Shown here: positions 1 through 64,000 of the stretch, in pieces | Position numbering within the stretch: position 1 is the first letter of the stretch | Layout: each line of letters starts with the position of its first letter | NCBI RefSeq assembly: GCF_054482595.1 | Contig: NZ_CM137008.1 | Reading direction: 5' to 3' (one strand) | DNA: 64,000 nt | Notes under the pieces: model-generated | What the model was told of the DNA's origin: nothing | The model's database searches: none | Seen by the model: the letters and a program-made list of their open reading frames with translations, nothing else | Program-made: the position numbers and the translations under genes

Positions 1-876
1 AAACCGATTTCTTCGACTTACACCTTAAAAGCGATTGAAACCGGTGAAGTGGTCTACGCTGATGGCAACGAAGTACCTTATCGTTGCTCTTTGCATCCGC
101 AATGCAAACTGGGGTCGACGCTGGTAATTCCGTTGCGTGGCGAAAATCAGCGGGTGATGGGTACCATCAAATTGTATGAAGCCAAAAACCGTTTATTCAG
201 TTCAATCAACCGCACGCTGGGCGAGGGGATTGCGCAACTGCTTTCGGCGCAGATCCTCGCCGGGCAATATGAGCGGCAAAAAGCGATGCTCACCCAGTCA
301 GAGATCAAACTGCTTCACGCCCAGGTGAACCCCCATTTTTTGTTTAATGCGCTTAACACCATTAAAGCGGTGATCCGTCGCGACAGCGAACAGGCCAGCC
401 AGCTGGTGCAGTATCTTTCCACTTTTTTCCGCAAAAACTTAAAGCGGCCTTCGGAGTTTGTTACTCTCGCCGACGAAATTGAACATGTGAACGCTTATCT
501 GCAAATTGAAAAGGCGCGCTTCCAGTCGCGGTTGCAGGTCAACATTGCTATTCCGCAAGAATTATCCCAGCAGCAATTGCCCGCGTTTACCCTGCAACCG
601 ATAGTGGAAAACGCCATTAAACATGGGACATCACAACTGCTGGATACAGGGCGAGTGGCAATCAGCGCCAGACGTGAGGGGCAACATTTAATGCTGGAGA
701 TCGAAGACAATGCCGGTTTGTATCAACCGGTAACCAATGCCAGTGGGCTGGGGATGAATCTGGTGGATAAGCGTTTACGTGAACGGTTTGGCGATGACTA
801 TGGGATAAGCGTCGCCTGTGAGCCTGATAGTTACACCCGAATAACGTTACGACTACCATGGAGGGACGAGGCATGA
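1..876 (+). CDS. btsS: Sensor histidine kinase BtsS/YehU, C-terminal part (LytS family); 5' end lies upstream of the window
   Basis: Frame 1 is open from position 1 with no stop; translation contains the LytS-type H-box [12 protein letters not shown] and a HATPase-like C-terminus; stop overlaps the start of the downstream LytTR regulator (ATGA at 873-876). Confidence 0.85.
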
Positions 877-1592
877 TTAAAGTCTTAATTGTCGATGATG
901 AACCGTTAGCACGGGAGAACCTGCGCGTATTTTTGCAGGAGCAGAGCGATATTGAAATCGTTGGAGAGTGTTCAAACGCCGTGGAAGGGATCGGCGCGGT
1001 GCATAAACTGCGCCCGGATGTGCTGTTTCTCGATATCCAGATGCCGCGCATCAGTGGTCTGGAAATGGTGGGGATGCTTGACCCGGAACATCGCCCGTAT
1101 ATCGTTTTTCTCACCGCGTTTGACGAATACGCTATTAAAGCCTTTGAAGAACATGCCTTTGATTATCTGCTGAAGCCAATTGATGAAGCGCGACTGGAGA
1201 AAACGCTGGCGCGTTTGCGTCAGGAACGCAGCAAGCAGGATGTTTCGCTGTTACCGGAAAATCAACAGGCGCTGAAATTTATCCCTTGTACGGGGCATAG
1301 TCGGATTTATTTGCTGCAAATGAAAGATGTGGCATTTGTCAGCAGTCGGATGAGCGGTGTCTACGTTACCAGCCACGAAGGGAAAGAGGGCTTTACCGAA
1401 TTGACATTACGTACCCTGGAAAGTCGTACACCACTACTGCGCTGCCATCGTCAGTATCTGGTTAACCTCGCGCATTTACAGGAGATTCGTCTGGAAGATA
1501 ACGGCCAGGCCGAGTTGATTTTGCGTAATGGCTTAACCGTGCCGGTCAGCCGCCGTTATCTGAAAAGCTTAAAAGAGGCGATTGGCCTGTAA
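873..1592 (+). CDS. btsR: LytTR-family response regulator BtsR/YehT (239 aa)
   Basis: Receiver domain start [16 protein letters not shown] and C-terminal LytTR-type DNA-binding region; ORF-track start 858 trimmed to the ATG at 873, which overlaps the upstream stop. Confidence 0.85.
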
Positions 1593-1638
1593 AAGACTGC
1601 TAAAATGGCTTTTTGCCTCATCAACACCTGAAGGCCTC

Positions 1639-2109
1639 ATGCTAAGTAACGATATTCTGCGCAGCGTGCGCTACATTTTGAAAGCCAATAACAATGACCT
1701 GGTGCGTATTCTGGCGTTGGGTAATGTCGAAGCCACCACGGAACAGATCGCCGTCTGGCTACGTAAAGAAGACGAAGAGGGTTTTCAGCGTTGTCCGGAC
1801 ATTGTTTTGTCGTCATTCCTCAATGGCCTGATTTATGAAAAACGCGGCAAGGATGAGTCTGCTCCGGCACTGGAGCCGGAACGTCGCATTAATAACAACA
1901 TCGTGCTGAAAAAATTACGCATCGCGTTTTCGCTGAAAACCGATGACATTCTGGCGATCCTCACCGAACAGCAGTTCCGCGTTTCGATGCCGGAAATTAC
2001 GGCGATGATGCGTGCACCGGATCATAAAAATTTCCGCGAATGCGGCGATCAATTTTTACGTTATTTTCTGCGTGGACTGGCAGCGCGCCAGCATGTGAAG
2101 AAAAGCTAA
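1639..2109 (+). CDS. yehS: YehS, DUF1456-family protein (156 aa)
   Basis: ORF 1582-2109 trimmed to the internal ATG at 1639 (MLSNDILRSVRYIL); length matches recalled YehS. Confidence 0.75.
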   Translation: MLSNDILRSVRYILKANNNDLVRILALGNVEATTEQIAVWLRKEDEEGFQRCPDIVLSSFLNGLIYEKRGKDESAPALEPERRINNNIVLKKLRIAFSLKTDDILAILTEQQFRVSMPEITAMMRAPDHKNFRECGDQFLRYFLRGLAARQHVKKS

Positions 2110-2118
2110 GACGGGTAT

Positions 2119-2143
2119 GGCGGCCATGCGAAACATGGCCGCC
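2119..2143. terminator. Hairpin between convergent yehS and yehR, probable bidirectional terminator
   Basis: Perfect inverted repeat ggcggccatg / catggccgcc with a 5-nt loop, flanked by A/T-rich sequence. Confidence 0.55.
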
Positions 2144-2149
2144 GACAGA

Positions 2150-2611
2150 TTATTTCACTTCTTTAAAACCAGCGGCTTTCATCACCAGTTCCATTTGCGC
2201 CATAGTGATACCTTTTTTGGCATCTTCAGCAGAAACGTTGATTCCTGAAATACCCTGCAGGGCTTTAAAATCTACTTTTTCCATATCGATAGTCACGTTT
2301 TCCTGCGCGTAGGTATCGGTATAGGTTAATTTTTCTTCAACACCCGCGATGTTTTTGTATTTGGCGCTTAACGGCTCAAGTGTCTTGGCAGCATCTTCTT
2401 TGGTGGTTGCACCAATGGAGGCAAATTGAATTTTGGTTTCAGAAGATTGCTTAAGCACCTTGTCACCTTTGTAGACATAGGTAATGGCAATTTCAGTGCC
2501 GTTCAGATTGGCGCTGAATTTCTTCGATTCTTCTTTGTCACCGCAGCCAGCAAGAGAGAAAACCAGAACAGATGCAACAACAAGGGAAAACAGCTTATTG
2601 AAAGCCTTCAT
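2150..2611 (-). CDS. yehR: YehR, predicted lipoprotein (153 aa)
   Basis: Signal peptide with lipobox LAGC (MKAFNKLFSLVVASVLVFSLAGCGDKEE); ORF trimmed to the ATG at 2611. Confidence 0.8.
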   Translation of the reverse strand: MKAFNKLFSLVVASVLVFSLAGCGDKEESKKFSANLNGTEIAITYVYKGDKVLKQSSETKIQFASIGATTKEDAAKTLEPLSAKYKNIAGVEEKLTYTDTYAQENVTIDMEKVDFKALQGISGINVSAEDAKKGITMAQMELVMKAAGFKEVK

Positions 2612-2735
2612 GTAAAACTCCATTTTATTTAATCAAGGAACTGGTGACTCTCACCAGGGGCTATATAGGATATGCCTAATACCGTGGCGTGAGCAGTCCG
2701 GAACTGGAGTAGAACTCTTAGTAAAAAGCACTATT

Positions 2736-4736
2736 TCATCCTTGTTGCTGAAGCATAGGGAATAATTGTTCGCACAGCAAAACACCGTTATTCATTGTTT
2801 CTACCCGTGCCTCGCTTTCTGTATTACGAAATTGTCCCAACACATGTGCCAGCCGATAAAAACCCACCGCGGTGAGGTCATTCGCCAGCAACTCTGCCTG
2901 ACCAATAGCACTCTGTTCCTGATAGCGCCAGCCGTTATGGAGCAGTTGAATAAGTAATGCCTGGCAGCGCATCAGCAACTGATGAGCAGTAGACGGCACA
3001 GGCAGAACGCTGGCAGAAGGTAGCGGTGCCACAGGCGCAGTTTCTGCGTCCAGCGCCCAGGCACGAGTCTTTGTCATCATTACCTGTGGTTCCAGTGTCA
3101 ATTGCCCATCAACAAAACTGACAAAGCCAGAAACCAGACACACGGGGTCGTCTGTTTGTTGCAAAAGCGCCGCCATGCGTTCAACGGCATAAGGCGCGCT
3201 GGCTGAGGCTGGCAGTGATAACGTCAGCTGATTATCTTCACCTTCGCCGCTGATTACCTGCGCATCCAGCGTTTGGCGGCTGCTATCCCAACCTAGTGAA
3301 ATACACTCAGCGACCGGCAGAATAAATAAGTTATCGACCTGATTAAGAGGCCGTATGCAGGCGGGGGGACGCTGGCGTAAATATTCCCGCAAAGCCACAA
3401 TGCCCGGCTGGCGCAACGGCGCGCTCAACATTTGCCAGGCATCTGGCGACAGTGGAACAACACTACTCAAGCGGTTACGGGTCGCGAACAGCAGTTCGCC
3501 TTCGGCACTGCGACGCGCTGCTTGTGAAACAATTTGCCCACCTGCCAGTGCGCCAGCCTGAAAACTAAACAGCCGACGTTTTGCCGCGGGAGCGTTTTCT
3601 TGTTCGCTTCTCGGCCAACTACGCGAAAGATGCAAAATACTGCCGGTGTCGGGATCGGTAAACCAGATGCGTAAACCATAATGCTCAATATCCTGCCAGC
3701 AACGCATACCTAAAGACACCAGCCGCAGATGATCAAGCTTTGCTTCTCCGGCAATGCCAGAGCCAACGACCGTGCGCCACGGCACAGGAGGAACTTCACC
3801 AACACTGTCGCGCCGGGCCATCTCTTGTGCGCAATTTAATCGACTGTTTAATGCCGCAAGCTGACGTAAGCATTCTCCGGCATGATAGTGGCTGGCGCGG
3901 GCGTGGAAGGCATCAACGCTGGCGCGCAGTTGCCGTAGCGATTCACTCACCCAGCGCCAGTTGCAGGCCTCTGCCGCCTGCAATGCGCGGTTGAAAGCGG
4001 CCTCGTAGTGAATAAGCGGCTGGCTGATGCCGCTCAGCCATAATGCCTGGCTTAGTTGTTGAACATATTGACGACACGTTTTGCCTTCTTCGCTGGCAAA
4101 CGGATCGTCAGATGATGTGACGTGTTCGCTGCGCATCTGCCAGATTAAATGAGTAAATTCCGCTTGCTGAGTTTTTGCCTGGACAAAGGCCTGTACTGCC
4201 AGTACGACATGTTCGCAAAGTGTGCCTTCAATACAATCACAACGGGCGAAACGAATGCTGCTACGGGAATAAAAACGCACATCGCTCATCGGTAAGCGGG
4301 CAGAGGGAATTTCGCCCGGCGTACAGAACAACTCAATGGTGATGCCTTTAGCGACCAGCGCCTGTGCGCGTTTGCGGGTGGTATCGGGCAGGGTAGCCAG
4401 TTCTTCCAGCCAGATTGCCGGATCCCACTCTTCTTCTTTTTCCGTGGGCTGGACGGTGGCACAAAGTCGTTGATAACTTAACACCAGCATCACGCGATGA
4501 CGGCACATGCCGCTGGCCCCGCAGCTGCACTGAGCCTCTTTCAGTGCCTGGCTGTTCGCCAGCTGGGTACGGACACCGTCACTGAAGGTGGCGATTAAAG
4601 CGCCGTTCTCATGGCTGATCTCCGGGACGTTGCCATTTTCCAGTTCCTTAAGACTGCGCTTAACAAAACCGGCATTGCTTAACGCTGTCAGGGCCTGCGG
4701 TGTCAGTTCTAATAATTCCGGACGTAGTGAATTCAT
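2736..4736 (-). CDS. yehQ: YehQ, SWIM zinc-finger protein (666 aa)
   Basis: Two CxC...CxH motifs (CSCGASGMCRHRVMLVL and CDCIEGTLCEHVVLAV); start ATG at 4734-4736 overlaps the yehP stop (ATGA). Confidence 0.8.
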   Translation of the reverse strand: MNSLRPELLELTPQALTALSNAGFVKRSLKELENGNVPEISHENGALIATFSDGVRTQLANSQALKEAQCSCGASGMCRHRVMLVLSYQRLCATVQPTEKEEEWDPAIWLEELATLPDTTRKRAQALVAKGITIELFCTPGEIPSARLPMSDVRFYSRSSIRFARCDCIEGTLCEHVVLAVQAFVQAKTQQAEFTHLIWQMRSEHVTSSDDPFASEEGKTCRQYVQQLSQALWLSGISQPLIHYEAAFNRALQAAEACNWRWVSESLRQLRASVDAFHARASHYHAGECLRQLAALNSRLNCAQEMARRDSVGEVPPVPWRTVVGSGIAGEAKLDHLRLVSLGMRCWQDIEHYGLRIWFTDPDTGSILHLSRSWPRSEQENAPAAKRRLFSFQAGALAGGQIVSQAARRSAEGELLFATRNRLSSVVPLSPDAWQMLSAPLRQPGIVALREYLRQRPPACIRPLNQVDNLFILPVAECISLGWDSSRQTLDAQVISGEGEDNQLTLSLPASASAPYAVERMAALLQQTDDPVCLVSGFVSFVDGQLTLEPQVMMTKTRAWALDAETAPVAPLPSASVLPVPSTAHQLLMRCQALLIQLLHNGWRYQEQSAIGQAELLANDLTAVGFYRLAHVLGQFRNTESEARVETMNNGVLLCEQLFPMLQQQG

Positions 4737-5869
4737 GACTGAAGATTCTCCGCAAGCCATGATGCCAGCTCGCCCGGTGTCATGGCGGCTATTTGTGCGC
4801 CGACATTTACCAGCACCTGGGCCGTATCGTGGTCATAGCAAGGTGTTGCGGTGCTATCGAGCGCCGCCAGTCCCAGCACTTTGATGCCGCTCTGGACACA
4901 CTTTTTCACCTGATGCGTCAGTAATGATGATGAACCCCCTTCGTAAAAATCGCTCACGAGGATAATGACGCTTTTCGCTGGTTGTTCAATAAGTTGCCGA
5001 CCATATTCCACGGCACTGGCGATATTGGTTCCGCCGCCTAATTGCACTTTCATTAATAACTCTACCGGATCGGCAACGTCTGCCGTGAGATCAACCACGC
5101 TGGTGTCAAACGCCACCAGATGGGTACGAATGCCGGGTAACTGCCATAAACAGGCCGCCATCACCGCAGAGTGGATCACCGAATCGACCATCGAGCCGCT
5201 TTGATCAACCAGTAAGACCAGTTGCCATTGTTCGCTTTGGCGTTTAATGCGGCTGTTAAAGCGGGGGGATTCGATATACAACTTGCCGTGTTGCGGGTGC
5301 CAGTGTTGCAGGTTGGCGCGCAGAGTACTTTTGAAATCAAAGTTTCGCGCCAGTGGAATAAATGAGCGGCGACGGCGATCGCGGACACCAGAAAAAGCCT
5401 GACGAACTTCCTTTGCCAGTCGAGCCATAATTTCTTCAACAACCTGGCGCACTATCCGGCGGGCGGCAGCCAGTACTTCGGGATTCATCAGATGTTTGGT
5501 GTGCAAAACGGCGCGTAGCAGGCTTTCAGAAGGCTGCATACGTTCCAGCACGTCGAGATTCGTCACCACATCTTCAATGCCATAGCGCAGTACGGCATCG
5601 CTTTCCAGCCGCTCAATCACCTGTTGCGGAAACAGCGTGTGAATACTGTTGATCCACTCAGGGGGGGTGAGATTTGAGCCACCTAATCCACCGGAGCGTT
5701 CACCACGCTGGAGCCGTTCAGGATCGCGCCCATACAGCCACTCCAGCGCGTGGTCTATCTGCCGGGCGTTGTCATCCAGCCCACAAAGCGTCGTTTCTGC
5801 CGCTTCGCCAAGAATTAATCGCCAGCGTTGTAGCTCACGGGTGGTCAGAAGATCGTTCAGTTCAGACAT
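4733..5869 (-). CDS. yehP: YehP, von Willebrand factor A (vWA) domain protein (378 aa)
   Basis: MIDAS-type motif LLVDQSGSM followed by ...GGGTNIASAV... and ...ILVSDFYEGG; start ATG 5867-5869 lies inside the yehM 3' end (8-nt overlap). Confidence 0.8.
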   Translation of the reverse strand: MSELNDLLTTRELQRWRLILGEAAETTLCGLDDNARQIDHALEWLYGRDPERLQRGERSGGLGGSNLTPPEWINSIHTLFPQQVIERLESDAVLRYGIEDVVTNLDVLERMQPSESLLRAVLHTKHLMNPEVLAAARRIVRQVVEEIMARLAKEVRQAFSGVRDRRRRSFIPLARNFDFKSTLRANLQHWHPQHGKLYIESPRFNSRIKRQSEQWQLVLLVDQSGSMVDSVIHSAVMAACLWQLPGIRTHLVAFDTSVVDLTADVADPVELLMKVQLGGGTNIASAVEYGRQLIEQPAKSVIILVSDFYEGGSSSLLTHQVKKCVQSGIKVLGLAALDSTATPCYDHDTAQVLVNVGAQIAAMTPGELASWLAENLQS

Positions 5870-8141
5870 GGAAAACTCCCCAGTTTTGCAGCGATGCCAG
5901 TGCCTGCTGTTCGAGTTGTTGATGATGTGCAATGGCTTGTGGTGGACAATGCAACGGCATTTGCAGCGCCGAAACGGGAAGTTGCGCCAGTTGATAATGC
6001 TCAAGCACCTGATGCGCCAGCGTCCCGCGTTCTCGTGGTGGTAGCCAGGCCATCGCCGCGCGTAAATCGGGCAGGGCATTGATAAAATTGGCATCACTCA
6101 GTTGATTTAAATGACTGCTGAAACCGGCGATAAATGCCGGCTGACAGGCCAGTTGATGACGGGCTAATGCCAGCAAACCGTGCAGCGCTTCGCCGGATTG
6201 TGCCGGGGATAACTGCGCCAGCATCGTCAGCGCCGCTTCGGCACTGGCGTTGGGATGTTCCAGACGCATCAGTGCGCCAAGAGCCGCGCCGCGATCCAGC
6301 GCCGGGGCATGGATTGCCTGACTGCGTCGCTCCAGTAAGGCTACCGCCGCAGAAAGAGAAATGCCGGGGAGCTGCACACCGCTATGCAGATCGCGCAGGA
6401 TATGACACAACGCTTGCCAGCTATGCAGGTGAGCGTGAAACTCCTTTTCATCCGGTCTGCCGTTGGATTCACACAGCCACAGCGTGCGATCGATAGCCGC
6501 GCATAACGTCGTTTGTAATATCTGCGCGCCTTGCATACCGCTAATTTCATCCAGCCGCCATAAGGCATATAGCACTTCCAGCGCCTGGCCCATTTCGGCA
6601 AATTGATTTTCCTGGGCTATTAATAATGTGAGTTGTTCCAGTAATTGTTGACTGAAGGACGCCAGACCCGCTAACGCTGCCTGGCTAAGACATGTGGTGA
6701 TACTGCCGATTCCACCCGCGTCCAGCATATCGGCTTCTAATTTATGGCGTGCGGCTTCCTGGAGTGTGGCACCAAAGCAGGCGGCCTCAATCAATGCCGC
6801 ATGCTGGCTAAGCGGGCGGGTTAATTTCCAGCGTTCTTCACCGTTGCCTGCAAGTGTCAGTGTGCTTCCCTGCTGGCGTACAATCCCTGGGATCTCCAGT
6901 ATTGCCAGCCGATGTAACACCTGACTTTGCGCTAGTCCATTGGGGTTAAAGCGATTTAAGGTAAGCTCCGCCGGAAGAGAGATTGCGGTACGTTCCAGTT
7001 CGCAGGTGACATCTTTTGGCAGAGGCGGTTGTGGCGTAGAAGGGGCAAGTTTACCGAATCCGTCACCCGCTAATGTGTCTATCAACGTTAGCAGAATCGG
7101 ATCGGTGTCGGGATGAATAACTCCGCGATAGCTCCACGGCAACGGCGCGTTCAGGGCTTCTTTAATCAGCGAGCCTGCTATGGCATCCAGCCAGTCAGTG
7201 CGTAACGGTAGTTTATGTCCGCGCAACTGTGCCAGCGCCATCGCATGCAGATGAGCGGCAGCCATATCCGCGGTCGAAGCAGGCAAGTGGTGTTGGCGCA
7301 AACGGGTAAGAACCGTTTTTAGCAGTTGTTCTCCCGCCTGCTGTAAGCCCCACTGCCAGCACCAGCTTTGCCAGACCGGGGCAGGCATTCCTGAAAGGTA
7401 TCCTGCCAGCACATCAAGGCGCTTTTCACTGTAGGGTGTGAGATAACAACCTGTAACGGCATCTGCCAGCGAGGGCAATTCTGGCTTGTTAATGTCCTGC
7501 GGGCATTCGCGCCACATTTTTGCCAGTGCCGGAGCGTGCCAGCCACCGCAGACGACTAACACGTCGCCATTATTTTGCTGCACCGCCCATGCAATCCAGC
7601 GAGCCATAAAGGCTTCGCGCTGACGATTGAGTGCATCGCCGGGGAAATCGCCCCGCAGTTGGGCAAAATAGTGCGCCAGTGCAGAGGGTAATGCAGTTTG
7701 CTGGCTTTCATCTTCGAACAAGTGATCCCACAGGGTATCGCTGTTATCCATGCGGGTGGCACGCAGCAGCAAGGTCTGGCTTTCCTCTTGCGTATCAGGC
7801 GAATCGTCCTCTTCTTCACTCTGTGCCCAGCAAGGCAAATCGATGAAGTAAGTTTGTGCCTGAATACGACGAGCGGCTTGTAGCGCCTGCCACTCCGGCG
7901 AAAATTCAGCAAATGGCGTCCAGGCACCACGCCCGGGGGCTGCACCGTCCTGATACTGGCAATAACTGTAAATAGCTACCGGAAGCTGGTGGGCTAAAAA
8001 CAGTTCGTCTACCCGGTCATTAAAATCAGCCGGGCCTTCAATCAACACGTATCGTGGCCGCTGGCTTTCGATTAACGATTTCACCAGCCGGGCGCAGGCC
8101 GGACTATGATGCCGGATGCCGACAATTAACGGCTCGCTCAT
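5862..8141 (-). CDS. yehM: YehM, large uncharacterized protein (759 aa)
   Basis: Long ORF trimmed to MSEPLIVGIRHH (ATG at 8139-8141), 10 nt downstream of the yehL stop; no motif I can assign with confidence. Confidence 0.75.
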   Translation of the reverse strand: MSEPLIVGIRHHSPACARLVKSLIESQRPRYVLIEGPADFNDRVDELFLAHQLPVAIYSYCQYQDGAAPGRGAWTPFAEFSPEWQALQAARRIQAQTYFIDLPCWAQSEEEDDSPDTQEESQTLLLRATRMDNSDTLWDHLFEDESQQTALPSALAHYFAQLRGDFPGDALNRQREAFMARWIAWAVQQNNGDVLVVCGGWHAPALAKMWRECPQDINKPELPSLADAVTGCYLTPYSEKRLDVLAGYLSGMPAPVWQSWCWQWGLQQAGEQLLKTVLTRLRQHHLPASTADMAAAHLHAMALAQLRGHKLPLRTDWLDAIAGSLIKEALNAPLPWSYRGVIHPDTDPILLTLIDTLAGDGFGKLAPSTPQPPLPKDVTCELERTAISLPAELTLNRFNPNGLAQSQVLHRLAILEIPGIVRQQGSTLTLAGNGEERWKLTRPLSQHAALIEAACFGATLQEAARHKLEADMLDAGGIGSITTCLSQAALAGLASFSQQLLEQLTLLIAQENQFAEMGQALEVLYALWRLDEISGMQGAQILQTTLCAAIDRTLWLCESNGRPDEKEFHAHLHSWQALCHILRDLHSGVQLPGISLSAAVALLERRSQAIHAPALDRGAALGALMRLEHPNASAEAALTMLAQLSPAQSGEALHGLLALARHQLACQPAFIAGFSSHLNQLSDANFINALPDLRAAMAWLPPRERGTLAHQVLEHYQLAQLPVSALQMPLHCPPQAIAHHQQLEQQALASLQNWGVFHV

Positions 8142-8151
8142 GCATCTTTCC

Positions 8152-9240
8152 TCACGGCAGGCGGTGGCGGGCTTGATAATAAGCCTGCCAGTGAGCTTCT
8201 TTATGTGTGGCGACACGCTGTTCGAAGTAACGGCGCAGACGAGCGCGATCTTCTTCGTTATCTTTGACGATGGTTCCGGCAATGCAGTCCACCAGATCGG
8301 CTGGCTCACCTGCGCGATTCGCTAAAAACCAGGCGCGGACGCCCACGGCGTGGGCCACGTTCACGGCTTCAGCGGTGGACATAATCGCTGTTAGTGTATC
8401 CATTGACGTTTTCTTTTCGCCGTTGGCACGCAGATCGCGGAAGGTGCGGACCAGTAACTCCAGTACCGCGTCAGGCACTTTATGCGGAATACCGCTATGG
8501 GCCAGCAAACGCGCCGAAGCACTGGCGACAAGCTCCAGCTCCTGGGCGAAATCCATAATCGGAAAGACAGTTTCAAAATCGAAGCGACGCTTTAGCGCAG
8601 CACTCATTTCATTGACGCCGCGATCGCGGGTATTGGCAGTGGCAATAATATTAAAGCCTTCTCGCGCATAGAGCTGACTGGCTTCACCAGTGAGTTCCGG
8701 CACCGTCATCACCCTGTCAGAAAGCATACCTAACAGACAGTCTTGCACTTCCAGCGGTGTACGCGTTATCTCTTCAAAACGGACGATTTTGCCGTCGCGC
8801 ATTCCCTGGTAAAGCGGGGCAGGGACCAGCGCTTCCGTTGATGGACCATGATTGATAAGCAGGGCGTAGTTCCAGCCGTACTTGATTTGATCTTCGGTAG
8901 TAGATGCGCCGCCCTGGATGGTTAACCCGGCATCGCCGCTAATAGCGGTTACCAGTAATTCAGACAGGAGAGATTTTGCGGTGCCAGGTTCCCCCACCAA
9001 CATCAAACCGCGTCCGGTGGCAAGAGTGACTAACATACGTTCGACAGCGGAGGGACTAATCACCACTTTACGGCTAATATTTTGCGCGCTATCGCCAAGG
9101 ATAAAAGCACGGGCCGCAGGCAAACTTAACTGCCAACCGGGCGGGCAAGGTGCGTTATCATTTTGTTTTAATTTTGCCAGTTCATCGGCGTATAACACAG
9201 CAGCAGGCGGACGCTGCAGATGATTATTCTGCGGTGACAT
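8152..9240 (-). CDS. yehL: YehL, MoxR-family AAA+ ATPase (362 aa)
   Basis: Walker A GEPGTAKS and AAA+ core; ORF trimmed to MSPQNNHLQRPPA (ATG at 9238-9240). Confidence 0.85.
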   Translation of the reverse strand: MSPQNNHLQRPPAAVLYADELAKLKQNDNAPCPPGWQLSLPAARAFILGDSAQNISRKVVISPSAVERMLVTLATGRGLMLVGEPGTAKSLLSELLVTAISGDAGLTIQGGASTTEDQIKYGWNYALLINHGPSTEALVPAPLYQGMRDGKIVRFEEITRTPLEVQDCLLGMLSDRVMTVPELTGEASQLYAREGFNIIATANTRDRGVNEMSAALKRRFDFETVFPIMDFAQELELVASASARLLAHSGIPHKVPDAVLELLVRTFRDLRANGEKKTSMDTLTAIMSTAEAVNVAHAVGVRAWFLANRAGEPADLVDCIAGTIVKDNEEDRARLRRYFEQRVATHKEAHWQAYYQARHRLP

Positions 9241-9349
9241 ATATTCATCCCTGAAATGTATTAATGAAATAAACGATATTTTACGCGCAATAAATGTTTG
9301 GCTCATTAGTTGTTTGAGCGAAAAATATCTGGAAAGCAGATCACAGTAA

Positions 9350-9388
9350 ATAAAAAAACCTGCTGGTGAGGCAGGTTCTTTTATTTAC
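9350..9388. terminator. Bidirectional intrinsic-terminator-like hairpin, unit A; candidate 3' end of an antisense sRNA
   Basis: aaaaaaa-cctgc-tggtgag-gcagg-ttcttttattt: GC stem flanked by an A-run on one side and a T-run on the other. Confidence 0.5.
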
Positions 9389-9672
9389 TATTTTCAGGCC
9401 TAACACCACAGCCTGTGCAACATCGTGTTCCAACGAACGAATTATAACCACGGCTGGACCCCGTTGCAATTAAGATAATGAGATTTATAATCCAGACCGT
9501 TGGGACGTTGCGCCGGATCGAACCTATTTCAAGTCCTGGCTACCGGACGGGTGGTGCTTCAGGTGGTGCCCTGAGCCGGAGTGCAACATCGTGGTCCAAC
9601 ATACGTAAACCAGTATTGACAGGCAGTGTAAGGGTAAGGTGCTGGTGTTGCGCTCCTTAATAAGGAGAGCGG

Positions 9673-9762
9673 ATGGACTCGCTGACACAAAAGTTAACCG
9701 TGCTCATTGCTGTACTGGAGCTATTAGTAGCTCTGTTACGGTTGATTGATTTGTTGAAGTAA
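9673..9762 (+). CDS. zorP: Small hydrophobic 29-aa protein MDSLTQKLTVLIAVLELLVALLRLIDLLK; candidate type I toxin (ZorO/ZorP-like)
   Basis: ATG 9673 preceded by AGGAG (9662-9669) that lies in an inverted repeat (ctcctta/taaggag) able to sequester the RBS; single predicted TM helix; followed by a hairpin. Symbol recalled from the E. coli O157 zor-orz locus; which copy is O and which is P is uncertain. Confidence 0.55.
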   Translation: MDSLTQKLTVLIAVLELLVALLRLIDLLK

Positions 9763-9783
9763 CGGGCAAATTGAAACGCATCT

Positions 9784-9810
9784 AAGGGGGAAAACCGCTT
9801 CCCCCTTTAA
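9784..9810 (+). terminator. Hairpin downstream of small toxin ORF copy 1
   Basis: aaggggg / ccccctt stem with a 10-nt loop and a short T-run. Confidence 0.4.
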
Positions 9811-9959
9811 TAAAATGATTACTGTTTTTATTAATTCATCATATAACTCATTTTTATTTATAAATTCATCGATTTTATATTCAACGCACCATTTGACCGG
9901 GATGTGAATATTTATGGTGGGCTATTGGCAAAAAATATCTGGAAAGTAGATCGCAGAAA

Positions 9960-9998
9960 ATAAAAAAACCTGCTGGTGAGGCAGGTTCTTTTATTTAC
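9960..9998. terminator. Bidirectional intrinsic-terminator-like hairpin, unit B
   Basis: Same sequence as 9350-9388. Confidence 0.5.
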
Positions 9999-10280
9999 TA
10001 CAGTGACGCTAACTTGCTGATTGTGCAACATTTCGTACCAACGAATAAATTATAACCATATCCACACTCCATTGCAATTCAGTGAGTGAGATTTATAATC
10101 CTGCCCGTTGGGAGGTTGTGCCGGATCGGACCAATTTTAAGTCCTGGCTGCCGGACGGGTGGTGCCGCAGGCGGTGCCCTGATCCGGAGAGCAACGTTTC
10201 GTACCAACATACGTAAACCAGTATCGACAGGCAGTGTAAGGGTAAGGTGCTGGTGTTGCGCTCCTTAATAAGGAGAGCGG

Positions 10281-10370
10281 ATGGACACGCTGACACAAAA
10301 GTTAACCGTGCTCATTGCCGTACTGGAGTTATTAGTGGCTCTGTTACGGTTGATTGATTTGTTGAAGTAA
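10281..10370 (+). CDS. zorO: Small hydrophobic 29-aa protein MDTLTQKLTVLIAVLELLVALLRLIDLLK; candidate type I toxin (ZorO-like)
   Basis: Second copy, differs by one residue (S3T); same RBS-sequestering architecture. Confidence 0.55.
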   Translation: MDTLTQKLTVLIAVLELLVALLRLIDLLK

Positions 10371-10391
10371 CGGGCAAATTGAAACGCATCT

Positions 10392-10418
10392 AAGGGGGAA
10401 TACCGTTCCCCCCTTTAA
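10392..10418 (+). terminator. Hairpin downstream of small toxin ORF copy 2
   Basis: aaggggg / cccccctt stem. Confidence 0.4.
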
Positions 10419-10479
10419 GAAAGCTATACTCGTCATACTTCAAGTTGCATGTGCTGCGACTTTAATTATCTAGAGTATA

Positions 10480-10797
10480 TTATTCTATTTCTTGGTTGAA
10501 TATATTCTGTAGTTTACGATTAAAAATTGCTATTACAGTTTCAGGTGATTCACCTCGTAATTTCCGCTCATCAATACACTCATCTCTTATATAAATCAAC
10601 GCATCATTTATTAGCGGGTCAGCATCTTCTCGATCACGTTGATGAAATGTTGAACGTAGCCGGAATCGCTCCAGTCGATAGACGGAACCTGTAAATAATT
10701 CAGAGCATTTATGGATCTCAAGTCTGAAGGAAAACGGATCTTCAGGTACAGGGACCTCATAATCGTAAATAGCAACCAGCTCTTTTTGCACGATCAT
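10480..10797 (-). CDS. yehK: YehK, small uncharacterized protein (105 aa)
   Basis: Complete ORF, co-directional with the giant paralogues upstream. Confidence 0.7.
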   Translation of the reverse strand: MIVQKELVAIYDYEVPVPEDPFSFRLEIHKCSELFTGSVYRLERFRLRSTFHQRDREDADPLINDALIYIRDECIDERKLRGESPETVIAIFNRKLQNIFNQEIE

Positions 10798-10858
10798 CGC
10801 TTTCCCCGCTGGTAAGTCGTGTTGATAACGGGCAGTTGCATCAATGCCCGCTGTGTTT

Positions 10859-13800
10859 TTAATGGAAAATGACGTCAGGTGCGCTTAACGCCTCACTCAA
10901 ATTAAACACATCAAGTTCGGCAAAAGTGACGGATTTATTGTCACGGTACACTCGAAGAGAACGGAAGCTCATTAACGCTTTGCTATCAACATTGTAGTGG
11001 TTAAAACCGGGTGAAAACTTAAGGACCAGCCGGTACTCGCCCAGGTCATAGACAAATGCATCCTCATAGCCTGACTCCCAGCCTTTGTATCGCATTCCCA
11101 TAAGCTGCCCAACGGTAGCGGATTTACCTTCCCAGCGAGTCAGGCTGTTACTGGTTGACTCGTCAGGTGTGAGCAGCACCGTGCGCCGCGCCAACTGGCG
11201 AAAAGGCGGCATAATTTCGTAATCGGCAAAAAGCTGTGCAAATTCACTGCGCATTTCTACTGTCATTTCTAACGGGTGGGCAATGCCAATCAGAGCGTCC
11301 GCAGGCAGGTCAATTGGCTCATCTTGCGCATTGCAGAACTCCCCCTCTGCGGCCACACGAAAGGCGTTGAGTAAACAACGCGGTTCATTTGCCGGATAAG
11401 CCCCCCATATTAATCGCTGGGTAACCAGACGGGTAAAGGGATGATTAACAAACAGAGAATGAAAATCTGCCAGCGACCAGCGTCGGGTGGTACGTAGGGC
11501 CGTTTCAAGACGCGGGAGCAGGTTTTTGCTCACCTGAGTAGCATCTTTTTTTAGCCCTTTTAGTCGGGCCAGTGCCTCGGGCGCTTTCAGTTGATCGTCA
11601 TCGGCACGCAACCGGGGAACACTTTTCTGGCGAACGTTTTGTTGATCAAAGATAACCGGGTTGAGGTTTTCATCGAAGCGAACGGTAAACTGCCGGGGAC
11701 CAAAATCAAAAATCAACGCCTGCGGATCATCAAGACCTAGTGTTGGGACTAATCTGTCCGCTAACTCTTCCTGGCTTAGCCCGCGATTTTCTGCGACCAC
11801 CTGAAGAAATTCCGCTGCGTTTTCACGTAATGAAGAGGATTTCGCCCGTTGTGATACATGATGCAGCTGTATCAGCGCCATATCATTATTCATCAAGGTA
11901 AGTATATTCAGACCAATGACAGCACGGGCAGATTTGCCTTCTTGTGGCCAGGCGAGGATCTGTGTCGTCAGATCCCGAGCCGTGCTTTCGTCACCAAAGA
12001 GACTTAACGCCAGAAATGCCCAGTTGTCTTTTGCGGGGGCACCAGCTTGTTGCCACGCAGTGAAGAGATCCCAGGCAAAAGCGGCCAGCGTTTGTGGCTG
12101 GCAAAACGTTTTCAGTTGTTCCAGACCGCTATAAAAACGTCCGCCCTGGGTAAAGCGCAGCATTTCGCCGATAATTTCCAGAGCGTCATCGGTAACAGGC
12201 TGATTATTAGTGATAAGTCGCGGCCTGGACCACATTGCCGGATGCCAGAAATCAGGGGCTTTTGGAATGCGTGCCGGGTAAATGTCCATTGGACCCTGTT
12301 TCAGTAAATGCTCCAGGGCAGGCCATACATCTGTACGCTGCCAGCGGTTTGCCACGGTTTGCAGCAATTCACCATGTCCCTGTTCGTAAAGTAAACGCAG
12401 GGCAAGTAATGCAGCTTCGCTATTATCGCTGGATTTGGTGAAGACAAGAGGGATAAGTGCAGTAGCCGTATGTTCCGGCCAATGTAAAATCCACTGGCGA
12501 GCCAGATCACGCTGCACCGCGAAACGTCGCCAGACGCGGGCAACGGGCAGGGCCAGTTCTGTTGCGCCAAAATTTAAAATTAACGGAAATGTTTCTTTTG
12601 GACGATGTAAAAAAGCCAACATCAGACCTGGTAGCGCATCCAACCCGAGGATACTGAGAAAATAGTCCTCACCCGCGAACAGATGTTTTTTCTCATTGAT
12701 ACGCAGCCAGAAGGTCAAAGCCATCTCACGCGGCAACTGTGCCAATAAATACAGGTTCCAGACACTCTTTTCCGGACGATAACGTGAGTAGTTGTCATTT
12801 TCCCATATGTTAATTAACGCTTCTATGTGACCGCTGCGGAGCGCCTGTTCTGCTAATTGTGCTTCCGGGGAGTTCCAGCCATTCAGGATCTCTTCAACCC
12901 GCCCCTGGTAGTAATGCCACTGAACAATGAGTGAATTGCGTGCAGCATCCAGTTTTCCGGGGAGTATATAATTCAGAAACAGCCATACATCATCCCCAAA
13001 ACCCAGTTCCTGTAATACAACTCGCCCACTTTTTTGTTCCATGCGTTCCGCAAGAGATTCCGTGCTGAAATAACGGGCAGACTCAGTGGAGGCAAGCCAC
13101 TCTTGTTCGCCTGGTTGCCAGTAAACTTGCGGGGTTAATTCGAGCGGTGCCAAATCAAGACGTGGAGCTGTCATTTTTTTCTTACTACGCCACGGTGGTG
13201 AAACGAGGATTTCAGGCAGATTGCTGTTATCGGTGCCATCAATAACCGGTTTGGGCGGTGCCAATAAATAACTATTCAGTACTGCCCGGGCTTGAGTACT
13301 TAACCACTGCATCACCTCTTCTGCCAGTTGTGGCTGCGATGCCATCAGCGTTTGTAACAGCGTACGCCAGTATTCATCGCGTGCTTTTTGCTGGGCAGGC
13401 AGCTTTTTGTCTTCGATGATTGGATAACCAAGGCGGGCTGGTGGTTCTTTTAACGCCAGCAGTTCTGCCAGTGCCGCGAGCGTCGCGTGGGGGAAGTTTT
13501 TACTGTATTTAGCCACACGTTGCAGGCTGGGTTTGTTTTTATCAGCCACCAGTAGCAAGGTGTGGATGACCTGCGGATGGTTAATTTGTACCAACAGACT
13601 GCCGCAATCTTCTTTATGGGCATACATCGCGAGGCGCGGAATGGCTGCCAGTCCTTGTTCGCGCAAAAGGGCGGCGCAGGCCGCGTAGCCGAAGTGGTTT
13701 TTTTGTGACATGTAGCTGGCTTCGCGATCGCTAAATACGTCCAGGCCCCAGTATCGTTCGAGTTTTTTTACCGCCGTATTATCAGTAGCAACGACCTTTA

Positions 13801-14491
13801 ACCACTCCTTTGAATGGAGACTTGACCGGGAGCTTTCAAGACTGGCGAGTTCATTGGCTATTTCAGGCTTTTCCGGGAGGATCAGCGCAATAAAAGGACG
13901 GCGAATTTTGGGTATTCCTGGCAGTGCGGCAATGAGTTTATCGGCACAACGCTGCCAGCAACTTTCCTCTGCCAGCGACAGATGCTTACGCAAACGGAGA
14001 TCGAAATCGTTATAGGTCGCGGAGCCATAACCGTAGCCATAGTCCTCGTCCTGATACTGCAAAGTGACGACCAGTGAATCACTCTCATAACGCCGCGCAA
14101 TGCACTGACGCGCCATCACTACATCCGTCGCATATTCCAGCCCCTCTTGTTGGACGATTTCGTCGAGCAACTGTTGGCTGTCATTTTGCGCGATACAGGC
14201 TAGCGCCGCCATTGTCCGGGCCGGGATTGAGGGTTTGTGTTCGCCGATCAAGTTGATGGCCTGCGTGATGGCGGACTGCCACTCCAGTGAAAAATTTTCA
14301 TAACGCCAGACAATGTTTTTTTTCTTCTCAGCTTTTTGTAGCAATTCATCACCCAGTGTCTGAATGATGCTTTCAGTGATAACAGGCACTGGTTCGCCCG
14401 GCCAATTGCGATGGCTGAGTGGTGTTTTACCCTTTTTATATTTCAGTTCCAGTTGGGCGTTATCAGCCAGCCACGGTAATTCCTTGTCCAT
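10859..14491 (-). CDS. yehI: YehI, giant DUF4132-type protein (1210 aa); paralogue lacking the N-terminal WGR-like domain
   Basis: Aligns with the two upstream paralogues from the LPWLAD(N/D)AQ motif onward; conserved C-terminal block (RLxPxLGLDD...FGPRQFTV..FDE.L.P); RBS aaggaaagag upstream. Confidence 0.8.
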   Translation of the reverse strand: MDKELPWLADNAQLELKYKKGKTPLSHRNWPGEPVPVITESIIQTLGDELLQKAEKKKNIVWRYENFSLEWQSAITQAINLIGEHKPSIPARTMAALACIAQNDSQQLLDEIVQQEGLEYATDVVMARQCIARRYESDSLVVTLQYQDEDYGYGYGSATYNDFDLRLRKHLSLAEESCWQRCADKLIAALPGIPKIRRPFIALILPEKPEIANELASLESSRSSLHSKEWLKVVATDNTAVKKLERYWGLDVFSDREASYMSQKNHFGYAACAALLREQGLAAIPRLAMYAHKEDCGSLLVQINHPQVIHTLLLVADKNKPSLQRVAKYSKNFPHATLAALAELLALKEPPARLGYPIIEDKKLPAQQKARDEYWRTLLQTLMASQPQLAEEVMQWLSTQARAVLNSYLLAPPKPVIDGTDNSNLPEILVSPPWRSKKKMTAPRLDLAPLELTPQVYWQPGEQEWLASTESARYFSTESLAERMEQKSGRVVLQELGFGDDVWLFLNYILPGKLDAARNSLIVQWHYYQGRVEEILNGWNSPEAQLAEQALRSGHIEALINIWENDNYSRYRPEKSVWNLYLLAQLPREMALTFWLRINEKKHLFAGEDYFLSILGLDALPGLMLAFLHRPKETFPLILNFGATELALPVARVWRRFAVQRDLARQWILHWPEHTATALIPLVFTKSSDNSEAALLALRLLYEQGHGELLQTVANRWQRTDVWPALEHLLKQGPMDIYPARIPKAPDFWHPAMWSRPRLITNNQPVTDDALEIIGEMLRFTQGGRFYSGLEQLKTFCQPQTLAAFAWDLFTAWQQAGAPAKDNWAFLALSLFGDESTARDLTTQILAWPQEGKSARAVIGLNILTLMNNDMALIQLHHVSQRAKSSSLRENAAEFLQVVAENRGLSQEELADRLVPTLGLDDPQALIFDFGPRQFTVRFDENLNPVIFDQQNVRQKSVPRLRADDDQLKAPEALARLKGLKKDATQVSKNLLPRLETALRTTRRWSLADFHSLFVNHPFTRLVTQRLIWGAYPANEPRCLLNAFRVAAEGEFCNAQDEPIDLPADALIGIAHPLEMTVEMRSEFAQLFADYEIMPPFRQLARRTVLLTPDESTSNSLTRWEGKSATVGQLMGMRYKGWESGYEDAFVYDLGEYRLVLKFSPGFNHYNVDSKALMSFRSLRVYRDNKSVTFAELDVFNLSEALSAPDVIFH

Positions 14492-14500
14492 GCTCTTTCC

Positions 14501-17500
14501 TTATTCAAACAGGGCTTCAATATCGTTAATTAGCTCGCTGGCGGTGATGGCATCGAGTACGGAGAGCTGCGCTTCCTGTGTTGAATTACTCCCCCAGCCA
14601 TAGCTTTCCGCTTTGCCTTCCCATAGCCACTGCTTGCTTAAGAGTTGCTCGGCACTCAGTTCGGCTGGCGACATGCCTACCGCAAAGCCTTCATCGATTT
14701 CCATGATTAACGACCAGCGGCCCAGAGGTTTGATCATCCAGCCGATCCAGCCTCCATCCTGTGGTTCGCCCTTTATCCAGCCTTTATTCGCCAGCCCCAT
14801 TACCCGACCGCTCGGGCATTTTCTGCCTGCCCAGCGGGTCAGTTCGCTGGCATTGCGCTCGGTTTCTGTCAGGGCGTAACTGTTACGGTCGAGCTGGCGG
14901 AACGGCGGTAGCAGTTCGTAGTCGGCAAAAAGCTGCCCAAATGCGGCGGCATCCGTCGGTGATATTTCCAGAACGTGAGGAATACCAACAGAGATATCGC
15001 CTTCCGGCAGGGTGAAAAGATCATCGTCAGCGGTGCTGTAGCTGTTATCTTCCGCTACCCGGAAACAGGCCAGTAGCTGGTTTTCGGCGCTATAAACGCC
15101 CCAAATCAGACGGCGGGTTAAGTGGCGAACTAGCGGATGCTCAACCAGGAAGAGCTGAAAGTTATCCGGTGACCAGCGGCGACGCAGGCACATGGCGGAT
15201 TCCAGCCTTGCTACCTGCTGGGCGGCGACGGTACGCGCATCTTTTTTCAGCAGTTTGTAGCGGTTAACAGCATCGTTCGCCTGTGATTCATCATCGCTTT
15301 TGTTTGGTTTGGGCAGGTCTTTCAGACGGCTGCCAGAAACATCACGCACAAACGGTTTTAAGGTTTCATCAAAGCTGACGGTGAACTGGCGTGAGCCGAA
15401 ATCCAGCAGCAACGAACCGTTATCATCCAGACCGAGATCCGGTGCTAACCGATCTTCAAGCTCTGCCACCGTGAGTTCGCGGCTTTCGGCAATGTCGGCA
15501 ATTTTTTCTTTTGCCCGCTCCTGTAATGCTTTGAATTTCAGTTTCTGGGCAATACCGTTAAGCTGCATCAGGGCGATATCACTACCGATAGCGGCGAGAA
15601 TATCCAACCCAACGGTGGCGCGTTTATGCTGGGATTCACCAGGCCAGGCGCGTATTAATGGCGTCAGTTTGCGGGCGGTGTCATCGTTACCAAGAACGCC
15701 TAACGCAGTGAACGCCCAACTCTCTTTCGACGGTGCGCCCGCAGTCAGCCAGGCGGTAAACAGATCCCAGGCAAATTCAGCCAGTGAGTCGGCGGTACAG
15801 GCATCTTTCACCTGCAATAATCCCGGATACAGGGCCTCTTCCTGAGGGAAGCGGAGCATTTCACCGAGGTGCTGGAGTGCGCTATCTGGCAGTGATTGGG
15901 CGTTTGTATTTAATACCGGGCGCGTCCAGAGCGATGGCTGATAAAAGGCCGGAAGAGTGGGGATTTTTGTCGGGTGATTATCTAAGGGATCGAGCGCAAG
16001 CAGAGCGTTCACCGCGTCGGTTACTTCCGGCTGGTTATAACGCCGGGCGATTTCTTGCAGTAATGGCTGATGACCGTTTTCGGTAAGCATACGTAAGGCA
16101 GCGCGAGCGTTATCTTGTGCTTCACCGGCTTTGCCGAGCGCCGAAGGCAGCAGGCCGGTTATGGCGTGTTCCGGGTATTTTAGCAGCCAGCTACGGGCGT
16201 CTTGTCGTAGGGTTTTGAGTTTGTTGAAGGCGCGGGCAATGAATGGAGCCAATTCGACAGCCGCGAAATATTGTGCCACGGGAAGAGCTTCCTGCGGATA
16301 GCGAGATGCTGAGTGGATAAAACCTGTTAAACCAGCAAGTCGAAGATGCAACATTACTTGTTTTTCACCTGTATGTGGTTCTTTACTAAGGATATTCCAC
16401 ATCTCAATAGCTTTATTTATGGGTAAAACATGGAGTGAAGAAAGCTTCCATTCGCCCTGATAAGGGGCGTTATAGGACTTAAAAGCATCGATCAAAGTTA
16501 AATAATCTTCACGCTGCCAAGCATCCAACGCTATTTCTGGAATATCAATATAGCCTCTATGTTTGTTCCAATCCCAGCGGTCGAATCCCAGGGAATTCAG
16601 AAAACCTTTTTCTCCCTCTGCTTGCTGACGAGGTTGCCAATTATGCTGCACTTGTAGTCTTTTGCTTTTTGTTTCATTTATTGTACAGAAAGATTCCAGG
16701 GGTAATGGTGCTAAATCCAGCACTGGAGTCGGCGATTTTTTCTTTTTAGCCTGCCACGGCGGTGAGACTAATACGGCAGGCAGCATATCGGCGTTCGCAT
16801 AAACTGAAGGTTGTGTCAGTTGTTGCTGGCATGACTTAAGAACGGTAACTGTCGGGGCAGATAGCCAGGAGATCACCCGTTCTACTAATGTTGGTTGTGA
16901 GATAAGCATCGTCATTAGCATCATGCGCCAGCGCTTTTCATCTTTTTGTGCCAGAAGTTCTGCTAATGCCGCCAGCGCTGCATGTGGAAAGCGAACGAAA
17001 GCCTTTGTCATGCGATCGTGGCAACGCTTTCCCTGCTCACTTGCATGGATAAGTAGTGTAAGTGCTTGCGGGTGGTTGATATGCATCAACACTTCCCCAC
17101 ATGTGTCACCAGCAGCGTAAGGGGCAAAACGGGCCAACGCAGCGACACCTTGCTCCTTGAGTACTGTCGCACACCAGATTTTACCGCCGTAATAATCATC
17201 AAATACCTGCCCTGGCTGTCCTGGATAGTATTTCCCCAGTTCTGCCAATACCTGCTCGTCGGTGGTCGTCAGTTTTAGCCATTCCAGCGCATATACCCCT
17301 TTTTGTCCGCAAAGATGTCTGGCAATCTCATGAGCTACTTCTGGTTTTTCCGGCAACAATAGTGCGACCAGCGGCTGGTTCCAGGCGGGCATGTTTCCGA
17401 GAGCGGCAATCAGTTTGTCGGCGCAGCGCTGCCATACATCGTCATTTGCAAGTGAGAGATGCTTACGCAGGCGCATTTCAACCGAAGCGAAGCGTGACAG

Positions 17501-18259
17501 ATAGTCAGGCTGCTTGTTATCCGGGGTAAAAGTAATGAGGTGGGCATCATAATTCCAGTCAAATCGGATGAATTGCAATGCGATGACAACCTCAGTGGCA
17601 TATTCCAGACCACCTTCCTGGACAATTTGATCCATTAACTCTTCGTGATCGTTACGATTGAAGCCTTGCTCCAGCGCAACCAGTACCGCCAGAACCATCG
17701 GTAGTAGTGTGGTGCTAATCGGCGAGTCGATAAGGCCCACTGCTTGTGTAATCGCCTGCTGCCAGTCCAGTGAACAGGTGCTGTAATCGAAGGTGATCAC
17801 CTTTTTAAAACGCCGGTGAGTATTCGCGGAGACGGAGCGTAGCAGGGTTAATTCATTCTCCTTTGGCACAGGATCGCCAGGCCAGCGTCGATGACTTAGT
17901 GTGGTTGGCGCAACCTCTGTCGGTAAAATGATTTGGGCGTCGTCTGCCAGCCAGGGGAGGTGGTCTCCAGTCAATGCTGGTTTGTCTTGTGGCAAAGGGG
18001 CTATTTCAGGGCATTCGATAACCTGGGTGGGTACAGATGTCGGTGTCATCACGGATACTTCTTCTACGTAGCCCTTTTTTGTTTTCTCCGCAATCAGCTT
18101 CAGTTCCGCTTTTTCCGCCGCCGCAGCATCTGCAAAGCTTTTTACCTGACTTTGCCCGTTAGTGCCGACTTTACCCCAGGTTATATGCAGCTCGTTTCTC
18201 TGCTGCTCCACCGCCCAGAATTTATGTGATTTTTCGTCCTGATAAATATAGGTTTTCAT
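14501..18259 (-). CDS. Giant WGR-domain / DUF4132-type protein (1252 aa), MolR/YehH-like paralogue
   Basis: N-terminal MKTYIYQDEKSHKFWAVEQQRNELHITWGKVGTNGQ (WGR-like); N-terminal and C-terminal segments are near-identical at DNA level to the 1266-aa paralogue; RBS aagga upstream. Confidence 0.8.
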   Translation of the reverse strand: MKTYIYQDEKSHKFWAVEQQRNELHITWGKVGTNGQSQVKSFADAAAAEKAELKLIAEKTKKGYVEEVSVMTPTSVPTQVIECPEIAPLPQDKPALTGDHLPWLADDAQIILPTEVAPTTLSHRRWPGDPVPKENELTLLRSVSANTHRRFKKVITFDYSTCSLDWQQAITQAVGLIDSPISTTLLPMVLAVLVALEQGFNRNDHEELMDQIVQEGGLEYATEVVIALQFIRFDWNYDAHLITFTPDNKQPDYLSRFASVEMRLRKHLSLANDDVWQRCADKLIAALGNMPAWNQPLVALLLPEKPEVAHEIARHLCGQKGVYALEWLKLTTTDEQVLAELGKYYPGQPGQVFDDYYGGKIWCATVLKEQGVAALARFAPYAAGDTCGEVLMHINHPQALTLLIHASEQGKRCHDRMTKAFVRFPHAALAALAELLAQKDEKRWRMMLMTMLISQPTLVERVISWLSAPTVTVLKSCQQQLTQPSVYANADMLPAVLVSPPWQAKKKKSPTPVLDLAPLPLESFCTINETKSKRLQVQHNWQPRQQAEGEKGFLNSLGFDRWDWNKHRGYIDIPEIALDAWQREDYLTLIDAFKSYNAPYQGEWKLSSLHVLPINKAIEMWNILSKEPHTGEKQVMLHLRLAGLTGFIHSASRYPQEALPVAQYFAAVELAPFIARAFNKLKTLRQDARSWLLKYPEHAITGLLPSALGKAGEAQDNARAALRMLTENGHQPLLQEIARRYNQPEVTDAVNALLALDPLDNHPTKIPTLPAFYQPSLWTRPVLNTNAQSLPDSALQHLGEMLRFPQEEALYPGLLQVKDACTADSLAEFAWDLFTAWLTAGAPSKESWAFTALGVLGNDDTARKLTPLIRAWPGESQHKRATVGLDILAAIGSDIALMQLNGIAQKLKFKALQERAKEKIADIAESRELTVAELEDRLAPDLGLDDNGSLLLDFGSRQFTVSFDETLKPFVRDVSGSRLKDLPKPNKSDDESQANDAVNRYKLLKKDARTVAAQQVARLESAMCLRRRWSPDNFQLFLVEHPLVRHLTRRLIWGVYSAENQLLACFRVAEDNSYSTADDDLFTLPEGDISVGIPHVLEISPTDAAAFGQLFADYELLPPFRQLDRNSYALTETERNASELTRWAGRKCPSGRVMGLANKGWIKGEPQDGGWIGWMIKPLGRWSLIMEIDEGFAVGMSPAELSAEQLLSKQWLWEGKAESYGWGSNSTQEAQLSVLDAITASELINDIEALFE

Positions 18260-18271
18260 TGTTAAATCCTT

Positions 18272-21200
18272 TTAATCAAACAGTGATTCAATGTCGTTAA
18301 TCAGCTCGCTGGCGGTGATGTCGTCGAGCATGGAGAAAGTGGGTGAGGATTGTTTACCATAGCGATCATAAGGGGCGGTGATTTTTACGCTTTCGACAGG
18401 CAGCAGGTCGCTATACCCCGTTTCGCCATAAATTAATGAAAAAGGTTCTGTTTCAAGTTCGAGAGCACCATAAGGGGTAGATTTGCGCATCGCATAGACG
18501 CTGCCGCTTTCTTCCAGACGTTGCCAGCCTCTGCGTTCCAGCCCGACAATGCGTCCGGCCTGGCAGAGACGTCCGTTCCAGCGTGACAATTCATGGACAT
18601 TACGTTCGTTATCAGCAAGGTGGTAACTACCACGTTCGAGCTGTTGGAAAGGGGGAAGCAGTTCGTAATCAACGTAAATTTGCCTGAATGCAGCGGCGGA
18701 TTCAGGGGGGATTTCCAGCACATGCGGTATACCGATGTTTCCTGCTGGCAGCGTGAATAACTCATCCTGCGCATCGCTGTAAGTGCTGTCTTCTGCCACG
18801 CGAAAACAGGTGATAAGAGCGTTTTCATCGTTATAAACCCCCCATAACAGCCGTCGGGTTAAGTGACGTACCAGCGGATGCTCCACCAGAAACAGGCGGA
18901 ACTGCTCTGCCGTCCAGCGTCTGCGCTGGCACATAGCCTGTTCCAGACGGGTAATTTGCTGGCTGGCGATAGCACGAACATCTTTTTTCAACTGTTTGAA
19001 GAGATTAACTGCGTCAGTTGCCAGTGTTTTATCATCGCTCTGGTTTGGCTTAGGTAAATCTTTCAGGACTTTGCCGTTTGCATCGCACACTACAGGTTTT
19101 AAGGTTTCGTCAAAACCAACGGTGAATTTGCGGGGGCCGAAATCCAGTATCAGCGAGCCACTGCTATCAAGCCCTAAATCCGGTGCCAGGCGATCTTCCA
19201 GTTCGGCCATTGTCAGTCCGCGATTTTCGGCGACCATATTGATTCTGTCGCTGGCATTTTCCTGTAATGCAACGAATTTAATCTTTTGCGCAATGCCATT
19301 AAGCAACATAAGCGCAATGTCGCTACCGATACTGGCTAACACATCCAGCCCGTAAACCGCGCGTTTATGCTGGGATTCACCCGGCCAGGCGCGGATGAGC
19401 GGGGTTAGTTTACGCGCGGTGTCGTCATTGCCTAGAATCCCCAGCGAGGTAAATGCCCAGTTCTCTTTTGCGGGTGCGCCTGCTTCTGTCCATGCCGTGT
19501 AGAGATCCCAGCCAAAGTCAGCCAGTGATTCGCGGGTGAAGGTCTCTTTGATGATCGCCAGCCCAGCGTAGGAGGTAATGTCGCGTGGAAAGCTCAACAT
19601 TGTGCCGAGGTGGCGCATAGCGTCATCTGGCAGAGGCAGGTTGTTACTTTTAAGCCGAGGTCTGCGCCATAAGGTGAACTGATAAAAGCCGGGCAGTGGG
19701 GCGATTTTTGCAGGATATTCTTCCAGTGGGGCGCTATCAAATAATGTTGCCAGCGCAGATAAAACATCAGGTTGATTATATCCTTGGGCGATTTCCTCAA
19801 TCGTTTCTCGCTGGTTTAATTTCACTAGCAGGAGGAGTGCCTGGCGGGCATATTCCCGATTTTGGCACGGTTTGCCCAGCGCCAAAGGCAGTAGCCCGGC
19901 GGCGGCATGGCGCGGGTTATTTGCCAGCCAATTAACGGCATCCTTGTAAGCTATTTTTTTCTGTAACCGCTGCGCCATTGGTAAGGCTAGTTCACTGGCT
20001 CCAATAAAAAGGGTGAATATCCACAGGCGTTGATGATCTCGTTGCAAGCAGGTCATAAACGCAGGAATGGCCGTACTACCAAAAACCGCCAGAATCTCTT
20101 TCTCACCTGAATATCGCTCCTCAATGATTATTTGGTTGAGAAATGAAATCGCCTGTTGTCCCGGTAAGTAACAAAGCGCAGATAGATTCCAGCTTTTGTT
20201 GGCATTGTTGTGATATTTCGCAAACTCAGCTTTTAGTGCTGGAAAATCAAAGCGCAACAAGGCATCAACAGCGCTTTGCGGTATATATTTTTTTTCATGT
20301 AAGTCATTTTCGCAATGCAGCCATTCATTAAAACCTAATTGCCAAAGGATTTGTTGTTCTGGTGTAAAAGGAATGAAAGATGTCTCCCAGCTTTCTTTTT
20401 CAATTAGTGGCAGAACGGTAAATAAGGTTTGCTGTGATGCCTGATATTGCGCAATTTCACTGAATCTGGATATGTCAGTATGACTGATTAACTCTGTAAT
20501 TCCTGGTGTGATATCCGTGACGGCAGGAATGGGAAGTACCGGTAAATCAAATACGGGTATGACATTCTTTTTCTTATTTATTACCCACGGTGGAGCGACA
20601 AGCAGCTCCGGCAACATATCCACAGTGGCATATTCACATTCTTCAGCTACTGGCAGCGGACGACATTCAGATAAGATGCCTGCCGCCTTAGCATTAACCC
20701 AGGGAATGACCTCGCATACTAACTCTGGCGTGGCGGTAATCAGTTTGACAAGCGCTTTACGCCACTCATTATTTTCATGTATTGCCAGCAAAGTAGCATA
20801 AGCGGCAATAGCCGCAGCGGGATGTTTTTGGCAGGCTTTGCTTAAGTATTCCAGGTGCTTTTTCTTGCCATTTACACCGAGGATCAGAATTTGAATCGCA
20901 TCCGGGTGATTCGTTTTCCATAGCCATTTGACAAGATCTTCAGCATTGGCGTGTATGTGAGTGAAAAGGTCCGTGTATTTTACGGGATAGTCGACAGGTA
21001 GCTTGAGAAGAATCCGGCTTACACCACGCATTCCATTATTTGCCAGCAACGTAGCCAGATATTTGCGGAAATCATTATATAGCGGTGGGAAACCATATTT
21101 TTCCTGGATGGCCAGGGCAACATCATCGCTTACCATCATACTTAACCAGGTCATCGCCGGAACGTTTTGGTCTGCATAACGTAGCGCCATAGCATTGGCA

Positions 21201-22072
21201 ATATCCGGGCATTCGGGGAGCAGTAACGCCGCAAAAGGTTGCCGTGCTGGGGATAGCGTCGGAATGGCGGCGAGTACTTTATCTACACAGCGTTGCCACT
21301 CATCTTCTGAAGCGAGTGAAAGATGATGACATAGACGTTGATGCCAACTCGGCAGCGATTCTGCTTTGTGATTAGGTGGAATGATGGTGGTTACTGCGCC
21401 TTTTACTGGTTTATATCTAAGTTGAAGAGCGAGAAGGGCAATTTCAACGGCACTTTCCAGACCACAGCGAATGACTAAGTCATCGACCAGTTCATCTGCA
21501 GAGTAAGAGTTCCAGAAACTCCAGAGCAATGCTGCATCAGATTGTGCACTCCCTGTCTGTTGATTACCCTGAACTCGCATTTGTAACTCAGCAAAAGCCT
21601 GCTGCCAGTTTTCTGGATAAGAACGGTAATTGTTGGCGGGATCATATGCCCTGGTGTTATTCGCGATGAGCTGCCATATTTGACCATCTTTGTGCAGATA
21701 ATTGATCTCTCTGGGGCGAGAGCGATGAGGAAAAGCAAATCGATTAATATCGTCAGTTAGCCGAATGACCGCATCATCAGCCAGCCAGGGGCGTTGGTTT
21801 TTACTCTCAGGGGAAGTTTCAACTTCAGGAGTGGCTTTGGTAATGGGGGGGATATGCACGTTTGCTGAAGCATTTTCCACATAGCCTTTTTTCGTTTTCT
21901 CTGCGATCAGCTTAAGCTCCGCTTTTGCCGCTGCCGCAGCATCCGCAAAACTTTTTATCTGGCTTTGCCCGTTAGTGCCGACTTTGCCCCAGTTGATATG
22001 CAGCTCGTTTCCCTGCTGCTCAACCGCCCAGAATTTATGTGATTTTTCGTCCTGATAGATAAAGTGTCTCAT
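18272..22072 (-). CDS. molR: Giant WGR-domain / DUF4132-type protein (1266 aa), MolR-like (misnamed molybdate metabolism regulator)
   Basis: N-terminal MRHFIYQDEKSHKFWAVEQQGNELHINWGKVGTNGQ; position next to metG matches recalled K-12 molR, where it is a pseudogene. Confidence 0.75.
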   Translation of the reverse strand: MRHFIYQDEKSHKFWAVEQQGNELHINWGKVGTNGQSQIKSFADAAAAAKAELKLIAEKTKKGYVENASANVHIPPITKATPEVETSPESKNQRPWLADDAVIRLTDDINRFAFPHRSRPREINYLHKDGQIWQLIANNTRAYDPANNYRSYPENWQQAFAELQMRVQGNQQTGSAQSDAALLWSFWNSYSADELVDDLVIRCGLESAVEIALLALQLRYKPVKGAVTTIIPPNHKAESLPSWHQRLCHHLSLASEDEWQRCVDKVLAAIPTLSPARQPFAALLLPECPDIANAMALRYADQNVPAMTWLSMMVSDDVALAIQEKYGFPPLYNDFRKYLATLLANNGMRGVSRILLKLPVDYPVKYTDLFTHIHANAEDLVKWLWKTNHPDAIQILILGVNGKKKHLEYLSKACQKHPAAAIAAYATLLAIHENNEWRKALVKLITATPELVCEVIPWVNAKAAGILSECRPLPVAEECEYATVDMLPELLVAPPWVINKKKNVIPVFDLPVLPIPAVTDITPGITELISHTDISRFSEIAQYQASQQTLFTVLPLIEKESWETSFIPFTPEQQILWQLGFNEWLHCENDLHEKKYIPQSAVDALLRFDFPALKAEFAKYHNNANKSWNLSALCYLPGQQAISFLNQIIIEERYSGEKEILAVFGSTAIPAFMTCLQRDHQRLWIFTLFIGASELALPMAQRLQKKIAYKDAVNWLANNPRHAAAGLLPLALGKPCQNREYARQALLLLVKLNQRETIEEIAQGYNQPDVLSALATLFDSAPLEEYPAKIAPLPGFYQFTLWRRPRLKSNNLPLPDDAMRHLGTMLSFPRDITSYAGLAIIKETFTRESLADFGWDLYTAWTEAGAPAKENWAFTSLGILGNDDTARKLTPLIRAWPGESQHKRAVYGLDVLASIGSDIALMLLNGIAQKIKFVALQENASDRINMVAENRGLTMAELEDRLAPDLGLDSSGSLILDFGPRKFTVGFDETLKPVVCDANGKVLKDLPKPNQSDDKTLATDAVNLFKQLKKDVRAIASQQITRLEQAMCQRRRWTAEQFRLFLVEHPLVRHLTRRLLWGVYNDENALITCFRVAEDSTYSDAQDELFTLPAGNIGIPHVLEIPPESAAAFRQIYVDYELLPPFQQLERGSYHLADNERNVHELSRWNGRLCQAGRIVGLERRGWQRLEESGSVYAMRKSTPYGALELETEPFSLIYGETGYSDLLPVESVKITAPYDRYGKQSSPTFSMLDDITASELINDIESLFD

Positions 22073-22173
22073 TCTGCATCCCTGTAATTTTATCCAGTTG
22101 AATGCAGATGCTACCAGTATTTATGCGGGTTAGAGAGAGACAAAATCGTAAGAAAACAACTTTAGGAATTTAT

Positions 22174-22202
22174 AAAGAAAAGGCGCTGTCGATGCAGCGC
22201 CT
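22174..22202 (-). terminator. Intrinsic terminator downstream of metG
   Basis: Minus-strand hairpin aggcgctg-catcga-cagcgcct followed by a U-run (plus-strand aaaaa 22176-22180). Confidence 0.6.
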
Positions 22203-22212
22203 TGAAGGGGGA

Positions 22213-24246
22213 TTATTTCACCTGATGACCCGGTTTAGCACCGGCATCCGGGCTTAGCAGGAAAATATCTTTCCCGCCAGGACCGGCAGCCATCACCATG
22301 CCTTCAGAGATACCGAAGCGCATTTTACGTGGTGCCAAGTTAGCCACCATAATGGTGTGACGACCAATCAGTGCCTGCGGATCCGGGTAAGCAGAACGAA
22401 TGCCGGAGAAGACATTGCGTTTTTCACCGCCGAGATCCAGCGTCAGGCGCAGCAGTTTGTCAGAACCTTCAACAAACTCTGCGTTTTCAATCAGCGCCAC
22501 GCGCAGGTCAACTTTAGCGAAGTCGTCAAAGGTGATGGTTTCCTGAATCGGATCATCTGCCAGTGGGCCAGTAACTGGCGCGGCAGCTGCTTTCACTTCT
22601 TCTTTAGACGCTTCCACCAGTGCTTCAACCTGCTTCATATCGATGCGGTTATACAGCGCTTTGAACGGATTCACTTTGTGGCCCAGCAGCGGTTGCTGGA
22701 TACCATCCCAGGTCAGTTCCGTATTTAGGAATGCTTCTGCGCGCTCGGTCAGTTTCGGCAGTACCGGCTTCAGGTAAGTCATCAGCACGCGGAACAGGTT
22801 TATGCCCATCGAGCAAATTGCCTGCAGGTCAGCATCGCGGCCTTCCTGTTTCGCCACCACCCACGGAGCCTGTTCATCGACATAGCGGTTAGCCAGATCA
22901 GCCAGCGCCATAATTTCGCGCACTGCTTTACCAAATTCGCGGCTTTCCCACGCTTCACCAATCACTTCAGCGGCATCAGTGAAGGTTTTGTACAACTGCG
23001 GGTCAGCCAGTTCGCTTGCCAGCACGCCGTCAAAACGCTTATTAATAAAGCCTGCGTTGCGGGAGGCCAGGTTAACCACTTTGTTCACGATATCGGCATT
23101 CACACGCTGAACGAAATCTTCCAGGTTGAGATCGATATCATCAATGCGCGAAGAGAGTTTCGCAGTGTAGTAGTAACGCAGGCTGTCGGCGTCAAAATGA
23201 TTCAGCCAGGTGCTGGCTTTAATAAAGGTGCCGCGAGACTTGGACATCTTCGCACCGTTCACTGTCACATAGCCGTGAACAAACAAGTTGGTCGGCTTGC
23301 GGAAGTTGCTGCCTTCCAGCATTGCAGGCCAGAACAGGCTGTGGAAGTAAACAATATCTTTACCGATGAAGTGGTACAGCTCGGCGGTGGAGTCTTTCTT
23401 CCAGTATTCATCGAAGCTTACGCTGTCGCCGCGCTTATCGCACAGATTCTTGAAAGAACCCATGTAGCCAATCGGTGCGTCCAGCCAGACGTAGAAATAT
23501 TTGCCCGGCGCGTTCGGAATTTCAAAACCGAAGTACGGTGCGTCGCGGGAGATATCCCACTGTTGCAGGCCAGATTCAAACCACTCCTGCATTTTGTTTG
23601 CCACCTGCTCCTGCAACGCACCGCTGCGGGTCCATGCCTGCAACATTTCGCTGAAAGAGGGCAGATCAAAGAAGAAGTGTTCAGAATCACGCATTACCGG
23701 GGTAGCGCCAGAAACCACCGATTTCGGCTCGATCAGTTCAGTCGGGCTGTAGGTCGCGCCGCAGACTTCGCAGTTATCGCCGTATTGATCCGGGGATTTA
23801 CATTTCGGGCAGGTGCCTTTCACAAAACGGTCCGGCAGGAACATGCCTTTTTCCGGATCGTACAGCTGAGAGATGGTGCGGTTTTTAATAAAACCGTTTT
23901 CTTTCAAGCGAGTATAGATAAGCTCAGACAACTGGCGGTTCTCTTCGCTGTGCGTCGAGTGATAGTTGTCATAGCTGATGTTAAAGCCTGCGAAATCAGT
24001 CTGATGCTCCTGACTCATTTCGCCAATCATCTGCTCCGGGGTGATACCAAGCTGCTGAGCTTTCAGCATGATCGGTGTACCGTGGGCATCGTCGGCGCAG
24101 ATGAAGTTGACCTCGTGGCCGCGCATTCGCTGGTAACGGACCCAGACATCAGCCTGGATGTGCTCCAGCATATGGCCGAGGTGGATTGAGCCGTTAGCGT
24201 ACGGCAGTGCGCACGTCACCAGAATTTTCTTCGCGACTTGAGTCAT
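22213..24246 (-). CDS. metG: Methionine--tRNA ligase (677 aa)
   Basis: [29 protein letters not shown] (HIGH-type motif), KMSKS present; ORF trimmed to the ATG at 24244-24246. Confidence 0.95.
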
Positions 24247-24377
24247 AGTAGGCATTACTTCTTAATAGTGAAAAGGGGTTAGATAGTACCAAATGGGAAA
24301 ATGTTAAGTAAGTACTTCTCTATATTCTTCAGGTAAACTATCAGCTGATGGTTTATCTATACAAAAAAGGAGTCGGG

Positions 24378-25487
24378 ATGAACGAACAATCCCAGGCCAA
24401 ATCACCAGAAGCCTTGCGCGCAATGGTCGCCGGGACACTGGCCAATTTTCAGCACCCAACCCTGAAGCATAACCTCACTACGCTGAAAGCGTTGCACCAT
24501 GTCGCCTGGATGGACGACACGTTGCATGTGGAACTGGTTATGCCATTCGTCTGGCATAGCGCGTTTGAAGAGTTAAAAGAGCAATGTAGCGCCGAACTGC
24601 TGCGTATCACCGGGGCGAAAGCTATCGACTGGAAACTGTCGCACAATATCGCCACCTTAAAACGCGTGAAGAATCAGCCGGGTATTAATGGCGTGAAGAA
24701 CATCATTGCGGTCAGTTCCGGTAAAGGCGGCGTGGGTAAATCCTCCACGGCGGTAAACCTGGCGCTGGCACTGGCGGCGGAAGGGGCGAAAGTCGGCATT
24801 CTGGACGCCGATATCTACGGCCCATCAATTCCCACCATGCTGGGCGCAGAAAATCAGCGTCCAACTTCGCCGGACGGTACCCATATGGCACCGATTATGT
24901 CTCATGGCCTGGCAACCAATTCAATTGGTTATCTGGTCACTGACGACAATGCGATGGTGTGGCGTGGACCGATGGCGAGCAAGGCGTTAATGCAGATGTT
25001 GCAGGAAACCTTGTGGCCGGATCTCGACTATCTGGTGCTTGATATGCCGCCAGGCACCGGTGACATTCAATTGACGCTGGCGCAAAACATTCCAGTAACT
25101 GGTGCAGTCGTGGTCACCACCCCGCAGGACATCGCGTTGATCGATGCGAAAAAAGGCATTGTGATGTTCGAGAAAGTCGAGGTTCCGGTGCTCGGTATTG
25201 TCGAGAACATGAGTGTGCATATTTGCAGTAACTGTGGTCACCATGAACCGATTTTCGGTACCGGTGGTGCAGAGAAACTGGCTGAAAAATACCATACACA
25301 GCTGCTGGGGCAGATGCCGTTACACATCTCCTTACGTGAGGATCTCGATAAAGGCACGCCAACGGTTATCAGCCGTCCGGAGAGCGAATTTACCGCTATC
25401 TACCGCCAGCTGGCTGACCGCGTTGCAGCTCAGCTCTACTGGCAGGGTGAAGTCATTCCAGGCGAGATTTCCTTCCGCGCGGTCTAA
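24378..25487 (+). CDS. apbC: Fe-S cluster carrier ATPase ApbC/Mrp (369 aa)
   Basis: P-loop GKGGVGKSST, CxxC motif (CSNCGHHEPIFG); RBS aaggag before the ATG at 24378. Confidence 0.9.
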   Translation: MNEQSQAKSPEALRAMVAGTLANFQHPTLKHNLTTLKALHHVAWMDDTLHVELVMPFVWHSAFEELKEQCSAELLRITGAKAIDWKLSHNIATLKRVKNQPGINGVKNIIAVSSGKGGVGKSSTAVNLALALAAEGAKVGILDADIYGPSIPTMLGAENQRPTSPDGTHMAPIMSHGLATNSIGYLVTDDNAMVWRGPMASKALMQMLQETLWPDLDYLVLDMPPGTGDIQLTLAQNIPVTGAVVVTTPQDIALIDAKKGIVMFEKVEVPVLGIVENMSVHICSNCGHHEPIFGTGGAEKLAEKYHTQLLGQMPLHISLREDLDKGTPTVISRPESEFTAIYRQLADRVAAQLYWQGEVIPGEISFRAV

Positions 25488-25515
25488 CGCCTATTAACCA
25501 TTCTGGTTATTCTTC

Positions 25516-25558
25516 ATACACCGCAGAGATGTTATATTGATGCGGTGTATTTGTTTTT
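25516..25558 (+). terminator. Intrinsic terminator after apbC
   Basis: tacaccgca...tgcggtgta stem followed by tttgttttt. Confidence 0.6.
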
Positions 25559-25748
25559 GCCGCATTAATGAACACTTATTTAATACTGCGAATATTCTGC
25601 GGACCTTCGTCCGAAACTCTACAAAGTCGATTGATCGTACAGGCAATGCTTCATTATCATCCTTCGTGCTGTGTAGTGGATGTACAGCTATAGTTTGTTA
25701 TGCACTCATTCTATCCAGGCATAACCTTTACTACAGGGATAACGTTCA

Positions 25749-26030
25749 ATGAATAAGTATTGGCTGTCAGGAATTATTTTTCTTGCCTATGGATTGGCTT
25801 CTCCCGCGTTCTCTTCAGAGACTGCCACATTAACGATTAATGGCAGGATCAGTCCCCCAACATGCAGTATGGCTATGGTTAATAGTCAACCTCAACAGCA
25901 TTGTGGTCAGTTAACGTATAATGTCGATACCCGTCATCAGGTTTCTTCGCCCGTCAAAGGTGTAACGACAGAAGTGGTTGTTGCAGGTAGTGATAGCAAA
26001 CGTCGAATCGTGTTAAATCGCTACGATTAA
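25749..26030 (+). CDS. yehE: YehE, small secreted protein (93 aa)
   Basis: N-terminal signal peptide (MNKYWLSGIIFLAYGLASPAFS). Confidence 0.75.
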   Translation: MNKYWLSGIIFLAYGLASPAFSSETATLTINGRISPPTCSMAMVNSQPQQHCGQLTYNVDTRHQVSSPVKGVTTEVVVAGSDSKRRIVLNRYD

Positions 26031-26060
26031 TTTGGCAACCTGATTTTAATTGCATTTAGA

Positions 26061-26100
26061 AAGCCGAAATCATTTATATAAATGATTTCGGCTTTTTTAT
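26061..26100 (+). terminator. Intrinsic terminator after yehE
   Basis: 15-bp perfect stem aagccgaaatcattt / aaatgatttcggctt followed by tttttt. Confidence 0.65.
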
Positions 26101-26322
26101 TGATATCAACAATACCATTTACATAAATCTACATTAATTAATAGATGCGATAAATATTTAATGCTCTTAAGCATTTGTTGTAATTATATTGCAATGGTTA
26201 ATTTGTTTTAAATCAATAAAACAATATGTTTACATTGCGGTAACTTTTTTGATGTGAGAAATTTGTTTCCAAGAGATACAGACTCTTAACAACCAAAAAT
26301 AAATTTTATTAAGGAACATATT
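26101..26322 (+). promoter_or_regulatory. AT-rich upstream region of the yehDCBA fimbrial operon (probable silenced promoter)
   Basis: Strongly AT-rich over more than 200 bp compared with the flanking coding sequence; exact promoter elements not assigned. Confidence 0.4.
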
Positions 26323-26865
26323 ATGAAACATTCAATCATTGCTGCCGCTGTCTTTTCTTCTTTTTTTATGAGCGCTGGAGTATTTGCTGCAGACGTTGAT
26401 ACCGGAACATTAACCATTAAAGGAAATATTGCAGAATCTCCGTGTAAATTCGAAGCGGGTGGTGATTCAGTAAGTATTAATATGCCAACTGTACCAACCA
26501 CTGTCTTTGAAGGTAAAGCTAAATATTCTACCTATGATGATGCAGTCGGTGTAACCAGCAGCATGTTAAAAATTAGCTGCCCGAAAGAAGTTGCTGGTGT
26601 AAAACTCTCGTTGATTACCAACGATAAAATAACTGGTAACGATAAGGCGATAGCCAGTAGCAACGATACTGTGGGTTACTATCTCTATTTAGGTGATAAC
26701 AGCGATGTCCTGGATGTTTCTGCACCTTTTAATATTGAGAGTTATAAAACAGCGGAAGGTCAATATGCTATTCCGTTTAAAGCAAAATACCTGAAACTGA
26801 CAGATAACTCAGTGCAATCAGGTGATGTATTATCTTCTCTGGTTATGCGTGTGGCGCAGGATTAA
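26323..26865 (+). CDS. yehD: Fimbrial major subunit YehD (180 aa)
   Basis: Signal peptide; fimbrial subunit-like size and composition (two Cys forming a probable disulfide, Tyr-rich C-terminus); RBS aagga. Confidence 0.85.
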   Translation: MKHSIIAAAVFSSFFMSAGVFAADVDTGTLTIKGNIAESPCKFEAGGDSVSINMPTVPTTVFEGKAKYSTYDDAVGVTSSMLKISCPKEVAGVKLSLITNDKITGNDKAIASSNDTVGYYLYLGDNSDVLDVSAPFNIESYKTAEGQYAIPFKAKYLKLTDNSVQSGDVLSSLVMRVAQD

Positions 26866-26898
26866 TAAATAAAATTGCAAGTTTCTCCAGGTAATAAA

Positions 26899-26927
26899 CA
26901 TGGCCGCTATCCCCATGGCGGCTTTTT
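26899..26927 (+). terminator. Weak hairpin plus T-run between yehD and yehC (candidate attenuator)
   Basis: gccgc / gcggc stem with a 10-nt loop followed by ttttt. Confidence 0.35.
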
Positions 26928-26945
26928 AATTTAAGAGGCATTAAA

Positions 26946-27620
26946 ATGAAAGGATTATCATCTTTACTCATTTTTTCTATGGTCCTTCCTGCACATGCCG
27001 GAATTGTTATCTACGGGACGCGCATTATTTACCCGGCAGAAAATAAAGAAGTGATGGTGCAGTTGATGAACCAGGGAAACCGTTCTTCGCTGCTGCAGGC
27101 GTGGATTGATGATGGCGATACGTCATTACCACCAGAAAAAATTCAGGTTCCTTTCATGTTAACGCCACCAGTGGCAAAAATAGGGGCAAATTCCGGGCAG
27201 CAAGTAAAAATCAAAATTATGCCGAATAAACTGCCCACTAATAAAGAAAGCATTTTTTATCTGAATGTTCTGGATATTCCACCAAATAGTCCAGAACAAG
27301 AAGGTAAGAATGCACTGAAGTTTGCGATGCAAAACAGAATCAAATTGTTTTACCGGCCGGCGGGTATTGCTCCGGTAAATAAAGCGACCTTTAAAAAGTT
27401 ACTGGTAAATCGCAGTGGCAATGGATTGGTGATAAAAAATGACTCAGCTAATTGGGTGACGATTTCGGATGTCAAAGCTAATAATGTCAAAGTCAATTAT
27501 GAAACTATTATGATTGCCCCCTTAGAAAGTCAGAGTGTTAATGTCAAAAGTAATAATGCAAATAACTGGCATCTGACCATTATCGATGACCATGGCAACT
27601 ATATTAGTGACAAAATTTAA
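26946..27620 (+). CDS. yehC: Periplasmic fimbrial chaperone YehC (PapD-like)
   Basis: Signal peptide MKGLSSLLIFSMVLPAHA; position between subunit and usher; RBS aagagg. Confidence 0.8.
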   Translation: MKGLSSLLIFSMVLPAHAGIVIYGTRIIYPAENKEVMVQLMNQGNRSSLLQAWIDDGDTSLPPEKIQVPFMLTPPVAKIGANSGQQVKIKIMPNKLPTNKESIFYLNVLDIPPNSPEQEGKNALKFAMQNRIKLFYRPAGIAPVNKATFKKLLVNRSGNGLVIKNDSANWVTISDVKANNVKVNYETIMIAPLESQSVNVKSNNANNWHLTIIDDHGNYISDKI

Positions 27621-27635
27621 TTGCAGGAACTGCCT

Positions 27636-30116
27636 ATGTTGAGAATGACCCCACTTGCATCAGCAATCGTAGCGTTATTGCTCGGCATTGAAGCTTATGC
27701 AGCTGAAGAAACCTTTGATACCCATTTTATGATAGGTGGAATGAAAGACCAGCAGGTTGCAAATATTCGTCTTGATGATAATCAACCCTTGCCGGGGCAG
27801 TATGACATCGATATTTATGTCAATAAGCAATGGCACGGGAAATATGAGATCATTGTTAAAGACAACCCGCAAGAAACATGTTTATCAAGGGAAATTATCA
27901 AGCGGTTAGGCATTAATAGCGATAACTTCGCCAGCGGTAAGCAATGTTTAACATTTGAGCAACTTGTTCAGGGTGGGAGCTATACCTGGGATATCGGGGT
28001 TTTTCGTCTCGATTTCAGTGTCCCGCAGGCCTGGGTGGAAGAACTGGAAAGTGGCTATGTTCCACCGGAAAACTGGGAGCGGGGTATTAATGCGTTTTAT
28101 ACCTCTTATTATGTGAGTCAGTATTACAGTGACTATAAAGCGTCGGGTAATAGTAAGAGTACATATGTACGTTTTAACAGCGGGTTAAATTTACTGGGGT
28201 GGCAACTGCATTCTGATGCCAGTTTCAGTAAAACAAATAACAATCCAGGGGCGTGGAAAAGCAATACCCTGTATCTGGAACGTGGATTTGCCCAACTTCT
28301 CGGCACGCTTCGCGTGGGTGATATGTACACATCAAGCGATATTTTTGATTCTGTTCGCTTCAGAGGTGTGCGGTTGTTTCGTGATATGCAGATGTTGCCT
28401 AACTCGAAACAAAATTTTACGCCACGGGTGCAGGGGATTGCTCAGAGTAACGCGCTGGTAACTATTGAACAGAACGGTTTTGTGGTTTATCAGAAAGAGG
28501 TTCCCCCTGGCCCGTTTGCAATTACAGATTTGCAGTTGGCCGGTGGTGGAGCAGATCTTGATGTCAGCGTGAAAGAGGCGGACGGTTCGGTAACCACCTA
28601 TCTGGTGCCTTATGCAGCCGTGCCAAATATGCTGCAACCCGGCGTGTCGAAATATGATTTTGCGGCGGGTCGTAGCCATATTGAAGGGGCGAGCAAACAA
28701 AGTGATTTTGTCCAGGCGGGTTATCAGTATGGTTTTAATAACTTATTGACGCTGTATGGTGGCTCGATGGTCGCGAATAATTATTACGCGTTCACTTTGG
28801 GGACTGGCTGGAATACACGCATTGGTGCCATTTCCGTCGATGCCACGAAGTCGCATAGTAAACAAGACAACGGCGATGTGTTTGACGGGCAAAGTTATCA
28901 AATTGCCTACAACAAATTTGTGAGCCAAACGTCGACGCGTTTTGGTCTGGCGGCCTGGCGTTATTCGTCGCGTGACTACCGGACATTTAACGATCACGTT
29001 TGGGCAAACAATAAAGATAATTATCGCCGTGATGAAAACGATGTCTATGACATTGCCGATTATTACCAGAATGATTTTGGTCGCAAAAATAGCTTTTCCG
29101 CCAATATGAGCCAGTCATTGCCAGAAGGTTGGGGTTCTGTGTCATTAAGTACGTTATGGCGAGATTACTGGGGGCGTAGCGGCAGTAGTAAGGATTATCA
29201 GTTGAGTTATTCCAACAACCTGCGACGGATAAGCTATACCCTCGCGGCAAGCCAGGCTTATGACGAGAATCATCATGAAGAGAAACGTTTTAATATTTTT
29301 ATATCGATTCCCTTTGATTGGGGTGATGACGTTTCGACGCCTCGTCGGCAAATATATATGTCTAACTCAACGACGTTTGATGATCAGGGGGTTGCCTCAA
29401 ATAATACGGGATTATCAGGAACAGTAGGGAGTCGGGATCAGTTCAATTATGGTGTCAACCTGAGTCATCAACATCAGGGAAATGAAACGACAGCTGGAGC
29501 GAATTTAACCTGGAACGCGCCGGTGGCAACAGTGAATGGCAGTTATAGTCAGTCGAGTACTTATCGACAGGCTGGAGCCAGTGTTTCAGGGGGCATTGTC
29601 GCCTGGTCGGGTGGCGTTAATCTGGCGAACCGTCTTTCCGAAACGTTTGCTGTGATGAATGCGCCAGGAATTAAAGATGCTTATGTCAATGGGCAAAAAT
29701 ATCGCACAACAAACCGTAATGGAGTGGTGGTATACGACGGAATGACACCTTATCGGGAAAATCACCTGATGCTGGATGTGTCGCAAAGCGATAGCGAAGC
29801 AGAATTACGTGGCAACCGGAAAATTGCCGCCTCTTATCGCGGCGCGGTTGTACTGGTTAATTTTGATACCGATCAGCGCAAGCCCTGGTTTATAAAAGCG
29901 TTAAGAGCGGATGGGCAACCATTAACGTTTGGTTATGAAGTCAATGATATCCATGGTCATAATATTGGCGTTGTCGGCCAGGGAAGTCAGTTATTTATTC
30001 GCACCAATGAAGTACCGCCATCGGTTAATGTAGCAATTGATAAGCAACAAGGACTTTCATGCACAATCACCTTCGGTAAAGAGATTGATGAAAGTAGGAA
30101 TTATATTTGCCAGTAA
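27636..30116 (+). CDS. yehB: Outer-membrane fimbrial usher YehB (826 aa)
   Basis: Large beta-barrel usher-like protein; ORF-track TTG start 27621 trimmed to the ATG at 27636. Confidence 0.85.
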   Translation: MLRMTPLASAIVALLLGIEAYAAEETFDTHFMIGGMKDQQVANIRLDDNQPLPGQYDIDIYVNKQWHGKYEIIVKDNPQETCLSREIIKRLGINSDNFASGKQCLTFEQLVQGGSYTWDIGVFRLDFSVPQAWVEELESGYVPPENWERGINAFYTSYYVSQYYSDYKASGNSKSTYVRFNSGLNLLGWQLHSDASFSKTNNNPGAWKSNTLYLERGFAQLLGTLRVGDMYTSSDIFDSVRFRGVRLFRDMQMLPNSKQNFTPRVQGIAQSNALVTIEQNGFVVYQKEVPPGPFAITDLQLAGGGADLDVSVKEADGSVTTYLVPYAAVPNMLQPGVSKYDFAAGRSHIEGASKQSDFVQAGYQYGFNNLLTLYGGSMVANNYYAFTLGTGWNTRIGAISVDATKSHSKQDNGDVFDGQSYQIAYNKFVSQTSTRFGLAAWRYSSRDYRTFNDHVWANNKDNYRRDENDVYDIADYYQNDFGRKNSFSANMSQSLPEGWGSVSLSTLWRDYWGRSGSSKDYQLSYSNNLRRISYTLAASQAYDENHHEEKRFNIFISIPFDWGDDVSTPRRQIYMSNSTTFDDQGVASNNTGLSGTVGSRDQFNYGVNLSHQHQGNETTAGANLTWNAPVATVNGSYSQSSTYRQAGASVSGGIVAWSGGVNLANRLSETFAVMNAPGIKDAYVNGQKYRTTNRNGVVVYDGMTPYRENHLMLDVSQSDSEAELRGNRKIAASYRGAVVLVNFDTDQRKPWFIKALRADGQPLTFGYEVNDIHGHNIGVVGQGSQLFIRTNEVPPSVNVAIDKQQGLSCTITFGKEIDESRNYICQ

Positions 30117-30129
30117 TAGTCAGGTGGTT

Positions 30130-31164
30130 ATGAATATTCGTATAATGTTATTTATAGTAATGATGATGGTTATGCCTGTGAGTTATGCTGCATGTTATGG
30201 CGAGTTGTCAGCACAGCATAATTTGGTTGTTCAGGGGGATTTTGCGCTAACTCAAAATCAAACAGCAACTCATACATATACTTTTAATGATACTTCTTGC
30301 GTCAGTACTAATACAGTAGCGCAGATAGACCCCTCGGATATTGTGATTGGACTCTATAATGACACCATCAAACTTAAGTTGCATTTTGAATGGGAGAAAA
30401 AAGGTAGCATCACGCTTTCAAATAACCAAACTAGTTTTACGAGTGGATATAATGTCACTGTGACATCGGCAGCGAGCGATGCCATAGTGAATTTGTCTGG
30501 TGGGGGAAGTGGATCTCTCATGATTAACAGTGTCGCGACATTAAGCAGTGCTTCATCATCTACTCGTTTGGCTGCTTTTTTACAATTTGCAGGTTGTTTT
30601 CTAGGCGGCACCTCATGGGATATCTGTGTGCAAAACTATAAAAATGCATTATCAAAAAATGCAGGTGTCTATTCCTTTAATCTGGCATTGTCATATAACC
30701 CGATAACAACGACCTGCAAACCTGATGATTTATTAATTACTTTAGAGAGTATTCCAATTTTACAATTACCAACCACAGGTAACAAAGCAACAATAAATAG
30801 CAAAAAAGGGGATATTATTCTGCGCTGTAAAAATTTATTAGGTCAGCAGAATCAAACATCACGGAAAATGCAGGTGTATTTATCAAGTTCTGACTTGTTA
30901 ACCAACAGCAACACAATACTGAAAGGTGCGGAAGATAATGGCGTAGGATTTATTCTTGAAAGTAATGGTTCGCCAGTCACACTTTTAAATATCACTAACA
31001 GCAGTAAAGGATACACAAATTTAAAAGAAATTGCGGCAAAGTCAAAACTTACAGATACAACGGTTTCAATTCCGATAACAGCCAGTTACTACGTCTACGA
31101 TACAAACAAAGTTAAATCTGGCGCACTGGAGGCAACCGCACTAATCAACGTGAAATACGACTAA
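30130..31164 (+). CDS. yehA: Fimbrial subunit / putative tip adhesin YehA (344 aa)
   Basis: Signal peptide MNIRIMLFIVMMMVMPVSYA; C-terminal fimbrial subunit-like region; ORF trimmed to the ATG at 30130 after the yehB stop. Confidence 0.8.
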   Translation: MNIRIMLFIVMMMVMPVSYAACYGELSAQHNLVVQGDFALTQNQTATHTYTFNDTSCVSTNTVAQIDPSDIVIGLYNDTIKLKLHFEWEKKGSITLSNNQTSFTSGYNVTVTSAASDAIVNLSGGGSGSLMINSVATLSSASSSTRLAAFLQFAGCFLGGTSWDICVQNYKNALSKNAGVYSFNLALSYNPITTTCKPDDLLITLESIPILQLPTTGNKATINSKKGDIILRCKNLLGQQNQTSRKMQVYLSSSDLLTNSNTILKGAEDNGVGFILESNGSPVTLLNITNSSKGYTNLKEIAAKSKLTDTTVSIPITASYYVYDTNKVKSGALEATALINVKYD

Positions 31165-31218
31165 TAACAAGCAAGACGAGCAAGTGGCTAATAATAAAAA
31201 ATAACAAGGTGTCTGCAT

Positions 31219-31247
31219 TGCCCCCTCATGATGAGGGGGCTTTTTTT
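31219..31247 (+). terminator. Intrinsic terminator after yehA
   Basis: gccccctcat / atgagggggc stem followed by ttttttt; the T-run overlaps the rcnB stop codon on the opposite strand. Confidence 0.7.
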
Positions 31248-31584
31248 AGCGATGATAAAAAATCTCACCGTCGTAGGCTTTAATGATTTTACCGTCGGTG
31301 TCGCTGATCAACACGTACGCGCCACCCATATAGGTCCAGTGGGTTCCGGCGTCAGGTGCGGGCAGGTTACGTAACTGCCACTGCTTAATGTTGTACTCAT
31401 CGGTTCGGTACATCTCTGGGACGGTATCACCTGGTTTGAAATGCTTAAAGTCAGCAATGAAACTACTTAACTCATACTTAGAAATTCCCGAGGTATTGGT
31501 CGAACCCGCGGTGGCTGGTGCGGCCCAGGCGGCACTGGTAACCAGCAAAAGCGCACCCAGCAACATCTTATTTTTAATGGTCAT
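31246..31584 (-). CDS. rcnB: RcnB (YohN), periplasmic protein modulating Ni/Co efflux (112 aa)
   Basis: ORF trimmed to MTIKNKMLLGALLLVTSAAWA (signal peptide); lies downstream of rcnA. Confidence 0.8.
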   Translation of the reverse strand: MTIKNKMLLGALLLVTSAAWAAPATAGSTNTSGISKYELSSFIADFKHFKPGDTVPEMYRTDEYNIKQWQLRNLPAPDAGTHWTYMGGAYVLISDTDGKIIKAYDGEIFYHR

Positions 31585-31802
31585 AAACTCTCCACTTTGG
31601 GGATCTGTAATATCAGTCGCATATCTTTCCTGCCATACAATATAACTGACAAGCGATATTTTGTTAGTGATCCCATGATTTCGTAAAAAGTGTAAATGAA
31701 AGGATGCCCTAAAAGCATCCTTAGCGAGCAGAGAGTCAGCGGAAATAGCTGATTTAAGAATCATCCTGGGCTGAAGATAACATGCAAGCCTAAAGGATTG
31801 AG

Positions 31803-32627
31803 TTATCGCATTATGCCCATGAATCCATGTACGCCCATATACACACCAACTAAGCCAATCAACAGACTGGAAAAATAGGGGGCGCGTTTAGCGAGAGTGT
31901 TAAATCCGCTCCAGCGTTTTGCGACCTGCTGAACGCTGATTGCTGCGCCAACGCCTACGGTGACAAGCGTTAACGCCAGGCCAATGCTGAAACTGACGAC
32001 CAGTGTTGCGCCCAGTGTCTGGGCTTTCAACTGAATGCATATCAACAGCACGGTAATTGCTGCAGGGCAGGGGATAAGGCCACCGGTTAAGCCAAATAAC
32101 AAAATTTGCCAGTTGGTGACCTCTCTACCATCAAAGCGTCGTTTAATGTCATTGGCATGGGCTCGTGCATGGGCATCCTGATACTCGCCATGTTCGTGAT
32201 GGTGATGATGTCCTTGGTCGTGGTGATCTTCGTGATCGTGGTGATGATGCTCATGATCATGCTCGTGCATATTCTCCAGCCAGTTGCGTTCGCCGCGCCA
32301 GGTACGCCAGAACATCCAGAACGCGGTGCTAATAATGATCACTGCGGAAATCAGCTGGAGCCACGGTTCTGCTGATTGAGCAGTAAAGCGCTTACTGATC
32401 ACCATCCCGCCAAAGGCAATCAACCAGACCACCGCGGTATGCGAAATGGTTGCTGCCAGTCCGAGCATCACCGCCTGTTTAATGGTGCCTTTGATGGCGA
32501 TGATAAACGCCGCCATCATCGTTTTTGAGTGCCCTGGTTCCAGGCCATGAAGCGCACCAAGTAAGATGGCGCTGGGGATGAAGAACCAGGCGTTTCCTTG
32601 CTGAAGAAGAGTTGTAAATTCGGTCAT
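31803..32627 (-). CDS. rcnA: Nickel/cobalt efflux transporter RcnA (274 aa)
   Basis: Six-TM-like protein with a His-rich loop HEHDHEHHHHDHEDHHDQGHHHHHEHGE. Confidence 0.9.
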   Translation of the reverse strand: MTEFTTLLQQGNAWFFIPSAILLGALHGLEPGHSKTMMAAFIIAIKGTIKQAVMLGLAATISHTAVVWLIAFGGMVISKRFTAQSAEPWLQLISAVIIISTAFWMFWRTWRGERNWLENMHEHDHEHHHHDHEDHHDQGHHHHHEHGEYQDAHARAHANDIKRRFDGREVTNWQILLFGLTGGLIPCPAAITVLLICIQLKAQTLGATLVVSFSIGLALTLVTVGVGAAISVQQVAKRWSGFNTLAKRAPYFSSLLIGLVGVYMGVHGFMGIMR

Positions 32628-32664
32628 GATAATAATTCTTAGTATTAATTCGGCAATCCGATTC

Positions 32665-32701
32665 TACTCCCCCCCCCAGTACCTGATACTACCCCCCAGT
32701 A
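32665..32701. promoter_or_regulatory. RcnR operator: two TACT-(C/G tract)-AGTA sites in the divergent rcnA-rcnR intergenic region
   Basis: tactcccccccccagta (32665-32681) and tactaccccccagta (32687-32701); matches the recalled RcnR operator architecture. Confidence 0.7.
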
Positions 32702-32749
32702 GATTAATAGTGCTATGATTTTTCATGTTCTTGTTAACCAGGTGTTGCC

Positions 32750-33022
32750 ATGTCTCATACAATCCGTGATAAACAGAAACTGAAAGCGCGTGCCAGTAAG
32801 ATTCAGGGCCAGGTCGTGGCGCTCAAGAAAATGCTCGACGAGCCGCACGAATGCGCTGCAGTTTTACAACAGATTGCTGCTATCCGTGGCGCGGTAAACG
32901 GTCTGATGCGGGAAGTGATTAAAGGTCATCTAACGGAACATATCGTTCACCAGGGGGATGAGCTAAAACGTGAAGAAGATCTGGATGTCGTTCTGAAGGT
33001 GCTGGATTCATATATCAAATAA
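32750..33022 (+). CDS. rcnR: Ni/Co-responsive repressor RcnR (90 aa, CsoR/RcnR family)
   Basis: 90-aa protein divergent from rcnA. Confidence 0.9.
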
Positions 33023-33104
33023 TTTATTAACGCGATTGTAAAACTGCCGTTTTTCCTCGTTTACAACGGGTGCGCTGGACATTACCATCCTCCTCTGCGA
33101 TTTA

Positions 33105-33240
33105 TCATCGCAACCAAACGACTCGGGGTGCCCTTCTTTGTGAAGGCTGAGAAATACCCGTATCACCTGATCTGGATAATGCCAGCGTAGGGAAGTCACG
33201 GACCACCAGGTCATTGCTTCTTCACGTTATGGCAGGAGCA
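33105..33240 (+). ncRNA. TPP riboswitch (THI element) in the thiM leader
   Basis: Contains ctcggggtgcccttctttgtgaaggctgagaaatacccgtatcacctgatctggataatgccagcgtagggaa, matching the recalled thiM THI-box aptamer; the platform reaches the SD ggcaggagc. Confidence 0.85.
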
Positions 33241-33244
33241 AACT

Positions 33245-34033
33245 ATGCAAGTCGACCTGCTGAGTTCCGCGCAATCTGCGCACACGTTACACCTTTTTCA
33301 CCAACATTCCCCTCTTGTGCATTGCATGACCAATGATGTGGTGCAAACCTTTACTGCCAATACCTTGCTGGCGCTCGGTGCATCGCCAGCGATGGTTATC
33401 GAAACCGAAGAGGCCAGTCAGTTTGCGGCTATCGCCAGTGCCTTGTTGATTAACGTTGGCACGCTGACGCAGCCACGCGCACAGGCGATGCGTGCCGCCG
33501 TTGAGCAAGCAAAAAGCTCTCAAACACCCTGGACGCTTGATCCAGTAGCGGTTGGTGCGCTCGATTATCGTCGCCATTTTTGTCATGAACTTTTATCTTT
33601 TAAACCGGCAGCGATACGTGGTAATGCTTCGGAAATCATGGCATTAGCTGGCGTTGCTACTGGCGGACGGGGAGTGGATACCACTGACGCGGCAGCTAAT
33701 GCGATACCCGCTGCACAAACACTGGCACGGGAAACTGGCGCAATCGTCGTGGTCACTGGCGAGATGGATTATGTTACCGATGGACATCGTAGCATTGGTA
33801 TTCACGGTGGCGATCCGTTAATGACCAAAGTGGTAGGAACTGGCTGTGCATTATCGGCGGTTGTCGCTGCCTGCTGTGCGTTACCAGGCGATACGCTGGA
33901 AAATGTCGCATCTGCCTGTCACTGGATGAAACAAGCCGGAGAGCGCGCAGTCGCCAGAAGCGAGGGGCCAGGCAGTTTTGTTCCACATTTCATTGATGCG
34001 CTCTGTCAATTGACGCAGGAGGCGCAGGCATGA
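33245..34033 (+). CDS. thiM: Hydroxyethylthiazole kinase ThiM (262 aa)
   Basis: Preceded by the TPP riboswitch; stop overlaps the thiD start. Confidence 0.9.
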
Positions 34034-34830
34034 AACGAATTAACGCTCTGACGATTGCCGGTACTGATCCGAGTGGTGGTGCGGGGATTCAGGCCGATCT
34101 TAAAACCTTCTCGGCACTTGGCGCTTATGGTTGCTCAGTTATTACTGCACTGGTGGCGCAAAATACCCGTGGCGTACAGTCGGTGTATCGCATTGAGCCT
34201 GATTTTGTCGCCGCCCAGCTCGATTCGGTGTTCAGCGATGTGCGAATCGATACCACTAAAATCGGTATGTTGGCGGAAACCGATATTGTTGAAGCGGTGG
34301 CAGAACGGTTGCAACGTTATCAGATCCAAAACGTGGTACTCGACACCGTTATGCTGGCAAAAAGCGGCGACCCGCTGCTTTCACCTTCGGCAGTTGCCAC
34401 GCTACGCAGTCGATTATTGCCACAGGTTTCATTAATAACGCCAAACTTGCCCGAAGCAGCCGCCTTGCTCGACGCGCCACACGCGCGCACCGAACAGGAA
34501 ATGCTGGAACAAGGGCGATCGCTGTTGGCGATGGGCTGTGGCGCAGTGCTAATGAAAGGTGGTCATCTGGATGATGAACAAAGCCCGGACTGGCTGTTTA
34601 CTCGTGAGGGAGAACAACGATTTACTGCACCGCGCATTATGACCAAAAACACCCACGGCACTGGTTGTACACTCTCTGCGGCGTTGGCTGCACTACGCCC
34701 GCGCCATACAAACTGGGCTGACACCGTACAGGAGGCAAAAAGCTGGCTTTCATCGGCGTTAGCCCAGGCCGACACGCTGGAAGTTGGTCACGGTATTGGT
34801 CCGGTTCACCACTTCCACGCCTGGTGGTGA
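34030..34830 (+). CDS. thiD: Hydroxymethylpyrimidine / phosphomethylpyrimidine kinase ThiD (266 aa)
   Basis: N-terminal [27 protein letters not shown] (ribokinase-like fold); translationally coupled to thiM. Confidence 0.9.
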
Positions 34831-34894
34831 GCACCGTACTATAGCTGCTTTGGTTATTGTCAGCCTTTGGCACTGACATTCAGGGATGAAACCA

Positions 34895-35713
34895 ATGCAG
34901 CTAAGAATTACCAGTCGAAAAAAACTCACCGCTCTATTATGCGCTCTTGGGCTAATTTCCATCGTTGCAATTTATCCGCGTCAGACGGTGAATTTTTTCT
35001 ATTCGACAGCAGTTCAGATTACAGACTACATCCACTTCTACGGTTATCGCCCGGTTAAATCTTTCGCTATTCGTATTCCTGCCAGTTACACCATTCACGG
35101 AATAGATGTTTCGCGCTGGCAGGAGCGGATCGTCTGGCAGCGGGTGGCAAAAATGCGCGATAACGGTATCCGCTTACAATTTGCCTTTATCAAGGCGACG
35201 GAAGGCGAAAAGCTGGTGGACCCCTATTTTTCGCGTAACTGGCAACTAAGCCGCGAAAATGGCCTGCTGCGCGGGGCGTATCATTATTTCTCCCCGTCGG
35301 TAGCAGCGCCTGTTCAGGCGCGATTATTTCTGCAAACGGTGGATTTCTCACAAGGCGATTTCCCTGCCGTGCTGGACGTAGAAGAACGGGGAAAATTATC
35401 GGCAAAAGAATTACGCAAGCGGGTAAGTCAGTGGCTAAAAATGGTCGAAAAAAGTACGGGAAAAAAGCCGATTATTTACTCAGGAGCCGTTTTTTATCAC
35501 ACCAATCTGGCGGGCTATTTCAATGAATATCCGTGGTGGGTGGCTCACTACTATCAACGTCGTCCGGACAATGACGGCATGGCCTGGCGTTTCTGGCAGC
35601 ATTCCGACCGTGGACAGGTAGATGGCATCAATGGTCCGGTGGATTTTAATGTATTTAATGGCACGGTGGAGGAGTTGCAGGCATTCGTTGATGGGATTAA
35701 AGAAACGCCTTAA
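34895..35713 (+). CDS. yegX: YegX, glycoside hydrolase family 25 (lysozyme/muramidase-like), signal-anchored (272 aa)
   Basis: N-terminal hydrophobic anchor; GH25-like catalytic region; ATG 34895 preferred over 34886 because of the better-spaced aggga RBS. Confidence 0.75.
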   Translation: MQLRITSRKKLTALLCALGLISIVAIYPRQTVNFFYSTAVQITDYIHFYGYRPVKSFAIRIPASYTIHGIDVSRWQERIVWQRVAKMRDNGIRLQFAFIKATEGEKLVDPYFSRNWQLSRENGLLRGAYHYFSPSVAAPVQARLFLQTVDFSQGDFPAVLDVEERGKLSAKELRKRVSQWLKMVEKSTGKKPIIYSGAVFYHTNLAGYFNEYPWWVAHYYQRRPDNDGMAWRFWQHSDRGQVDGINGPVDFNVFNGTVEELQAFVDGIKETP

Positions 35714-35764
35714 ATAAGAAGCAGTGATATACTCCCACCAGACTCCCTGGCAGGAAAAAGACAA

Positions 35765-36511
35765 ATGGAACAAGCGCATACCCAGCTGATTGCCCAACTG
35801 AACGAGCGTATTTTAGCGGCGGATAACACGCCGCTTTATATTAAGTTTGCCGAAACGGTAAAAAATGCCGTGCGCAGCGGGGTGCTGGAGCATGGCAATA
35901 TTTTGCCCGGTGAGCGTGATTTAAGTCAGTTAACCGGCGTTTCGCGCATTACGGTGCGCAAGGCGATGCAGGCGCTGGAAGAAGAGGGCGTGGTGACGCG
36001 TTCGCGTGGTTACGGCACGCAGATCAACAACATCTTCGAATACTCGTTGAAAGAAGCGCGAGGTTTTTCTCAGCAGGTGGTATTGCGCGGGAAAAAGCCC
36101 GATACGCTATGGGTTAACAAGCGTGTCGTGAAATGTCCCGAAGAAGTCGCGCAGCAGCTGGCGGTCGAAGCGGGAAGTGATGTCTTTTTGCTTAAGCGTA
36201 TTCGCTATGTCGATGAAGAAGCGGTATCGATTGAGGAATCGTGGGTTCCGGCGCATTTAATTCATGATGTTGATGCCATCGGAATTTCTCTTTATGACTA
36301 TTTCCGCAGCCAGCACATTTACCCACAACGTACACGTTCCCGCGTTAGCGCCCGGATGCCAGATGCCGAGTTTCAGTCACATATTCAGTTAGATAGCAAA
36401 ATACCGGTGCTGGTGATCAAGCAAGTGGCGCTTGACCAACAGCAACGGCCTATTGAGTACAGCATTAGCCACTGTCGCAGCGATCTATACGTTTTTGTGT
36501 GCGAGGAGTAG
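35765..36511 (+). CDS. yegW: GntR-family transcriptional regulator YegW (248 aa)
   Basis: N-terminal winged-HTH typical of GntR/HutC regulators plus a UTRA-like C-terminus. Confidence 0.85.
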   Translation: MEQAHTQLIAQLNERILAADNTPLYIKFAETVKNAVRSGVLEHGNILPGERDLSQLTGVSRITVRKAMQALEEEGVVTRSRGYGTQINNIFEYSLKEARGFSQQVVLRGKKPDTLWVNKRVVKCPEEVAQQLAVEAGSDVFLLKRIRYVDEEAVSIEESWVPAHLIHDVDAIGISLYDYFRSQHIYPQRTRSRVSARMPDAEFQSHIQLDSKIPVLVIKQVALDQQQRPIEYSISHCRSDLYVFVCEE

Positions 36512-37450
36512 TTCCTCGCGCGTTGGCGCACAATCACCGCCCCGATGCCCGACAACCCACGACGCCACTGCATTGCCCAGTAATACGGCATCCGCCAGTG
36601 GCAGACCAGAGGCCAGCCCGGCAAGTACGCCACCGGCATGACTGTCGCCCGCCCCAATGGTGTCGACAACTTGCGTTGGAAATGCCGGAATGCAGCCAGA
36701 AGCGTCGTTGCTGAAATACCATGCGCCTTCTTTATCGAGACGAACGATCAACGGCGCGGCAAATTTCTCCTGCCATTGTTTGCCAAGTGTTGTTATCTCT
36801 GCGGGTAAAGCAAAACGTTCGGCGGCAATCTCAGCCTCTTGACGATTGAGCGACACTAAAGGGCGACAGGCCATGATCCGCGCCAGTAATGCATCCGGGA
36901 TATCGCCAATACGTGGGCCAAAATCGATAAACGGCGTCACGTCTTGCAGCTCTTCCAGCCATTCCACTAACAATTCGCCGCAGGGCGAGGCCAGTTGATA
37001 ACCGGAAAAATAGAGCAGGCTGCCAGGCGCAACGGTTAATCGCGCCAGCCACTGGCGATTCCACTGATTTTCCACACCGCTGAATGACATAAAAGTACGT
37101 TCGCCATCCGGCTCAACCAGCGCCAGACACCAGCCGTTATCGCCTTCGGCGTTATCGATCAGGCTGATTAACCCCTCTTTCGCCATCCGGTTGCGAATAA
37201 TCTCCGCCCACACGCCCTGACCGAGCGGCAAGGCATTACCCGCTTCGATGCCGAGGCGCTTTAACGCCACGGCAATATTCAGTGCGCAGCCGCCAACGTT
37301 AACGCTCTGCTGTTTCAGTTCGATATCGCACCCACGCCAGGGGAGGGCATAAGCGTCGGCGATCACGTCAATGACCGCCGCGCCGACGACCATCACCGGC
37401 TGACGCGAGGTTAATTCAGGCAGCAGCGTGTGTAATCGAGCGCCGCTCAT
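36485..37450 (-). CDS. yegV: PfkB-family carbohydrate/nucleoside kinase YegV (321 aa)
   Basis: Ribokinase-like motifs (GAGDSHAGG); 3' end overlaps the convergent yegW 3' end by 27 nt. Confidence 0.85.
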   Translation of the reverse strand: MSGARLHTLLPELTSRQPVMVVGAAVIDVIADAYALPWRGCDIELKQQSVNVGGCALNIAVALKRLGIEAGNALPLGQGVWAEIIRNRMAKEGLISLIDNAEGDNGWCLALVEPDGERTFMSFSGVENQWNRQWLARLTVAPGSLLYFSGYQLASPCGELLVEWLEELQDVTPFIDFGPRIGDIPDALLARIMACRPLVSLNRQEAEIAAERFALPAEITTLGKQWQEKFAAPLIVRLDKEGAWYFSNDASGCIPAFPTQVVDTIGAGDSHAGGVLAGLASGLPLADAVLLGNAVASWVVGHRGGDCAPTREELLLAHKNV

Positions 37451-38451
37451 ACCGCCTCCCGTTGTTGACGATATTTCGCCAGCGCTGTGGCATAGCGGTT
37501 GAAATCAAGCTGATTTACCGCATCCAGCTCCGCCTTTAATGCAGGATCGATAGCGTTAACGCCATGCAACGCGCCGCAAATCGCCGTCGCCATAGCGCCG
37601 ATGGTGTCTGTGTCGCCGCCAAGGTTAGCGCACAGGACGGCGCAGCGATTCGGGTCGGTTTGTGCCAGTTCAACCAGCGCAATGGCGCACGGAACGGACT
37701 CAATAGTGCTGGTACCTGCGCCAACGACCTGGTAAAGCTGTTCGCTGGCGGATTCAGTGCCGTCGGCATTGCGCACAATTTTCAGCGCAATCTCCAGACG
37801 TGCTGCCAGTGAGGCGCTGAAGGTAGTGATGCGTTTTTGCTGTGCATGTCGCGCAATTGAAGGCAGTGAATCAACAATTACTGACCAGCTTTCTCCGTCA
37901 ATGGCACGAGAAATCGCCCATGCGATGACTACCGCGCCTGCAACCGCCAGATCGGATTTATGGGTCGGGCTGGACGCCAGCGCCACATCATCAATAAAGG
38001 AATCAACATCGTGCGCCGGAAGCAAACAACCTAATGGCGAGACGCGCATCGCTGCGCCGTTTGTCACGCCATTGTTTTCCAGTTCAGCAACGGGTTTACC
38101 GTCGCGAATGGCGTTAAGCGCAATCTTCGAGGTCGGACCTAGTACGTTTTTATTAAAGGCGTCGAAACGCAGCGCCCAGTCGAGAATATTACGCCCAATC
38201 AGATCCGGATCGATCTTGCCTTCACGTTCCAGTAACGCATCCGCCAGACACAGCGCCATCGAGGTATCGTCGGTGAATTCGGCGCGGTTAAAATAACAGG
38301 CCGCGTTATTCTCCTTTGGTCCAGGCAGAAAACGGTCAATCCAGCCAAAGTGTGCTTTAACGCGGCTGCGTGGCCAAAGCTCGGAGGGCATCCCCATCGC
38401 ATCCCCTAACGCCTGCCCATAAAGAGCACCGAGAATACGTTCTGTTTTCAT
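37447..38451 (-). CDS. yegU: ADP-ribosylglycohydrolase-family protein YegU (334 aa)
   Basis: Family assignment by recalled sequence similarity; translationally coupled to yegT and yegV. Confidence 0.8.
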   Translation of the reverse strand: MKTERILGALYGQALGDAMGMPSELWPRSRVKAHFGWIDRFLPGPKENNAACYFNRAEFTDDTSMALCLADALLEREGKIDPDLIGRNILDWALRFDAFNKNVLGPTSKIALNAIRDGKPVAELENNGVTNGAAMRVSPLGCLLPAHDVDSFIDDVALASSPTHKSDLAVAGAVVIAWAISRAIDGESWSVIVDSLPSIARHAQQKRITTFSASLAARLEIALKIVRNADGTESASEQLYQVVGAGTSTIESVPCAIALVELAQTDPNRCAVLCANLGGDTDTIGAMATAICGALHGVNAIDPALKAELDAVNQLDFNRYATALAKYRQQREAV

Positions 38452-39725
38452 TTAACTTCCCCTTGTGTCAACGCAATATCGCGATCATCGACCTTGATAG
38501 CCGTAATTTCGTTGTCGGATTCGCGGAAAAAAATCATGAAAAGCACGGCGATAATGGCAATCATCACCGCGCCAAAAGTCCACATCCCGGACCAGTTGAA
38601 AGTCAGTCCGTTTACCGGTTCCTGATAAGCGAACATCTTTTCCATCATCACACCGCCAAGACGATAGCCGAGCAAACTGCCGAAGCCCTGGCAGCAGAGC
38701 GTGATCAGACCCTGCGCGGCGGTACGCATATGCACGGGGGCTTTTTTATCGACATAGATGTAAGCGGTAACGTAGTAAAAATCGTAACTTACGCCGTGCA
38801 GCAAAATGCCGAGGAACAGTAACGCGTAGGTGAAATATTCATCCGCACTACCGTAAATAAAGAAGCCATAGCGGATCGCAGCGGTGACCAGACCAAGCAA
38901 TAATACCTTTTTGATACCAAAGCGTTTAGTGAAAAACGGCAATGCCAGCATAAAGAAGATTTCAGAGAACTGGCCGAGCGTCATCCAGCCAGTGGCGTTT
39001 TTCATGCCGACTTCGGTCAGATACCCGTTGGCAAAGATGTAATAGAACGCCAGTGGCATCGCAAACAGGAATGAACAGAAGAAAAAGACGAGGAAGTTTT
39101 TATCGCGCAGCAGGATCAGCGCATCCAGGCCGAGCATGACTTTAATGTCCATTTTGCCGGTGCTTTTTGGCGGCGTGTCGGGCAGGAAAAACGCAAACAC
39201 ACCGAGCAGAGCAGAACTTCCGGCGGTAATCAGCAGCGGGATGTTAGTCGGTGAGATATCGGCATACCCCAGCATTTGCGGCAAGAAACCACATGCCAGA
39301 CCGGAGGCAATCCAGCCGATAGTGCCCATCACACGAATGCGCGGGAAATCACGCTCCACATCCGGCACGTTGGCAAAAGCGATGCTGTTAGTCAGCGCAA
39401 TGGTCGGCATATAGGTTAGCGAGTAGGCCAGCAGTAACGGGAAGAACCCGGCAAAAGTGGTCTGTTGCGCAGCGAAATACATCAGCACCGCACCAGCGAA
39501 CATCAATACCGCCAGCACTTTCTGCGCCGAGAAAAAGCGGTCAGTGATGGAGCCAACCAGAATTGGCGACAGGATCGCCGCAATGGCTGTGCAGGCATAC
39601 GACCAGCCAATTTCTCCGGCACTAAAACCGCTTTTACTTAACCACAGCCACAATGGCACAAACCACGCGCCCCAGATAAACCATTCAACAAACATCATGA
39701 ACGACAGCTTTGCTGTTGTTTTCAT
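38448..39725 (-). CDS. yegT: MFS nucleoside:H+ symporter-family transporter YegT (425 aa)
   Basis: 12-TM MFS-like hydrophobicity pattern; first gene of yegTUV. Confidence 0.85.
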   Translation of the reverse strand: MKTTAKLSFMMFVEWFIWGAWFVPLWLWLSKSGFSAGEIGWSYACTAIAAILSPILVGSITDRFFSAQKVLAVLMFAGAVLMYFAAQQTTFAGFFPLLLAYSLTYMPTIALTNSIAFANVPDVERDFPRIRVMGTIGWIASGLACGFLPQMLGYADISPTNIPLLITAGSSALLGVFAFFLPDTPPKSTGKMDIKVMLGLDALILLRDKNFLVFFFCSFLFAMPLAFYYIFANGYLTEVGMKNATGWMTLGQFSEIFFMLALPFFTKRFGIKKVLLLGLVTAAIRYGFFIYGSADEYFTYALLFLGILLHGVSYDFYYVTAYIYVDKKAPVHMRTAAQGLITLCCQGFGSLLGYRLGGVMMEKMFAYQEPVNGLTFNWSGMWTFGAVMIAIIAVLFMIFFRESDNEITAIKVDDRDIALTQGEVK

Positions 39726-39981
39726 CTTTTAATTCCTTCATGACAGGTAATGTAAGGTACGCGATGACAATACCATTTAATAATACCTTTTAAATACCTT
39801 TGCGGTGAAAACTTGACCGCGGTAACATTTTTTCTGATGAATCGAGCCAACAGAAAACGCTGAAAAAACATCCAAAAGATGGAAAAACTCGCCCGTAACG
39901 ACCAGGATTATGATTGCCCGCAAAAGGCGGGCCAGGAAAATCCATAGCCGATATCCAATCGGAATTTACGGGAGCATAGTA

Positions 39982-41034
39982 ATGACAGATATTGCGCAGT
40001 TGCTTGGCAAAGACGCCGACAACCTTTTACAGCACCGTTGTATGACTATTCCTTCTGACCAGCTTTATCTCCCCGGACATGACTACGTAGACCGCGTGAT
40101 GATTGACAATAATCGCCCGCCTGCGGTGTTACGTAATATGCAGACGTTGTACAACACCGGGCGTCTGGCTGGCACAGGATATCTTTCTATTCTGCCGGTT
40201 GACCAGGGCGTTGAGCACTCTGCCGGAGCTTCATTTGCTGCTAACCCGCTCTACTTTGACCCGAAAAACATTGTTGAACTGGCGATCGAAGCGGGCTGTA
40301 ACTGTGTGGCGTCAACTTACGGCGTGCTGGCGTCGGTATCGCGGCGTTATGCGCATCGCATTCCATTCCTCGTCAAACTTAATCACAACGAGACGCTAAG
40401 TTACCCGAATACCTACGATCAAACGCTGTATGCCAGCGTGGAGCAGGCGTTCAACATGGGCGCGGTTGCGGTTGGTGCGACTATCTATTTTGGCTCGGAA
40501 GAGTCACGTCGCCAGATTGAAGAAATTTCTGCGGCTTTTGAACGTGCGCACGAGCTGGGCATGGTGACAGTGCTGTGGGCCTATTTGCGTAACTCCGCCT
40601 TTAAGAAAGATGGCGTTGATTACCATGTTTCCGCCGACCTGACTGGTCAGGCGAACCATCTGGCGGCGACCATTGGCGCGGACATCGTCAAACAGAAAAT
40701 GGCGGAAAATAACGGCGGTTATAAAGCGATTAATTACGGTTATACCGACGATCGCGTGTACAGCAAGTTAACCAGCGAAAACCCGATTGATCTGGTGCGT
40801 TATCAGTTAGCTAACTGCTATATGGGCCGGGCTGGGTTGATAAACTCCGGCGGTGCTGCGGGCGGTGAAACTGACCTCAGTGATGCAGTGCGTACTGCGG
40901 TTATCAACAAACGCGCTGGCGGAATGGGGCTGATTCTTGGACGTAAAGCGTTCAAGAAATCGATGGCTGACGGCGTGAAACTGATTAACGCCGTGCAGGA
41001 TGTTTATCTCGATAGCAAAATTACTATCGCCTGA
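39982..41034 (+). CDS. fbaB: Fructose-bisphosphate aldolase class I FbaB (350 aa)
   Basis: ORF trimmed to [16 protein letters not shown] (ATG at 39982). Confidence 0.9.
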
Positions 41035-41039
41035 TACGA

Positions 41040-41185
41040 ACGGCACTACCCCGTAGGACGGATAAGGCGTTTACACTGCATCCGGCAACCTATGCCTGAT
41101 GCGACGCGGAAGCGTCTTATCATGCCTACATAGCACTGCCACGTATGTTTACACCGCATCCGGCATAAAAACACGCACACTTCGT
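41040..41185. repeat. REP/BIME cluster (several repetitive extragenic palindromes)
   Basis: tgcctgatgcgacgcggaagcgtcttatcatgcctaca plus gcatccggca-type units at 41080-41100 and 41150-41170. Confidence 0.7.
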
Positions 41186-41187
41186 TA

Positions 41188-41215
41188 CGGCTTCCCCCGG
41201 GAGGCCGTTTTTATG
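41188..41215 (+). terminator. Intrinsic terminator downstream of fbaB and the REP cluster
   Basis: cggcttcc-cccg-ggaggccg hairpin followed by ttttt. Confidence 0.5.
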
Positions 41216-41275
41216 CCTGTCATTCTGGATTAATTTTCATATTGTCGTTTTTGTGATCGTTATCTCGACATTTAA

Positions 41276-43475
<2,200 letters not shown>

Positions 43476-43484
43476 GGACGGTAT

Positions 43485-43937
43485 ATGACTAACCTGTTTG
43501 TTCGTAGCGGAATTTCTTTTGTCGATCGTAGCGAAGTTTTAACCCATATCGGTAATGAGATGCTCGCCAAAGGTGTGGTTCATGATACCTGGCCACAGGC
43601 ATTAATTGCCAGAGAAGCAGAATTCCCTACCGGGATAATGCTTGAGCAGCACGCCATTGCAATACCGCATTGTGAGGCGATTCATGCTAAGTCGTCAGCC
43701 ATTTATCTGTTAAGGCCAACAAATAAAGTTCATTTTCAGCAAGCGGATGATGATAATGACGTGGCGGTATCGTTGGTTATTGCGTTGATTGTGGAAAATC
43801 CGCAGCAGCAATTGAAACTTTTACGCTGTTTATTTGGCAAGTTACAACAGCCCGATATCGTTGAGACACTAATCACTCTTCCTGAAACTCAGTTAAAGGA
43901 ATACTTCACAAAGTATGTTTTAGATTCAGACGAATAA
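43485..43937 (+). CDS. gatA: PTS galactitol-specific EIIA (150 aa)
   Basis: Operon position and length; PTS EIIA-like. Confidence 0.9.
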   Translation: MTNLFVRSGISFVDRSEVLTHIGNEMLAKGVVHDTWPQALIAREAEFPTGIMLEQHAIAIPHCEAIHAKSSAIYLLRPTNKVHFQQADDDNDVAVSLVIALIVENPQQQLKLLRCLFGKLQQPDIVETLITLPETQLKEYFTKYVLDSDE

Positions 43938-43967
43938 ATCCCTCTGTAACAATAAAAAGGACTATTT

Positions 43968-44252
43968 ATGAAACGCAAGATTATTGTCGCTTGCGGAGGC
44001 GCGGTTGCGACCTCTACGATGGCGGCGGAAGAAATTAAAGAGTTGTGTCAGAGTCATAATATTCCTGTTGAATTAATCCAGTGTCGGGTTAATGAAATAG
44101 AAACCTATATGGATGGCGTGCATTTGATATGCACCACTGCCAAAGTGGAGCGTAGTTTTGGCGATATTCCATTAGTTCACGGCATGCCTTTTGTTTCTGG
44201 TGTCGGTATCGAAGCATTACAAAATAAAATTCTGACTATCTTACAGGGGTGA
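43968..44252 (+). CDS. gatB: PTS galactitol-specific EIIB (94 aa)
   Basis: Small EIIB with Cys near the N-terminus ([11 protein letters not shown]). Confidence 0.9.
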
Positions 44253-44255
44253 CCT

Positions 44256-45611
44256 ATGTTTTCAGAAGTCATGCGTTATATTCTCGATCTCGGCCCTACG
44301 GTGATGTTGCCGATTGTCATCATTATTTTTTCTAAAATATTAGGCATGAAGGCAGGCGATTGCTTTAAAGCGGGTCTGCATATCGGGATTGGCTTTGTTG
44401 GCATTGGCCTTGTGATTGGCTTAATGCTGGATTCCATTGGCCCGGCGGCGAAAGCGATGGCGGAAAATTTCGACCTGAATCTGCATGTGGTCGATGTCGG
44501 CTGGCCGGGCTCTTCACCAATGACCTGGGCGTCGCAAATTGCGCTGGTGGCGATTCCGATTGCGATTCTGGTTAACGTGGCGATGTTACTGACCCGTATG
44601 ACGCGGGTGGTAAATGTTGATATCTGGAATATCTGGCATATGACCTTCACCGGCGCGTTGCTGCATCTGGCAACCGGTTCATGGATGATAGGGATGGCGG
44701 GTGTGGTAATTCACGCGGCGTTTGTTTATAAGCTCGGCGACTGGTTTGCCCGCGATACCCGAAATTTCTTTGAGCTGGAAGGCATTGCAATCCCGCACGG
44801 TACGTCGGCGTATATGGGGCCAATTGCGGTGCTGGTCGATGCTATCATCGAGAAAATCCCAGGCGTTAACCGAATTAAATTTAGCGCCGACGATATTCAG
44901 CGCAAATTTGGTCCGTTTGGCGAGCCTGTCACCGTGGGTTTTGTGATGGGGCTGATTATCGGCATCCTCGCGGGTTACGATGTCAAAGGTGTATTGCAGC
45001 TGGCGGTAAAAACGGCGGCAGTGATGCTGCTGATGCCACGGGTGATTAAACCCATCATGGATGGTTTAACGCCCATCGCTAAGCAGGCTCGTAGTCGTTT
45101 ACAGGCGAAGTTCGGCGGTCAGGAGTTCCTGATTGGCCTTGATCCGGCGTTGCTGCTGGGACATACGGCGGTGGTATCGGCAAGCCTGATTTTTATCCCA
45201 CTCACCATTTTAATTGCTGTTTGTGTGCCGGGTAATCAGGTGCTGCCGTTTGGCGATCTTGCCACCATCGGCTTCTTCGTGGCGATGGCGGTCGCCGTGC
45301 ATCGTGGAAATCTGTTCCGCACCTTAATCTCGGGTGTCATCATTATGAGCATCACCCTGTGGATCGCGACGCAAACTATTGGTTTGCACACCCAACTGGC
45401 GGCTAATGCTGGGGCGTTAAAAGCCGGGGGTATGGTGGCTTCAATGGATCAGGGCGGTTCTCCCATTACCTGGTTACTGATTCAGGTTTTCTCCCCGCAA
45501 AATATTCCCGGTTTCATTATTATCGGTGCAATTTATCTGACCGGTATTTTCATGACCTGGCGTAGAGCGCGTGGCTTTATTAAACAAGAGAAAGTCGTTC
45601 TCGCAGAATAA
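44256..45611 (+). CDS. gatC: PTS galactitol-specific EIIC permease (451 aa)
   Basis: Polytopic membrane protein in the gat operon. Confidence 0.9.
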   Translation: MFSEVMRYILDLGPTVMLPIVIIIFSKILGMKAGDCFKAGLHIGIGFVGIGLVIGLMLDSIGPAAKAMAENFDLNLHVVDVGWPGSSPMTWASQIALVAIPIAILVNVAMLLTRMTRVVNVDIWNIWHMTFTGALLHLATGSWMIGMAGVVIHAAFVYKLGDWFARDTRNFFELEGIAIPHGTSAYMGPIAVLVDAIIEKIPGVNRIKFSADDIQRKFGPFGEPVTVGFVMGLIIGILAGYDVKGVLQLAVKTAAVMLLMPRVIKPIMDGLTPIAKQARSRLQAKFGGQEFLIGLDPALLLGHTAVVSASLIFIPLTILIAVCVPGNQVLPFGDLATIGFFVAMAVAVHRGNLFRTLISGVIIMSITLWIATQTIGLHTQLAANAGALKAGGMVASMDQGGSPITWLLIQVFSPQNIPGFIIIGAIYLTGIFMTWRRARGFIKQEKVVLAE

Positions 45612-45659
45612 TTTTTACCTGAGGGGGAGTTTATCCCCCCTTAACAATCAGGAGTTTTT

Positions 45660-46700
45660 ATGAAATCAGTGGTGAATGATACTGATGGTATCGTGCGCGT
45701 TGCAGAAAGCGTCATTCCTGAAATTAAACATCAGGATGAGGTACGGGTAAAAATTGCCAGCTCGGGCTTATGTGGTTCCGATTTACCCAGGATATTTAAA
45801 AATGGTGCACATTATTATCCAATAACGTTAGGCCATGAATTTAGCGGCTATATTGATGCGGTGGGATCCGGTGTTGATGATTTACACCCTGGCGATGCGG
45901 TTGCCTGTGTGCCGTTATTACCCTGTTTTACTTGTCCAGAGTGTTTGAAAGGGTTTTATTCCCAGTGCGCAAAATATGATTTTATTGGCTCGCGGCGTGA
46001 TGGTGGATTTGCTGAATATATTGTCGTTAAGCGAAAAAATGTCTTTGCTCTACCCACGGATATGCCTATTGAGGATGGGGCTTTTATTGAGCCGATTACC
46101 GTTGGACTGCATGCTTTTCATTTAGCGCAAGGTTGTGAGAATAAAAACGTTATTATTATTGGTGCCGGAACCATTGGCCTGCTGGCTATTCAGTGCGCTG
46201 TCGCGCTGGGAGCAAAGAGTGTGACGGCTATCGACATTAGCTCAGAAAAACTGGCACTGGCAAAATCTTTCGGTGCGATGCAAACATTTAACAGTAGCGA
46301 AATGAGCGCGCCGCAAATGCAGAGCGTTTTACGCGAACTGCGCTTTAATCAGCTTATCCTCGAGACGGCTGGCGTACCGCAAACTGTCGAACTGGCGGTA
46401 GAGATTGCCGGTCCTCATGCCCAACTGGCGCTGGTGGGCACGTTGCATCAGGATCTGCATTTAACATCGGCAACGTTTGGCAAAATATTGCGTAAAGAGC
46501 TGACGGTTATCGGCAGTTGGATGAACTACTCCAGCCCTTGGCCGGGGCAGGAGTGGGAAACGGCGAGCCGGTTGCTGACAGAACGTAAGTTAAGCCTGGA
46601 GCCATTAATCGCTCACCGTGGAAGCTTTGAAAGCTTCGCCCAGGCGGTGCGTGACATCGCTCGTAATGCCATGCCGGGCAAAGTGTTGCTCATTCCCTGA
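45660..46700 (+). CDS. gatD: Galactitol-1-phosphate 5-dehydrogenase GatD (346 aa, Zn-dependent MDR family)
   Basis: Zn-ADH-like motifs (GHEFSG; Cys cluster CFTCPEC); Rossmann GAGTIG. Confidence 0.9.
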   Translation: MKSVVNDTDGIVRVAESVIPEIKHQDEVRVKIASSGLCGSDLPRIFKNGAHYYPITLGHEFSGYIDAVGSGVDDLHPGDAVACVPLLPCFTCPECLKGFYSQCAKYDFIGSRRDGGFAEYIVVKRKNVFALPTDMPIEDGAFIEPITVGLHAFHLAQGCENKNVIIIGAGTIGLLAIQCAVALGAKSVTAIDISSEKLALAKSFGAMQTFNSSEMSAPQMQSVLRELRFNQLILETAGVPQTVELAVEIAGPHAQLALVGTLHQDLHLTSATFGKILRKELTVIGSWMNYSSPWPGQEWETASRLLTERKLSLEPLIAHRGSFESFAQAVRDIARNAMPGKVLLIP

Positions 46701-46705
46701 AACCG

Positions 46706-46735
46706 CGGGCCAGCGTGATGCTGGCCCGGTATTGT
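46706..46735 (+). terminator. Hairpin after gatD
   Basis: cgggccagc-gtgat-gctggcccg stem with a weak T-run. Confidence 0.45.
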
Positions 46736-46799
46736 GCAAAACAGATCATTCACCAATGGTCCCCCTTCGTTTACACTAGCTACAATTGAATATGGGTAA

Positions 46800-47579
46800 A
46801 TGACGATGAATTCATTCGAGCGAAGGAATAAGATCATCCAATTAGTGAATGAACAGGGAACCGTGCTTGTTCAGGATCTGGCGGGAGTATTTGCTGCCTC
46901 GGAAGCGACAATCCGTGCCGATTTGCGCTTTCTCGAACAAAAAGGCGTGGTTACGCGCTTTCATGGCGGTGCGGCGAAAATAATGTCCGGTAATAGTGAA
47001 ACCGAGACCCAGGAAGTCGGGTTTAAAGAGCGATTTCAGCTCGCCAGCGCGCCAAAAAACAGAATAGCGCAGGCGGCAGTCAAAATGATCCATGAAGGGA
47101 TGACCGTTATTCTCGACAGCGGAAGTACCACAATGCTTATCGCCGAAGGATTAATGACCGCTAAAAATATCACGGTGATTACCAACAGTCTCCCGGCAGC
47201 GTTTGCCCTTTCCGAAAATAAAGACATTACTCTGGTCGTCTGTGGTGGCACGGTCCGCCATAAAACGCGCTCGATGCATGGTTCCATTGCCGAGCGTTCA
47301 TTGCAGGATATTAATGCCGATTTAATGTTTGTCGGTGCTGATGGTATTGATGCGGTTAATGGTATTACGACCTTTAATGAGGGTTATTCCGTTAGCGGTG
47401 CGATGGTCACAGCCGCTAATAAAGTGATTGCCGTTCTCGATTCATCGAAATTTAACCGTCGCGGTTTTAATCAGGTACTGCCAATCGAAAAAATTGACAT
47501 TATTATTACCGATGATGCTGTATCAGAGGTGGATAAACTGGCATTGCAGAAGACACGGGTGAAATTAATTACGGTGTAG
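46800..47579 (+). CDS. gatR: DeoR-family repressor GatR, uninterrupted (259 aa; alternative start at 46806)
   Basis: N-terminal HTH (RRNKIIQLVNEQGTVLVQDLAGVFAASEATIRADLRFLEQKG) and a DeoR-type C-terminal domain; a single continuous ORF. Confidence 0.85.
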   Translation: MTMNSFERRNKIIQLVNEQGTVLVQDLAGVFAASEATIRADLRFLEQKGVVTRFHGGAAKIMSGNSETETQEVGFKERFQLASAPKNRIAQAAVKMIHEGMTVILDSGSTTMLIAEGLMTAKNITVITNSLPAAFALSENKDITLVVCGGTVRHKTRSMHGSIAERSLQDINADLMFVGADGIDAVNGITTFNEGYSVSGAMVTAANKVIAVLDSSKFNRRGFNQVLPIEKIDIIITDDAVSEVDKLALQKTRVKLITV

Positions 47580-47590
47580 TATTGTTCTGT

Positions 47591-47627
47591 ATGCCGGATA
47601 AGGTATTTACACCGCATCCGGCATTAC
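47591..47627. repeat. REP-like palindrome between convergent gatR and yegS
   Basis: tgccggat-aaggtatttacaccgca-tccggca inverted repeat. Confidence 0.5.
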
Positions 47628-47660
47628 GGATTCTCCCTGGTTCAAGAGAGAATAGTTTGA

Positions 47661-48560
47661 TTAACGCAATAATGGACAATCTGGTGGTAATCGACAACGC
47701 AACGCCGCCGGAAGTATTTCAATATGAAAGTTTTGTCCGCTCAACGGTTCGCCATCAAGATTAAAAGTGATTTCGTGTGGGGCTTGTATATCAAACCACG
47801 ACGAAGCGCCTTCGATAATATTCGGGTTATCTTCGTCAGATTTTAAGGTTGATACGAGAGCCGGAAGAATTTCATCGCCGGTAAAAATGCGCAGTTGCAG
47901 CAAGCCATCGTTAATTAACGCGTTCGGACACAATTGCTGACCGCCACCGGCCTGACGCCCGTTACCAATACCAATGACCAGGGCGTCACCTTGCCAGTGA
48001 AAGTTTTCACCGCGGATTTCACAACGGTCCGGTTGCAGAGTATCCATGCGCATTAAGCCATGAATGATGTAAGAGACGCCACCCAGCGCGGCTTTTAATT
48101 TTTCCGGCGTTTCTGTGGTAATACGCGTCCCAAATCCGCCTGTCGCCATATTAATAAAACAGGTTTGTTTGTTGACCTGCGCCATATCTATCGCAATGGC
48201 GTTACCGGCAATTGCCAGTTTCAGCGCCTTATCCAGTGCCTCAGGAATCCCTACACTGGTGGCAAAATCATTGGCGGTTCCTAATGGCAAAATTCCCAGC
48301 GCGGGTATGTCATCCCCCTCACACTGAATCAACGCCGTAGAAACTTCATTAATGGTGCCATCGCCACCACCGGCAATCACCGTTGCGACGCCCAACTTCC
48401 GGGCCTCCTCTACATATCGTGCGGCATCGCCTTTCTCCCAGGTGACCCGCACATGGATCGTCATTCCTTCCTCACGCAACAGCATAATTGCTTCGCGCAA
48501 GGGTAGATTGTCAGTACTTTTGCCATTAAGAATCAGTAAGCTGGCGGGAAATTCTGCCAT
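47661..48560 (-). CDS. yegS: Lipid kinase YegS (DAGK_cat family, 299 aa)
   Basis: Diacylglycerol-kinase catalytic-domain glycine-rich motifs (GGDGT). Confidence 0.9.
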
Positions 48561-48974
48561 GATCGTATGTGCCTTTATGATTGGTCTGTAGATAGTGTAG
48601 AGCAGAAAACAAAAGGTGGAGTCAGAACAGGATGAAAGTCGGAGGATAAAAAGTCAGTTCAAGTATGGAGGATTCAGTGGTTACCACCAGGAGCTTGCAA
48701 TGGGGACAGCGAATACTAACGGCTGCCACCGATAAATTTCAAAAAAGAGCATATGCCTAATATTCAACCAAACAGTGGCATCTTAAATATACTATTCCAA
48801 ATATATTAAAGCCCCCATGGAGTTACCCTGAAGGGCCTCAATGTCCGTAATTCCTACTTATGTAGGAAATGTTGTACAGAACATTTATTATAATCCTATT
48901 CAATTATAATAATCATGCCATTATTATATTTAAACACTAGAGAGTGTCGTTGGTATTTAATGGGGGAAGGTGAG

Positions 48975-49292
48975 ATGAAAAAGATAGCTGCTATATCATT
49001 AATTAGTATTTTTATTATGTCTGGTTGTGCTGTGCATAATGATGAGACAAGTATCGGTAAATTTGGTCTTGCATATAAAAGTAATATTCAGCGTAAACTC
49101 GATAACCAATACTACACCGAAGCCGAAGCTTCTTTAGCCAGGGGCAGAATATCTGGTGCAGAAAATATAGTAAAAAATGATGCAGCCCATTTCTGTGTTA
49201 CTCAGGGCAAAAAAATGCAGATAGTTGACCTGAAGACAGAAGGTGCAGGATTACATGGCGTCGCTCGTCTGACATTCAAATGTGGAGAGTGA
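48975..49292 (+). CDS. yegR: YegR, small predicted lipoprotein (105 aa)
   Basis: ORF trimmed to MKKIAAISLISIFIMSGCAV (lipobox); RBS ggaagg; lies in an AT-rich context. Confidence 0.7.
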   Translation: MKKIAAISLISIFIMSGCAVHNDETSIGKFGLAYKSNIQRKLDNQYYTEAEASLARGRISGAENIVKNDAAHFCVTQGKKMQIVDLKTEGAGLHGVARLTFKCGE

Positions 49293-49450
49293 GAATATTT
49301 TTTGGTAAGCGTCAAACATGCGCGTTCTGGTTGTGCTTAGCCGGAACCTGTGCGAGCACGATGCCGTTACGTGAAAGGCATCGTGCTATGAAGGGAGATT
49401 CTATCGATGTGGTCAATGGAAGACGGTGACCAGGGATAGGGCTTATGCAT

Positions 49451-49537
49451 AAAAAATAAGCCCGTGTAAGGGAGATTACACAGGCTAAGGAGGTGGTTCC
49501 TGGTACAGCTAGCATTTTATGGGTTATGTTTTTCAGC
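49451..49537 (-). ncRNA. cyaR: CyaR (RyeE) small regulatory RNA
   Basis: Minus strand reads GCTGAAAAACATAACCCATAAAATGCTAGCTGTACCAGGAACCACCTCCTTAGCCTGTGTAATCTCCCTTACACGGGCTTATTTTTT, matching recalled CyaR including its terminator. Confidence 0.85.
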
Positions 49538-49621
49538 GAAACGGATGATAACCTTAATAAATGCAGCTGTATGTGATCGGTTTCTAAGAATTTTCCATCC
49601 GGGAAAAATAATCGAAATTAA

Positions 49622-50983
49622 TCACTTACCGTGGGGATTACGCGTGGTTTCCCCGGAGAAATTACGCATCAGCAGCGCGTAATTGAGCTCAAGATCCTGC
49701 GGGACCGGGAGCCACACAGTATAACCATCGCCTGGTGCTATCGGCATAGCTTCGCCTTTGGCGTTTTCCATGTGCTCAAGGGTAAAATTAATGTTGCCTT
49801 GCGGCGTCATCAGCTCAAGGCTGTCGCCAACGGAGAATTTATTTTTCACCGCTACCGCCGCGAGGTCCCCCTTGCGCTCACCGGTAAACTCACCAACAAA
49901 CTGCTGGCGGTCAGAAACTGAATAACCGTATTCGTAGTTCTGATAATCGTCGTGAGTATGACGACGCAGGAAACCTTCGGTATAGCCACGATGCGCCAGA
50001 CCTTCCAGAGTTTCCAGCAGGCTGGTATCGAACGGTTTTCCCGCAGCGGCGTCATCGATAGCTTTGCGGTAAACCTGTGCGGTGCGTGCACAATAGTAGA
50101 AAGATTTGGTACGACCTTCGATTTTCAGCGAATGCACGCCCATTTTGGTCAGGCGTTCTACATGGGCGATGGCGCGCAGATCTTTCGAGTTCATGATGTA
50201 AGTGCCGTGCTCATCTTCAAACGCGGTCATATACTCGCCCGGACGCTGGGCCTCTTCGATCATAAACACTTTGTCGGTTGGTGCGCCGATACCCAGCGTC
50301 GGCTCAACATTTTGCACCGGAATCGGCTCGTACTTGTGTACGATGTTGCCAACGTCATCTTCTTTCCCTTCCTGGACGTTGTACTCCCAGCGGCAGGCGT
50401 TGGTGCAGGTACCCTGGTTCGGATCGCGCTTGTTGATATAGCCAGAGAGCAGGCAGCGACCGGAGTAGGCCATGCACAGCGCACCGTGAACGAAGATCTC
50501 GATCTCCATATCCGGCACCTGATTGCGGATCTCTTCAATCTCTTCCAGCGACAGCTCGCGAGAGAGGATCACGCGGGTCAGGCCCATTTGCTGCCAGAAT
50601 TTCACCGTCGCCCAGTTTACGGCGTTAGCCTGCACCGAGAGGTGGATCGGCATTTCAGGGAAGTGCTCACGCACCAGCATAATCAGCCCTGGATCGGACA
50701 TAATCAGCGCATCCGGCCCCATTTCCACCACCGGTTTCAGGTCACGGATAAAGGTTTTCAGCTTGGCGTTGTGCGGTGCAATGTTGACCACGACATAAAA
50801 CTTTTTCCCCAGCGCGTGGGCTTCATTGATGCCGAGCTGAAGATTTTCGTGGTTGAATTCGTTGTTGCGCACACGCAGGGAGTAACGCGGCTGGCCCGCA
50901 TAAACAGCATCTGCGCCATAAGCGAAAGCGTAACGCATATTTTTCAGCGTTCCCGCCGGGGAAAGGAGTTCCGGTTTAAACAT
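49622..50983 (-). CDS. yegQ: Peptidase U32-family protein YegQ (453 aa)
   Basis: Full-length ORF with U32-family Cys-rich region. Confidence 0.9.
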   Translation of the reverse strand: MFKPELLSPAGTLKNMRYAFAYGADAVYAGQPRYSLRVRNNEFNHENLQLGINEAHALGKKFYVVVNIAPHNAKLKTFIRDLKPVVEMGPDALIMSDPGLIMLVREHFPEMPIHLSVQANAVNWATVKFWQQMGLTRVILSRELSLEEIEEIRNQVPDMEIEIFVHGALCMAYSGRCLLSGYINKRDPNQGTCTNACRWEYNVQEGKEDDVGNIVHKYEPIPVQNVEPTLGIGAPTDKVFMIEEAQRPGEYMTAFEDEHGTYIMNSKDLRAIAHVERLTKMGVHSLKIEGRTKSFYYCARTAQVYRKAIDDAAAGKPFDTSLLETLEGLAHRGYTEGFLRRHTHDDYQNYEYGYSVSDRQQFVGEFTGERKGDLAAVAVKNKFSVGDSLELMTPQGNINFTLEHMENAKGEAMPIAPGDGYTVWLPVPQDLELNYALLMRNFSGETTRNPHGK

Positions 50984-51129
50984 AATTCTCTCGTTCTGAT
51001 GACAGGTCAGATCCGCTTCACCTGATGAAGCGGTTAGGGGAGTGCCCCCACTTTAAGGGCGGGCATTGTAGCGCTGTGGGGGGATCTGGTAAAGCGCCGG
51101 ACGCCAACAACCCACGCCCGGCATCGTAA

Positions 51130-51462
51130 TTACGTATTGTCTTTCACCGTCTGGCTTGTGCCATTGGCTTTAACGGAGGCAATTCCGGTTTCACGAGATT
51201 GCGCGGTGGCGTACATCTGGCTGGAGCCGATAATTTGATGATTAGCGGCTTTCAGATTGAAATAGAATTTGCCGTTACTTGCCGTTTTTTTCTCATAGCG
51301 TTCTTCTTGCGGGCTGTTGCTACGCACCGACGCGATGCCCTTTTCCGCAGAGGCTTTTGAGGTATACAGCTCGCTGGTGAGGATAGTCTCACCATTGCCC
51401 GCTTTTAGCACAAACCGGAACTGATTATCACTGCTCTTACTGAGTTCAAACCAACCAGCCAT
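51130..51462 (-). CDS. yegP: YegP, tandem DUF1508 protein (110 aa)
   Basis: Two internal repeats (FRFVLKAGNGETILTSELYTSKASAEKGIASVRSN and FYFNLKAANHQIIGSSQMYATAQSRETGIASVKAN); ORF trimmed to the ATG at 51462 with an aaggag RBS. Confidence 0.8.
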   Translation of the reverse strand: MAGWFELSKSSDNQFRFVLKAGNGETILTSELYTSKASAEKGIASVRSNSPQEERYEKKTASNGKFYFNLKAANHQIIGSSQMYATAQSRETGIASVKANGTSQTVKDNT

Positions 51463-51652
51463 AATGACTCCTTGATTGAAATTGTGTATCGAAAACAGCA
51501 TCTAAAGGTGCTGTTTACCGATTAAAGTATGAGCGATTTTCTGATGCCTGCCAGGGCGGAGAGATAATGTCAGTTTGCTGACCATGCGTGGGATAATGTT
51601 GCCGGATCGGGTCTGAACGCCATCTCCGGCTAACAAAATAATGTCGCTAAAA

Positions 51653-52375
51653 CTAAACGATGCGGCAGGCGTCGGCTTCCCAGCGGTAACCGACGCCATA
51701 AACGGCGCGGATAAATGACTGTTCGGCGTCGAGAGATTCCAGCTTGCGGCGCAGGTTTTTAATGTGGCTGTCGATGGTGCGGTCGGTTACTACGCGGTAG
51801 TCGTCATAAAGATGATTGAGCAATTGCTCGCGGGAGAACACTTTTCCTGGTTCGTGAGAGAGCGTTTTCAGCAGACGAAATTCCGCAGGCGTCAGGTCAA
51901 GCATTTTACCGCGCCATGAAGCCTGAAAACGACCTTCGTCGATAATCAACGGACTTTCAGCATCCTGTTGCTGCAATTCGCGCTGCGGTTTGCAACGGCG
52001 CAAAATGGTTTTGACGCGCGCTACCACTTCCCGTGGGCTGTACGGCTTGCAGATGTAGTCATCTGCGCCAATCTCCAGCCCCAGCAGGCGGTCGATCTCT
52101 TCGATTTTTGCTGTCACCATCACGATAGGAATGTCAGAAAAACGACGAATTTCCCGGCACAGCGTCAAGCCATCGGTGCCAGGGAGCATCAGATCCAACA
52201 GGATCAGATCCGGTGGTGTCTGGCGCACATACGGCAGTACCTGATCGCCGTGGCTGATAAGCGTCGGCGCATAGCTCGCAGCACGCAGATAATCAATGAG
52301 CAACTGCCCCAGCTTCGGTTCATCTTCCACGATCAAAATACGCGGTGTGTTTTCGTCGATTGGTAACTCGGTCAT
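51653..52375 (-). CDS. baeR: OmpR-family response regulator BaeR (240 aa)
   Basis: Receiver domain ([14 protein letters not shown]...[14 protein letters not shown]) plus winged-helix output; start overlaps the baeS stop. Confidence 0.95.
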
Positions 52376-53775
52376 ACTTCTCTCTGTAAATCCCGTTCCA
52401 GCGGTAACTCTACTGTAATGCTTACCCCGCCAAAAGGCGAATGGGCAGCAATAATGCGGCCATTATGTGCTTCAACAATGTTCAGGCAAATCGCCAGCCC
52501 CAGCCCGGAACCGCCGCTGGCGCGGTTGCGGGAACCTTCGGTGCGATAAAAACGTTCAAACAATTTTTGTAGCTGATCGTCACTGACACCTGGCGCACTG
52601 TCGGCAAAGGTCAGGCGCACCGTTTTGTCGCGCTGCCCGGCAGAGATTTGCAGGCTGCCGCCGCTGTCAGTGTAGCGCAGGCTGTTTTCCAGTAAGTTAT
52701 TGAATAACTGCATTAAACGGTCGCGATCGCCAAATACGGTAATACTGTCTGGCAGGGAAAATTGCAGTTTCAGGCCACGACTGGCGAATCGTTCGCGAAA
52801 TGCGCCGCCCGCCACTTCCAGCAGTGGGATCAAATCTACCGGTGCTTTTTGATAGGCGAGAGCGCCTTCATCAGACATCGACAACTGATGGAGATCGTCA
52901 ACCAGTTTGGTCAGTGTACCGACCTCCGCCTGTAAAGACGCCACCGTCTCCGGCGTGAATTTACGCACGCCATCCTGAATGGCTTCCAGTTCACCGCGCA
53001 GCACCGCTAATGGCGTACGCAGTTCGTGAGAAATATCGGCCATAAAATCGCGCCGCATTTGCTGGTTTTTCTCCAGTGTGCTGGCAAGCTGGTTGAAGTC
53101 TTGCGCCAGTTTGCCCAGTTCATCTTCACTGGTGGGCGTTACGCGGGTAGTGAAATCGCCCGCCGCCAGTTTGTGCGTGCCATCGACAAGTCGTTTTACC
53201 GGTGCCAGTAAACCGCGCGCCAGCAGAAAAGTGGCAAGTGCCGCGAGTAACGTTGCCAGGGCGACAATCAACCAGCTGGTTTGCCGCTGTTGTTTATCGA
53301 AATTGATATCAGTATTGCGCGTTAACCGCTCAACGGGGGAGGCGATCACCGCGCCAACTTCCGCACCGTTGACCAGAATGGGTCGCCGTGTACCGTCAGG
53401 TGGAATCGGCGCTCGCGGACCAACCAGCACTTTGTTGTTTTGATCAACCACCCAGAACTGGGTACGCCAGCCGTGCGGTGGCATACCCGGGCCGGGTTTA
53501 TCTTCCGAATTATCGTGTTCAAATGAACGCAGGATCTGAAAGACAAAGCGATCATTGTTGCGCAGGAAGCGCCAGTTGCCATGCTGCGCATACTGCTCGC
53601 CAAGCGCATCACTTAACAGTTGTAATCGCTGTTCATTACCATGCTTGATGTAATCAATAAAGCCACGCTCAAAACTGATACGCACCGCCCAGTGCATACT
53701 GATCAGCAAGACAATGCAGGTGGCGAAAATCGCCAGAAACAGTTTGCCGGTAATACCAGGTCGCCAGAACTTCAT
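52372..53775 (-). CDS. baeS: Envelope-stress sensor histidine kinase BaeS (467 aa)
   Basis: HAMP, H-box ([14 protein letters not shown]) and HATPase motifs; overlaps the mdtD stop. Confidence 0.95.
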
Positions 53776-55187
53776 TGCGCGCTCCTTTTTCGCCGCGAAA
53801 TAGCTACATTTTGATGCGTATCGTTCGGCACTCTGGCAAAGATGAACGCCGGAAGGGCGATGATAAACGCCATGCTAAGCCAGGTGTACATAAAGACGGT
53901 TTGTGTGGTGCCGCTGTCGACGCTGACATGCTGCGAACCAAAAAGTCCCAGCAACAGCCCGGCGATGGTGACGCCGATACTCATCGACAATTGCATAATC
54001 ATCGACAGCAGGCTGTTTCCGCTGCTCGCCAGATTGTCCGGGAGATCTTTCAGCGTCAGGGTGTTCATGGAGGAGAAACGCGTCGAGTTGACCATCCCTT
54101 GTAAAAACAGGACGAACGGCAAAACGTAGTACCAGCCCAGCAGAGCGGTAGTCATAAACAACAGGGTGACCAGCGACAGACCCAGCGTGGTCGCTACCAG
54201 TACCCGACGATAACCAAAGCGATTCACCACCTGTACAACAATTCGCTTCATTCCCATGCTGCCAAGCACCATCGGGATCATCATCAGTCCGGCATGAAAC
54301 GGCGAGAAACCGAGGCCAATTTGCAGGAAAACCGGTGTCATAAAGGGCAACATGCCACTGCCAATACGTCCGGCAAAGCTCCCCGCCAGGCCCAGCGAAA
54401 AGGTACGAGTGCGGAACAGTTTCAGACTGAAAAGAGCGCGGTTGTTATTTCTGGCGTGCAGCAGATAAAGCACCAGTGCCACCACACCAACTGCGACCAG
54501 GCCAGCAATCGCCAGCGGCGATAAACCTGTACCTTTACTGCCGTCCAGCGCCAGGGTTAATACCGCCATGCCAACCGCCAGCAATAAAAAGCCGGAAAGA
54601 TCAAAGCGCCGCGTCTGCATGGTGTAGTTCGGCATTAACAGCAATGTGGCGATCGCACCGATAATCCCCACCGGAATGTTGATCAAAAAGATCCAGTGCC
54701 ACGACGCGTACTCCACCAGCAGACCGCCGAGCGCCGGACCGAGCAGCGGACCGACCTGACCGGGTAACGTGACAAAGGTCATCGCCGCCATATATTGCTC
54801 GCGCGGTACGATTTTCATCACCGTCAATCTGCCGACCGGCACCATCATCGCGCCGCCAACGCCCTGTAACGCGCGTGCCAGCAACAGTTCGTTCAGCGTG
54901 CCGGAAAGCGCGCAAAACAGTGAACCGAGAGTAAACAGCACGATGGCGGTAAAGAAAATATTGCGCACGCCGACTTTGTCCGCCAGCCAGCCGCTGGCGG
55001 GCAGCATCACCGCCACGGTCAGCACATAAGAGACAATGACCATGTGCATATGCAACGGACTTTCCCCGAGGCTTTGCGCCATTGAGGGAAGGGCGGTGTT
55101 TACGATGGTGGTGTCCAGCGACTGCATAAAGAAGCCGAAAGCCACAATCCACAATTGCCAACGGGTGCTGTCGGGAAGATCTGTCAT
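53772..55187 (-). CDS. mdtD: MFS transporter MdtD (471 aa)
   Basis: 14-TM MFS-like protein lying between mdtC and baeS. Confidence 0.9.
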
Positions 55188-58100
55188 TTACTCGGTTACC
55201 GTTTGTTTAGGTTTACGCGAAAAACGCAGCCGCAGACGGTCGAAAAAGAGATACACCACCGGCGTGGTATACAGCGTAAGGAGCTGGCTCATTACCAGTC
55301 CGCCGACAATGGTGATCCCCAGGGGTTGCCGCAGCTCCGAGCCGTCGCCGCCCGACAATACCAGCGGCAGCGCACCAAACAGCGCCGCCAGGGTAGTCAT
55401 CATAATCGGGCGAAAACGCAGCAGACAGGCCTGGAAAATAGCTTCCTGCGGCGTCAGGTTACCGTGCCGTTGGGCTTCAAGCGCAAAATCGACCATCATA
55501 ATGGCGTTTTTCTTCACGATGCCGATTAATAGCATGATCCCTATCAGGGCGATTAGGCTGAACGGGGCATTGAACAGCTCCAGCGCCAACAGCGCTCCAA
55601 CGCCCGCCGAGGGCAGGGTGGAGAGAATCGTCAGCGGATGTACGTAACTCTCGTAAAGGATACCCAGCACGATATACACCGTGGCGATGGCGGCGATAAT
55701 CAGGATCACCTGCGAGTTCATCGTCTCCTGGAACACCTGCGCCGTGCCGGCAAAACTGCCGCGCACCGTCGAAGGCACACCAAGCTGGGTCATTGCGCGA
55801 TCGATCGCCGCACTGGCGTCCGAGAGCGATTTTCCGGTCGGCAGGTTAAACGAAATGGTCGAGGCCGCCGATAATCCCTGATGATTCACCGATAGTGGGG
55901 CATTCGCCGGTTGCCATTTAGCGAAATACGACAGCGGGATCGCTTTGCCTTCGTTATTGATAACGAACATTTTTTCCAGCGCACTGATGTCCTGGGTATA
56001 GCGCGGATCCACTTCCATCACCACTTTATACTGGTTCATCGGCTGGTAAATGGTCGAGATTTGCCGCTGACCGAAGGCGTTATTTAACAGACTGTTGGCG
56101 GCTTGTACGTCGATTCCCAGCCGTGCCATGGTGTCGCGGTCGTAAACCAGATTCATCTCCGCGCCGTTATCCTGCTGATCGGAGTTCACGTCCGCCAGTT
56201 CCGGCAACGTCGCCAGTTTTTTGCGGATTTTCGGCTCCCATTCTCGCAGTGCCGCCAGGTCGTCGGATAACAACGTGTACTGGTAGCTGGCGTTCGACTG
56301 ACGCCCACCAACGCGAATATCCTGTACCGCCATCAGGAACAGATTCGCCCCCGGTTCTTTCGCCAGTTTTACGCGCAGACGGTCGATAATTTGCTGCGCC
56401 GTTTCGCTGCGTTCGTCGCGTGGCTTGAGGGTGATAAACATCATCCCGCTGTTCACTCGCGAACCGCCTGTAAAGCCGGTGACATTATCCACTGCCGGAT
56501 CGTCACGGATAATTTTCATGAAATCCTGCAACTTACCGCGCATCGCCTGAAACGAAATACTCTGATCCGCCTGAATCCCGCCCATCAACACGCCAGTGTC
56601 CTGCTCCGGGAAGAAGGTTTTCGGGATCGAGATATACAGCCAGATATTCAGCGCAATGGTGCCAAGCAGCACCACGCCCACCAGACGGGTATGATTGAGC
56701 ACCCATTTCAGTGACTTGCCGTAGCCTTGTTGCAGGGCTACCAACATGCGACCAAAACCACGCAGTCGCTTTTGCTCGCGCGGCTTGCTGGCTTTCAGCA
56801 TCCAGCCACACATCATTGGCGTTAATGTCAGAGAAACCAGCAACGATATACCAATGGCGACAGAAAGCGTCACGGCAAATTCGCGTAACAGTCGGCCCGG
56901 CAATCCGCCCATCAACAGCAGCGGCAGGAACACCGCCACCAGTGACAGACTCATCGACAGCACCGTAAAACCGACTTCGCGAGTACCTTGCAGTGCGGCT
57001 TGCAACGGTTTCATTCCCGCTTCCAGATGACGTGCAATGTTTTCCAGCACCACGATGGCGTCATCCACCACGAAACCAGTAGCGATGGTGAGCGCCATTA
57101 ACGAAAGGTTATTGAGACTGAATCCGCACAGGTACATCGCCGCAAACGTACCAATCAGCGAAACCGGCACCGAAACGGCGGGAATAATAGTGGCGCGACC
57201 CGAGCGCAGGAATAAAAACACCACCAGAATCACCAGCGCCACCGAGATAATCAGCGTTTGCTCGACTTCTTCCAGCGAGGCGCGAATGGTGGGGGAGCGA
57301 TCCTGGGCAATTTGCAGATCAATCGCCGCCGGAATGGTTTCCTGCAACTCCGGTAATTTTGCCCGGATGCTGTCAACCGTCTGGATAATATTGGCTTCCG
57401 GCAGTTTGCGGATCATCAGTAAAATAGCCGGTTTGGCGTTGGTCATCCCGGCGTTGCGCACATCCTGCACTGAGTCGGTCACCGTCGCCACATCGCCCAG
57501 ACGAACCGCGCCGCCGTTGTTGTAGTGAATAATCAACGGCTGATATTCAGCGGCGGTTTTTAGCTCATCATTGGTCTGGATCTGCCAGCGGTGAGTGCCA
57601 TCTTCCAGCGCGCCCTGCGGTTTACGCACGTTGGCATTGCTGACGGCGGTGCGTACGTCGTCCAGCGACACGCCCTGATTAAACAGCGCCTGCGGATTCA
57701 GCCCGACGCGTACGGCGGGCAGTGAGCTGCCGCCGACATCGACATCACCAACACCGTCGATTTGCGAAATCGTCGGAGCCAGCTGCGTCGAGGCGAAATC
57801 GTACAGTTCACCCTGCGAATAAGTATCGGACGTCAGCGTGAGGATCATAATTGGCGCATCCGACGGGTTCGCTTTGCGATAGGTCGGGCGGCTGGGCATC
57901 CCACTGGGCAGCAAACTTTGTGCAGCGTTGATCGCCGCCTGCACATCACGCGCTGCGCCGTTGATATCCCGGTCAAAATCAAACTGCAAAATAATACGCG
58001 TGCTGCCGAGCGAACTGCTGGAGGTCATTTCACTGACTCCGGCAATGCGCCCAAGTGAGCGCTCCAGCGGCGTGGCAACGGAAGACGCCATTGTTTCTGG

Positions 58101-58265
58101 TGACGCACCGGGCAGCGAGGCGCTGACCATAATCACCGGAAAATCGACCTGCGGCAGCGGGGCGACCGGCAGCATACGGAAGCCCAGTATGCCGCACAGG
58201 GTAATGGCAACCGACAGTAAAATCGTCGCCACCGGACGGTAAATGAAGAGGGCAAAAAACTTCAC
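55188..58265 (-). CDS. mdtC: RND multidrug efflux permease MdtC (1025 aa)
   Basis: AcrB-family length and motifs; directly abuts the mdtB stop. Confidence 0.95.
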
Positions 58266-61200
58266 TTACGCCTCCTCTTCATGACGGGCAAAGCGGCTTT
58301 TGGTCCACAATGCCAGGCGGTCGAACAGCAGATAAATCACCGGCGTGGTGAACAGCGTCAGCACCTGGCTGACAATCAGGCCGCCGACCATGCCGATACC
58401 TAACGGACGACGCAGTTCCGCGCCGACCCCGGTACTCAACATCAGCGGCAGCGCGCCAAGCAGAGCCGCCAGGGTGGTCATCAGGATCGGACGAAAACGC
58501 AACAGACAAGCCTGGTAGATTGCCTCGCGCGGCGACATGCCTTGCTCGCGCTCGGCAGCCAGCGCGAAGTCGATCATCATGATGGCGTTCTTCTTCACGA
58601 TACCGATCAGCAAAATAATGCCGATAATCGCAATCACATCCAGTTCGCTACCAGCAATCAGCAACGCCAGCAGTGCGCCAACCCCTGCGGTGGGTAGCGT
58701 CGAGAGAATGGTGATCGGGTGAATAAAGCTCTCGTACAGAATGCCGAGCACGATATACATCGCCACCACCGCCGCGACAATCAGCCAGACAGTGCTGCCC
58801 AGCGCCGACTGGAAGGCGAGGGTGCTGCCCTGGAACTGCGTGGTGATATCCACCGGCAGATTCAGCGTCTTTTCGGTGTCCATAATCGCCTGCACCGCAT
58901 CGCCCAGCGAATAGTTATCCGGCACGTTAAAGGAGATGGTCGTTACCGGGAACTGATCCAGATGGTTGATGGAGAGCGGCGCAAAACGCTGCTCAATTTT
59001 GGCAATTGAGCTTAGCGGCACCACGCCGCCGTCGCTGCTGGTCAGGCGAATGGTATCCAGCGCCGCGAGGCCTGGGGTATTTTCGGTGTTGTGCTCCAGC
59101 ACCACGCGATACTGGTTGGCCTGAGTATAAATAGTGGAAATCAGCCGCTGACCAAACGCGTTGTACAGGGCGTTATCGACATCCGCCATGCTGATCCCCA
59201 GACGGCTGGCGCTGTCGCGATCAACATTGACATACGCCACCAGCCCTTTGTCCTGCCAGTCGCTGGAGACATCAGAAAGCTGTGGCAGTTGCTGGAGTTT
59301 TTCCATCAACTGTGGCACCCAGGTACTGAGCGCATCCAGTGACGTGGCCTGCAAGGTAAACTGGTACTGGGTGCGGCTGACCTGAGTATCAATAGTCAGA
59401 TCCTGCGTTGGTTGCAGGAAGAGATCGACGCCCGGCACTTTATCTACCGCCGTTTGCAGACGGGCGATGACTTTTTGCACCCGATCATCACGTTCATCCA
59501 ACGGTTTGAGGTTGATTTGTAAACGTGCACTGTTCAGCGACGGGTTAGTGCCATCAACGCCAACAAATGAGGTCAGGCTTTGCACTGCCGGATCCTGCAA
59601 AATCACGTCCGCGACCTGGCGTTGTCGCTGGGCCATATTGGCAAAGGAGCTGGATTGCGGTGCCTGCAAAGTGCCCTGAATAATGCCATTGTCCTGTACC
59701 GGGAAGAAACCTTTCGGAATGAACACCCACAGCAGCACGCTAAGCAGCAGCGTGCTGAGTGCCACGCTTAAGGTCAGCCACGGATGATTCAGCACTTTCG
59801 CCAGTCCACGACCATAGGCGGCGATTATCCTGTCGAACATTTTTTCCGAGGCACGGGAGAAGCGGTTCTGTTTACGCAACGACTCCTGGCTGAGCATCCG
59901 CGCGCACATCATCGGTGTCAGGGTCAGCGACACCACCGCTGAGATCAAAATCGCTACCGCCAGGGTAATAGCAAATTCGCGGAACAGTCGCCCGACGATA
60001 TCGCCCATAAACAGCAGTGGGATCAACACCGCAATCAGTGAGAAGGTCAGCGAGATAATGGTAAAGCCGATTTCACCTGCGCCCTTGAGCGCCGCCGCCA
60101 ACGGTTTTTCGCCTTTTTCGATATAGCGGGAAATGTTTTCGATCACCACGATGGCGTCATCGACCACGAATCCGGTGGCGATAGTTAACGCCATCAGTGT
60201 CAGGTTATTGATTGAAAAATCGAGAAACACCATAACCGCGAAAGTGCCGATTAACGACAGCGGTACAGCAACACCGGGAATGATGGTCGCCGGAATGTTG
60301 CGCAAAAACAGGTAGATAATCATGACTACCAGCGCGATAGCCATCATCAATTCAAACTGAGTATCATCGACGGATGCGCGGATATTGGTGGTGCGATCGG
60401 AAAGCACTGTCACCTTCACCGATTTCGGCAGACTCTCAGTGAGCTGTGGCAGCATCTGCCGAATGCTGTCGGCGGTGGAGATAATGTTAGCACCGGGCTG
60501 GCGCTGAACATTCATCACAATGGCCTGTTCTTTGTTCGCCCACGCGCCGAGCCAGCTGTTTTCTGCACCTTGCTCTACAGTTGCGACATCGCCCAGACGA
60601 ATTGGCGCGCCGTTCTGGTAGGCGATGATTAGCTGGCGATACTCTTCGGCGGATTGCATCTGGTCGTTCGCGGAAAGCGTGACCGCACGGGAAGGGCCGT
60701 CGAGGCTACCTTTTGCCGAGTTAACGTTAGCGCCGGTAATGGCGGTGCGCACGGTTTCGCTGGTCAGGCCGAGGGCGGCAATCGCCTGAGCGTTAAGTTT
60801 GACGCGAACAGCCGGACGCTGACCGCCGGAAAGCGTCACCAGGCCGACGCCGGAAATCTGCGAGATTTTCTGCGCGACGCGGGTTTCCACCATATCTTCC
60901 ACTTGCGTCATCGGCATGGCGGTTGAGGTGACGGCGAGCGTCATGATCGGCGGATCTGCCGGGTTCACTTTGCTGTAAACCGGCGGGTTAGGCAGATCGC
61001 TCGGTAGCAGGTTAGTGGCGGCGTTAATCGCGGCCTGCACTTCCTGCTCGGCGACATCGAGCGGTAATGTTAGCTGGAACTGCAAAGTGATAACTGACGC
61101 ACCGCCGGAACTTTGCGACGACATCTGTTTCAGGCCAGACATCTGCCCGAACTGGCGTTCTAGCGGCGCGGTAACGGCAGAGGTCATGACATCCGGGCTG

Positions 61201-61388
61201 GCACCTGGGTAGAGCGTGACCACCTGAATGGTCGGATAGTCCACTTCCGGCAGCGCCGAAACGGGCAGGGCGCGATAACCGATAATCCCGGCGAGTAAGA
61301 TCGCCACCATCAGCAGCGTGGTGGCCACAGGACGCATAATAAACAGGCGCGACGGGCCGCCTGTGCTGCTCGGGGGTAACACCTGCAT
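58266..61388 (-). CDS. mdtB: RND multidrug efflux permease MdtB (1040 aa)
   Basis: AcrB-family paralogue of MdtC; start overlaps the mdtA stop by 1 nt. Confidence 0.95.
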
Positions 61389-62635
61389 CAGGAGCGTGCT
61401 CCTTTTTTCGCGTATTCGCGGCTGGTGGCTTTCTCTTCCGGAGTAGTGGCGCTCTGGGCTTCCACCACTTCCACTTTCGCCCCTTCGGTCAGGCGATCAA
61501 TGCCGTCTGTCACCACGCGATCGCCCGCAGAAATACCTGCACGGATCACCACTTTCTGACTGTCCTGAATGCCCGGCGTCACCAGATGTTTGCTGACCTT
61601 GTTTTCGCTATTCAGCACCCAGACAAAATGGCCTTCATTGCCCATTTGCAGGGCGGCTGTTGGGATCACTACGGCGTTTTGTTCGGTGTCGACTAACATG
61701 CGCGCGTTAACAAACTGATTGGGAAACAGCGCATCATCATGATTATTAAAGCGTGCTTTCACTTTAATCGTACCGGTAGTGGCATCGATTTGGTTATCTA
61801 GACTTAACAGCGTGCCTTCACTTAATTTCTTCGAGTTGGTGCGATCCCAGGCTTCTACCACCAGCGGTTTTCCGGCTTTCTGCGCCTGCACTACGGTAGC
61901 GATATCGCTTTCCGGCAGGGTAAAGACTAAATCGATAGGATGCGTCTGGGTGATCACCACGATCCCGGTGGTATCACCACTGGAGATTTGGTTACCAACA
62001 TCAACCTGCTTGAGACCAACGCGACCATCGACTGGTGCGGTAATCCGGCTCCAGTCGAGTTGCAGCTGCGCGCTGGCAACGCTTGCTTCATCAGCCTTAA
62101 TGGTGCCTTCGGTTTCACTGACCAGCGCCTGTTGGGCATCCAGCTCCTGGCGGGAAACGAGATTGGTTTTTGCCAGTTGTTGATAACGCGCCAGGTCACG
62201 GCGGGCGTTGGCAAGCGTGGCTTTATCTTTTGCCAGTTGGCCCTGGGCTTGTGCTAATGCAACTTTGAACTGGCTGGGGTCAATTTCTGCCAGTAAATCG
62301 CCTGCTTTGACCTGCTGGCCTTCCTGGAAATGTAACGCTATCAGTTGGCCGTCCACGCGGCTGCGCACCGTAACGGTATTAGCGGCGGTAATGGTGCCAA
62401 GCCCGGTGAGGTAACGCGGAACTGCCTGTTCTACGGCGGTCGCCGCCTGAACCGGGGCTAATGGGCCGGAACGCATACCACGTCGACCACCCGCTGGCGA
62501 TTGCTGCGCTTGTTTCGTCGCCCCTGGGGCTGCACTCCGGGAGTCATTGCGGCCTTGCCAGAACCAGAATGCGGCGATGGCGGCGATAACCACCACGATT
62601 ACGATTACCCAACGGGATTTATAACTACCTTTCAT
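61388..62635 (-). CDS. mdtA: RND membrane-fusion (periplasmic adaptor) protein MdtA (415 aa)
   Basis: ORF trimmed to [19 protein letters not shown] (ATG at 62633-62635); HlyD-like adaptor. Confidence 0.9.
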
Positions 62636-62683
62636 CGTTAAGAGTTTCTCTTCCTGAAACGTTTCGCGGAATGATACTAGTGT

Positions 62684-62714
62684 AGCCAGCCAATAAGGGA
62701 GAAAAATGGAGGAA
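62684..62714 (-). promoter_or_regulatory. Candidate BaeR box upstream of mdtA
   Basis: Minus strand reads ttcctccatttttctcccttattggctggc, close to the recalled BaeR consensus TTTTTCTCCATDATTGGC. Confidence 0.55.
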
Positions 62715-62854
62715 TTATGAAACACTGTCTGGAATCGTCTGAATGACGGGCACATTTGCGAGCACGCATCCAGTAATAACACATGAAACTATTTTATCTA
62801 CGCGTTAGCGATAGACTGCTTGCATGGCGAAAGGAGGTAAGCCGACGATTTCAG

Positions 62855-63000
62855 CGGGACGCTGAAACGGGAAAGCCCCTCCCGAGGAAGGGGCCATAAA
62901 TAAGGAAAGGGTCATGATGAAGTGGATCATCATCGTGGTGCTCTTAGTCATAAGCTTCCCGGCTTACTAAGACTACCAGGGCGGGGGAAACCCCGCTCTA
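62855..63000 (-). ncRNA. Candidate Sib antisense antitoxin sRNA, copy 1 (boundaries approximate)
   Basis: Inferred from the ibs/sib architecture, in which the antisense sRNA fully overlaps the ibs ORF; hairpin elements at both ends of the unit. Confidence 0.4.
62914..62970 (+). CDS. Ibs-family hydrophobic toxin peptide (18 aa, MMKWIIIVVLLVISFPAY)
   Basis: ATGATG start, wholly hydrophobic peptide ending in AY, RBS aggaaaggg; location between mdtA and yegL matches the recalled K-12 ibsA/ibsB-sibA/sibB locus. Confidence 0.65.
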   Translation: MMKWIIIVVLLVISFPAY

Positions 63001-63179
63001 CCCTCACTCCTGAAAGTATGCCTTCACGATAAGATTGTCAATCCGCAGGCTTTGCAGTCTGCGATCCTGCCAGCAAATATTCTTTGCGAGTCGTTACGCA
63101 ATAATCACAGAGGAAACTATTTTGTTCACGCGTTAGCGATAGACTGTATTCAGGGCGAAAGGAGGTAAGCCGACGATTT

Positions 63180-63330
63180 CAGCGGGATGCTGAAACGGGA
63201 AAGCCCCTCCCGGAGAAGAGGGCTTTTAATAAGGAAAGGGTTATGATGAAGCACGTCATCATACTGGTGATACTCTTAGTGATTAGCTTCCAGGCTTACT
63301 AAGAACACCAGGGGGAGGGGGAAACCTCTC
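63180..63330 (-). ncRNA. Candidate Sib antisense antitoxin sRNA, copy 2 (boundaries approximate)
   Basis: As copy 1; minus-strand hairpin gccctcttctccgggaggggc followed by a T-rich run just beyond the ibs start. Confidence 0.4.
63243..63302 (+). CDS. ibsA: Ibs-family hydrophobic toxin peptide (19 aa, MMKHVIILVILLVISFQAY)
   Basis: Near-identical to recalled IbsA (MMKHVIILVILLVISFPAY); A versus B assignment uncertain. Confidence 0.65.
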   Translation: MMKHVIILVILLVISFQAY

Positions 63331-63522
63331 CCTAACCCTCACTCCTGAAATTATGTCACTCCGCCCTTAGTGTCAATCGACGGCTCTCCGTTCTTGCGAG
63401 GCGAATAGCAAAATTTTCTGCGCCGCCGGGCCTAATTCTGAAAGTTTCTTCGTTTGCTCTTATTTCATTATTGCAGTCGGTATGATACCGGACCTCGATA
63501 ATTCTCTAAGAAAGGATTTCTT

Positions 63523-64000
63523 ATGAGCGAACAAATCACGTTTGCCACCAGCGATTTTGCCAGTAACCCGGAACCACGTTGCCCCTGCATTTTGCTGCTG
63601 GATGTTTCTGGTTCTATGAACGGTAGACCTATTAATGAACTTAACGCCGGATTGGTTACCTTTCGTGATGAACTGCTTGCTGATCCGCTGGCTTTAAAAA
63701 GAGTGGAACTCGGCATTGTGACGTTCGGCCCGGTGCATGTGGAACAACCCTTTACCAGCGCCGCTAATTTTTTTCCGCCCATCCTGTTTGCCCAGGGCGA
63801 TACACCAATGGGTGCGGCCATTACCAAAGCCCTGGATATGGTAGAGGAGCGGAAACGTGAGTATCGTGCAAATGGTATTTCGTATTATCGCCCGTGGATT
63901 TTCCTGATTACCGATGGTGCACCAACCGATGAGTGGCAGGCTGCAGCCAACAAAGTGTTTCGGGGGGAAGAAGATAAAAGGTTTGCTTTCTTTTCCATCG
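63523..64000 (+). CDS. yegL: vWA-domain protein YegL, N-terminal 159 codons; continues beyond the window
   Basis: Frame open from the ATG at 63523 to the window end; MIDAS-type motif LLLDVSGSM and ITDGAPTD; absent from the ORF track because no stop falls inside the window. Confidence 0.8.

Follow-up and report, generated by a model that had tools for sequence, protein, structure and literature searches.

How is the expression of the yeh fimbrial cluster organised, where do its transcription units begin and end, and what might set the ratio between the major pilin and the proteins that assemble it? Here, we address these questions by a computational analysis of 64,000 nucleotides of E. coli chromosome (contig NZ_CM137008.1 of NCBI RefSeq assembly GCF_054482595.1; this whole stretch is called the window, and positions count from its first letter). 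An earlier note, made from the letters alone, had described a cryptic cluster yehEDCBA with a silenced AT-rich promoter and a GC hairpin behind the pilin gene. Our own results concern gene identities, architecture, base composition, synteny and the presence and conservation of hairpins; H-NS binding and repression, co-transcription from yehD to yehA, CsrA binding, pilus formation and the structure and ligand of the adhesin are taken from the literature.

The cluster is the Yeh pilus locus between apbC and rcnB

We identify the region as the E. coli locus for the Yeh pilus, a chaperone-usher pilus of the gamma4 class. The order of this locus in the window is metG-apbC, then yehE, yehD, yehC, yehB and yehA, then rcnB, and it occupies the position between apbC (mrp) and rcnB that marks the Yeh/Stc type. 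Gene calls combine open reading frames with the PGAP annotation of strain XH990, which is 100% identical to the window:

25749-26030, plus strand: yehE, 93 aa, DUF2574, a secreted small protein (ORF, PGAP, Pfam)
26323-26865, plus strand: yehD, major pilin, 180 aa (ORF, PGAP, Pfam Fimbrial)
26946-27620, plus strand: yehC, periplasmic chaperone, 224 aa (ORF, PGAP, Pfam PapD_N and PapD_C)
27636-30116, plus strand: yehB, outer-membrane usher, 826 aa (PGAP, Pfam PapC_N, Usher and PapC_C)
30130-31164, plus strand: yehA, two-domain tip adhesin, 344 aa (ORF, PGAP, Pfam, match to 9N4G)
31246-31584, minus strand: rcnB (ORF, PGAP)

YehD has the signal peptide and the Fimbrial domain of a major pilin (PF00419, 31.2 bits against a cut-off of 25.6), YehC is a two-domain PapD-like chaperone (PapD_N, E 3.6e-41; PapD_C, E 3.6e-9), and in YehB the PapC_N, Usher and PapC_C domains all score above cut-off, with NF011763 reaching 1749 bits (cut-off 933). 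Pfam recognises only the Fimbrial domain of YehA (PF00419, residues 189-344); residues 21-193 match the solved receptor-binding domain of the Yeh adhesin, 9N4G (E 2.4e-79), and the protein joins an N-terminal receptor-binding domain to a C-terminal pilin domain. In the Hultgren nomenclature the yehA product is called YehD and the operon yehABCD. YehD, YehC and YehB are 99-100% identical to their K-12 counterparts (YehB 99%), and K-12 YehB belongs to the gamma4 usher clade (PMC7098969, PMC12778044). The subunit-chaperone-usher-adhesin architecture and the gene identities of the earlier note are confirmed by ORFs, PGAP and Pfam, and every feature that it named lies where it had placed it.

The locus is not a phase-variable fimbrial switch, be it of the fimS inversion or of the pap Dam/Lrp type: the cluster contains no recombinase gene, positions 26031-26322 contain no GATC site, and the inverted repeats near the cluster are a terminator and a 22-bp palindrome (see below), not switch borders. 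Positions 25400-31400, scanned against Rfam with a permissive threshold, gave chance-level matches only.

Is the cluster a recently acquired island that is silenced as foreign DNA, as strict xenogeneic silencing would have it? Its low G+C content (41% against 50.5%) and a listed overlap with a predicted genomic island in K-12 (PMC5797941) would fit such an origin. However, the same cluster sits at the metG-apbC/rcnB position in Escherichia, Salmonella and Citrobacter, in agreement with a study that classed Yeh as core-associated and ancestral (PMC3559732), and it is found in 5224 of 5426 complete E. coli genomes (96%); it is neither absent from the orthologous site nor patchy within the species. 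Because the position is shared by the three genera, the locus is ancestral and not recently acquired, and we regard a foreign island as barely credible.

yehE probably forms a separate transcription unit

Two hairpins flank yehE:

25516-25560, plus strand: apbC (mrp) terminator, a 10-bp perfect inverted repeat followed by TTTGTTTTTG, which separates apbC from yehE
26058-26098, plus strand: intrinsic terminator of yehE, an 18-bp stem with a 4-nt loop and T6 (folding)

The yehE hairpin, which the earlier note did not mention, folds with -24.5 kcal/mol (z = -5.4). In 15 of 27 syntenic yehE-yehD spacers, from several genera, this position has a perfect, long stem (12-20 bp), with sequence changes on both arms, and both here and after yehA a stable stem with a U-run is conserved at the gene end. 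yehE is probably a separate transcription unit, a small one that would be ended by its own terminator. Published work describes one transcript from yehD to yehA, with yehD as its first gene, and RT-PCR across the junctions in EHEC detected read-through (PMC11287998). We propose that yehDCBA would form a single operon whose promoter lies inside the 292-bp AT-rich spacer behind yehE. The name yehEDCBA holds for the gene cluster and not for one operon, since yehE has its own conserved terminator and the literature starts the operon at yehD (PMC11287998).

Could yehE nevertheless head one yehEDCBA operon with its promoter in the apbC-yehE spacer, the AT-rich stretch being a mere internal spacer? 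One preprint speaks of a yehEDCBA operon (bioRxiv 10.1101/2024.06.20.599902), yehE was part of the expression construct that produced pili (ECs2914-2918, PMC7098969), and its position is kept in most syntenic loci. We consider this arrangement improbable in view of the 18-bp hairpin with T6 directly 3' of yehE, which recurs as a comparable long stem in several genera, of a promoter-like block between yehE and yehD that is conserved at housekeeping level, and of the operon tables and RT-PCR work that take yehD as the first gene (PMC4448311 listing, PMC11287998, PMC5797941).

As to the protein itself, the first 42 residues of YehE resemble a pilin leader and N-terminal strand, a likeness seen solely by profile-profile comparison: BLASTP of YehE against YehD was not significant, a PDB sequence search gave no matches, and an AlphaFold2 model from a 20-sequence alignment was poor (pLDDT 65, pTM 0.31), with no Foldseek hit in the PDB below E = 0.5.

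The AT-rich spacer contains a deeply conserved block

The control region of yehDCBA contains the following elements:

26031-26322, no strand: AT-rich yehE-yehD spacer, 292 bp, 24% GC
26172-26262, plus strand: 91-bp conserved non-coding block (alignment of syntenic spacers)
26188-26195: ATTGCAAT, within the block
26203-26224: inverted repeat TTGTTTTA-N6-TAAAACAA, a perfect 22-bp palindrome within the block
26228-26244: GTTTACATTGCGGTAAC, within the block
26235-26263, plus strand: putative sigma-70 promoter, -35 TTGCGG (26235-26240), 17-bp spacer, extended -10 TG (26255-26256) and GAAATT (26258-26263) (alignment)
26311-26315, plus strand: yehD Shine-Dalgarno AAGGA (sequence; nearly invariant in the alignment)

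The AT-rich DNA that the earlier note had seen upstream of yehD (26101-26322) is borne out: its GC content is 23.4%, compared with 50.5% on average in the window, only 0.08% of all 222-bp windows are as GC-poor, and the lowest value in the 64 kb is reached at 26043-26264. Runs of at least six A/T occur at 44.5 per kb in the spacer and at 11.2 per kb in the window, and the region has the AT-richness and the A/T tracts of an H-NS-silenced region. Both length and composition are kept among the 27 syntenic loci, with 272-294 bp in 26 of them, 319 bp in the remaining one and 24-32% GC in all. The high-affinity H-NS motif TCGATAAATT was uninformative, with only two matches in the spacer, each with two mismatches.

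For K-12, H-NS binding at the yeh locus is documented by ChIP data cited in PMC5797941, which also reports, as far as it summarises Korea et al. 2010, that H-NS represses yeh. Over-production of SlyA induces yehDCBA 3.6-fold (PMC5797941), and an extended protein-occupancy domain covers the locus (bioRxiv 10.1101/2024.06.20.599902). The 'xenogeneically silenced promoter' of the earlier note stands as far as H-NS silencing of the AT-rich control region is concerned, which is documented for K-12 (PMC5797941); the word xenogeneic does not, the cluster being ancestral by synteny. Two of the three checks that the note had proposed, H-NS dependence and electron microscopy after forced expression, are already published (PMC5797941 for H-NS, PMC7098969 for pili). 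We expect that H-NS would coat and silence the spacer under laboratory conditions, and that expression would be modulated by counter-silencers such as SlyA and, post-transcriptionally, by CsrA at the yehD ribosome-binding site. Indeed, CsrA binds the yehD 5' UTR (PMC11287998), and the GGA of the Shine-Dalgarno sequence is the GGA of the published CsrA site.

Within the spacer, the 91-bp block has a median nucleotide identity of 80% to non-Escherichia loci, compared with 84% for apbC and 57% for yehD. It is kept from E. coli to Salmonella, Citrobacter and Superficieibacter, next to a pilin with about 30-39% protein identity, and a diverged copy lies upstream of candidate Yeh-like paralogous operons; we found no description of it in the literature that we searched. 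From the alignment we infer a yehD promoter at 26235-26263, with transcription starting near 26270: the -35 TTG and the extended -10 TG are invariant in 27 aligned sequences, and the -10 hexamer is poor. A consensus promoter scan of the spacer made no call on the plus strand and gave two matches on the minus strand (26212-26183 and 26109-26082). As a papA-like 5' stabiliser we considered and rejected a stem of 5 bp at 26272-26290, in the presumed leader of yehD, with 85% of positions paired and covariation not beyond that of shuffles.

We tentatively suggest, without holding it to be the likelier case, that the AT-rich spacer is more than passive bait for H-NS and that its 91-bp core serves as operator and promoter for a dedicated, putative trans-acting regulator. 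SlyA is a candidate for this regulator because its minimal consensus TTAN6TAA sits at the centre of the 22-bp palindrome; the window contains 8 copies of the consensus where 13 are expected, and the site at 26208-26219 is not significant alone.

A stem-loop between yehD and yehC is conserved in all syntenic loci

Between pilin and chaperone genes lies one further element:

26902-26933, plus strand: inter-cistronic GC hairpin, 9-bp stem (5 G-C) with loop CCCC (26902-26923), then TTTTTAATTT

It is the GC hairpin with a T-run that had been noted at this junction, 36 nt past the yehD stop and 22 nt ahead of the yehC start. With -13.3 kcal/mol (z = -2.9) it folds better than all of 200 shuffles, and it has the sequence form of an intrinsic terminator, i.e. 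a G+C-rich stem of at least 5 bp, a loop of 3-8 nt and a U-rich tract. A terminator scan of the window was not enriched (7 sites, 7.6 expected); the hairpins after yehD and yehA stand out from chance because they lie at gene ends and are conserved in other genera.

Indeed, a G+C-rich hairpin of 6-13 bp is present in each of the 29 distinct syntenic pilin-chaperone spacers from Escherichia, Salmonella and Citrobacter, with energies from -12.5 to -23.2 kcal/mol, z from -3.2 to -8.3 and at most 3 of 300 shuffles as good, while the stem sequences differ wholly between lineages. Among the Escherichia hairpins, 97% of cells are paired, a value that drops to 15-61% once the partners are slid, and two pairs show compensatory changes on both sides; in E. 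coli the stem is invariant save the outermost pair (G-C or G-U), and the remaining variation is in the loop. A significant hairpin is found at the same place in 20 of 34 more distant chaperone-usher operons, many of them without a T-run, and the position that had been called usual for such an element proves to be so across these operons and all syntenic loci examined.

What does the stem-loop do? Only about a third of the 29 loci have at least 5 T in the next 8 bases (9 of 29 have 6 of 8 T), and neither E. albertii nor the cryptic Escherichia clades have the U-run, which most loci of Citrobacter and Salmonella lack as well. The T-run is largely confined to E. coli proper, and the conserved element, judged by these alignments, is the stem-loop and not an intrinsic terminator; since the U-run is missing in most other lineages, termination would not be the conserved function. 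The tail T4-5 AA T3 behind the hairpin of E. coli proper is as expected of an intrinsic terminator, and in the window a C-to-T change at the stem base lengthens the T-run. Read-through was detected by RT-PCR in EHEC (PMC11287998), and therefore termination at the hairpin can only be partial. Neither the Term-seq supplements, which hold no entries for yeh genes, nor the literature and data that we searched provided 3'-end or 5'-end mapping for the locus.

We infer that the hairpin sets the subunit ratio by either of two routes. In E. coli proper, where the U-run is present, it would end a fraction of transcripts as a leaky intrinsic terminator; in all lineages, it would shield the 3' end of the yehD mRNA from 3'-to-5' exonucleases. 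Either route would leave the mRNA of the major pilin in excess over that of chaperone, usher and adhesin. Termination and 3' stabilisation are not mutually exclusive.

It is possible, though we think it rather unlikely, that the hairpin never terminates: an endonuclease would first cut in the AU-rich spacer, and the hairpin would then only block 3' exonucleases and so stabilise the yehD segment, as in pap and CFA/I. The stem-loop in 29 of 29 loci set against a T-run in about a third of them, the many distant operons that lack a T-run, the RT-PCR read-through and, as far as they are represented by the references of PMC4423207, the precedents for selective RNA processing and stabilisation would all agree with a pure stabiliser. 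Against it speaks the tail of E. coli proper, together with the lengthened run in the window.

Might the hairpin have no role in expression at all, being a neutral palindrome, a remnant of a repeat element or part of the yehC coding sequence? The K-12 annotation does start a 239-aa YehC at an ATG inside the hairpin. The true yehC start, however, is the ATG at 26946, which gives 224 aa: it is preceded by a conserved AAGAGG, the 224-aa form begins with a signal peptide, and PGAP calls it. From the upstream ATG, translation reaches a stop after nine codons in the window and in seven other non-K-12 E. coli alleles examined, and in other Escherichia this ATG is out of frame or absent; the 239-aa form was rejected on these grounds. 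A repeat-element origin is rejected, as the yehD-yehC junction is single-copy in 4904 of 5426 genomes and not a dispersed repeat, and a stable stem that is retained while its sequence turns over completely speaks against neutrality. A hairpin devoid of any such role is, in our judgement, very unlikely, and we retain the hairpin-set subunit ratio.

The operon probably ends at the stop codon of rcnB

The 3' end of the operon meets the convergent rcnB:

31220-31247, plus strand: yehA terminator, 9-bp stem (7 G-C) at 31220-31240 and T7 at 31241-31247, -18.8 kcal/mol
31246-31248, minus strand: rcnB stop codon TAA, read as the complement

The rcnB stop codon overlaps the last two T of the run (31246-31247), just as the earlier note had it for a strong terminator after yehA. 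Of the orthologous loci, 22 extend as far as rcnB, and each has a hairpin beside the rcnB stop codon, mostly with a T-run up to that codon; we propose that the strong hairpin and U7 past yehA would end the operon at this stop codon.

The window carries a minority adhesin allele

One segment of the adhesin gene is diverged from K-12:

30190-30708, plus strand: receptor-binding-domain coding segment of yehA, minority allele (protein comparison)

Compared with K-12/9N4G, the receptor-binding domain of the window's YehA is 74% identical and the pilin domain 96%; the four Cys, S49, W143 and Y150 are kept, and R151K is substituted. The Yeh adhesin has been crystallised and binds pectin, and its prevalence has been given as 'one-half of E. 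coli' (PMC12778044). Since divergent alleles of the receptor-binding domain occur at the same locus, gene searches that use the K-12/UTI89 allele may under-count the adhesin, which may bear on that figure.

DISCUSSION

Taken as a whole, we hold with good confidence a model in which an ancestral Yeh locus comprises a separate yehE, an H-NS-silenced yehDCBA operon, a hairpin that sets the subunit ratio and a terminator at rcnB. The Yeh system itself is already well studied, the earlier description of it is accurate, and the finding repeats known biology with nothing new in kind: H-NS silencing (PMC5797941), CsrA control (PMC11287998), pilus formation (PMC7098969) and a pectin-binding adhesin (PMC12778044) have all been published. 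The label 'cryptic' is dated: in EHEC the native promoter drives yeh expression (PMC11287998), and the adhesin has a known function (PMC12778044).

How does the window compare with related systems? The Yeh operons of K-12, UTI89 and EHEC have the same locus, gene order and flanks. The window differs from K-12 in its hairpin (loop CCCC instead of CCC, stem base T instead of C) and in an adhesin receptor-binding domain that belongs to the minority allele and not to the crystallised K-12 type. The Salmonella stcABCD (Stc) and Citrobacter orthologues share the apbC-rcnB synteny, the yehE homologue upstream, the AT-rich spacer with its 91-bp block, a hairpin past the pilin gene and the terminator abutting rcnB. 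They differ in a major pilin that is only 30-39% identical, in an adhesin that is often unrecognisable by tblastn, and in hairpins whose sequence is unrelated to that of the window and which mostly lack a T-run.

As in pap, CFA/I and daa, a stem-loop in yeh separates the major subunit gene from the assembly genes, and subunit excess would likewise be set at the RNA level. In pap, work by Baga et al. in 1988 reportedly found that papBA is processed and a stable papA mRNA remains, so that subunit excess is set at the RNA level. For pap, CFA/I and daa, differential mRNA decay or processing is described as established in work listed among the references of PMC4423207 and PMC3997798. The pap operon comes with its own pair of regulators and a Dam/Lrp phase switch, whereas the yehE-yehD spacer is free of GATC and the yeh locus encodes no predicted DNA-binding regulator (PMC11287998). 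Phylogroup E E. coli have a sister gamma4 pilus, Yhl (Yeh-like), whose operon likewise comprises four genes in this layout and whose adhesin domain shares the fold (PMC12778044). Yhl is nevertheless a separate locus, not an alternative allele of yeh: the adhesin domains of Yhl and Yeh are 14% identical (PMC12778044), as opposed to 74% for the window allele. Three candidate Yeh-like paralogous loci (L023, L025 and L028), with a diverged copy of the promoter block and a hairpin ahead of the chaperone gene, may be Yhl.

What the present analysis adds is the hairpin in all 29 syntenic loci, the probably separate yehE unit, the ancestral position of the locus, the 91-bp block and the minority adhesin allele. 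Yeh is one of the few pili found in nearly all E. coli, and recent work links it, through pectin binding, to colonisation of the gut and, in EHEC, to the expression of virulence genes; the control of its expression is thus of practical interest. For those who work on Yeh, the stem-loop is the conserved element and the terminator-like T-run an E. coli-specific addition, and a deeply conserved, apparently undissected block lies in the control region. If our suggestion is true, a regulator acting at this 91-bp block would decide when the 'cryptic' gut pilus gets made.

The Yeh locus and its genes

The window comes from an E. coli chromosome. Over 25400-31400 it matches several sequenced strains, XH990 and APEC37 among them, at 100% identity, and of 5426 complete E. 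coli genomes 5224 contain at least 80% of this region. Gene coordinates are those of the PGAP annotation of an identical strain, moved onto the window.

Genes of the region and a probable terminator
22213-24255, minus strand: metG
24378-25487, plus strand: apbC/mrp
25516-25560, just past the apbC stop: probable apbC terminator, a perfect inverted repeat of 10 bp with a T-rich run behind it
25749-26030, plus strand: yehE
26323-26865, plus strand: yehD
26946-27620, plus strand: yehC
27636-30116, plus strand: yehB
30130-31164, plus strand: yehA
31246-31584, minus strand: rcnB

Beyond rcnB follow rcnA, rcnR and thiM, and the gene order is the same in K-12. Upstream of thiM (about 33114-33210), the XH990 annotation carries a TPP riboswitch.

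The earlier note, made from the sequence alone, had read the cluster as subunit, chaperone, usher and adhesin, and this is correct. Pfam domains mark YehD as the major pilin, YehC as a PapD-type chaperone and YehB as a complete usher. The C-terminal half of YehA is a pilin domain, and its N-terminal half (residues 21-193) matches the receptor-binding domain of the crystallised Yeh adhesin, 9N4G (E 2.4e-79); usher and adhesin also score above the curated cut-offs of NCBIfam models. A YehC scan of species-representative genomes returned 80 loci, about 30 of them syntenic between apbC and rcnB in Escherichia, Salmonella and Citrobacter, and a few more clearly of the same operon type at another genome position. 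By this synteny the locus is older than the Escherichia-Salmonella split, and 'xenogeneic', as its promoter had been called, is the wrong word. In one metagenome-assembled Enterobacteriaceae genome (locus L010, 4604-4873), the yehE homologue upstream of the operon is encoded on the other strand, and the flanks lack metG, apbC and rcnB.

A hairpin between pilin and chaperone genes

The G+C-rich hairpin proposed between yehD and yehC is found at 26902-26923, with a 9-bp stem and a CCCC loop, followed by TTTTTAATTT; its folding energy (-13.3 kcal/mol, z = -2.9) was equalled by none of 200 shuffles. A consensus terminator scan of the window gave 7 sites against 7.6 expected, i.e. no overall enrichment, and the case for such hairpin and terminator sites being real is their position and conservation, not scan counts.

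All 29 distinct pilin-chaperone spacers contain a G+C-rich hairpin of 6-13 bp (-12.5 to -23.2 kcal/mol), each more stable than dinucleotide-shuffled versions of the spacer it lies in (z = -3.2 to -8.3, with no more than 3 of 300 as good) and, in 24 of the 29, ending 21-29 nt upstream of the chaperone start codon. The stem sequences are unrelated across lineages, being GGCCGCTAT in E. coli, TGACCGCCAT in E. albertii, ACCGGCAGTA in S. arizonae and TCGGCGGC in several Citrobacter. In the Escherichia alignment 97% of the cells are paired, with compensatory double changes at two pairs, and pairing falls to 15-61% when the partners are slid. Across nine E. coli sequences the stem is invariant except for its outermost pair (G-C or G-U), all remaining variation residing in the loop. 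Taken together, these comparisons show the pattern expected when selection acts on a structure. In operons of this class that are further removed (Serratia, Edwardsiella, Acinetobacter, Gallibacterium, Luteibacter and others), a significant hairpin is present in 20 of 34 measurable spacers, often without T residues. The hairpin has no Rfam match, and an origin from a dispersed repeat was rejected since the yehD-yehC junction is single-copy per genome.

On the simplest view, the conserved role of the hairpin would be that of a 3' protective stem of the major-pilin (yehD) message, to which a leaky intrinsic terminator may be added in E. coli proper; both protection and leaky termination would raise yehD mRNA above yehCBA mRNA. 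We consider a role in differential expression reasonably likely. Baga et al. (1988) reportedly described such control of a fimbrial operon at the mRNA level. The same logic has long been established for fimbrial operons such as pap, CFA/I and daa (references in PMC4423207 and PMC3997798).

Termination and pure stabilisation at the hairpin are two alternatives. The T-run is not conserved: it reads T4-5 AA T3 in E. coli proper and is absent from E. albertii and the cryptic clades as well as from most loci of Salmonella and Citrobacter. Read-through past the hairpin must occur, since RT-PCR across the gene junctions in EHEC connects yehD through to yehA (PMC11287998); published Term-seq supplements yielded no 3'-end data for the yeh locus.

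The hairpin also bears on the start of yehC. In K-12 (L002 7102-7146, corresponding to window 26900-26945), YehC is annotated with 239 aa from an ATG inside the hairpin, in a frame that is open only because the K-12 loop has 3 nt. The frame from this upstream ATG stops after nine codons in the window and in the seven further E. coli alleles that were compared beside K-12, and it differs in other Escherichia. PGAP calls a 224-aa YehC everywhere, and the true start is likely at 26946, giving the 224-aa protein.

Boundaries of the operon

Downstream of yehA, a 9-bp, mostly G-C stem (31220-31240) is followed by T7 at 31241-31247. The rcnB stop codon, read from the opposite strand at 31246-31248, shares the last two T; the earlier note had seen that the T-run is shared. 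On the rcnB strand no U-run lies behind the hairpin, which is therefore a one-way terminator for yehA.

Directly 3' of yehE lies an 18-bp hairpin with T6 (26058-26098; -24.5 kcal/mol, z = -5.4) that the earlier note had overlooked. In a scan that accepted perfect stems only, 15 of the 27 syntenic yehE-yehD spacers, spread over several genera, have one of 12-20 bp here, and in the remaining spacers the alignment suggests imperfect stems. Between loci both arms of the outer stem vary (GCCGAA/TTCGGC, GCCTAA/TTAGGC, CCTCTA/TAGAGG) around a core, ATCATT...AATGAT, that is kept. The designation yehEDCBA thus holds for the genes and not for a single operon, given the terminator after yehE and a literature, both operon tables and experimental papers, in which the operon starts at yehD (PMC4448311, PMC5797941, PMC11287998); yehE is probably a separate unit outside it.

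YehE is a secreted 93-aa protein of family DUF2574, kept at the same locus position. In a profile-profile comparison with hhalign its first 42 residues, covering leader, TATLTINGRV strand and first Cys, align with the N-terminus of the pilin, YehD residues 1-44, at a probability of 96.8% (E 2.7e-10); the remainder of YehE has no match. The C-terminus (...NRYD) is pilin-like, and the protein is half as long as a pilin.

A conserved block in the AT-rich spacer

The AT-rich stretch reported upstream of yehD (26101-26322) was borne out by a composition scan of the 64 kb. Its GC content is 23.4%, and the lowest 222-bp window of all (26043-26264, 22.5%) overlaps it, just 0.08% of windows being equally low; the entire cluster has 41% GC vs 50.5% for the window. 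The next AT-richest spots are 48867-49088 and 9806-10635 (28% and 31-33% GC).

The spacer has internal structure and is not featureless. A non-coding 91-bp block (26172-26262) has a median identity of 80% between E. coli and non-Escherichia loci, about that of the housekeeping gene apbC (84%), the comparable values being 71% for yehB, 66% for yehC, 61% for yehE and 57% for yehD. Up to 9-10 consecutive bases of it are invariant, three-base periodicity is absent, and it holds a perfect palindrome, TTGTTTTA-N6-TAAAACAA, at 26203-26224 as well as GTTTACATTGCGGTAAC at 26228-26244. Diverged copies lie upstream of candidate Yeh-like paralogous operons (L023, L025, L028, L024). The block possibly contains a promoter, with TTGCGG as -35, a 17-bp spacer and an extended -10 (TG + GAAATT), which a consensus promoter scan of the window did not call. 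The minimal SlyA pattern TTAN6TAA fits the palindrome centre and is too common to count as evidence. The lack of GATC in the yehE-yehD spacer (nearest at 25633 and 25847) and of a recombinase gene in the cluster excludes a switch of the pap or fim type.

A minority adhesin allele

Divergence from K-12 is limited to about 30140-30740 (yehA codons about 4-204), with 67-74% nucleotide identity and sharp boundaries to flanks of 96-100%. This segment is the receptor-binding domain, in which 128 of 173 residues (74%) are identical to K-12/9N4G, compared with 145 of 151 in the pilin domain. It is a minority allele: only 403 of 5017 matching genomes carry one at least 95% identical to it, and 4577 one that is 80-90% identical. 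All four cysteines are retained, as are S49, W143 and Y150, and position 151 has K in place of R; in published work R151E increased pectin adherence (PMC12778044). No other parts of the locus differ as much between species as adhesin and pilin. Some strains have a disrupted or enlarged adhesin gene: the yehB-rcnB distance in E. coli E69 (L003, 9168-10910) is 1740 bp vs about 1133 elsewhere, and strain Res13-Sevr-PER07-33 (H25) has an IS3-family transposase inside this gene.

Discussion

The earlier observation is accurate and its interpretation mostly right, for a system that is already well known and whose features are ordinary among chaperone-usher operons. Yeh is a core-associated gamma4 pilus, orthologous to Salmonella Stc and present at the same locus in Citrobacter (PMC3559732). 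The yehDCBA genes are bound in two H-NS ChIP data sets and rise 3.6-fold upon SlyA over-production (PMC5797941); they are reportedly repressed by H-NS and functional from a constitutive promoter, as PMC5797941 cites from Korea et al. 2010. An extended protein-occupancy domain covers the locus (bioRxiv 10.1101/2024.06.20.599902), and Yeh pili were imaged after forced expression (PMC7098969). Two of the three checks proposed earlier are already published, since H-NS repression and imaging after forced expression are in the literature. In EHEC the genes are expressed from the native promoter as one transcript, the yehD leader is bound by CsrA and deletion of the locus changes LEE expression (PMC11287998). 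For the adhesin domain, a crystal structure, pectin binding and a contribution to gut colonisation are published (PMC12778044). The conserved control block is the sole part of the locus that might repay work, with the adhesin allele second.

Follow-up and report, generated by a model that had tools for sequence, protein, structure and literature searches.

Two adjacent inverted repeats with long C tracts lie between the divergent genes rcnA and rcnR of Escherichia coli, and they raise the question of whether they are the operator of the RcnR repressor and, if so, what is to be made of the nine-residue tract in one of them. We analysed the locus within a 64,000-nucleotide stretch of DNA, referred to here as the window (contig NZ_CM137008.1 of RefSeq assembly GCF_054482595.1). 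A preliminary description, made from the letters alone, had placed the repeats within a span that proved to be exactly the rcnA-rcnR intergenic region, as delimited by the open reading frames of the window and by RefSeq annotation of identical or near-identical genomes. The genes and their shared gap are as follows:

31246-31584, minus strand: rcnB, accessory periplasmic protein, downstream of rcnA (Pfam PF11776; coordinates mapped from RefSeq annotation)
31803-32627, minus strand: rcnA, Ni/Co efflux protein of 274 aa, intact (open reading frame; Pfam PF03824, NicO)
32628-32749: control region between divergent rcnA and rcnR, 122 bp long against 120 bp in K-12 (open reading frames and RefSeq annotation)
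32750-33022, plus strand: rcnR, Ni(II)/Co(II)-responsive repressor of 90 aa, intact (open reading frame; Pfam PF02583)

Beyond rcnA lies rcnB, and beyond rcnR lie thiM and thiD. The same DNA carries the RefSeq labels rcnR and rcnA in thousands of E. coli genomes, and the window's RcnR is 100% identical to that of the E. coli species representatives; the protein (WP_000019944.1) is common to K-12, APEC37, and GF66.1, the latter two of which carry the window haplotype over a 261-bp query. The gene for the cognate repressor (CsoR/RcnR family, PF02583) adjoins the repeats, and its target efflux gene, rcnA, is present by Pfam.

Several features of the neighborhood vary among relatives or stand apart from the repeats. 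RefSeq annotates a TPP riboswitch upstream of thiM in related genomes, at a place that corresponds to approximately 33114-33210 of the window, between rcnR and thiM (position mapped from the SA31-1 locus, L089). In GF66.1 (locus L096, 2193-3067), a site-specific integrase gene stands after rcnR where thiM and its riboswitch would otherwise be; some relatives have thus acquired an island at this spot. The rcnA gene is 825 bp long in the window and K-12, 852 bp in O157 NE92, 846 bp in SY3626, and 849 bp in PS2Canimalfeces12, which suggests repeat-length polymorphism in the His-rich loop of RcnA (window ~32200-32290).

The repeats themselves, with the linker between them, are:

32665-32681: site 1, the rcnA-proximal RcnR site, TACT-CCCCCCCCC-AGTA (TACT-C9-AGTA), a +2 length variant of canonical TACT-C7-AGTA (sequence and alignment)
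32669-32677: C9/G9 homopolymer tract, the length-polymorphic element of site 1
32682-32686: linker CCTGA, 5 bp, between site 1 and site 2 (sequence)
32687-32701: site 2, the rcnR-proximal RcnR site, TACTACCCCCCAGTA (TACT-A-C6-AGTA), canonical, with C6 at 32692-32697

Both paired C-tract repeats were thus found where they had been described. Each has exact TACT and AGTA half-sites, and in each an unbroken G/C tract of at least 6 runs between the half-sites (C9 and C6). The spacer from TACT to AGTA is the canonical 7 bp in site 2 and 9 bp in site 1, off the 7-bp rule. This pairing is more than chance: the 10-mer common to both sites, CCCCCCAGTA, has two copies in the window, one in each of these repeats, where shuffled sequences gave an expectation of 0.05, and the pattern TACT-N5-12-AGTA has nine matches against 2.07 expected. 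No homopolymer in the 64 kb exceeds the C9 run; G/C runs of 8 are absent, and those of 7 number only two.

According to later papers (PMC3902906, PMC7055735, PMC5146963, citing Iwig and Chivers, 2009, J Mol Biol 393:514), apo-RcnR has two TACT-G6-N-AGTA sites in the rcnA-rcnR gap, where RcnR tetramers repress both divergent promoters until Ni or Co releases them; as far as these accounts go, apo-RcnR binding and Ni/Co release were established on the K-12 C7 sequence only. [quoted passage not shown] Since the reverse complement of site 2, TACTGGGGGGTAGTA, equals the published TACT-G6-N-AGTA exactly, the window repeats can be identified with this operator, as the RefSeq labels and Pfam families (PF02583 and PF03824) of the flanking genes and the placement of the published motif in this very intergenic region bear out. 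We regard it as almost certain that the two repeats are the known tandem RcnR operator, which lies in the control region that the divergent rcnA(B) and rcnR promoters have in common. The claim that they match the RcnR architecture holds for site 2 and fails for site 1, which misses the published motif because its spacer is 9 bp rather than 7; the window therefore carries a length variant and not the canonical arrangement.

Compared with the K-12 operator, the window is equal in locus, genes, repressor, TACT/AGTA dyads, 5-bp linker, and site 2. It differs in the site 1 tract (9 vs. 7), in the distance between the half-sites of site 1 (9 vs. 7 bp), and in the spacing of the two tandem sites, which stand 22 rather than 20 bp apart from start to start and 21 rather than 20 bp from center to center. 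Among related systems, the E. coli FrmR operator at Pfrm (ATAC-N9-GTAT; PMC5146963) shares with that of RcnR a paralogous repressor, tandem type-1 sites, a G/C-rich core, and AT-rich dyads, although the centers of the FrmR sites are 31 bp apart. Written as TAC-T-C7-A-GTA, the canonical RcnR site shares the N9 geometry of the FrmR site (PMC5146963), whereas site 1 of the window is TAC-N11-GTA and fits neither. We considered whether C9 turns site 1 into an FrmR-like operator and rejected the idea on this ground. The type-2 operators of CsoR, which belongs to the same protein family, likewise combine shape readout of G/C tracts with GTA dyads; however, they have two short, interrupted G/C tracts, bind two tetramers per site, and respond to Cu (PMC3902906), whereas the RcnR operator has an unbroken tract, one tetramer per site, and a response to Ni/Co.

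To place the 9-bp spacer in context, we aligned the region from 80 species representatives with a gene for an RcnR relative, drawn from Escherichia, Citrobacter, Salmonella, Raoultella, Kosakonia, Rahnella, Hafnia, Erwinia, Edwardsiella, and Morganella plus one Vibrio. Of 78 species, 75 had a site 1 spacer of 7 bp; one species had 6 bp and two had 8 bp, and a spacer of 9 bp was absent. Site 2 was exactly conserved in most of the 62 species in which both sites were found, with a 7-bp spacer in 61 of them, and the start-to-start distance between the sites was 20 bp in 59 of the 62. The linker was conserved in length across species and variable in sequence. On the IncHI2A plasmid pEC-IMPQ (locus L097), the one plasmid read, the operator is also canonical (C7 / A-C6).

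Two further observations came from these comparisons. In Kosakonia, Phytobacter, and a soil Proteobacteria MAG (loci L056, L059, L063, L064, and L071), site 2 is followed ~20 bp downstream by a third element of degenerate form, AAACT-C7-AGTT, so that the bearers of this element have three phased C7 tracts upstream of rcnR. In addition, an rcnR-rcnA module ~76% identical to the chromosomal one is carried on ~420 plasmids, mostly conjugative, of Enterobacter, Salmonella, Klebsiella, and others; published work describes rcnR-rcnA in the setting of mcr-9 plasmids.

The alignment also allowed the likely promoters to be located relative to the operator. Literature full text and the ROSE supplement yielded no mapped rcnA or rcnR transcription starts, and the following elements are therefore inferred from conservation only:

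32661-32666, minus strand: putative rcnA -10 hexamer TAGAAT, overlapping the outer half-site of site 1 (cross-species conservation)
32711-32719, plus strand: putative rcnR extended -10 TGcTATGAT, 9 nt downstream of site 2 (a TG-TAnnnT block kept across species)

On the rcnA strand, all 62 species have TAnnnT at the hexamer over site 1, and 45 of them have TAGAAT. A simple two-hexamer promoter scan did not return the rcnR extended -10; its minus-strand candidate, TTGCCG-16-TATTAT (32656-32629), was rejected as the main rcnA promoter since it ends 2 nt before the rcnA ATG and leaves no leader, whereas the TAGAAT hexamer keeps TAnnnT throughout. No convincing rcnA -35 appeared at any tract length: with a 17-bp spacer, C7 gives 2 of 6 matches and C9 gives 3 of 6, and no variant exceeds 3 of 6. 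On this layout, site 1 would cover the rcnA -10 together with its spacer, and site 2 would occupy the upstream portion of the rcnR promoter. A block at the rcnA start and leader (32627-32645), separate from the operator, was also kept across genera in the cross-species alignment; it reads CATGAGAATnATTCTTAG in most species and CATGATAATAATTCTTAG in the window, holds an AGAAT-N-ATTCT inverted repeat in many species, and in E. coli opens with GATAAT, which resembles a Fur-box hexamer. This block might serve as a further regulatory site or as a signal for translation.

The preliminary description had proposed a comparison of tract lengths across E. coli genomes, naming an invariant length among the things that would speak against it. 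We therefore queried 5,426 complete E. coli genomes with 64-67-bp sequences differing only in tract length and counted full-length exact matches. Counts are relative to the ~5,336 genomes with full coverage, and ~300 more genomes differ elsewhere in the probe and are untyped; for C7, C6, and C8, approximately nine partial alignments per raw count (the band at or above 99% identity) were subtracted, while the C9 figure is a direct count of full-length exact rows. The site 1 alleles were distributed as follows:

C7: ~4,804 genomes
C6: ~117 genomes
C8: ~96 genomes
C9: 18 genomes

The length is not invariant, and C7 is found in ~95% of typeable genomes. Aligned with the C9 of the window, K-12 NCM3722 and O157:H7 have C7, O121 has C8, 2015C-4944 has C6, and APEC37 has C10. 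C8 appears to have reached fixation in the O121 clone, and C6 to have done so among O111 strains; C6 also turns up in a few O157:H7 and K-12-derived genomes whose clone-mates are C7. The suggestion that the tract is prone to slippage was thus upheld insofar as lengths of 6-10 occur, but not as a picture of ready change, given that about 95% of typed genomes are C7 and the remaining lengths have become fixed in particular clones. Our literature searches found no report of rcnA tract polymorphism or of an experimental-evolution change in this operator; tract length is not addressed in PMC5709419, and operator terms are absent from PMC4528141. In antibiotic-evolved E. coli, a single-nucleotide indel in the frmR regulatory sequence arose in six populations (PMC4079197), and this may, by analogy, be a parallel case of slippage in the G/C-tract operator of a paralogous CsoR/RcnR-family repressor.

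Considering that homopolymer lengths are readily miscalled, we asked whether the C9 of the window is real and inherited. Ten complete genomes, of human, chicken, and pig origin, match the window without a difference over 261 bp; counting these and APEC37 (C10), 10 of 11 window-haplotype genomes have C9. Only about ten genomes reach at least 99% identity over 25 kb, and the eight listed are all C9, or C10 in APEC37. The nearest outgroup, Z1323CEC0014 (98.1% over 25 kb), has C7 and is without the single-nucleotide change that accompanies the C9 allele:

32659: lineage-specific SNP linked to the C9 allele; the window has C, and every other E. coli examined has T

This position falls 2 nt downstream of the putative rcnA -10, in the discriminator region, and among the sequences examined the change is confined to the window lineage. 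A look-up by exact RcnA led to a draft NCBI assembly and to the Logan assembly of run SRR23529590, both of which carry C9 and the linked SNP. Since C9 extends across the haplotype, the outgroup has C7, and the allele recurs in the draft and Logan assemblies, we conclude that C9 is a derived +2 expansion of the ancestral, nearly universal C7, stably inherited within one E. coli lineage; replication slippage is the origin that we infer. That the allele is real and inherited is, on these comparisons, very probable.

Homopolymer errors are plain elsewhere in the data set. Singapore EVA genomes have C9, C9 plus a C7 in site 2, or C11, on different haplotypes. Three of ~5,271 genomes, MS1170, 64EVA, and 21EVA (loci L091, L095, and L098), have an additional A in rcnR (codons 67-69, window ~32950-32956) that changes CCAGG, a Dcm motif, to CCAAGG, and the same three have over-long operator tracts (C9, C9, and C11). 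This shared 'frameshift' is most simply explained as a systematic long-read basecalling artifact; the less simple alternative is a genuine rcnR null allele that travels with tract expansion. C9 genomes outside the lineage were accordingly downgraded as a sign of recurrent origin, and the EVA and MS1170 genomes were not counted as independent origins because their long-tract calls look artifactual. The window itself might by the same token be a misassembled C7, but this would require an error perfectly tied to one 25-kb haplotype, in many hosts and, where recorded, several countries, yet missing from the nearest outgroup and repeated in both a draft assembly and the Logan assembly of a public run; we give this explanation scarcely any weight.

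Two other C9 genomes have damaged genes at the locus. In SY3626_hybrid (locus L092, 1591-2537), rcnR is divergent, with C35Y replacing an invariant metal-ligand cysteine and an IS1 in its 3' end, and the repressor appears to be decaying beside the expanded operator. In SA31-1 (locus L089, 644-1468), rcnA has an internal stop, W115*, which arises from a substitution and is therefore unlikely to be a homopolymer error.

Taken as a whole, the locus is best explained as the RcnR tandem operator with a lineage-inherited C9 expansion at site 1, a reading to which we assign a probability of roughly 0.85. As to what the expansion may do, RcnR is thought to read the TACT/AGTA dyad together with the A-like shape of the G-tract, and binding of Ni or Co frees it, whereupon the efflux genes are turned on. 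Two additional base pairs would shift one half-site by ~6 Å and ~70 degrees from its partner, setting the half-sites, taken as TAC...GTA, at N11 instead of N9. They would also lengthen the stretch between the likely rcnA -10 and the upstream promoter DNA. The predicted outcome is weaker occupancy of site 1 by RcnR and, with it, a raised basal level or an altered induction threshold of rcnAB, with little change expected at site 2 or in rcnR autoregulation. No compensating change is seen in the repressor, since RcnR is identical to that of C7 strains. Judged from sequence, the chance that C9 has a measurable regulatory effect of this kind is about even.

The main alternative is that C9 is neutral: RcnR would tolerate spacers of 6 to 9 bp, perhaps by way of site 2 and DNA wrapping, and regulation would be unchanged. 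Type-1 sites across the wider family do have spacings of 6 to 9 bp (PMC3902906), the center-to-center distance changes just from 20 to 21 bp, and there are successful clones in which C6, C8, or C9 has been fixed. Since the C6 (O111), C8 (O121), and C9 lineages all keep intact rcnR and rcnA, off-length spacers must be tolerated at least in the short term. However, the homopolymer is slippage-prone, and still the spacer is 7 bp in nearly every species and 9 bp in none, just as C7 is kept by the great majority of typeable E. coli genomes; this predominance argues for purifying selection on length. We consider neutrality possible, at well below even odds. The opposite view, that C9 was selected, is more doubtful still. 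It would make the rcnA-proximal G-tract a mutational 'tuning knob', at which slippage resets the spacing (6, 8, 9, or 10 bp) and each length may bring a heritable level or threshold of Ni/Co efflux, with C9 favored for partial derepression of rcnAB and higher Ni/Co tolerance in a human- and livestock-associated lineage. The allele is indeed derived, fixed, and linked to the promoter-proximal SNP at 32659, and the damaged rcnR or rcnA of SY3626_hybrid and SA31-1 hints at changing selection. Nevertheless, the lineage is small (~11 complete genomes), drift or hitch-hiking accounts for the fixation equally well, and the damaged genes are equally compatible with relaxed selection; selection of C9 thus seems improbable.

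A tract of this kind could also be a contingency locus, its length switching reversibly and at high frequency so that rcnA expression phase-varies within populations. Spacer tracts of Neisseria are phase-variable promoter homopolymers. The phase-variable promoter tracts of Bordetella pertussis (PMC1891110) resemble the window in having a G/C homopolymer between promoter elements, changeable in length by slippage. At rcnA-rcnR, the run of nine G/C within promoter and operator, the range of lengths from 6 to 10 across genomes, the C10 of one member of the C9 lineage, and the few O157:H7 and K-12-derived genomes that depart from their clone-mates would all suit such a locus. Unlike the Bordetella tracts, however, this one gives no sign of frequent reversible switching: alleles track lineages (C8 in O121, C6 in O111, C9 in the window haplotype), C7 dominates overall, and high-frequency variation among close isolates of one clone was not found. 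The scattered deviations are as homopolymer sequencing error would give, and are indistinguishable from it; moreover, E. coli is mismatch-repair proficient, and the literature searches brought up no report of switching here. One dominant length with the others fixed in clones therefore indicates rare slippage followed by stable inheritance rather than phase variation, which we judge very unlikely.

The operator itself is textbook knowledge, and what is new is a rare, genuine, lineage-fixed +2 variant of a near-invariant Enterobacterales spacer. For work on such variants in general, homopolymer lengths and Dcm-motif 'frameshifts' in long-read-only assemblies can mimic regulatory variation, and lineage-level or short-read confirmation is needed. 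The alleles C6, C7, C8, C9, and C10 form a natural series in the spacing of one pair of half-sites, in the operator of a repressor believed to recognize the shape of a G-tract. They thereby offer a natural experiment on how strictly CsoR/RcnR tetramers depend on dyad spacing and tract length, and they bear on whether some E. coli lineages run a different set-point of Ni/Co efflux.

Follow-up and report, generated by a model that had tools for sequence, protein, structure and literature searches.

yegX is an already known, uncharacterised E. coli core gene for a lysozyme-type enzyme of glycoside hydrolase family 25 (GH25), predicted to be membrane-tethered and periplasmic. Taking all evidence together, we give a probability of roughly 0.7 to the joint reading that YegX is a non-phage, anchored periplasmic muramidase which is non-essential, co-transcribed with thiMD and repressed by TPP. 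The gene lies in a window of 64,000 nucleotides (contig NZ_CM137008.1 of RefSeq assembly GCF_054482595.1), where the RefSeq coding sequence covers positions 34895-35713 of the plus strand, encodes 272 amino acids and bears the name 'glycoside hydrolase family 25 protein'. The longest open reading frame at this place is slightly larger (34886-35713, plus strand, 275 amino acids) and offers an in-frame ATG at 34886 as alternative start; the RefSeq start is the second in-frame ATG. Position 34895 is favoured by an AGGGA Shine-Dalgarno-like motif, which is located about 9 nt 5' of it and abuts the ATG at 34886. Of the 5426 complete E. coli genomes, 5424 carry yegX with the GH25 annotation. The gene is ordinary in kind, and apart from what it means for the peptidoglycan hydrolase inventory, the thiMD operon and the Bacteroidota, its description is routine annotation. 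A functional study of yegX (b2102) was not found in the searchable literature, where matches were screens, tables and false positives, nor were enzymatic, localisation or phenotype reports on YegX or the anchored GH25 subfamily. The false positives for yegX/b2102 are sequence motifs and B21_02xxx tags.

The original prediction of a GH25-type muramidase-like protein is confirmed far beyond chance. The Pfam profile PF01183 (Glyco_hydro_25) matches YegX over its whole length (1-180 of 180) with an E-value of 5.6e-53 and 180.4 bits (gathering score 27), and fold and catalytic residues agree with this result. The Pfam envelope (residues 70-245 of 272) places the GH25 catalytic domain at 35102-35629 of the plus strand. 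In the NCBIfam scan no family was matched, and there is no NCBIfam equivalog. Searching the PDB with the YegX sequence retrieved GH25 enzymes only, with 2wag on top (2.4e-31). The AlphaFold (AF2) model (pLDDT 88.9, pTM 0.80) gave 17 Foldseek matches with E <= 0.001, all of them GH25 proteins save the uncharacterised protein 1sfs; the two top matches, 1jfx and 2wag, show the GH25 (beta/alpha)-barrel fold with TM-scores of 0.79-0.85. These are cellosyl of Streptomyces coelicolor (1JFX) and the Bacillus anthracis GH25 enzyme (2WAG), which superimpose on YegX with an rmsd of 2.3-2.8 A at 32-33% identity, share the aligned catalytic Asp and D-x-E and are likewise chromosomal and non-phage. Both come from Gram-positive bacteria and are soluble or secreted, whereas YegX carries a basic tail, a transmembrane anchor and a 35-residue juxtamembrane module and, if active, would work in a Gram-negative periplasm.

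The active site of YegX is canonical. Asp71 in the GIDVS motif (codon 35105-35107, plus strand), the first catalytic-site Asp, aligns with GVDVA of 2wag; the D-x-E catalytic motif Asp161-Val-Glu163 (35375-35383, plus strand), assigned by conservation and PDB alignment, aligns with DVE of 2wag and with DIE of phiSM101 Psm (4kru); and Asp250 in the DFNVF motif (35642-35644, plus strand) is a further conserved active-site Asp. All four residues are invariant in an alignment of 16 homologues (A1) and at least 90% conserved in one of 54 sequences (A2), Asp71 and Asp250 being invariant in both. From what is established for GH25 enzymes together with these alignments we take D71, D161-x-E163 and D250 to be catalytic; the N-terminal Asp and the D-x-E motif of GH25 enzymes reportedly have this role. 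All characterised GH25 enzymes are, to our knowledge, muramidases. Judged by Asp71, Asp161-x-Glu163 and Asp250, YegX is most likely a true muramidase (lysozyme) as well, which, near the membrane, would cleave the MurNAc-beta-1,4-GlcNAc bonds of peptidoglycan strands or fragments by hydrolysis. Its naming as an autolysin is plausible in the sense of a putative self-directed housekeeping muramidase.

The N-terminal membrane anchor claimed for YegX is borne out by the agreement of hydrophobic peak, AF2 helix and basic tail. Following the basic tail MQLRITSRKK, residues L11-Y27 (LTALLCALGLISIVAIY; 34925-34975, plus strand) form the signal-anchor helix with a predicted N-in, C-out orientation. This is the single N-terminal hydrophobic segment, with a Kyte-Doolittle peak of 1.89 at residues 10-28, and AF2 places a helix at residues 8-26. 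Three K/R charges precede the best 19-residue window (four precede the TM helix proper) and one follows. The ALLC sequence, as read from the protein, is no lipobox, since its -1 residue is Leu. A K/R-rich tail (2-16 K+R) and then one hydrophobic segment are present in 16 of 16 aligned homologues, whose long tails, with as many as 16 K/R, make a cleavable signal peptide less likely. The helix is followed by a family-specific juxtamembrane linker (residues 28-62; 34976-35080, plus strand), delimited by alignments A1 and A2 and by AF2 secondary structure; it consists of a helix (28-48) and a beta-hairpin (51-62), in which Y51 and F57 are nearly invariant and P62 is invariant. YegX is thus predicted to be a type II protein of the inner membrane, with the GH25 barrel presumably held in the periplasm on this conserved tether of about 35 residues. 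Such a topology bears on the idea that YegX might be a lysozyme exported as a weapon against competitors. GH25 lysozymes have indeed passed repeatedly from one lineage to another and served as antibacterials (PMC4241558), but the YegX anchor looks uncleaved, an enzyme tethered to the inner membrane cannot reach other cells, and genes for secretion systems, immunity or toxin delivery are not found adjacent to yegX. We regard this as the least credible of the alternatives.

Another alternative is that yegX is a domesticated phage endolysin, the surviving lysin of a decayed prophage and perhaps of the SAR type, which leaves the membrane and lyses the cell. SAR endolysins such as P1 Lyz and phage 21 R combine an N-terminal membrane segment with a periplasmic muralytic domain and are exported without a holin, a layout which YegX resembles. 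They belong to a T4-lysozyme-like family and to phage lysis cassettes, unlike YegX. The SAR helix is rich in Gly and Ala and can exit the bilayer, whereas that of YegX is rich in Leu and Ile; its fraction of Gly+Ala+Ser+Thr is 0.32 as compared to about 0.53-0.63 for the SAR domains of P1 Lyz and phage 21 R, and its mean hydropathy is similar to that of these two domains. GH25 is a common endolysin family, and two PHROG endolysin families match YegX, phrog_291 (E 9e-45, extending over some of the linker) and phrog_6219 (3e-36). The catalytic domains of GH25 endolysins (Cpl-1 type, Psm of Clostridium phage phiSM101 (4KRT/4KRU), TP-84) are indeed YegX-like (E 1e-27 to 1e-28, about 31-37% identity). 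Yet these endolysins carry C-terminal wall-binding modules and no TM anchor, the reverse of YegX, and they adjoin a holin, which in TP-84 is directly upstream. The predicted absence of a lysis cassette around yegX is upheld, as neither holin or spanin nor any other phage gene is annotated within 9 kb on either side; the neighbours in the window are yehABCD, rcnBAR, thiMD, yegWVUT, fbaB and gat.

Searches of a phage collection point in the same direction. Matches occur in 157 of 50,697 records, all with less than 60% identity to YegX, and the best bona fide phage match, the Geobacillus TP-84 endolysin, reaches 37% identity, and this within the catalytic domain alone. Two 'phage' records which match over all or nearly all of the length were rejected as mislabelled chromosomal DNA, since they carry dinP/creBCD or prmA. 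The architecture of basic tail, TM helix, linker and GH25 domain recurs in at least hundreds of genes on the chromosomes of Bacteroidota and of some Proteobacteria, and the full-length relatives among the matches listed are chromosomal (Escherichia, some Salmonella, Neisseriales-like bacteria, Sphingobacteriales/Chitinophagales, Acinetobacter). The GC content of yegX (0.485) and its GC3 (0.505) are inside the range of the flanking genes, so that composition gives no sign of recent transfer; in the GC comparison with flanking genes proposed earlier, yegX is no outlier. The gene is under purifying selection, and its dS tracks that of thiM and thiD out to Salmonella. The suggestion of a domesticated endolysin is therefore not supported, and we consider such an origin very improbable. 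YegX would rather stem from an ancient family of cellular GH25 enzymes which Gram-negative bacteria anchor in the membrane, outside any phage lysis cassette.

In a neighbour-joining tree of the matches listed, the enteric and Neisseriales-like sequences form a clade which is sister to the Sphingobacteriales clade and not nested inside it, so that a simple horizontal transfer from Bacteroidota, as suggested by the genome scan, had to be softened. This uncharacterised anchored GH25 subfamily is widespread in Bacteroidota also. In many Sphingobacteriales loci the homologue has as its neighbours a dipeptidase gene (NF006053, above cutoff) and a gene for an L-Ala-D/L-Glu-epimerase-like enzyme, which point to functions in the catabolism of peptidoglycan peptides. 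Of 77 Bacteroidota loci only about 28-29 show this synteny; the three Mucilaginibacter loci checked (L015, L019, L021) lack it. An association with M20 peptidases across phyla was discarded, the betaproteobacterial M20 protein being unrelated to the Bacteroidota one (E 0.28).

yegX is functionally constrained. Its dN/dS is 0.05-0.10 in comparisons with Escherichia spp., E. albertii, an E. fergusonii-like locus and Salmonella, similar to that of thiM (0.10-0.12), with the qualification that the low values for yegX span divergences at which dS is saturated. At the same time the gene is non-essential and sporadically lost. Of 60 E. coli genomes sampled evenly, about 4 have a frameshifted copy, and truncated forms are found in Shigella, which indicates that the function is dispensable. 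These losses would fit a gene in decay or without catalytic relevance, carried silently behind thiD as a passenger with no role and on its way to a pseudogene; so would the viability of the Keio yegX deletion with only weak hits in screens of boron compounds, the lack of an NCBIfam equivalog and the weak promoter signals of yegX. Against this stand the low dN/dS (again where dS is saturated), the invariance of every catalytic residue and the retention of yegX in nearly all complete E. coli genomes and in E. albertii, the E. fergusonii-like genome and Salmonella. A mere passenger is therefore unlikely, somewhat less so than a phage remnant, and a maintained, dispensable muramidase is preferred.

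As an active muramidase YegX would extend a well-studied inventory. According to a 2025 survey of glycan cleavers in E. coli, the cutting of glycan strands is credited to lytic transglycosylases and DigH; eight lytic transglycosylases, RlpA and DigH are listed, and yegX is not (PMC12288456). Mention of yegX was not found in peptidoglycan papers within the searchable literature. MltG, DigH and other lytic transglycosylases are periplasmic enzymes which cut the MurNAc-GlcNAc backbone and are non-essential and redundant (PMC12288456), in all of which YegX may resemble them. They differ from it in fold and chemistry; lytic transglycosylases act non-hydrolytically, yielding 1,6-anhydroMurNAc, whereas a GH25 enzyme would hydrolyse the bond and leave reducing MurNAc. 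MltG resembles the predicted YegX in that one N-terminal helix anchors it in the inner membrane. If active, YegX would add a hydrolytic muramidase to the inventory of E. coli, the reference organism for peptidoglycan biology.

The original prediction also had yegX standing alone, which is not quite right: the gene follows the stop codon of thiD after 64 nt with no terminator between, and its mRNA falls together with those of thiD, thiM and thiCEFGH. On the plus strand, a TPP riboswitch aptamer (33114-33210; Rfam RF00059, 71.2 bits, gathering score 54.3; annotated at the same place by RefSeq) precedes thiM, encoding hydroxyethylthiazole kinase (33245-34033), and thiD, encoding HMP/HMP-P kinase (34030-34830), both identified as open reading frames and in RefSeq. 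This riboswitch probably controls thiM, thiD and yegX from upstream. The thiD-yegX spacer (34831-34894, plus strand) contains the AGGGA motif and a short hairpin (TGTCAG-N9-CTGACA) without a T-run, and its folding z-score of -0.93 is not unusual. Scans for intrinsic terminators and for promoter consensus sequences found none in the thiD-yegX or the yegX-yegW spacer, with overall counts not above those of shuffled sequences. An RpoD-holoenzyme constitutive-promoter site has been reported between thiD and yegX, with no recognisable -35/-10 (PMC3946193). A GTAnTATnGC block in the spacer is kept from E. coli to Salmonella, and its conserved TACTAT/TAATAT/TATTAT sequence is a candidate promoter element for yegX.

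The co-regulation is seen in published expression data. By RNA-seq of three EHEC strains in lettuce extract as compared to M9, yegX changed with log2FC values of -3.75, -6.42 and -3.80 and thiD with -3.74, -5.56 and -4.09 in the same strains; thiCEFGH are down in the same top-20 table, and the supplementary differential-expression lists contain thiM along with yegX and do not contain yegW (PMC6729007). This basis comprises one study, three strains and one contrast. For an operon given as thiMD only, the entire mRNA is described as declining with TPP, via Rho-dependent termination early in thiM (PMC5499598). Thus yegX probably rides on the riboswitch-controlled thiMD transcript, and a single thiM-thiD-yegX transcript would be expected. 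In E. coli the gene's own promoter would be weak and transcription would come largely by read-through from the thiM promoter, so that in thiamine-poor medium yegX mRNA would be high and, on binding of TPP to the riboswitch, Rho would terminate transcription early in thiM and so turn yegX off along with thiM and thiD. In another study yegX was up 2.3-fold and thi genes were not listed, which suggests that an independent promoter also operates. The apparent control by the thiM riboswitch would lengthen the textbook 'thiMD' operon by one unrelated gene.

Next to thiMD, yegX is found in Escherichia, in an E. fergusonii-like genome and in Salmonella, and it would have been inherited at this place since before the Escherichia/Salmonella split. 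In Salmonella a riboswitch relic and a relic of the thiD 3' end lie directly upstream of yegX. A second TPP riboswitch at that position was considered and dismissed, because Rfam, even at E <= 1, detects only the intact riboswitch that precedes thiM; the sequence upstream of yegX is what remains of a decayed copy. Neither thiM nor thiD occurs near the homologues in the Bacteroidota, Neisseriales-like and Acinetobacter loci. Only enterics show the thiMD linkage, so the thiamine coupling may have arisen by accident, from where the gene was inserted. That it is instead functional, with E. coli and its relatives raising a periplasmic muramidase through the thiM riboswitch when TPP is scarce, is a rather unlikely proposal. 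If it were true, cells starved of thiamine would respond in part by hydrolysing or turning over their wall, or by releasing and taking up wall-derived material or precursors, and YegX would be the missing true lysozyme-type hydrolase among the E. coli peptidoglycan hydrolases. The operon position could also be explained if the GH25 fold acted on some other periplasmic glycoside, outside peptidoglycan, in the salvage of thiamine precursors. The tight co-regulation of yegX with thiD and thiM and their adjacency in the enteric genomes suit this proposal; it has to contend with the canonical active site, the muramidase activity of all characterised GH25 enzymes we know of, homologues placed away from thiM and thiD, and Bacteroidota neighbours pointing to peptidoglycan-peptide catabolism. 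It appears far-fetched, and action on peptidoglycan remains the preferred reading.

Downstream of yegX lies yegW (35765-36511, plus strand; open reading frame and RefSeq), which encodes a GntR/HutC-type regulator. This linkage is not conserved: in the E. fergusonii-like locus other genes take the place of yegW, and in the Salmonella locus yegW comes after thiD and not after yegX. Just 3' of the yegX stop codon, the extended -10-like sequence TGaTATACT (35725-35733, plus strand) may be an independent promoter of yegW.

The yegX product is a GH25 protein in family and fold, its active site is intact and its gene is under purifying selection, a reading to which we give a probability of about 95%. 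The original prediction spoke of a GH25-like protein, and a search with the family HMM bears this out: the whole profile of Pfam PF01183 is matched with E 5.6e-53 (180 bits, cutoff 27). A sequence search of the PDB returned GH25 enzymes only, with 2wag as best match (2.4e-31), followed by 4kru/4krt and 1jfx. The AlphaFold model of YegX, built with 54 homologues as input, has a mean pLDDT of 88.9. Foldseek gave 17 significant matches to it in the PDB; all belong to GH25 apart from the uncharacterised protein 1sfs, and the two best, 1jfx and 2wag, reach TM-scores of 0.79-0.85. The roles of the catalytic residues in GH25 were established with cellosyl, Cpl-1 and the B. anthracis enzyme. The catalytic motifs of YegX line up with their counterparts in solved GH25 enzymes; a 16-sequence alignment shows no variation at Asp71 (GIDVS), Asp161-Val-Glu163 and Asp250 (DFNVF), and the same set (Asp71/Asp161/Glu163/Asp250) is at least 90% conserved among 54 sequences with 42-96% identity. 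By all criteria of sequence and modelled structure yegX counts as a bona fide GH25 member. Martinez-Fleites 2009, on residue roles in the family, appears among the references of PMC4241558.

The yegX ORF extends from 34886 to 35713 (+). RefSeq annotates a CDS of 272 aa ('glycoside hydrolase family 25 protein') starting at 34895 (+), the second in-frame ATG and also the start of the original prediction. About 9 nt 5' of 34895 there is an AGGGA motif, which abuts the first ATG at 34886; both ATGs are kept as far as Salmonella. The feature is thus real, and the original prediction recognised it correctly. RefSeq already contains gene and family assignment for thousands of genomes, which makes this finding already known, and yegX is ordinary in kind. 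The allele of the window is rare, with at least 99% identity in only 27 genomes; that of K-12 is 97.8% identical. Inside the CDS, a perfect hairpin (GCGCCTG-TT-CAGGCGC) at 35306-35321, with a T-rich stretch behind it, has a terminator-like appearance; in total, sites of this kind are no more numerous in the region than shuffling leads one to expect.

Decay of a passenger gene is a less likely explanation, given a dN/dS of 0.05-0.10 against other Escherichia lineages, E. albertii, an E. fergusonii-like genome and Salmonella enterica, and the presence of yegX in 5424 of 5426 complete E. coli genomes. The dN/dS of thiM (0.10-0.12) is comparable, and dS of yegX increases in step with that of flanking genes. 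yegX is functional and not decaying. It is also dispensable. The Keio deletion mutant is viable and appears only as a weak hit in boric-acid and epetraborole screens. Of 60 evenly sampled complete E. coli genomes, about 4 carry frameshifts in the equivalent of 34895-35713 (e.g. E. coli EC27 and BL12, records L089 and L090), and truncated forms are found in Shigella. Three of the frameshifted alleles share a length of +4 bp, which suggests one lineage.

A domesticated endolysin had been proposed as one origin of yegX. The annotated genes within 9 kb (yehABCD, rcnB, rcnA, rcnR, the TPP riboswitch, thiM, thiD, yegW, yegVUT, fbaB and gat genes) include no phage gene, as originally noted, and the GC content of yegX (0.485; GC3 0.505) falls inside the range of its flanking genes. 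A search of a phage collection gave no match of at least 60% identity; the best bona fide phage match is the endolysin of Geobacillus phage TP-84, whose gene adjoins its holin, with 37% identity in the catalytic domain only, and the full-length relatives are chromosomal. The endolysin idea is not supported, and the origin of yegX is taken to be cellular; a domesticated endolysin of the SAR type is less likely. Two defining features of a phage lysis cassette were tested and neither was found; yegX thus lies outside any such cassette. Two 'phage' records with full-length or near-full-length matches were discarded as mislabelled chromosomal DNA. These records, L088 (CAKLQH020000037.1) and L087 (MT838172.1), carry membrane-anchored GH25 genes; in 'Acinetobacter phage MD-2021a' the gene is surrounded by dinP, creBCD and transporters, and an unverified faecal contig, 'Bacteriophage sp.', carries prmA along with it. 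The phage family phrog_23704 ('unknown function', 134 positions) corresponds essentially to the C-terminal half of YegX (residues 153-272, window 35348-35710, E 4.7e-83) and was probably built from yegX fragments within mis-delimited prophage predictions.

The N-terminus of YegX consists of a basic tail, MQLRITSRKK, and one hydrophobic helix, LTALLCALGLISIVAIY, in agreement with the predicted signal anchor. There is no lipobox, residue -1 of Cys16 being Leu. All homologues share this architecture, i.e. a K/R-rich tail with 2-16 basic residues, a single TM helix, a conserved juxtamembrane module (about 35 residues; helix 28-48 and beta-hairpin 51-62 in the model) and the GH25 barrel. Hydropathy, charge bias and family conservation argue strongly for type II insertion into the inner membrane, and by the positive-inside rule the catalytic domain would face the periplasm. 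As a GH25 member, YegX is likely to hydrolyse MurNAc-beta-1,4-GlcNAc bonds of peptidoglycan near the membrane; such a muramidase would leave reducing MurNAc ends and could serve to turn over strands that are nascent or not cross-linked, or fragments. Export of YegX as a weapon is less likely. What YegX has in common with SAR endolysins and MltG is only the logic of holding a glycan-cleaving domain at the inner membrane by a tether. Searches of the literature found no work on the anchored GH25 subfamily of Gram-negative bacteria and no peptidoglycan paper mentioning yegX, nor is the gene listed in a 2025 inventory of E. coli glycan-cleaving enzymes (PMC12288456). Both gaps, as well as the apparent membership of yegX in a TPP-controlled unit, seem unreported in the searchable literature.

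'Orphan' is a misleading label for yegX. Its start lies 64 nt past the stop codon of thiD, both genes being on the same strand, and neither a terminator-like site nor unusual structure was found in the spacer. A TPP riboswitch (33114-33210) precedes thiM. In RNA-seq of three EHEC strains, with lamb's-lettuce medium set against M9-glucose (PMC6729007), yegX is among the 20 most repressed shared genes, with log2FC of -3.75, -6.42 and -3.80 compared to -3.74, -5.56 and -4.09 for thiD; thiC, thiE, thiF, thiG and thiH stand in the same table, and the supplementary differential-expression lists include thiM and yegX and lack yegW. On the simplest reading, read-through supplies most of the yegX transcription, and repression by TPP follows from it. 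This data set and the gene anatomy make gating of yegX by the thiM riboswitch probable, and yegX is apparently part of a TPP-riboswitch-controlled unit; PMC5499598, in which TPP reduces the whole thiMD mRNA through Rho-dependent termination early in thiM, regards thiMD alone as the operon. A weak promoter of its own is probably present as well. An RpoD-holoenzyme site maps to the thiD-yegX spacer (PMC3946193), and another study reports a 2.3-fold increase of yegX and lists no thi gene. A point mutation of a heat-adapted laboratory E. coli lineage (PMC12812777) falls at 34859 (-36 from yegX, +29 from thiD), in the stem of a spacer hairpin, TGTCAG-N9-CTGACA. Downstream, 12 nt past the yegX stop and 32 nt before the yegW start, an extended -10-like TGaTATACT (35725-35733) is a candidate yegW promoter, which would fit yegW not joining the repression of thiMD-yegX (PMC6729007).

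Adjacency of thiD and yegX is kept in E. albertii, two divergent Escherichia lineages and the E. fergusonii-like genome. In the contig of the latter (L002, 2631-8574), two large proteins with DUF6493/DUF7824/DUF7825 and one SWIM-domain protein take the place of yegW and yegVUT downstream of yegX. At locus L003, assigned to Salmonella enterica by exact ThiD and YegW matches, rcnA/rcnR are absent and yegX lies upstream of an intact riboswitch-thiM-thiD. Two relics precede it there, one of the riboswitch together with the 5' end of thiM, the other of the thiD 3' end together with the spacer (L003 5654-5944, compared with window 33137-33285 and 34799-34854), the thiMD body being deleted. These relics show the ancestral order to have been riboswitch-thiM-thiD-yegX; the arrangement looks as if a tandem duplication, or gain of a second riboswitch-thiMD-yegX block, had been followed by reciprocal loss.

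Relatives were sought in 5.8 billion proteins and by a genome scan with one genome per species. Among the matches listed, full-length chromosomal relatives form four groups: Escherichia species; some Salmonella enterica (67% identity); an uncultured Neisseriales/Chromobacteriaceae-like lineage (54-58%), whose DnaB shares 79% identity with the Crenobacter protein; and, most prominent, Sphingobacteriales and Chitinophagales (42-55%). In a neighbour-joining tree, enteric and Neisseriales-like sequences form one clade, and its sister is the clade of Sphingobacteriales. Neither thiM nor thiD was found near homologues outside the enterics, so the thiamine coupling may merely reflect where yegX landed. 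A role outside peptidoglycan, tied to thiamine salvage, is less likely. In 28-29 of 77 Bacteroidota loci the GH25 gene is flanked by two functions of peptidoglycan stem-peptide catabolism, a dipeptidase (NF006053, 545 bits, over its cutoff) and an enolase-superfamily enzyme whose best match, L-Ala-D/L-Glu epimerase, stays below that model's cutoff; these flanks hint that the anchored family handles cell-wall material.

In this part of the window, the clearest compositional outlier is 30000-31250 with the fimbrial adhesin-like gene yehA (30130-31164; GC 0.377, GC3 0.333, neighbours 0.46-0.57). Rfam matches at gathering level elsewhere in the window comprise two SIB RNA antitoxin copies (62899-63376, -), the sRNA CyaR/RyeE (49454-49539, -) and two OrzO-P antitoxin RNAs (9352-10035, -).

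Follow-up and report, generated by a model that had tools for sequence, protein, structure and literature searches.

What do the products of yegT, yegU and yegV act on, and what releases their operon from its repressor YegW? These questions are raised by a locus within a 64,000-nt stretch of DNA (NCBI RefSeq assembly GCF_054482595.1, contig NZ_CM137008.1; the window hereafter means this whole stretch). The locus is the published Escherichia coli yegTUV operon together with its repressor YegW (GgaR), and previous work established a single 3.3-kb yegTUV mRNA, repression by YegW with yegTUV as its single target, binding of GgaR to two DNA fragments (a 190-bp upstream probe and the yegT-internal probe 5), and, in 2024, release of GgaR from DNA by ADP-glucose in vitro (PMC10819704). 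The yegW regulon mapping proposed in the preliminary description of this DNA had likewise been published, with yegTUV as sole target, ADP-glucose as in-vitro effector and a glycogen phenotype (PMC10819704); the finding is not new, because this regulon, the YegT structure and an excludon listing are all in print. The literature searched gave no substrate for YegU or YegV, in keeping with the preliminary description, which had named none. Established here are the families of the four proteins, their intact catalytic motifs, a conserved repeat motif, and the YegU–YegV core with its fusions and transporter swapping; new are (i) the conservation of the YegU–YegV pair across phyla and its repeated fusion, (ii) the varying type of linked transporter, and (iii) a candidate GgaR operator. 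The genes and their overlaps were as follows:

35765-36511, plus strand: yegW (ggaR), from the open reading frame (ORF) list and the RefSeq CDS
36485-37450, minus strand: yegV, from the ORF list and the sequence
37447-38451, minus strand: yegU, from the ORF list and the sequence
38448-39725, minus strand: yegT, from the ORF list and the sequence
38448-38451, minus strand: ATGA overlap of yegT stop and yegU start, with AAGGGGA upstream
37447-37450, minus strand: ATGA overlap of yegU stop and yegV start, with GGGAGG 4 nt upstream
36485-36511, convergent, no strand assigned: 27-nt coding overlap of yegV and yegW, from the ORF list and the sequence

An E. coli chromosome with 99.8% identity carried identical gene boundaries in its RefSeq annotation. 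The ATGA-type junctions and the 27-nt 3' overlap claimed in the preliminary description were both read in the letters: the minus strand displayed ATGA at the yegT–yegU and yegU–yegV junctions, and the coding regions of yegV and yegW shared the 27 nt listed above. Four-base ATGA overlaps are a frequent operon feature, and a putative translational coupling of yegTUV is deduced from them. Shine-Dalgarno-like runs lay within the preceding gene (AAGGGGA for yegU and GGGAGG for yegV), so that yegU and yegV also had Shine-Dalgarno sequences of their own. The locus is core to E. coli: at least 80% of a 4251-nt query (positions 35,700 to 39,950) was found in 5419 of 5426 complete genomes. Across species, the yegV/yegW overlap was exactly 27 nt in 18/18 Enterobacteriaceae and Pectobacterium loci (counting only species loci with both genes called), yegT ended in ATGA in 15/18 such loci (those with yegT called), and yegU did so in 15/18 (those with yegV called); the yegU/yegV-type ATGA overlap recurred in seven distant loci with a YegV homologue directly after a YegU homologue. 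Because the locus is present in nearly all these genomes and the overlaps are kept across species, they are not single-strain accidents. The YegW tail CRSDLYVFVCEE was invariant across the 18 species loci, while the YegV tail varied. A terminator scan of the yegV/yegW junction gave no terminator-like site, and the pair was listed as an excludon by ExcludonFinder from E. coli RNA-seq in 2025 (PMC12288877); the 27-nt coding overlap, the lack of a terminator and the RNA-seq listing agree with the excludon definition of overlapping, transcribed 3' ends. The GgaR protein was reported at a constant level of about 20 molecules per cell, only in conditions with the operon repressed (PMC10819704).

Profile searches bore out all four family assignments of the preliminary description (nucleoside-type MFS transporter, ADP-ribosylglycohydrolase-like protein, PfkB kinase and GntR regulator). 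YegT scored 654.5 bits over its full length against the nucleoside permease model TIGR00889 (curated cut-off 446.1) and is assigned by sequence to the NHS-family MFS transporters as a paralogue of NupG and XapB. It was essentially identical to PDB 8zoj (6.9e-282), the crystal structure of which, published in 2025, displayed a 12-TM MFS fold (PMC11979927), and it shared with the NHS nucleoside:H+ symporters NupG and XapB the family, the fold and the GxxxD protonation motif of TM10 (G311xxxD315). In contrast, YegT and NupG shared only about 27% sequence identity, four of the residues through which NupG contacts uridine were not kept, the cavity residues of YegT were unlike those of NupG, and isothermal titration calorimetry (ITC) with U, A, C and G detected no significant binding to any of them (PMC11979927). 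Because binding of these four went undetected and the cavity of YegT differs from that of NupG, a non-canonical substrate is favored.

YegV matched PF00294 at 1.9e-56 and harbored the motifs GG53-54, N202xxE205 and D263TxGAGD269, which showed no or almost no variation among 53 homologues. It is predicted to be an active PfkB-family kinase, ribokinase-like yet no RbsK orthologue: assignment as RbsK was rejected at 81.4 bits versus 299.65 for the ribokinase model TIGR02152 and 59.1 versus 341 for a second one. With the YegV family profile, ribokinases came top (1e-35 to 1e-30), followed by adenosine kinases (about 1e-23), and the aminoimidazole riboside (AIRs) kinase structure 1tyy lay far below the ribokinases (1e-21). 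We take the ribose contacts of RbsK to be N14, D16, K43, N46, E143 and D255, with D16, N46 and D255 holding the ribose hydroxyls. These last three were retained in YegV as D28, N58 and D269, while N14, K43 and E143 were replaced in E. coli YegV by V26, C55 and A154, respectively; at the E143 position, the family consensus was a weakly conserved Glu.

YegU matched PF03747 at 4.7e-66 and is modeled as an ADP-ribosylglycohydrolase (ARH)-fold hydrolase with an intact two-metal site and a predicted activity. Its AF2 model (pLDDT 97.1) had MJ1187 as best fold match (TM 0.82/0.90), followed by ARH3 and DraG; Foldseek gave TM 0.82 to 1t5j and 0.75-0.78 to ARH3. YegU residues E24, T60/D61/D62 and D280/D282/T283 aligned with the ARH3 metal ligands E41, T76/D77/D78 and D314/D316/T317, and among 32 homologues D61 and D282 were invariant and the rest conserved. 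YegU thus shared with the solved members ARH3, DraG and MJ1187 the fold (TM 0.72-0.90) and all metal-binding residues, but it was only 20-26% identical to them, and its genomic partners pointed to a small-molecule substrate. Equivalog status as DraG or Tri1 was rejected (TIGR02662, 79 bits versus 337; NF041672, 69.2 versus 490), and MJ1187, the closest relative, is without known function. Since the metal ligands of YegU are conserved and the catalytic motifs of YegV invariant, both enzymes look active.

The YegU–YegV pair is a conserved core across phyla and is repeatedly fused. ARH–PfkB fusions, in both domain orders, accounted for 11 of the 12 proteins of at least 599 aa among the top 150 YegU relatives, and the two homologues adjoined, or had only a transporter gene between them, in Enterobacterales, Vibrio, Aeromonas, Bacilli, Lachnospiraceae, Negativicutes and Chloroflexi; because of these fusions and this adjacency, joint action of YegU and YegV is suggested. 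The linked transporter differed among loci: (i) an NHS protein (YegT) in Enterobacterales and Vibrio; (ii) NCS1 (PF02133) in 17 loci; (iii) PnuC in 12 loci (PF04973; TIGR01528, 149.6 bits versus a cut-off of 42.45); and (iv) BMP-type ABC and ECF systems, each at a single, separate locus. Every one of them belonged to a family that includes nucleoside, nucleobase or vitamin carriers. A HutC-type regulator often adjoined these loci, and adenine-/adenosine-type deaminases joined the pair in two distant ones, which are two anecdotes.

YegW is a HutC-subfamily GntR repressor composed of an N-terminal GntR helix-turn-helix (HTH) domain (PF00392, residues 29-87, 7.3e-16) and a C-terminal UTRA effector domain (PF07702, residues 108-242, 3.5e-36), with NagR/YvoA as its closest solved structure. 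The candidate regulatory sites were as follows:

39780-39809, minus strand: predicted sigma-70 promoter of yegTUV, with -35 TTCACC at 39809-39804, an 18-nt spacer and -10 TATTAT at 39785-39780
39756-39798, minus strand: candidate primary GgaR operator, GGTATT-N5-GGTATT-N7-GGTAT-N9-GTACC
39798-39793, 39787-39782 and 39774-39769, minus strand: direct GGTATT repeats of this operator, with inverted GTACC at 39760-39756
38889-38918, minus strand: candidate secondary operator GGTATCaaaaaGGTATTATTgcttGGTCTG, within yegT (ORF nt 808-837)

The promoter call came from a consensus scan alone and is weak by itself, promoter-like sites in the region being fewer than shuffle expectation; it is plausible because it overlaps the conserved repeats. 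The candidate primary operator covered the predicted -10 element, its repeat blocks coincided with the conserved blocks upstream of yegT (phylogenetic footprinting over 12 genera), and the 30-nt pattern occurred twice in the whole 64-kb window versus zero expected. It sat in the 190-bp upstream probe bound by GgaR, and the candidate secondary operator lay within probe 5 (ORF nt 571-869), bound by GgaR in EMSA and ChIP-chip (PMC10819704). The internal copy codes for G-I-K-K-V-L-L-L-G-L, and its second GGTATT was retained in 14/25 loci (manual count), where the Val/Leu codon usage of the individual genes would predict about 5%; conserved codons partly account for this copy. Because the motif is conserved and present in both published binding fragments, we infer that the GGTATT repeats are a candidate GgaR operator. 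YegW resembles NagR/YvoA and other HutC repressors in its GntR HTH and UTRA domains and as local repressor of the adjoining catabolic operon. HutC-subfamily operators are typically compact palindromes, whereas the candidate operator consists mainly of direct GGTATT repeats with 11- and 13-bp spacing and one inverted GTACC; also unlike those repressors, yegW converges on and overlaps its own target operon.

From all this we infer a substrate class, a reaction order and a true inducer: yegTUV would be a repressor-controlled operon for uptake and breakdown or salvage of a riboside outside the four canonical nucleosides, the kinase acting before the hydrolase, a reading to which we give an even chance. 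YegT would import the riboside by proton symport, YegV would phosphorylate its ribose 5'-OH, and YegU, as ARH-fold two-metal glycohydrolase, would cleave the glycosidic bond of the 5'-phosphoriboside to yield ribose 5-phosphate and the aglycone. YegW would repress from two sites, the GGTATT direct-repeat operator that covers the core promoter and, 880 bp farther downstream within yegT, a weaker copy of it; the ligand that releases YegW would probably be a phosphorylated intermediate of the pathway, and ADP-glucose may act as its mimic. The riboside class is deduced from genomic context; the two distant loci with deaminases favor a riboside pathway, and the salvage or catabolic pathway for a ribosylated compound put forward in the preliminary description gained strength from comparative genomics (core pair, fusions, transporter types and deaminases). 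Characterized ARH enzymes act on ADP-ribosyl conjugates, alpha-anomers, and this counts against the proposed role of YegU; we know of no ARH enzyme that cleaves a simple nucleotide.

The reverse order, in which YegU cleaves the unphosphorylated imported riboside to free ribose and aglycone and YegV serves as dedicated ribokinase, in the manner of nucleoside hydrolase plus RbsK or of the Bacteroides Rus systems, is a possibility we hold to be rather unlikely. Fusions and synteny suit either order equally. The Bacteroidetes ribose-utilization loci, where ribokinases are paired with ADP-ribosylglycohydrolases as putative cleaving enzymes, speak for hydrolysis first (bioRxiv 10.1101/574913), as do the lead of ribokinases over adenosine kinases in the YegV profile and the consensus Glu at the E143 position; the closest characterized relatives of YegV act on free ribose, which counts against kinase first. 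Yet YegV falls well under both ribokinase equivalog cut-offs, RbsK N14 and K43 are absent from it, and E. coli already has RbsK. The kinase-first order is favored because the YegV family, nearest to ribokinases, keeps D28/N58/D269, while the change of N14/K43 to V/C leaves room at C1, and because the ribose of known ARH substrates carries a 5''-phosphate (from the structures listed). It is further favored by NagR, the nearest solved relative of YegW, which senses sugar phosphates; HutC regulators usually sense phosphorylated intermediates.

More doubtful still is a model in which YegT, YegU and YegV use or make ADP-glucose and YegW senses it to tune glycogen, which we consider improbable. In its favor, GgaR came off its operator probe at 10-100 uM ADP-glucose, with ADP or glucose having no effect; in a ggaR deletion mutant, yegTUV mRNA was about 30-fold higher and glycogen at 6 h about twice as high; and deletion of yegV was reported to reduce glycogen (PMC10819704). 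This sole experimental effector and sole phenotype, neither directly explained by the riboside model, count against that model (PMC10819704). Against the ADP-glucose model, the published effector panel was without ADP-ribose, nucleotides and sugar phosphates (PMC10819704), and the PnuC, NCS1, BMP-ABC and ECF importers beside YegU–YegV elsewhere do not suggest a nucleotide-sugar substrate. ARH-fold enzymes cut ribosyl C1'' bonds, which are absent from ADP-glucose. The glycogen change could, speculatively, be indirect, for example through adenine-nucleotide or ribose-5-phosphate pools under 30-fold derepression. That YegU strips ADP-ribose from modified protein or nucleic acid, like DraG, Tri1 or ARH3, would fit its ARH fold, intact metal site and weak matches to the DraG and Tri1 models, but it falls far under both equivalog cut-offs, none of the loci examined showed an ADP-ribosyltransferase partner, and its constant partners are a sugar/nucleoside kinase, sometimes fused, and small-molecule importers; this role is very hard to credit.

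The preferred kinase-first riboside pathway was compared with three known systems. E. coli pseudouridine catabolism employs the PfkB kinase PsuK (YeiC), the pseudouridine-5'-phosphate glycosidase PsuG (YeiN) and a neighboring nucleoside transporter (PsuT), and the logic of yegTUV would be alike: clustered import, PfkB phosphorylation of the 5'-OH, and cleavage to ribose 5-phosphate and base. Membership of yegTUV in a PsuK/PsuG-type pathway was rejected: the kinase family is shared, but the two-metal site of YegU sits in an all-helical ARH fold unrelated to that of PsuG, and the likeness is therefore a mechanistic analogy. The pseudouridine kinase model NF007355 was matched marginally and only in one fused homologue (7e-07). 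Salmonella harbors STM4065–STM4066–STM4067 with the regulator STM4068, which according to Dougherty & Downs in 2003 is reportedly a GntR-type repressor. This operon likewise encodes a permease together with a PfkB kinase and a putative ADP-ribosylglycohydrolase; its kinase STM4066 accepts a riboside (AIRs kinase activity), and an STM4067 mutant was attenuated in pig intestine (PMC3161100), but STM4066 belongs to a PfkB subfamily other than that of YegV, as the 1tyy score indicates. The Bacteroidetes Rus systems resemble yegTUV in having a permease alongside ribokinase genes and a varying set of ribose-releasing enzymes, ADP-ribosylglycohydrolases among them (bioRxiv 10.1101/574913), but they are ribose-sensing PUL-type loci with SusC/D-like outer-membrane components, and the fusion or tight ARH–kinase pairing that marks YegU–YegV is not described there.

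The yegTUV–yegW locus was composed of four genes, each recorded in the ORF list and in RefSeq:
35765-36511, + strand, yegW (= GgaR), GntR/HutC repressor gene
36485-37450, − strand, yegV, PfkB kinase gene
37447-38451, − strand, yegU, gene of the ADP-ribosylglycohydrolase (ARH)-fold protein
38448-39725, − strand, yegT, NHS transporter gene
These boundaries were concordant among the ORF list, the window sequence, and the RefSeq annotation of a strain with 99.8% identity. Both same-strand junctions (yegT/yegU and yegU/yegV) were ATGA, Shine-Dalgarno-like runs were located within the upstream gene (AAGGGGA for the yegU start and GGGAGG for the yegV start), and 36485-36511 (27 nt) were common to yegV and yegW; the coordinates, junctions, and overlap in the preliminary description were thus all correct. 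Its gene content (transporter, ARH-like protein, PfkB kinase, and GntR regulator) was upheld by family profile searches, and its interpretation of yegTUV as a salvage or catabolic pathway for a ribosylated compound was reasonable. The window was E. coli chromosomal DNA: the region 35700-39950 was found in 5423 of the 5426 complete E. coli genomes (5424 records; identity 95-99.8%), with a single match spanning at least 80% of it in 5419 of these genomes. The locus, operon structure, regulator, and overlap were already annotated or published, and their novelty is low. In the E. coli collection, records classed as plasmids accounted for two of the 5428 locus matches, and the neighboring gatY was annotated as frameshifted in strain 88COLEC (L080, 7155-7251).

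The yegV–yegW pair has been listed as an excludon by E. coli RNA-seq (PMC12288877). The terminator scan found no terminator-like site between yegV and yegW, and its matches across the region were at chance level (7 versus 6.2 expected); one of these seven, a hairpin plus T-run at 39699-39721 (+), was antisense to the first yegT codons. The yegX (glycoside hydrolase family 25) stop was separated from the yegW start by only 51 nt (35714-35764), and no + strand promoter-like site was found in this spacer; yegW may therefore share a transcript with yegX or be expressed from a promoter within yegX. At the other end of the locus, an imperfect 17-nt inverted repeat at 39905-39943 (GGATTATGATTGCCCGC / GCGGGCCAGGAAAATCC; 76% complementary, 5-nt loop) closely preceded the annotated fbaB start (39982); fbaB was 374 aa in the mechanical ORF list (ATG at 39910) versus 350 aa in RefSeq.

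A species scan with the YegU alignment (one genome per species) gave 79 loci. Each of the 18 Enterobacteriaceae and Pectobacterium loci having both genes called kept the exact 27-nt yegV/yegW overlap, which was absent from Budvicia and Gilliamella, where gaps of 97 nt and 165 nt, respectively, separated the two genes; in Vibrio, yegW and the operon shared one strand. The YegW C-terminus encoded in the overlap, CRSDLYVFVCEE, was invariant while the last residues of YegV were variable (LLLAHKNV, LLFADKNV, LLLTHKHI, and others), and therefore YegW was the constrained partner. ATGA was found at the yegT end in 15 of 18 enterobacterial loci and at the yegU end likewise in 15 of 18, and it also joined YegU and YegV homologues in seven distant loci (Lachnospiraceae, Epulopiscium, Cellulosilyticum, and Labrys). 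In Vibrio profundi (L017) and V. fortis (L018), an L-lactate-type MFS gene (NF049980, 423 bits versus cut-off 320) was located between the yegV and same-strand yegW homologues, and the Enterobacteriaceae-type convergent overlap was absent; this lineage-specific gene (two loci) was not counted as a component of the system. In Brenneria (L020) and Edwardsiella (L023 and L025), the YegU homologue adjoined a convergent YegW homologue, which in Brenneria was no more than an 87-aa fragment; no YegT or YegV homologues were among the ORF calls of these three loci, and either the system there may be decaying or rearranged, or gene calling may have missed these genes.

The regulon mapping proposed in the preliminary description had already been published: ChIP-chip gave a single genomic target of YegW, renamed GgaR, with one site in the fbaB/yegT spacer and a weaker one inside yegT (probe: ORF nt 571-869), and yegTUV was transcribed as one 3.3-kb mRNA that was ~30-fold derepressed in a ggaR deletion, with GgaR at ~20 molecules per cell (Saito et al. 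2024, PMC10819704). A candidate operator was found on the yegT strand at 39798-39769 (GGTATTtaaaaGGTATTATTaaatGGTATT), followed by an inverted GTACC at 39760-39756, and its repeats overlapped the sole promoter-like match upstream of yegT (−35 TTCACC, −10 TATTAT), the promoter scan alone being not significant (2 sites versus 4.4 expected). A near-identical 30-mer, GGTATCaaaaaGGTATTATTgcttGGTCTG, was located at 38918-38889 (yegT ORF nt 808-837), within the published second binding probe. The operator pattern occurred at these two sites only in the 64-kb window (0 expected), a descriptive count rather than a test since these very sites had supplied the pattern. Independent support came from phylogenetic footprinting across 12 genera, which gave the conserved upstream blocks AAAGGTATTTAAAAGGTATTA, TGGTAT, and GTACC plus the ribosome-binding region; Vibrio retained GGTATTgtattGGTATT. 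The internal copy encoded G-I-K-K-V-L, its second GGTATT requiring codons GTA and TTR, and this GGTATT was kept in 14 of 25 loci (versus ~5% expected from each gene's codon usage), as counted by eye among phylogenetically non-independent loci. The GGTATT operator is a small new prediction, since Saito et al. (PMC10819704) gave neither a consensus nor a footprint for GgaR. With ~10 dimers per cell, looping between the two GgaR sites, 880 bp apart, is conceivable but speculative.

YegT scored 654.5 bits against the nucleoside permease model TIGR00889 (cut-off 446.1) and was nearly identical to PDB 8zoj, crystallised as 'putative nucleoside transporter YegT'; the work that solved this structure found by ITC that uridine, adenosine, cytidine, and guanosine did not bind significantly to YegT (Xiao et al. 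2025, PMC11979927). YegU matched PF03747 (4.7e-66) and scored well under the DraG and Tri1 equivalog cut-offs. Its AlphaFold model (pLDDT 97.1, built from 32 homologues) had MJ1187 as the top PDB fold match (TM 0.82/0.90), followed by a Thermus ARH-like protein, ARH3, and DraG, and residues E24, T60-D61-D62, and D280/D282/T283, aligned to the ARH3 metal ligands, were present and conserved. YegV matched PF00294 (1.9e-56), was well under all NCBIfam equivalog cut-offs, and had GG53-54, N202xxE205, and D263TxGAGD269 invariant or almost so among 53 homologues. YegW had GntR and UTRA domains, placing it in the HutC subfamily, with NagR/YvoA as its nearest solved relative. No equivalog-level NCBIfam name was obtained for YegU, YegV, or YegW, and the PDB sequence and fold searches gave no liganded close homologue pointing to a substrate, returning only ARH3, DraG, MJ1187, and generic PfkB kinases. 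The literature searched likewise gave no established substrate of YegU or YegV, as the preliminary description had presumed: YegV was still an uncharacterised sugar kinase in a 2025 preprint, and Prc cleaved YegV in vitro, a cleavage that the authors themselves judged non-physiological.

Across the 79 loci, YegU and YegV homologues were adjacent or one gene apart in many phyla. The full-library search gave 234 YegU-related cluster representatives at E ≤ 1e-30, and among the best 150 of these, 11 of the 12 proteins of at least 599 aa were ARH–PfkB fusions with the kinase in either order: (i) N-terminal in P0187, P0196, P0204, P0206, P0208, P0209, and P0214 and (ii) C-terminal in P0201, P0217, P0232, and P0255. 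The fusion evidence was taken from these predicted proteins only; apparent gene fusions at two high-GC actinobacterial loci (L054 and L075), possible artefacts of the longest-ORF caller, were not used. The hydrolase and the kinase thus form a unit, which was often adjoined by a HutC-type regulator. The linked transporter type was swapped between lineages: (i) NHS (YegT) in Enterobacterales and Vibrio; (ii) NCS1 permease (PF02133) at 17 loci, mostly between the YegU and YegV homologues, in Aeromonas, Bacilli, Lactobacillaceae, Dialister/Mitsuokella, Chloroflexi, and a Burkholderiaceae MAG; (iii) PnuC (TIGR01528, 149.6 bits versus cut-off 42.45; PF04973) at 12 loci, 3′ of the YegV homologue, chiefly in Lachnospiraceae plus other Clostridia; (iv) a BMP-type ABC system at one Anaerolineales locus; and (v) an ECF system at one Bacillota locus. 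CytX-like NCS1 and 'B6'-like BMP-ABC were among these importers, and all the linked families include nucleoside, nucleobase, or vitamin carriers. Two anecdotal deaminase loci, namely an adenine deaminase gene (TIGR01178, 572 versus 472 bits) 3′ of the YegU–YegV–NCS1 genes in the Burkholderiaceae MAG and, in the Anaerolineales locus, an MTA/5′-deoxyadenosine deaminase-like amidohydrolase gene flanked by the YegU and YegV homologues, hint at what may be an adenine-like aglycone. A conserved ~270-290-aa protein that matched only methanogenesis marker 2, and that marginally (4e-07), adjoined the YegU homologue at L064 (3663-4526) and L066 (7153-7962), and at L064 it was part of an ECF-transporter operon that also had a HutC regulator.

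By the present analysis, we infer a substrate class narrowed to a non-canonical riboside. ARH substrates bear a 5″-phosphate, and HutC regulators usually answer to phosphorylated intermediates; by analogy with both, phosphorylation by YegV followed by cleavage by YegU would be the favoured order. The reverse order, hydrolase first and kinase second, is a serious rival, since YegV resembles ribokinases and Bacteroidetes Rus loci pair ribokinases with ADP-ribosylglycohydrolases. The YegV family profile matched ribokinases best (1e-35 to 1e-30), then adenosine kinases (~1e-23) and the Salmonella AIRs kinase 1tyy (1e-21). In alignments, ribokinase (RbsK) D16, N46, and D255 corresponded to YegV D28, N58, and D269, and RbsK N14 and K43 were replaced by V26 and C55, the latter 91% conserved in the YegV family. 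RbsK N14 contacts the anomeric hydroxyl, and thus these replacements fit a C1-substituted ribose. YegV as an RbsK orthologue was rejected on the scores and the N14/K43 replacements, ribokinase activity itself being kept; RbsK E143 (Ala in E. coli YegV) was dropped as a discriminating residue because the family consensus had a weakly conserved Glu.

The in vitro effect of ADP-glucose was real: at 10-100 μM it released GgaR in EMSA while ADP and glucose, the only comparators in that paper, did not; glycogen was about doubled at 6 h in the ggaR deletion (PMC10819704). ADP-glucose as the pathway substrate is argued against, however, by its having no obvious bond for ARH chemistry and by the pairing of YegU–YegV with PnuC, NCS1, BMP, and ECF importers in other phyla; given also the narrow specificity test, ADP-glucose possibly mimics the true inducer of GgaR, and the glycogen change may be an indirect effect of the 30-fold derepression.

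A more specific version of the riboside reading, an α-riboside-phosphate glycohydrolase pathway that feeds back on its own repressor through the excludon, is improbable as a whole. Characterised ARH enzymes are α-anomer-specific, and this together with the two deaminase loci, the PnuC/ECF/NCS1/BMP importers, and the failure of YegT to bind canonical nucleosides hints at such a pathway. YegU would be a glycohydrolase for α-linked 5-phosphoribosyl small molecules, and the YegU–YegV pair with interchangeable vitamin-type importers would recycle α-ribosides, candidates being cobamide lower-ligand nucleosides (α-ribazole and 7-α-ribofuranosyladenine) and anomerised or unusual pyridine ribosides. 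An adenine-ribosyl-recognising regulator and altered nucleotide pools would produce the glycogen phenotype and the ADP-glucose effect as by-products. The yegV/yegW convergent overlap would form a positive-feedback switch, in which read-through from the induced operon would cut expression of a repressor present at only ~10 dimers per cell. If this were true, a catabolic role on a free metabolite would be seen for the first time in an ARH-fold enzyme.

yegU and yegV are E. coli core genes, their pairing spans many phyla including abundant gut Firmicutes, and a paralogous Salmonella operon contributes to persistence in the pig intestine. Were the substrate identified, an orphan pathway would be closed, the reason why derepression alters glycogen content would become clearer, and the ADP-ribosylglycohydrolase fold would probably gain a first defined role in small-molecule catabolism; the operator motif and the transporter-family list make the substrate and regulation questions directly testable.

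The nearest working analogy of yegTUV was pseudouridine catabolism (PsuK kinase, PsuG glycosidase, and a transporter), but yegTUV was not a member of the PsuK/PsuG type because the glycosidase fold differs. The nearest characterised look-alike operon was Salmonella STM4065-4067, in which a permease gene stands with those of a putative ADP-ribosylglycohydrolase and of a PfkB kinase having aminoimidazole riboside kinase activity, and whose STM4067 mutant was attenuated in the pig gut (PMC3161100); the STM4066 kinase, however, belonged to a PfkB subfamily other than that of YegV.

Follow-up and report, generated by a model that had tools for sequence, protein, structure and literature searches.

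A probable BIME-2-type REP array between fbaB and the gat operon of Escherichia coli, upstream of a conserved Rho-independent terminator

The window analyzed here is a stretch of 64,000 nucleotides from contig NZ_CM137008.1 (assembly GCF_054482595.1), in which a first-pass annotation, made from the letters alone, had placed a REP/BIME cluster and a terminator hairpin at 41040-41220, between fbaB and the gat operon. The window is E. coli sequence from a strain other than K-12. A 551-bp query spanning this locus found a match in 5414 of 5426 complete E. coli genomes, with at least 99% identity in 12 genomes only, the top match being strain XH990 (99.6%). The gene coordinates given here are those of the XH990 RefSeq annotation, transferred to the window at this level of identity over the 551 bp. 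The RefSeq features below the match are fbaB, encoding a class I fructose-bisphosphate aldolase, and gatY. The fbaB coding sequence lies at approximately 39982-41034 (+ strand), with its TGA stop codon at 41032-41034 by both the mapping and the sequence itself. Gene gatY, the first of gatYZABCD-gatR, lies at 41330-42184 (+ strand, ATG at 41330 in the XH990 annotation) and is 100% identical between the window and XH990; it is followed by gatZABCD, a gene for a DeoR/GlpR-family regulator (gatR) and the convergent yegS. As both fbaB and gatY are read from the + strand, the 295-bp spacer between them is the fbaB 3' UTR followed by the gat promoter.

RefSeq annotates no feature at the REP locus. 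The K-12 record NC_000913.3 likewise has no repeat feature between fbaB and gatY, but this silence carries no information, as the record is also blank for repeats at 5000-6600, where the REP1 of K-12 is annotated. Two 44-codon open reading frames run across the array (41046-41180 on the - strand and 41099-41233 on the + strand), neither of them annotated by RefSeq. Both are repeat artefacts, a mechanical result of the REP repeats, and the spacer is in this respect a warning to annotators. A literature search returned no paper linking fbaB or gatY with REPs and no experimental data specific to this locus.

Three REP-family units were identified in the spacer by comparison with reference units as printed in two papers, including the y, z1 and z2 queries of PMC11208160. 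REP1 (GTAGGACGGATAAGGCGTTTACACTGCATCCGGCA, 41053-41087, + strand) is a y-type unit in the GTAG-first orientation, starting 18 nt 3' of the fbaB stop codon, with 32/35 identity to the published y and 4 mismatches in 34 positions against an EcoCyc-derived consensus. It is joined by a 5-nt tail-to-tail linker (ACCTA, 41088-41092) to REP2 (TGCCTGATGCGACGCGGAAGCGTCTTATCATGCCTAC, 41093-41129, + strand), an inverted REP of the z2 type which has CTAC at its end and 32/37 identity to the published z2. A 13-nt head-to-head linker follows (ATAGCACTGCCAC, 41130-41142), placed from the alignments and from a 78-bp direct repeat; its paralogue, ACGGCACTACCCC, lies to the left of REP1, so that the linker marks the boundary of a tandem unit. 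REP3 (GTATGTTTACACCGCATCCGGCA, 41143-41165, + strand) is a y-type remnant, recognized by comparison with the intact copies in allele L004 and in the divergent Escherichia E69. It matches y over the 21-nt tail/loop half only and then ends, and an internal deletion of 12 bp has taken GTCGGAAAAGGC from between 41146 and 41147. The foot tetranucleotides are GTAG in REP1 (41053-41056), CTAC in REP2 (41126-41129) and a degenerate GTAT in REP3 (41143-41146).

When the 64-kb window was scanned by Hamming distance with the full-length units, it returned these three units, a y REP at 47589-47622 and a weak candidate at 51601-51634, and nothing else. In a control of 50 shuffles of the window, with 11 mismatches allowed, the mean number of matches was 0.02 for y and 0.0 for z2, which excludes chance as the source of the REP units. 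Scanning with a REP consensus, the check that had been proposed along with the cluster, thus came out in its favor. A degenerate 13-nt REP pattern allowing 2 mismatches was not discriminating across the window (8 matches against 7.9 by chance). The weak candidate (51601-51634, + strand) is y-REP-like with 8 mismatches in 34. When the 77-nt REP1-REP2 pair was searched by blastn against the 5426 genomes, it occurred at 40 or more places each in 4923 records, and 5425 genomes had a place with 80% coverage or more, among them genomes in which this locus lacks the pair. What REP1 and REP2 form is hence a high-copy dispersed extragenic repeat, and its recurrence contradicts the idea that y/z2 units are absent from the rest of the genome. 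The Rfam naRNA4 model of a y-z2 pair also matches at 41056-41126, in line with the REP assignment.

The fbaB stop codon itself sits within GCCTGAT(G/A)CG (41029-41043), a copy of the REP tail motif. In the majority of alleles, including that of K-12 (L001), 9 extra bases, ATACGCCTT, directly follow the stop codon, placing REP1 27 nt from the stop rather than 18 nt as in the window. By its sequence this 9-bp segment looks like either a very degenerate fourth REP remnant or a slippage indel.

BIME-1 elements consist of z1 and y units joined by a long L linker, in which an IHF site is often present, and BIME-2 elements of z2 and y units with a short linker, in tandem and in strain-variable number (PMC3333891). 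The order here is y (GTAG-first), 5-nt linker, z2 (CTAC-last), 13-nt linker and y remnant, with alternating orientation. A 19-nt block, GTTTACACYGCATCCGGCA, is repeated 78 bp apart, and GCACTACCCC to the left of REP1 is paralogous to GCACTGCCAC to the left of REP3. From this direct repeat and the paralogous left flanks we infer that the array is 1.5 copies of a 78-bp BIME-2-type tandem unit, whose length without the 12-bp loss would be 90 bp. It is like E. coli BIME-2 in the Gilson/Bachellier nomenclature (PMC3333891) in its alternating y and z2 units, short tail-to-tail linker and tandem unit, and also in being extragenic, in lying in a 3' UTR and in having a strain-variable copy number. It is unlike them in being small and partly decayed, its last y unit having lost 12 bp and changed GTAG to GTAT.

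The folding potential of the three units differs. REP2 alone folds at -15.7 kcal/mol (z -3.6), and none of 200 shuffles folded equally well. REP1 alone reaches -7.4 kcal/mol (z -0.6), a weak fold in which the expected internal loop is present; its inner stem is weakened by two substitutions (ACACTG versus ACGCCG in the y reference), whereas the O157/B allele of REP1 folds at -14.4 kcal/mol. The REP3 remnant (-2.6 kcal/mol, z +0.4) forms no hairpin. Only REP2 is thus a robust stand-alone hairpin, REP1 being decayed in this strain and REP3 a half-copy. Of the "at least three palindromes" of the first-pass annotation, the three REP units stand, but as palindromes one is good, one is weak and one lacks a hairpin. 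REP1 and REP2 together fold as one long hairpin at -36.5 kcal/mol (z -5.8), the terminator hairpin alone at -15.1 kcal/mol (z -2.6), and the whole 3' UTR region at -71.6 kcal/mol (z -4.7).

The array is polymorphic among strains. A 59-nt locus-specific REP2 segment was found in 2671 of the 5426 complete genomes, and a copy of the REP1-REP2 pair at least 95% identical in 3162, so a multi-REP array is present in about half of the genomes or more. The single-REP junction of the L003 type, with one fused REP, was present in at least 1005 genomes, and short alleles made up 13 of 40 rows in an even-step sample (about a third). An intact REP3 junction was found in 32 genomes. In a further 308, fbaB is followed by a different sequence that continues into a ribitol/arabitol (rbt/dal) cassette, and there are no REPs. 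Depending on the allele there are therefore 0, 1, 2.5 or 3 REP units at the locus, and the comparison of copy number among strains that had been suggested gave variable REPs next to an unchanged terminator. Across 11 alleles the range was from one weak to three strong REPs, and the fold of the 3' UTR from -28 to -78 kcal/mol.

The long allele has an intact REP3, GTATGTCGGAAAAGGCGTTTACACCGCATCCGGCA, which identifies the form shared by the window and K-12 as carrying a 12-bp internal deletion. Short alleles lack exactly the 78-bp unit and retain one fused y REP, which is weak (-4 to -8 kcal/mol). They fall into two classes, with a REP1-like left flank (L003, L009) or a REP3-like left flank (L010), implying at least one collapse of the array; the two flanks suggest that there were probably two independent collapses to a single REP. 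For an outgroup, an exact 20-mer from the gat promoter was searched against GTDB species representatives, giving two true Escherichia loci and three chance matches in unrelated MAGs. One of the two loci, in the divergent Escherichia E69 (fbaB 94% and gatY 90% identical), has three intact canonical REPs, and the other, in E1V33 (95% and 94%), has the truncated form. The presence of the array in both indicates that it is old, and the single-REP alleles would most simply be derived.

Downstream of the array, 21 nt after the REP3 remnant, lies the fbaB intrinsic terminator (41187-41214, + strand), identified by terminator scan, fold and conservation. Its hairpin (41187-41208; ACGGCTTCC-CCCG-GGAGGCCGT) has a 9-bp stem with 6 G-C pairs and a 4-nt loop, and is followed by TTTTTAT (T-run 41208-41212, A 41213, T 41214), as had been predicted for the end of the cluster. 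The terminator scan alone did not rise above shuffles (3 found, 1.6 expected). The hairpin was kept in all 11 gat-bearing alleles examined, which differ here only in the loop (CCCG, TATC, TCC, CAC), in the length of the T-run (5-9) and in an A-to-G substitution at the base that G.U pairing tolerates. The T-run of 5 in the window is the shortest seen, against 7-9 in the other alleles, and the efficiency of termination in this strain (5 T, then A) is uncertain. An A-rich arm (GGCATAAAAAC, 41162-41172, + strand) forms an 11-nt inverted repeat, 100% complementary to 41207-41217; it is the T-to-A change in the T-run that makes the U-tract perfectly complementary (11/11) to it. The minimum free energy fold of 41160-41220 was -24.5 kcal/mol (z -4.05), and pairing of the A-rich arm with the U-tract arm could lengthen the terminator helix. 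Shortening of the U-tract by the same change might, on the other hand, weaken termination and permit read-through from fbaB into gat. In a K-12 Term-seq table the minus strand is free of listed 3' ends from 2177079 to 2185342, an interval that includes fbaB; the table has 3' ends inside gatY and none in the fbaB-gatY spacer (2177205-2177511 in K-12). Probably fbaB was poorly expressed under the Term-seq conditions.

About 50 bp 3' of the terminator begins a sigma-70-like candidate gatY promoter (TCGACA-18-CATTAT, 41265-41294, + strand), the sole match of a consensus scan in 40500-41800, lying inside a block that is near-invariant among alleles. The REPs and terminator therefore do lie between the fbaB stop codon (41032-41034) and a gat promoter, ahead of the gatY ATG at 41330, as the first-pass annotation had it. 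Its further suggestion, that the REPs separate fbaB from that promoter, holds for position but not for a conserved separator: since REP number varies and the terminator does not, the terminator and not the REPs is what is conserved in that role. The near-invariant sequence TTTTGTGATCGTTATCTCGA (41249-41268) overlaps the candidate -35 and includes a Dam site (GATC, 41255-41258). A preprint (PMC11741368) reports that in a dam mutant the gat operon was among the most down-regulated genes; any link of this with the Dam site would be conjectural.

Together, these data make it highly probable that the locus is a BIME-2-type array in the 3' UTR of fbaB, directly upstream of a conserved Rho-independent terminator. 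On this reading fbaB transcripts would traverse the REPs and end at the terminator, which would insulate gat from transcription of fbaB. Should the terminator be breached, the REP1/REP2 duplex and the REP2 hairpin would be a second line of defense against 3'-to-5' exonucleases, and on the DNA the y unit may provide a site for gyrase. The array could have originated and changed in size through TnpA-REP activity, unequal recombination between the direct repeats, or both, as in BIME-2. The REPs would then be a largely dispensable passenger of the 3' UTR which may stabilize mRNA or bind gyrase. As many strains lack most of the array, its contribution here is at most modulatory, and the decay of REP1, the dead REP3, the roughly one third of genomes with a single REP and the 308 with none argue against an important role specific to this locus.

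Knowledge of REP/BIME elements goes back about 40 years, and variation of BIME-2 copy number between strains is documented, so the locus is an ordinary feature of a kind already described. It has little importance beyond correct annotation of the spacer. It does offer a natural allele series, with three intact, two and a half, one or no REPs ahead of the same terminator and beside the same genes, which could be used to measure the effect of REPs on mRNA stability, termination and gyrase binding in their native context.

The alternative that survives best, which we nevertheless consider unlikely, is that the array is a selected and important stabilizer of fbaB mRNA, blocking PNPase and RNase II and so setting fbaB expression. 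REPs are resistant to exonucleases and occur in association with the 3' ends of mRNAs (PMC6061677), and such stabilizers are established in the literature. The array shares with known examples such as that of malE-malF the form of transcribed hairpins 3' of a coding sequence that are able to block 3' exonucleases: its position is within the 3' UTR, on the strand that is transcribed, its REP1/REP2 duplex is very stable and it has been kept in divergent lineages. Unlike in those examples, however, an intrinsic terminator lies downstream, so that the primary structure at the 3' end is something other than the REPs, and the terminator hairpin would already shield that end. Roughly one third of genomes are also down to one weak REP, REP1 and REP3 are decaying in this strain, and the K-12 Term-seq table has no 3' end at the locus.

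Somewhat less likely again is a strong gyrase site that relieves supercoiling between fbaB and gat, acting as a topological insulator between co-directional units. Gyrase cleaves a subset of BIME-2 elements in which cleavage is over-represented, cutting mainly y units and these more than z2, independently of transcription (PMC6379681), and the composition of the array is that of BIME-2. Of the two proteins named for it by the first-pass annotation, gyrase and IHF, gyrase alone would be a plausible ligand. Only a subset of BIME-2 is cleaved, though, and the well-cut elements named in PMC6379681 are at other loci; fbaB and gatY were not found in the gyrase-map supplements of that paper that were searched. 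The stem of the only y unit left intact here is degraded, and it is common for strains to carry a single REP or none.

Expression of the y-z2 pair as a small nucleoid-associated RNA like naRNA4, working with HU, seems to us very improbable. The Rfam naRNA4 model (RF02564) does match 41056-41126 at 56.1 bits (E ~1e-8 to 1e-9), and the pair has the two-hairpin y-z2 architecture of REP325/naRNA4, with nearly every stem position aligned. The score is nonetheless 3.4 bits below the gathering threshold of 59.5, so the sequence falls outside the family, a shortfall that comes from a linker 6 nt shorter than that of the model. REP325 moreover lies at a different locus, and a discrete RNA product of the element here would be hypothetical. 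The model represents a y-z2 REP pair (from REP325), which any BIME-2 unit would resemble, and a consensus scan gave no promoter-like site upstream of the pair within the spacer. A snoR35 match (E 0.25) was noise.

The array also forms one end of an exchangeable segment. Between the stop codons of fbaB and yegS (41035-47660), the REP array, gatYZABCD-gatR and a distal REP make up an alternative cassette, replaced in the 308 genomes mentioned above by a ribitol/D-arabitol (rbt/dal) set of about 10 kb with different terminators and no REPs (L011/L012, NZ_CP024232.1). That gat and rtl/atl are mutually exclusive is an old genetic observation, and this replacement of gat by rbt/dal matches it. The gat cassette is flanked by REPs, with the BIME at its left end and, at its right end, a y-type REP (GTATGCCGGATAAGGTATTTACACCGCATCCGGCA, 47589-47623) with 31/35 identity to y. 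The left homology break of the swap is no more than a few bases away from the fbaB stop codon, at GCC|TGAT, which resembles the "type I" cleavage consensus of TnpA-REP (TGCC|TGAT). The REPs might then be scars or tools of cassette exchange, with REP/TnpA-REP recombination having installed or swapped the gat cassette, a proposal to which we likewise give very little credence. The gatR frame is intact (46800-47579, 259 codons, a DeoR/GlpR regulator in the XH990 annotation). In K-12, gatR is interrupted by an IS element; the gat operon of this strain is thus likely to be inducible and not constitutive.

According to PMC12306157 (citing Liang et al. 2015), a REP no more than 15 nt past a stop codon causes ribosomes to stall at termination and lowers expression through tmRNA. 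REP1, as the first element past the fbaB stop, might on that rule lower FbaB by stalling ribosomes, a possibility still more remote than a small RNA, since its distance from the stop, 18 nt in the window and 27 nt in most alleles, K-12 included, exceeds the 15-nt limit. Control of this stop-proximal type was accordingly rejected for fbaB. The distal y REP begins 9 nt after the gatR stop codon (47577-47579), within the 15 nt, and could by its position bring about REP-mediated translational down-regulation of the gat repressor.

Least credible of all, to the point of being scarcely conceivable, is a BIME-1/RIB-type element recruiting IHF, which the first-pass annotation had named and for which BIME-1 elements carry sites (PMC3333891): the array does share with BIME-1/RIB a y REP paired with an inverted REP, but the spacer (41035-41329) has no z1 unit, no long L linker (the linkers being 5 and 13 nt) and no match to the IHF consensus WATCAANNNNTTR, whose sole match in the window is at 27896, so this type was excluded and the suggested IHF binding dropped with it.

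Within REP2, the natural target of IS621, ATCAGGCCTAC (PMC11208160), is altered to ATCATGCCTAC (41119-41129) in all alleles examined, suggesting that REP2 is probably not a preferred IS621 insertion site. Elsewhere in the window, other Rfam matches at gathering level (62899-63376, 49454-49539, 9352-10035 and 33114-33210) comprised two SIB antitoxin RNAs, CyaR, two OrzO-P antitoxin RNAs and a TPP riboswitch, as expected for this region of the E. coli chromosome.
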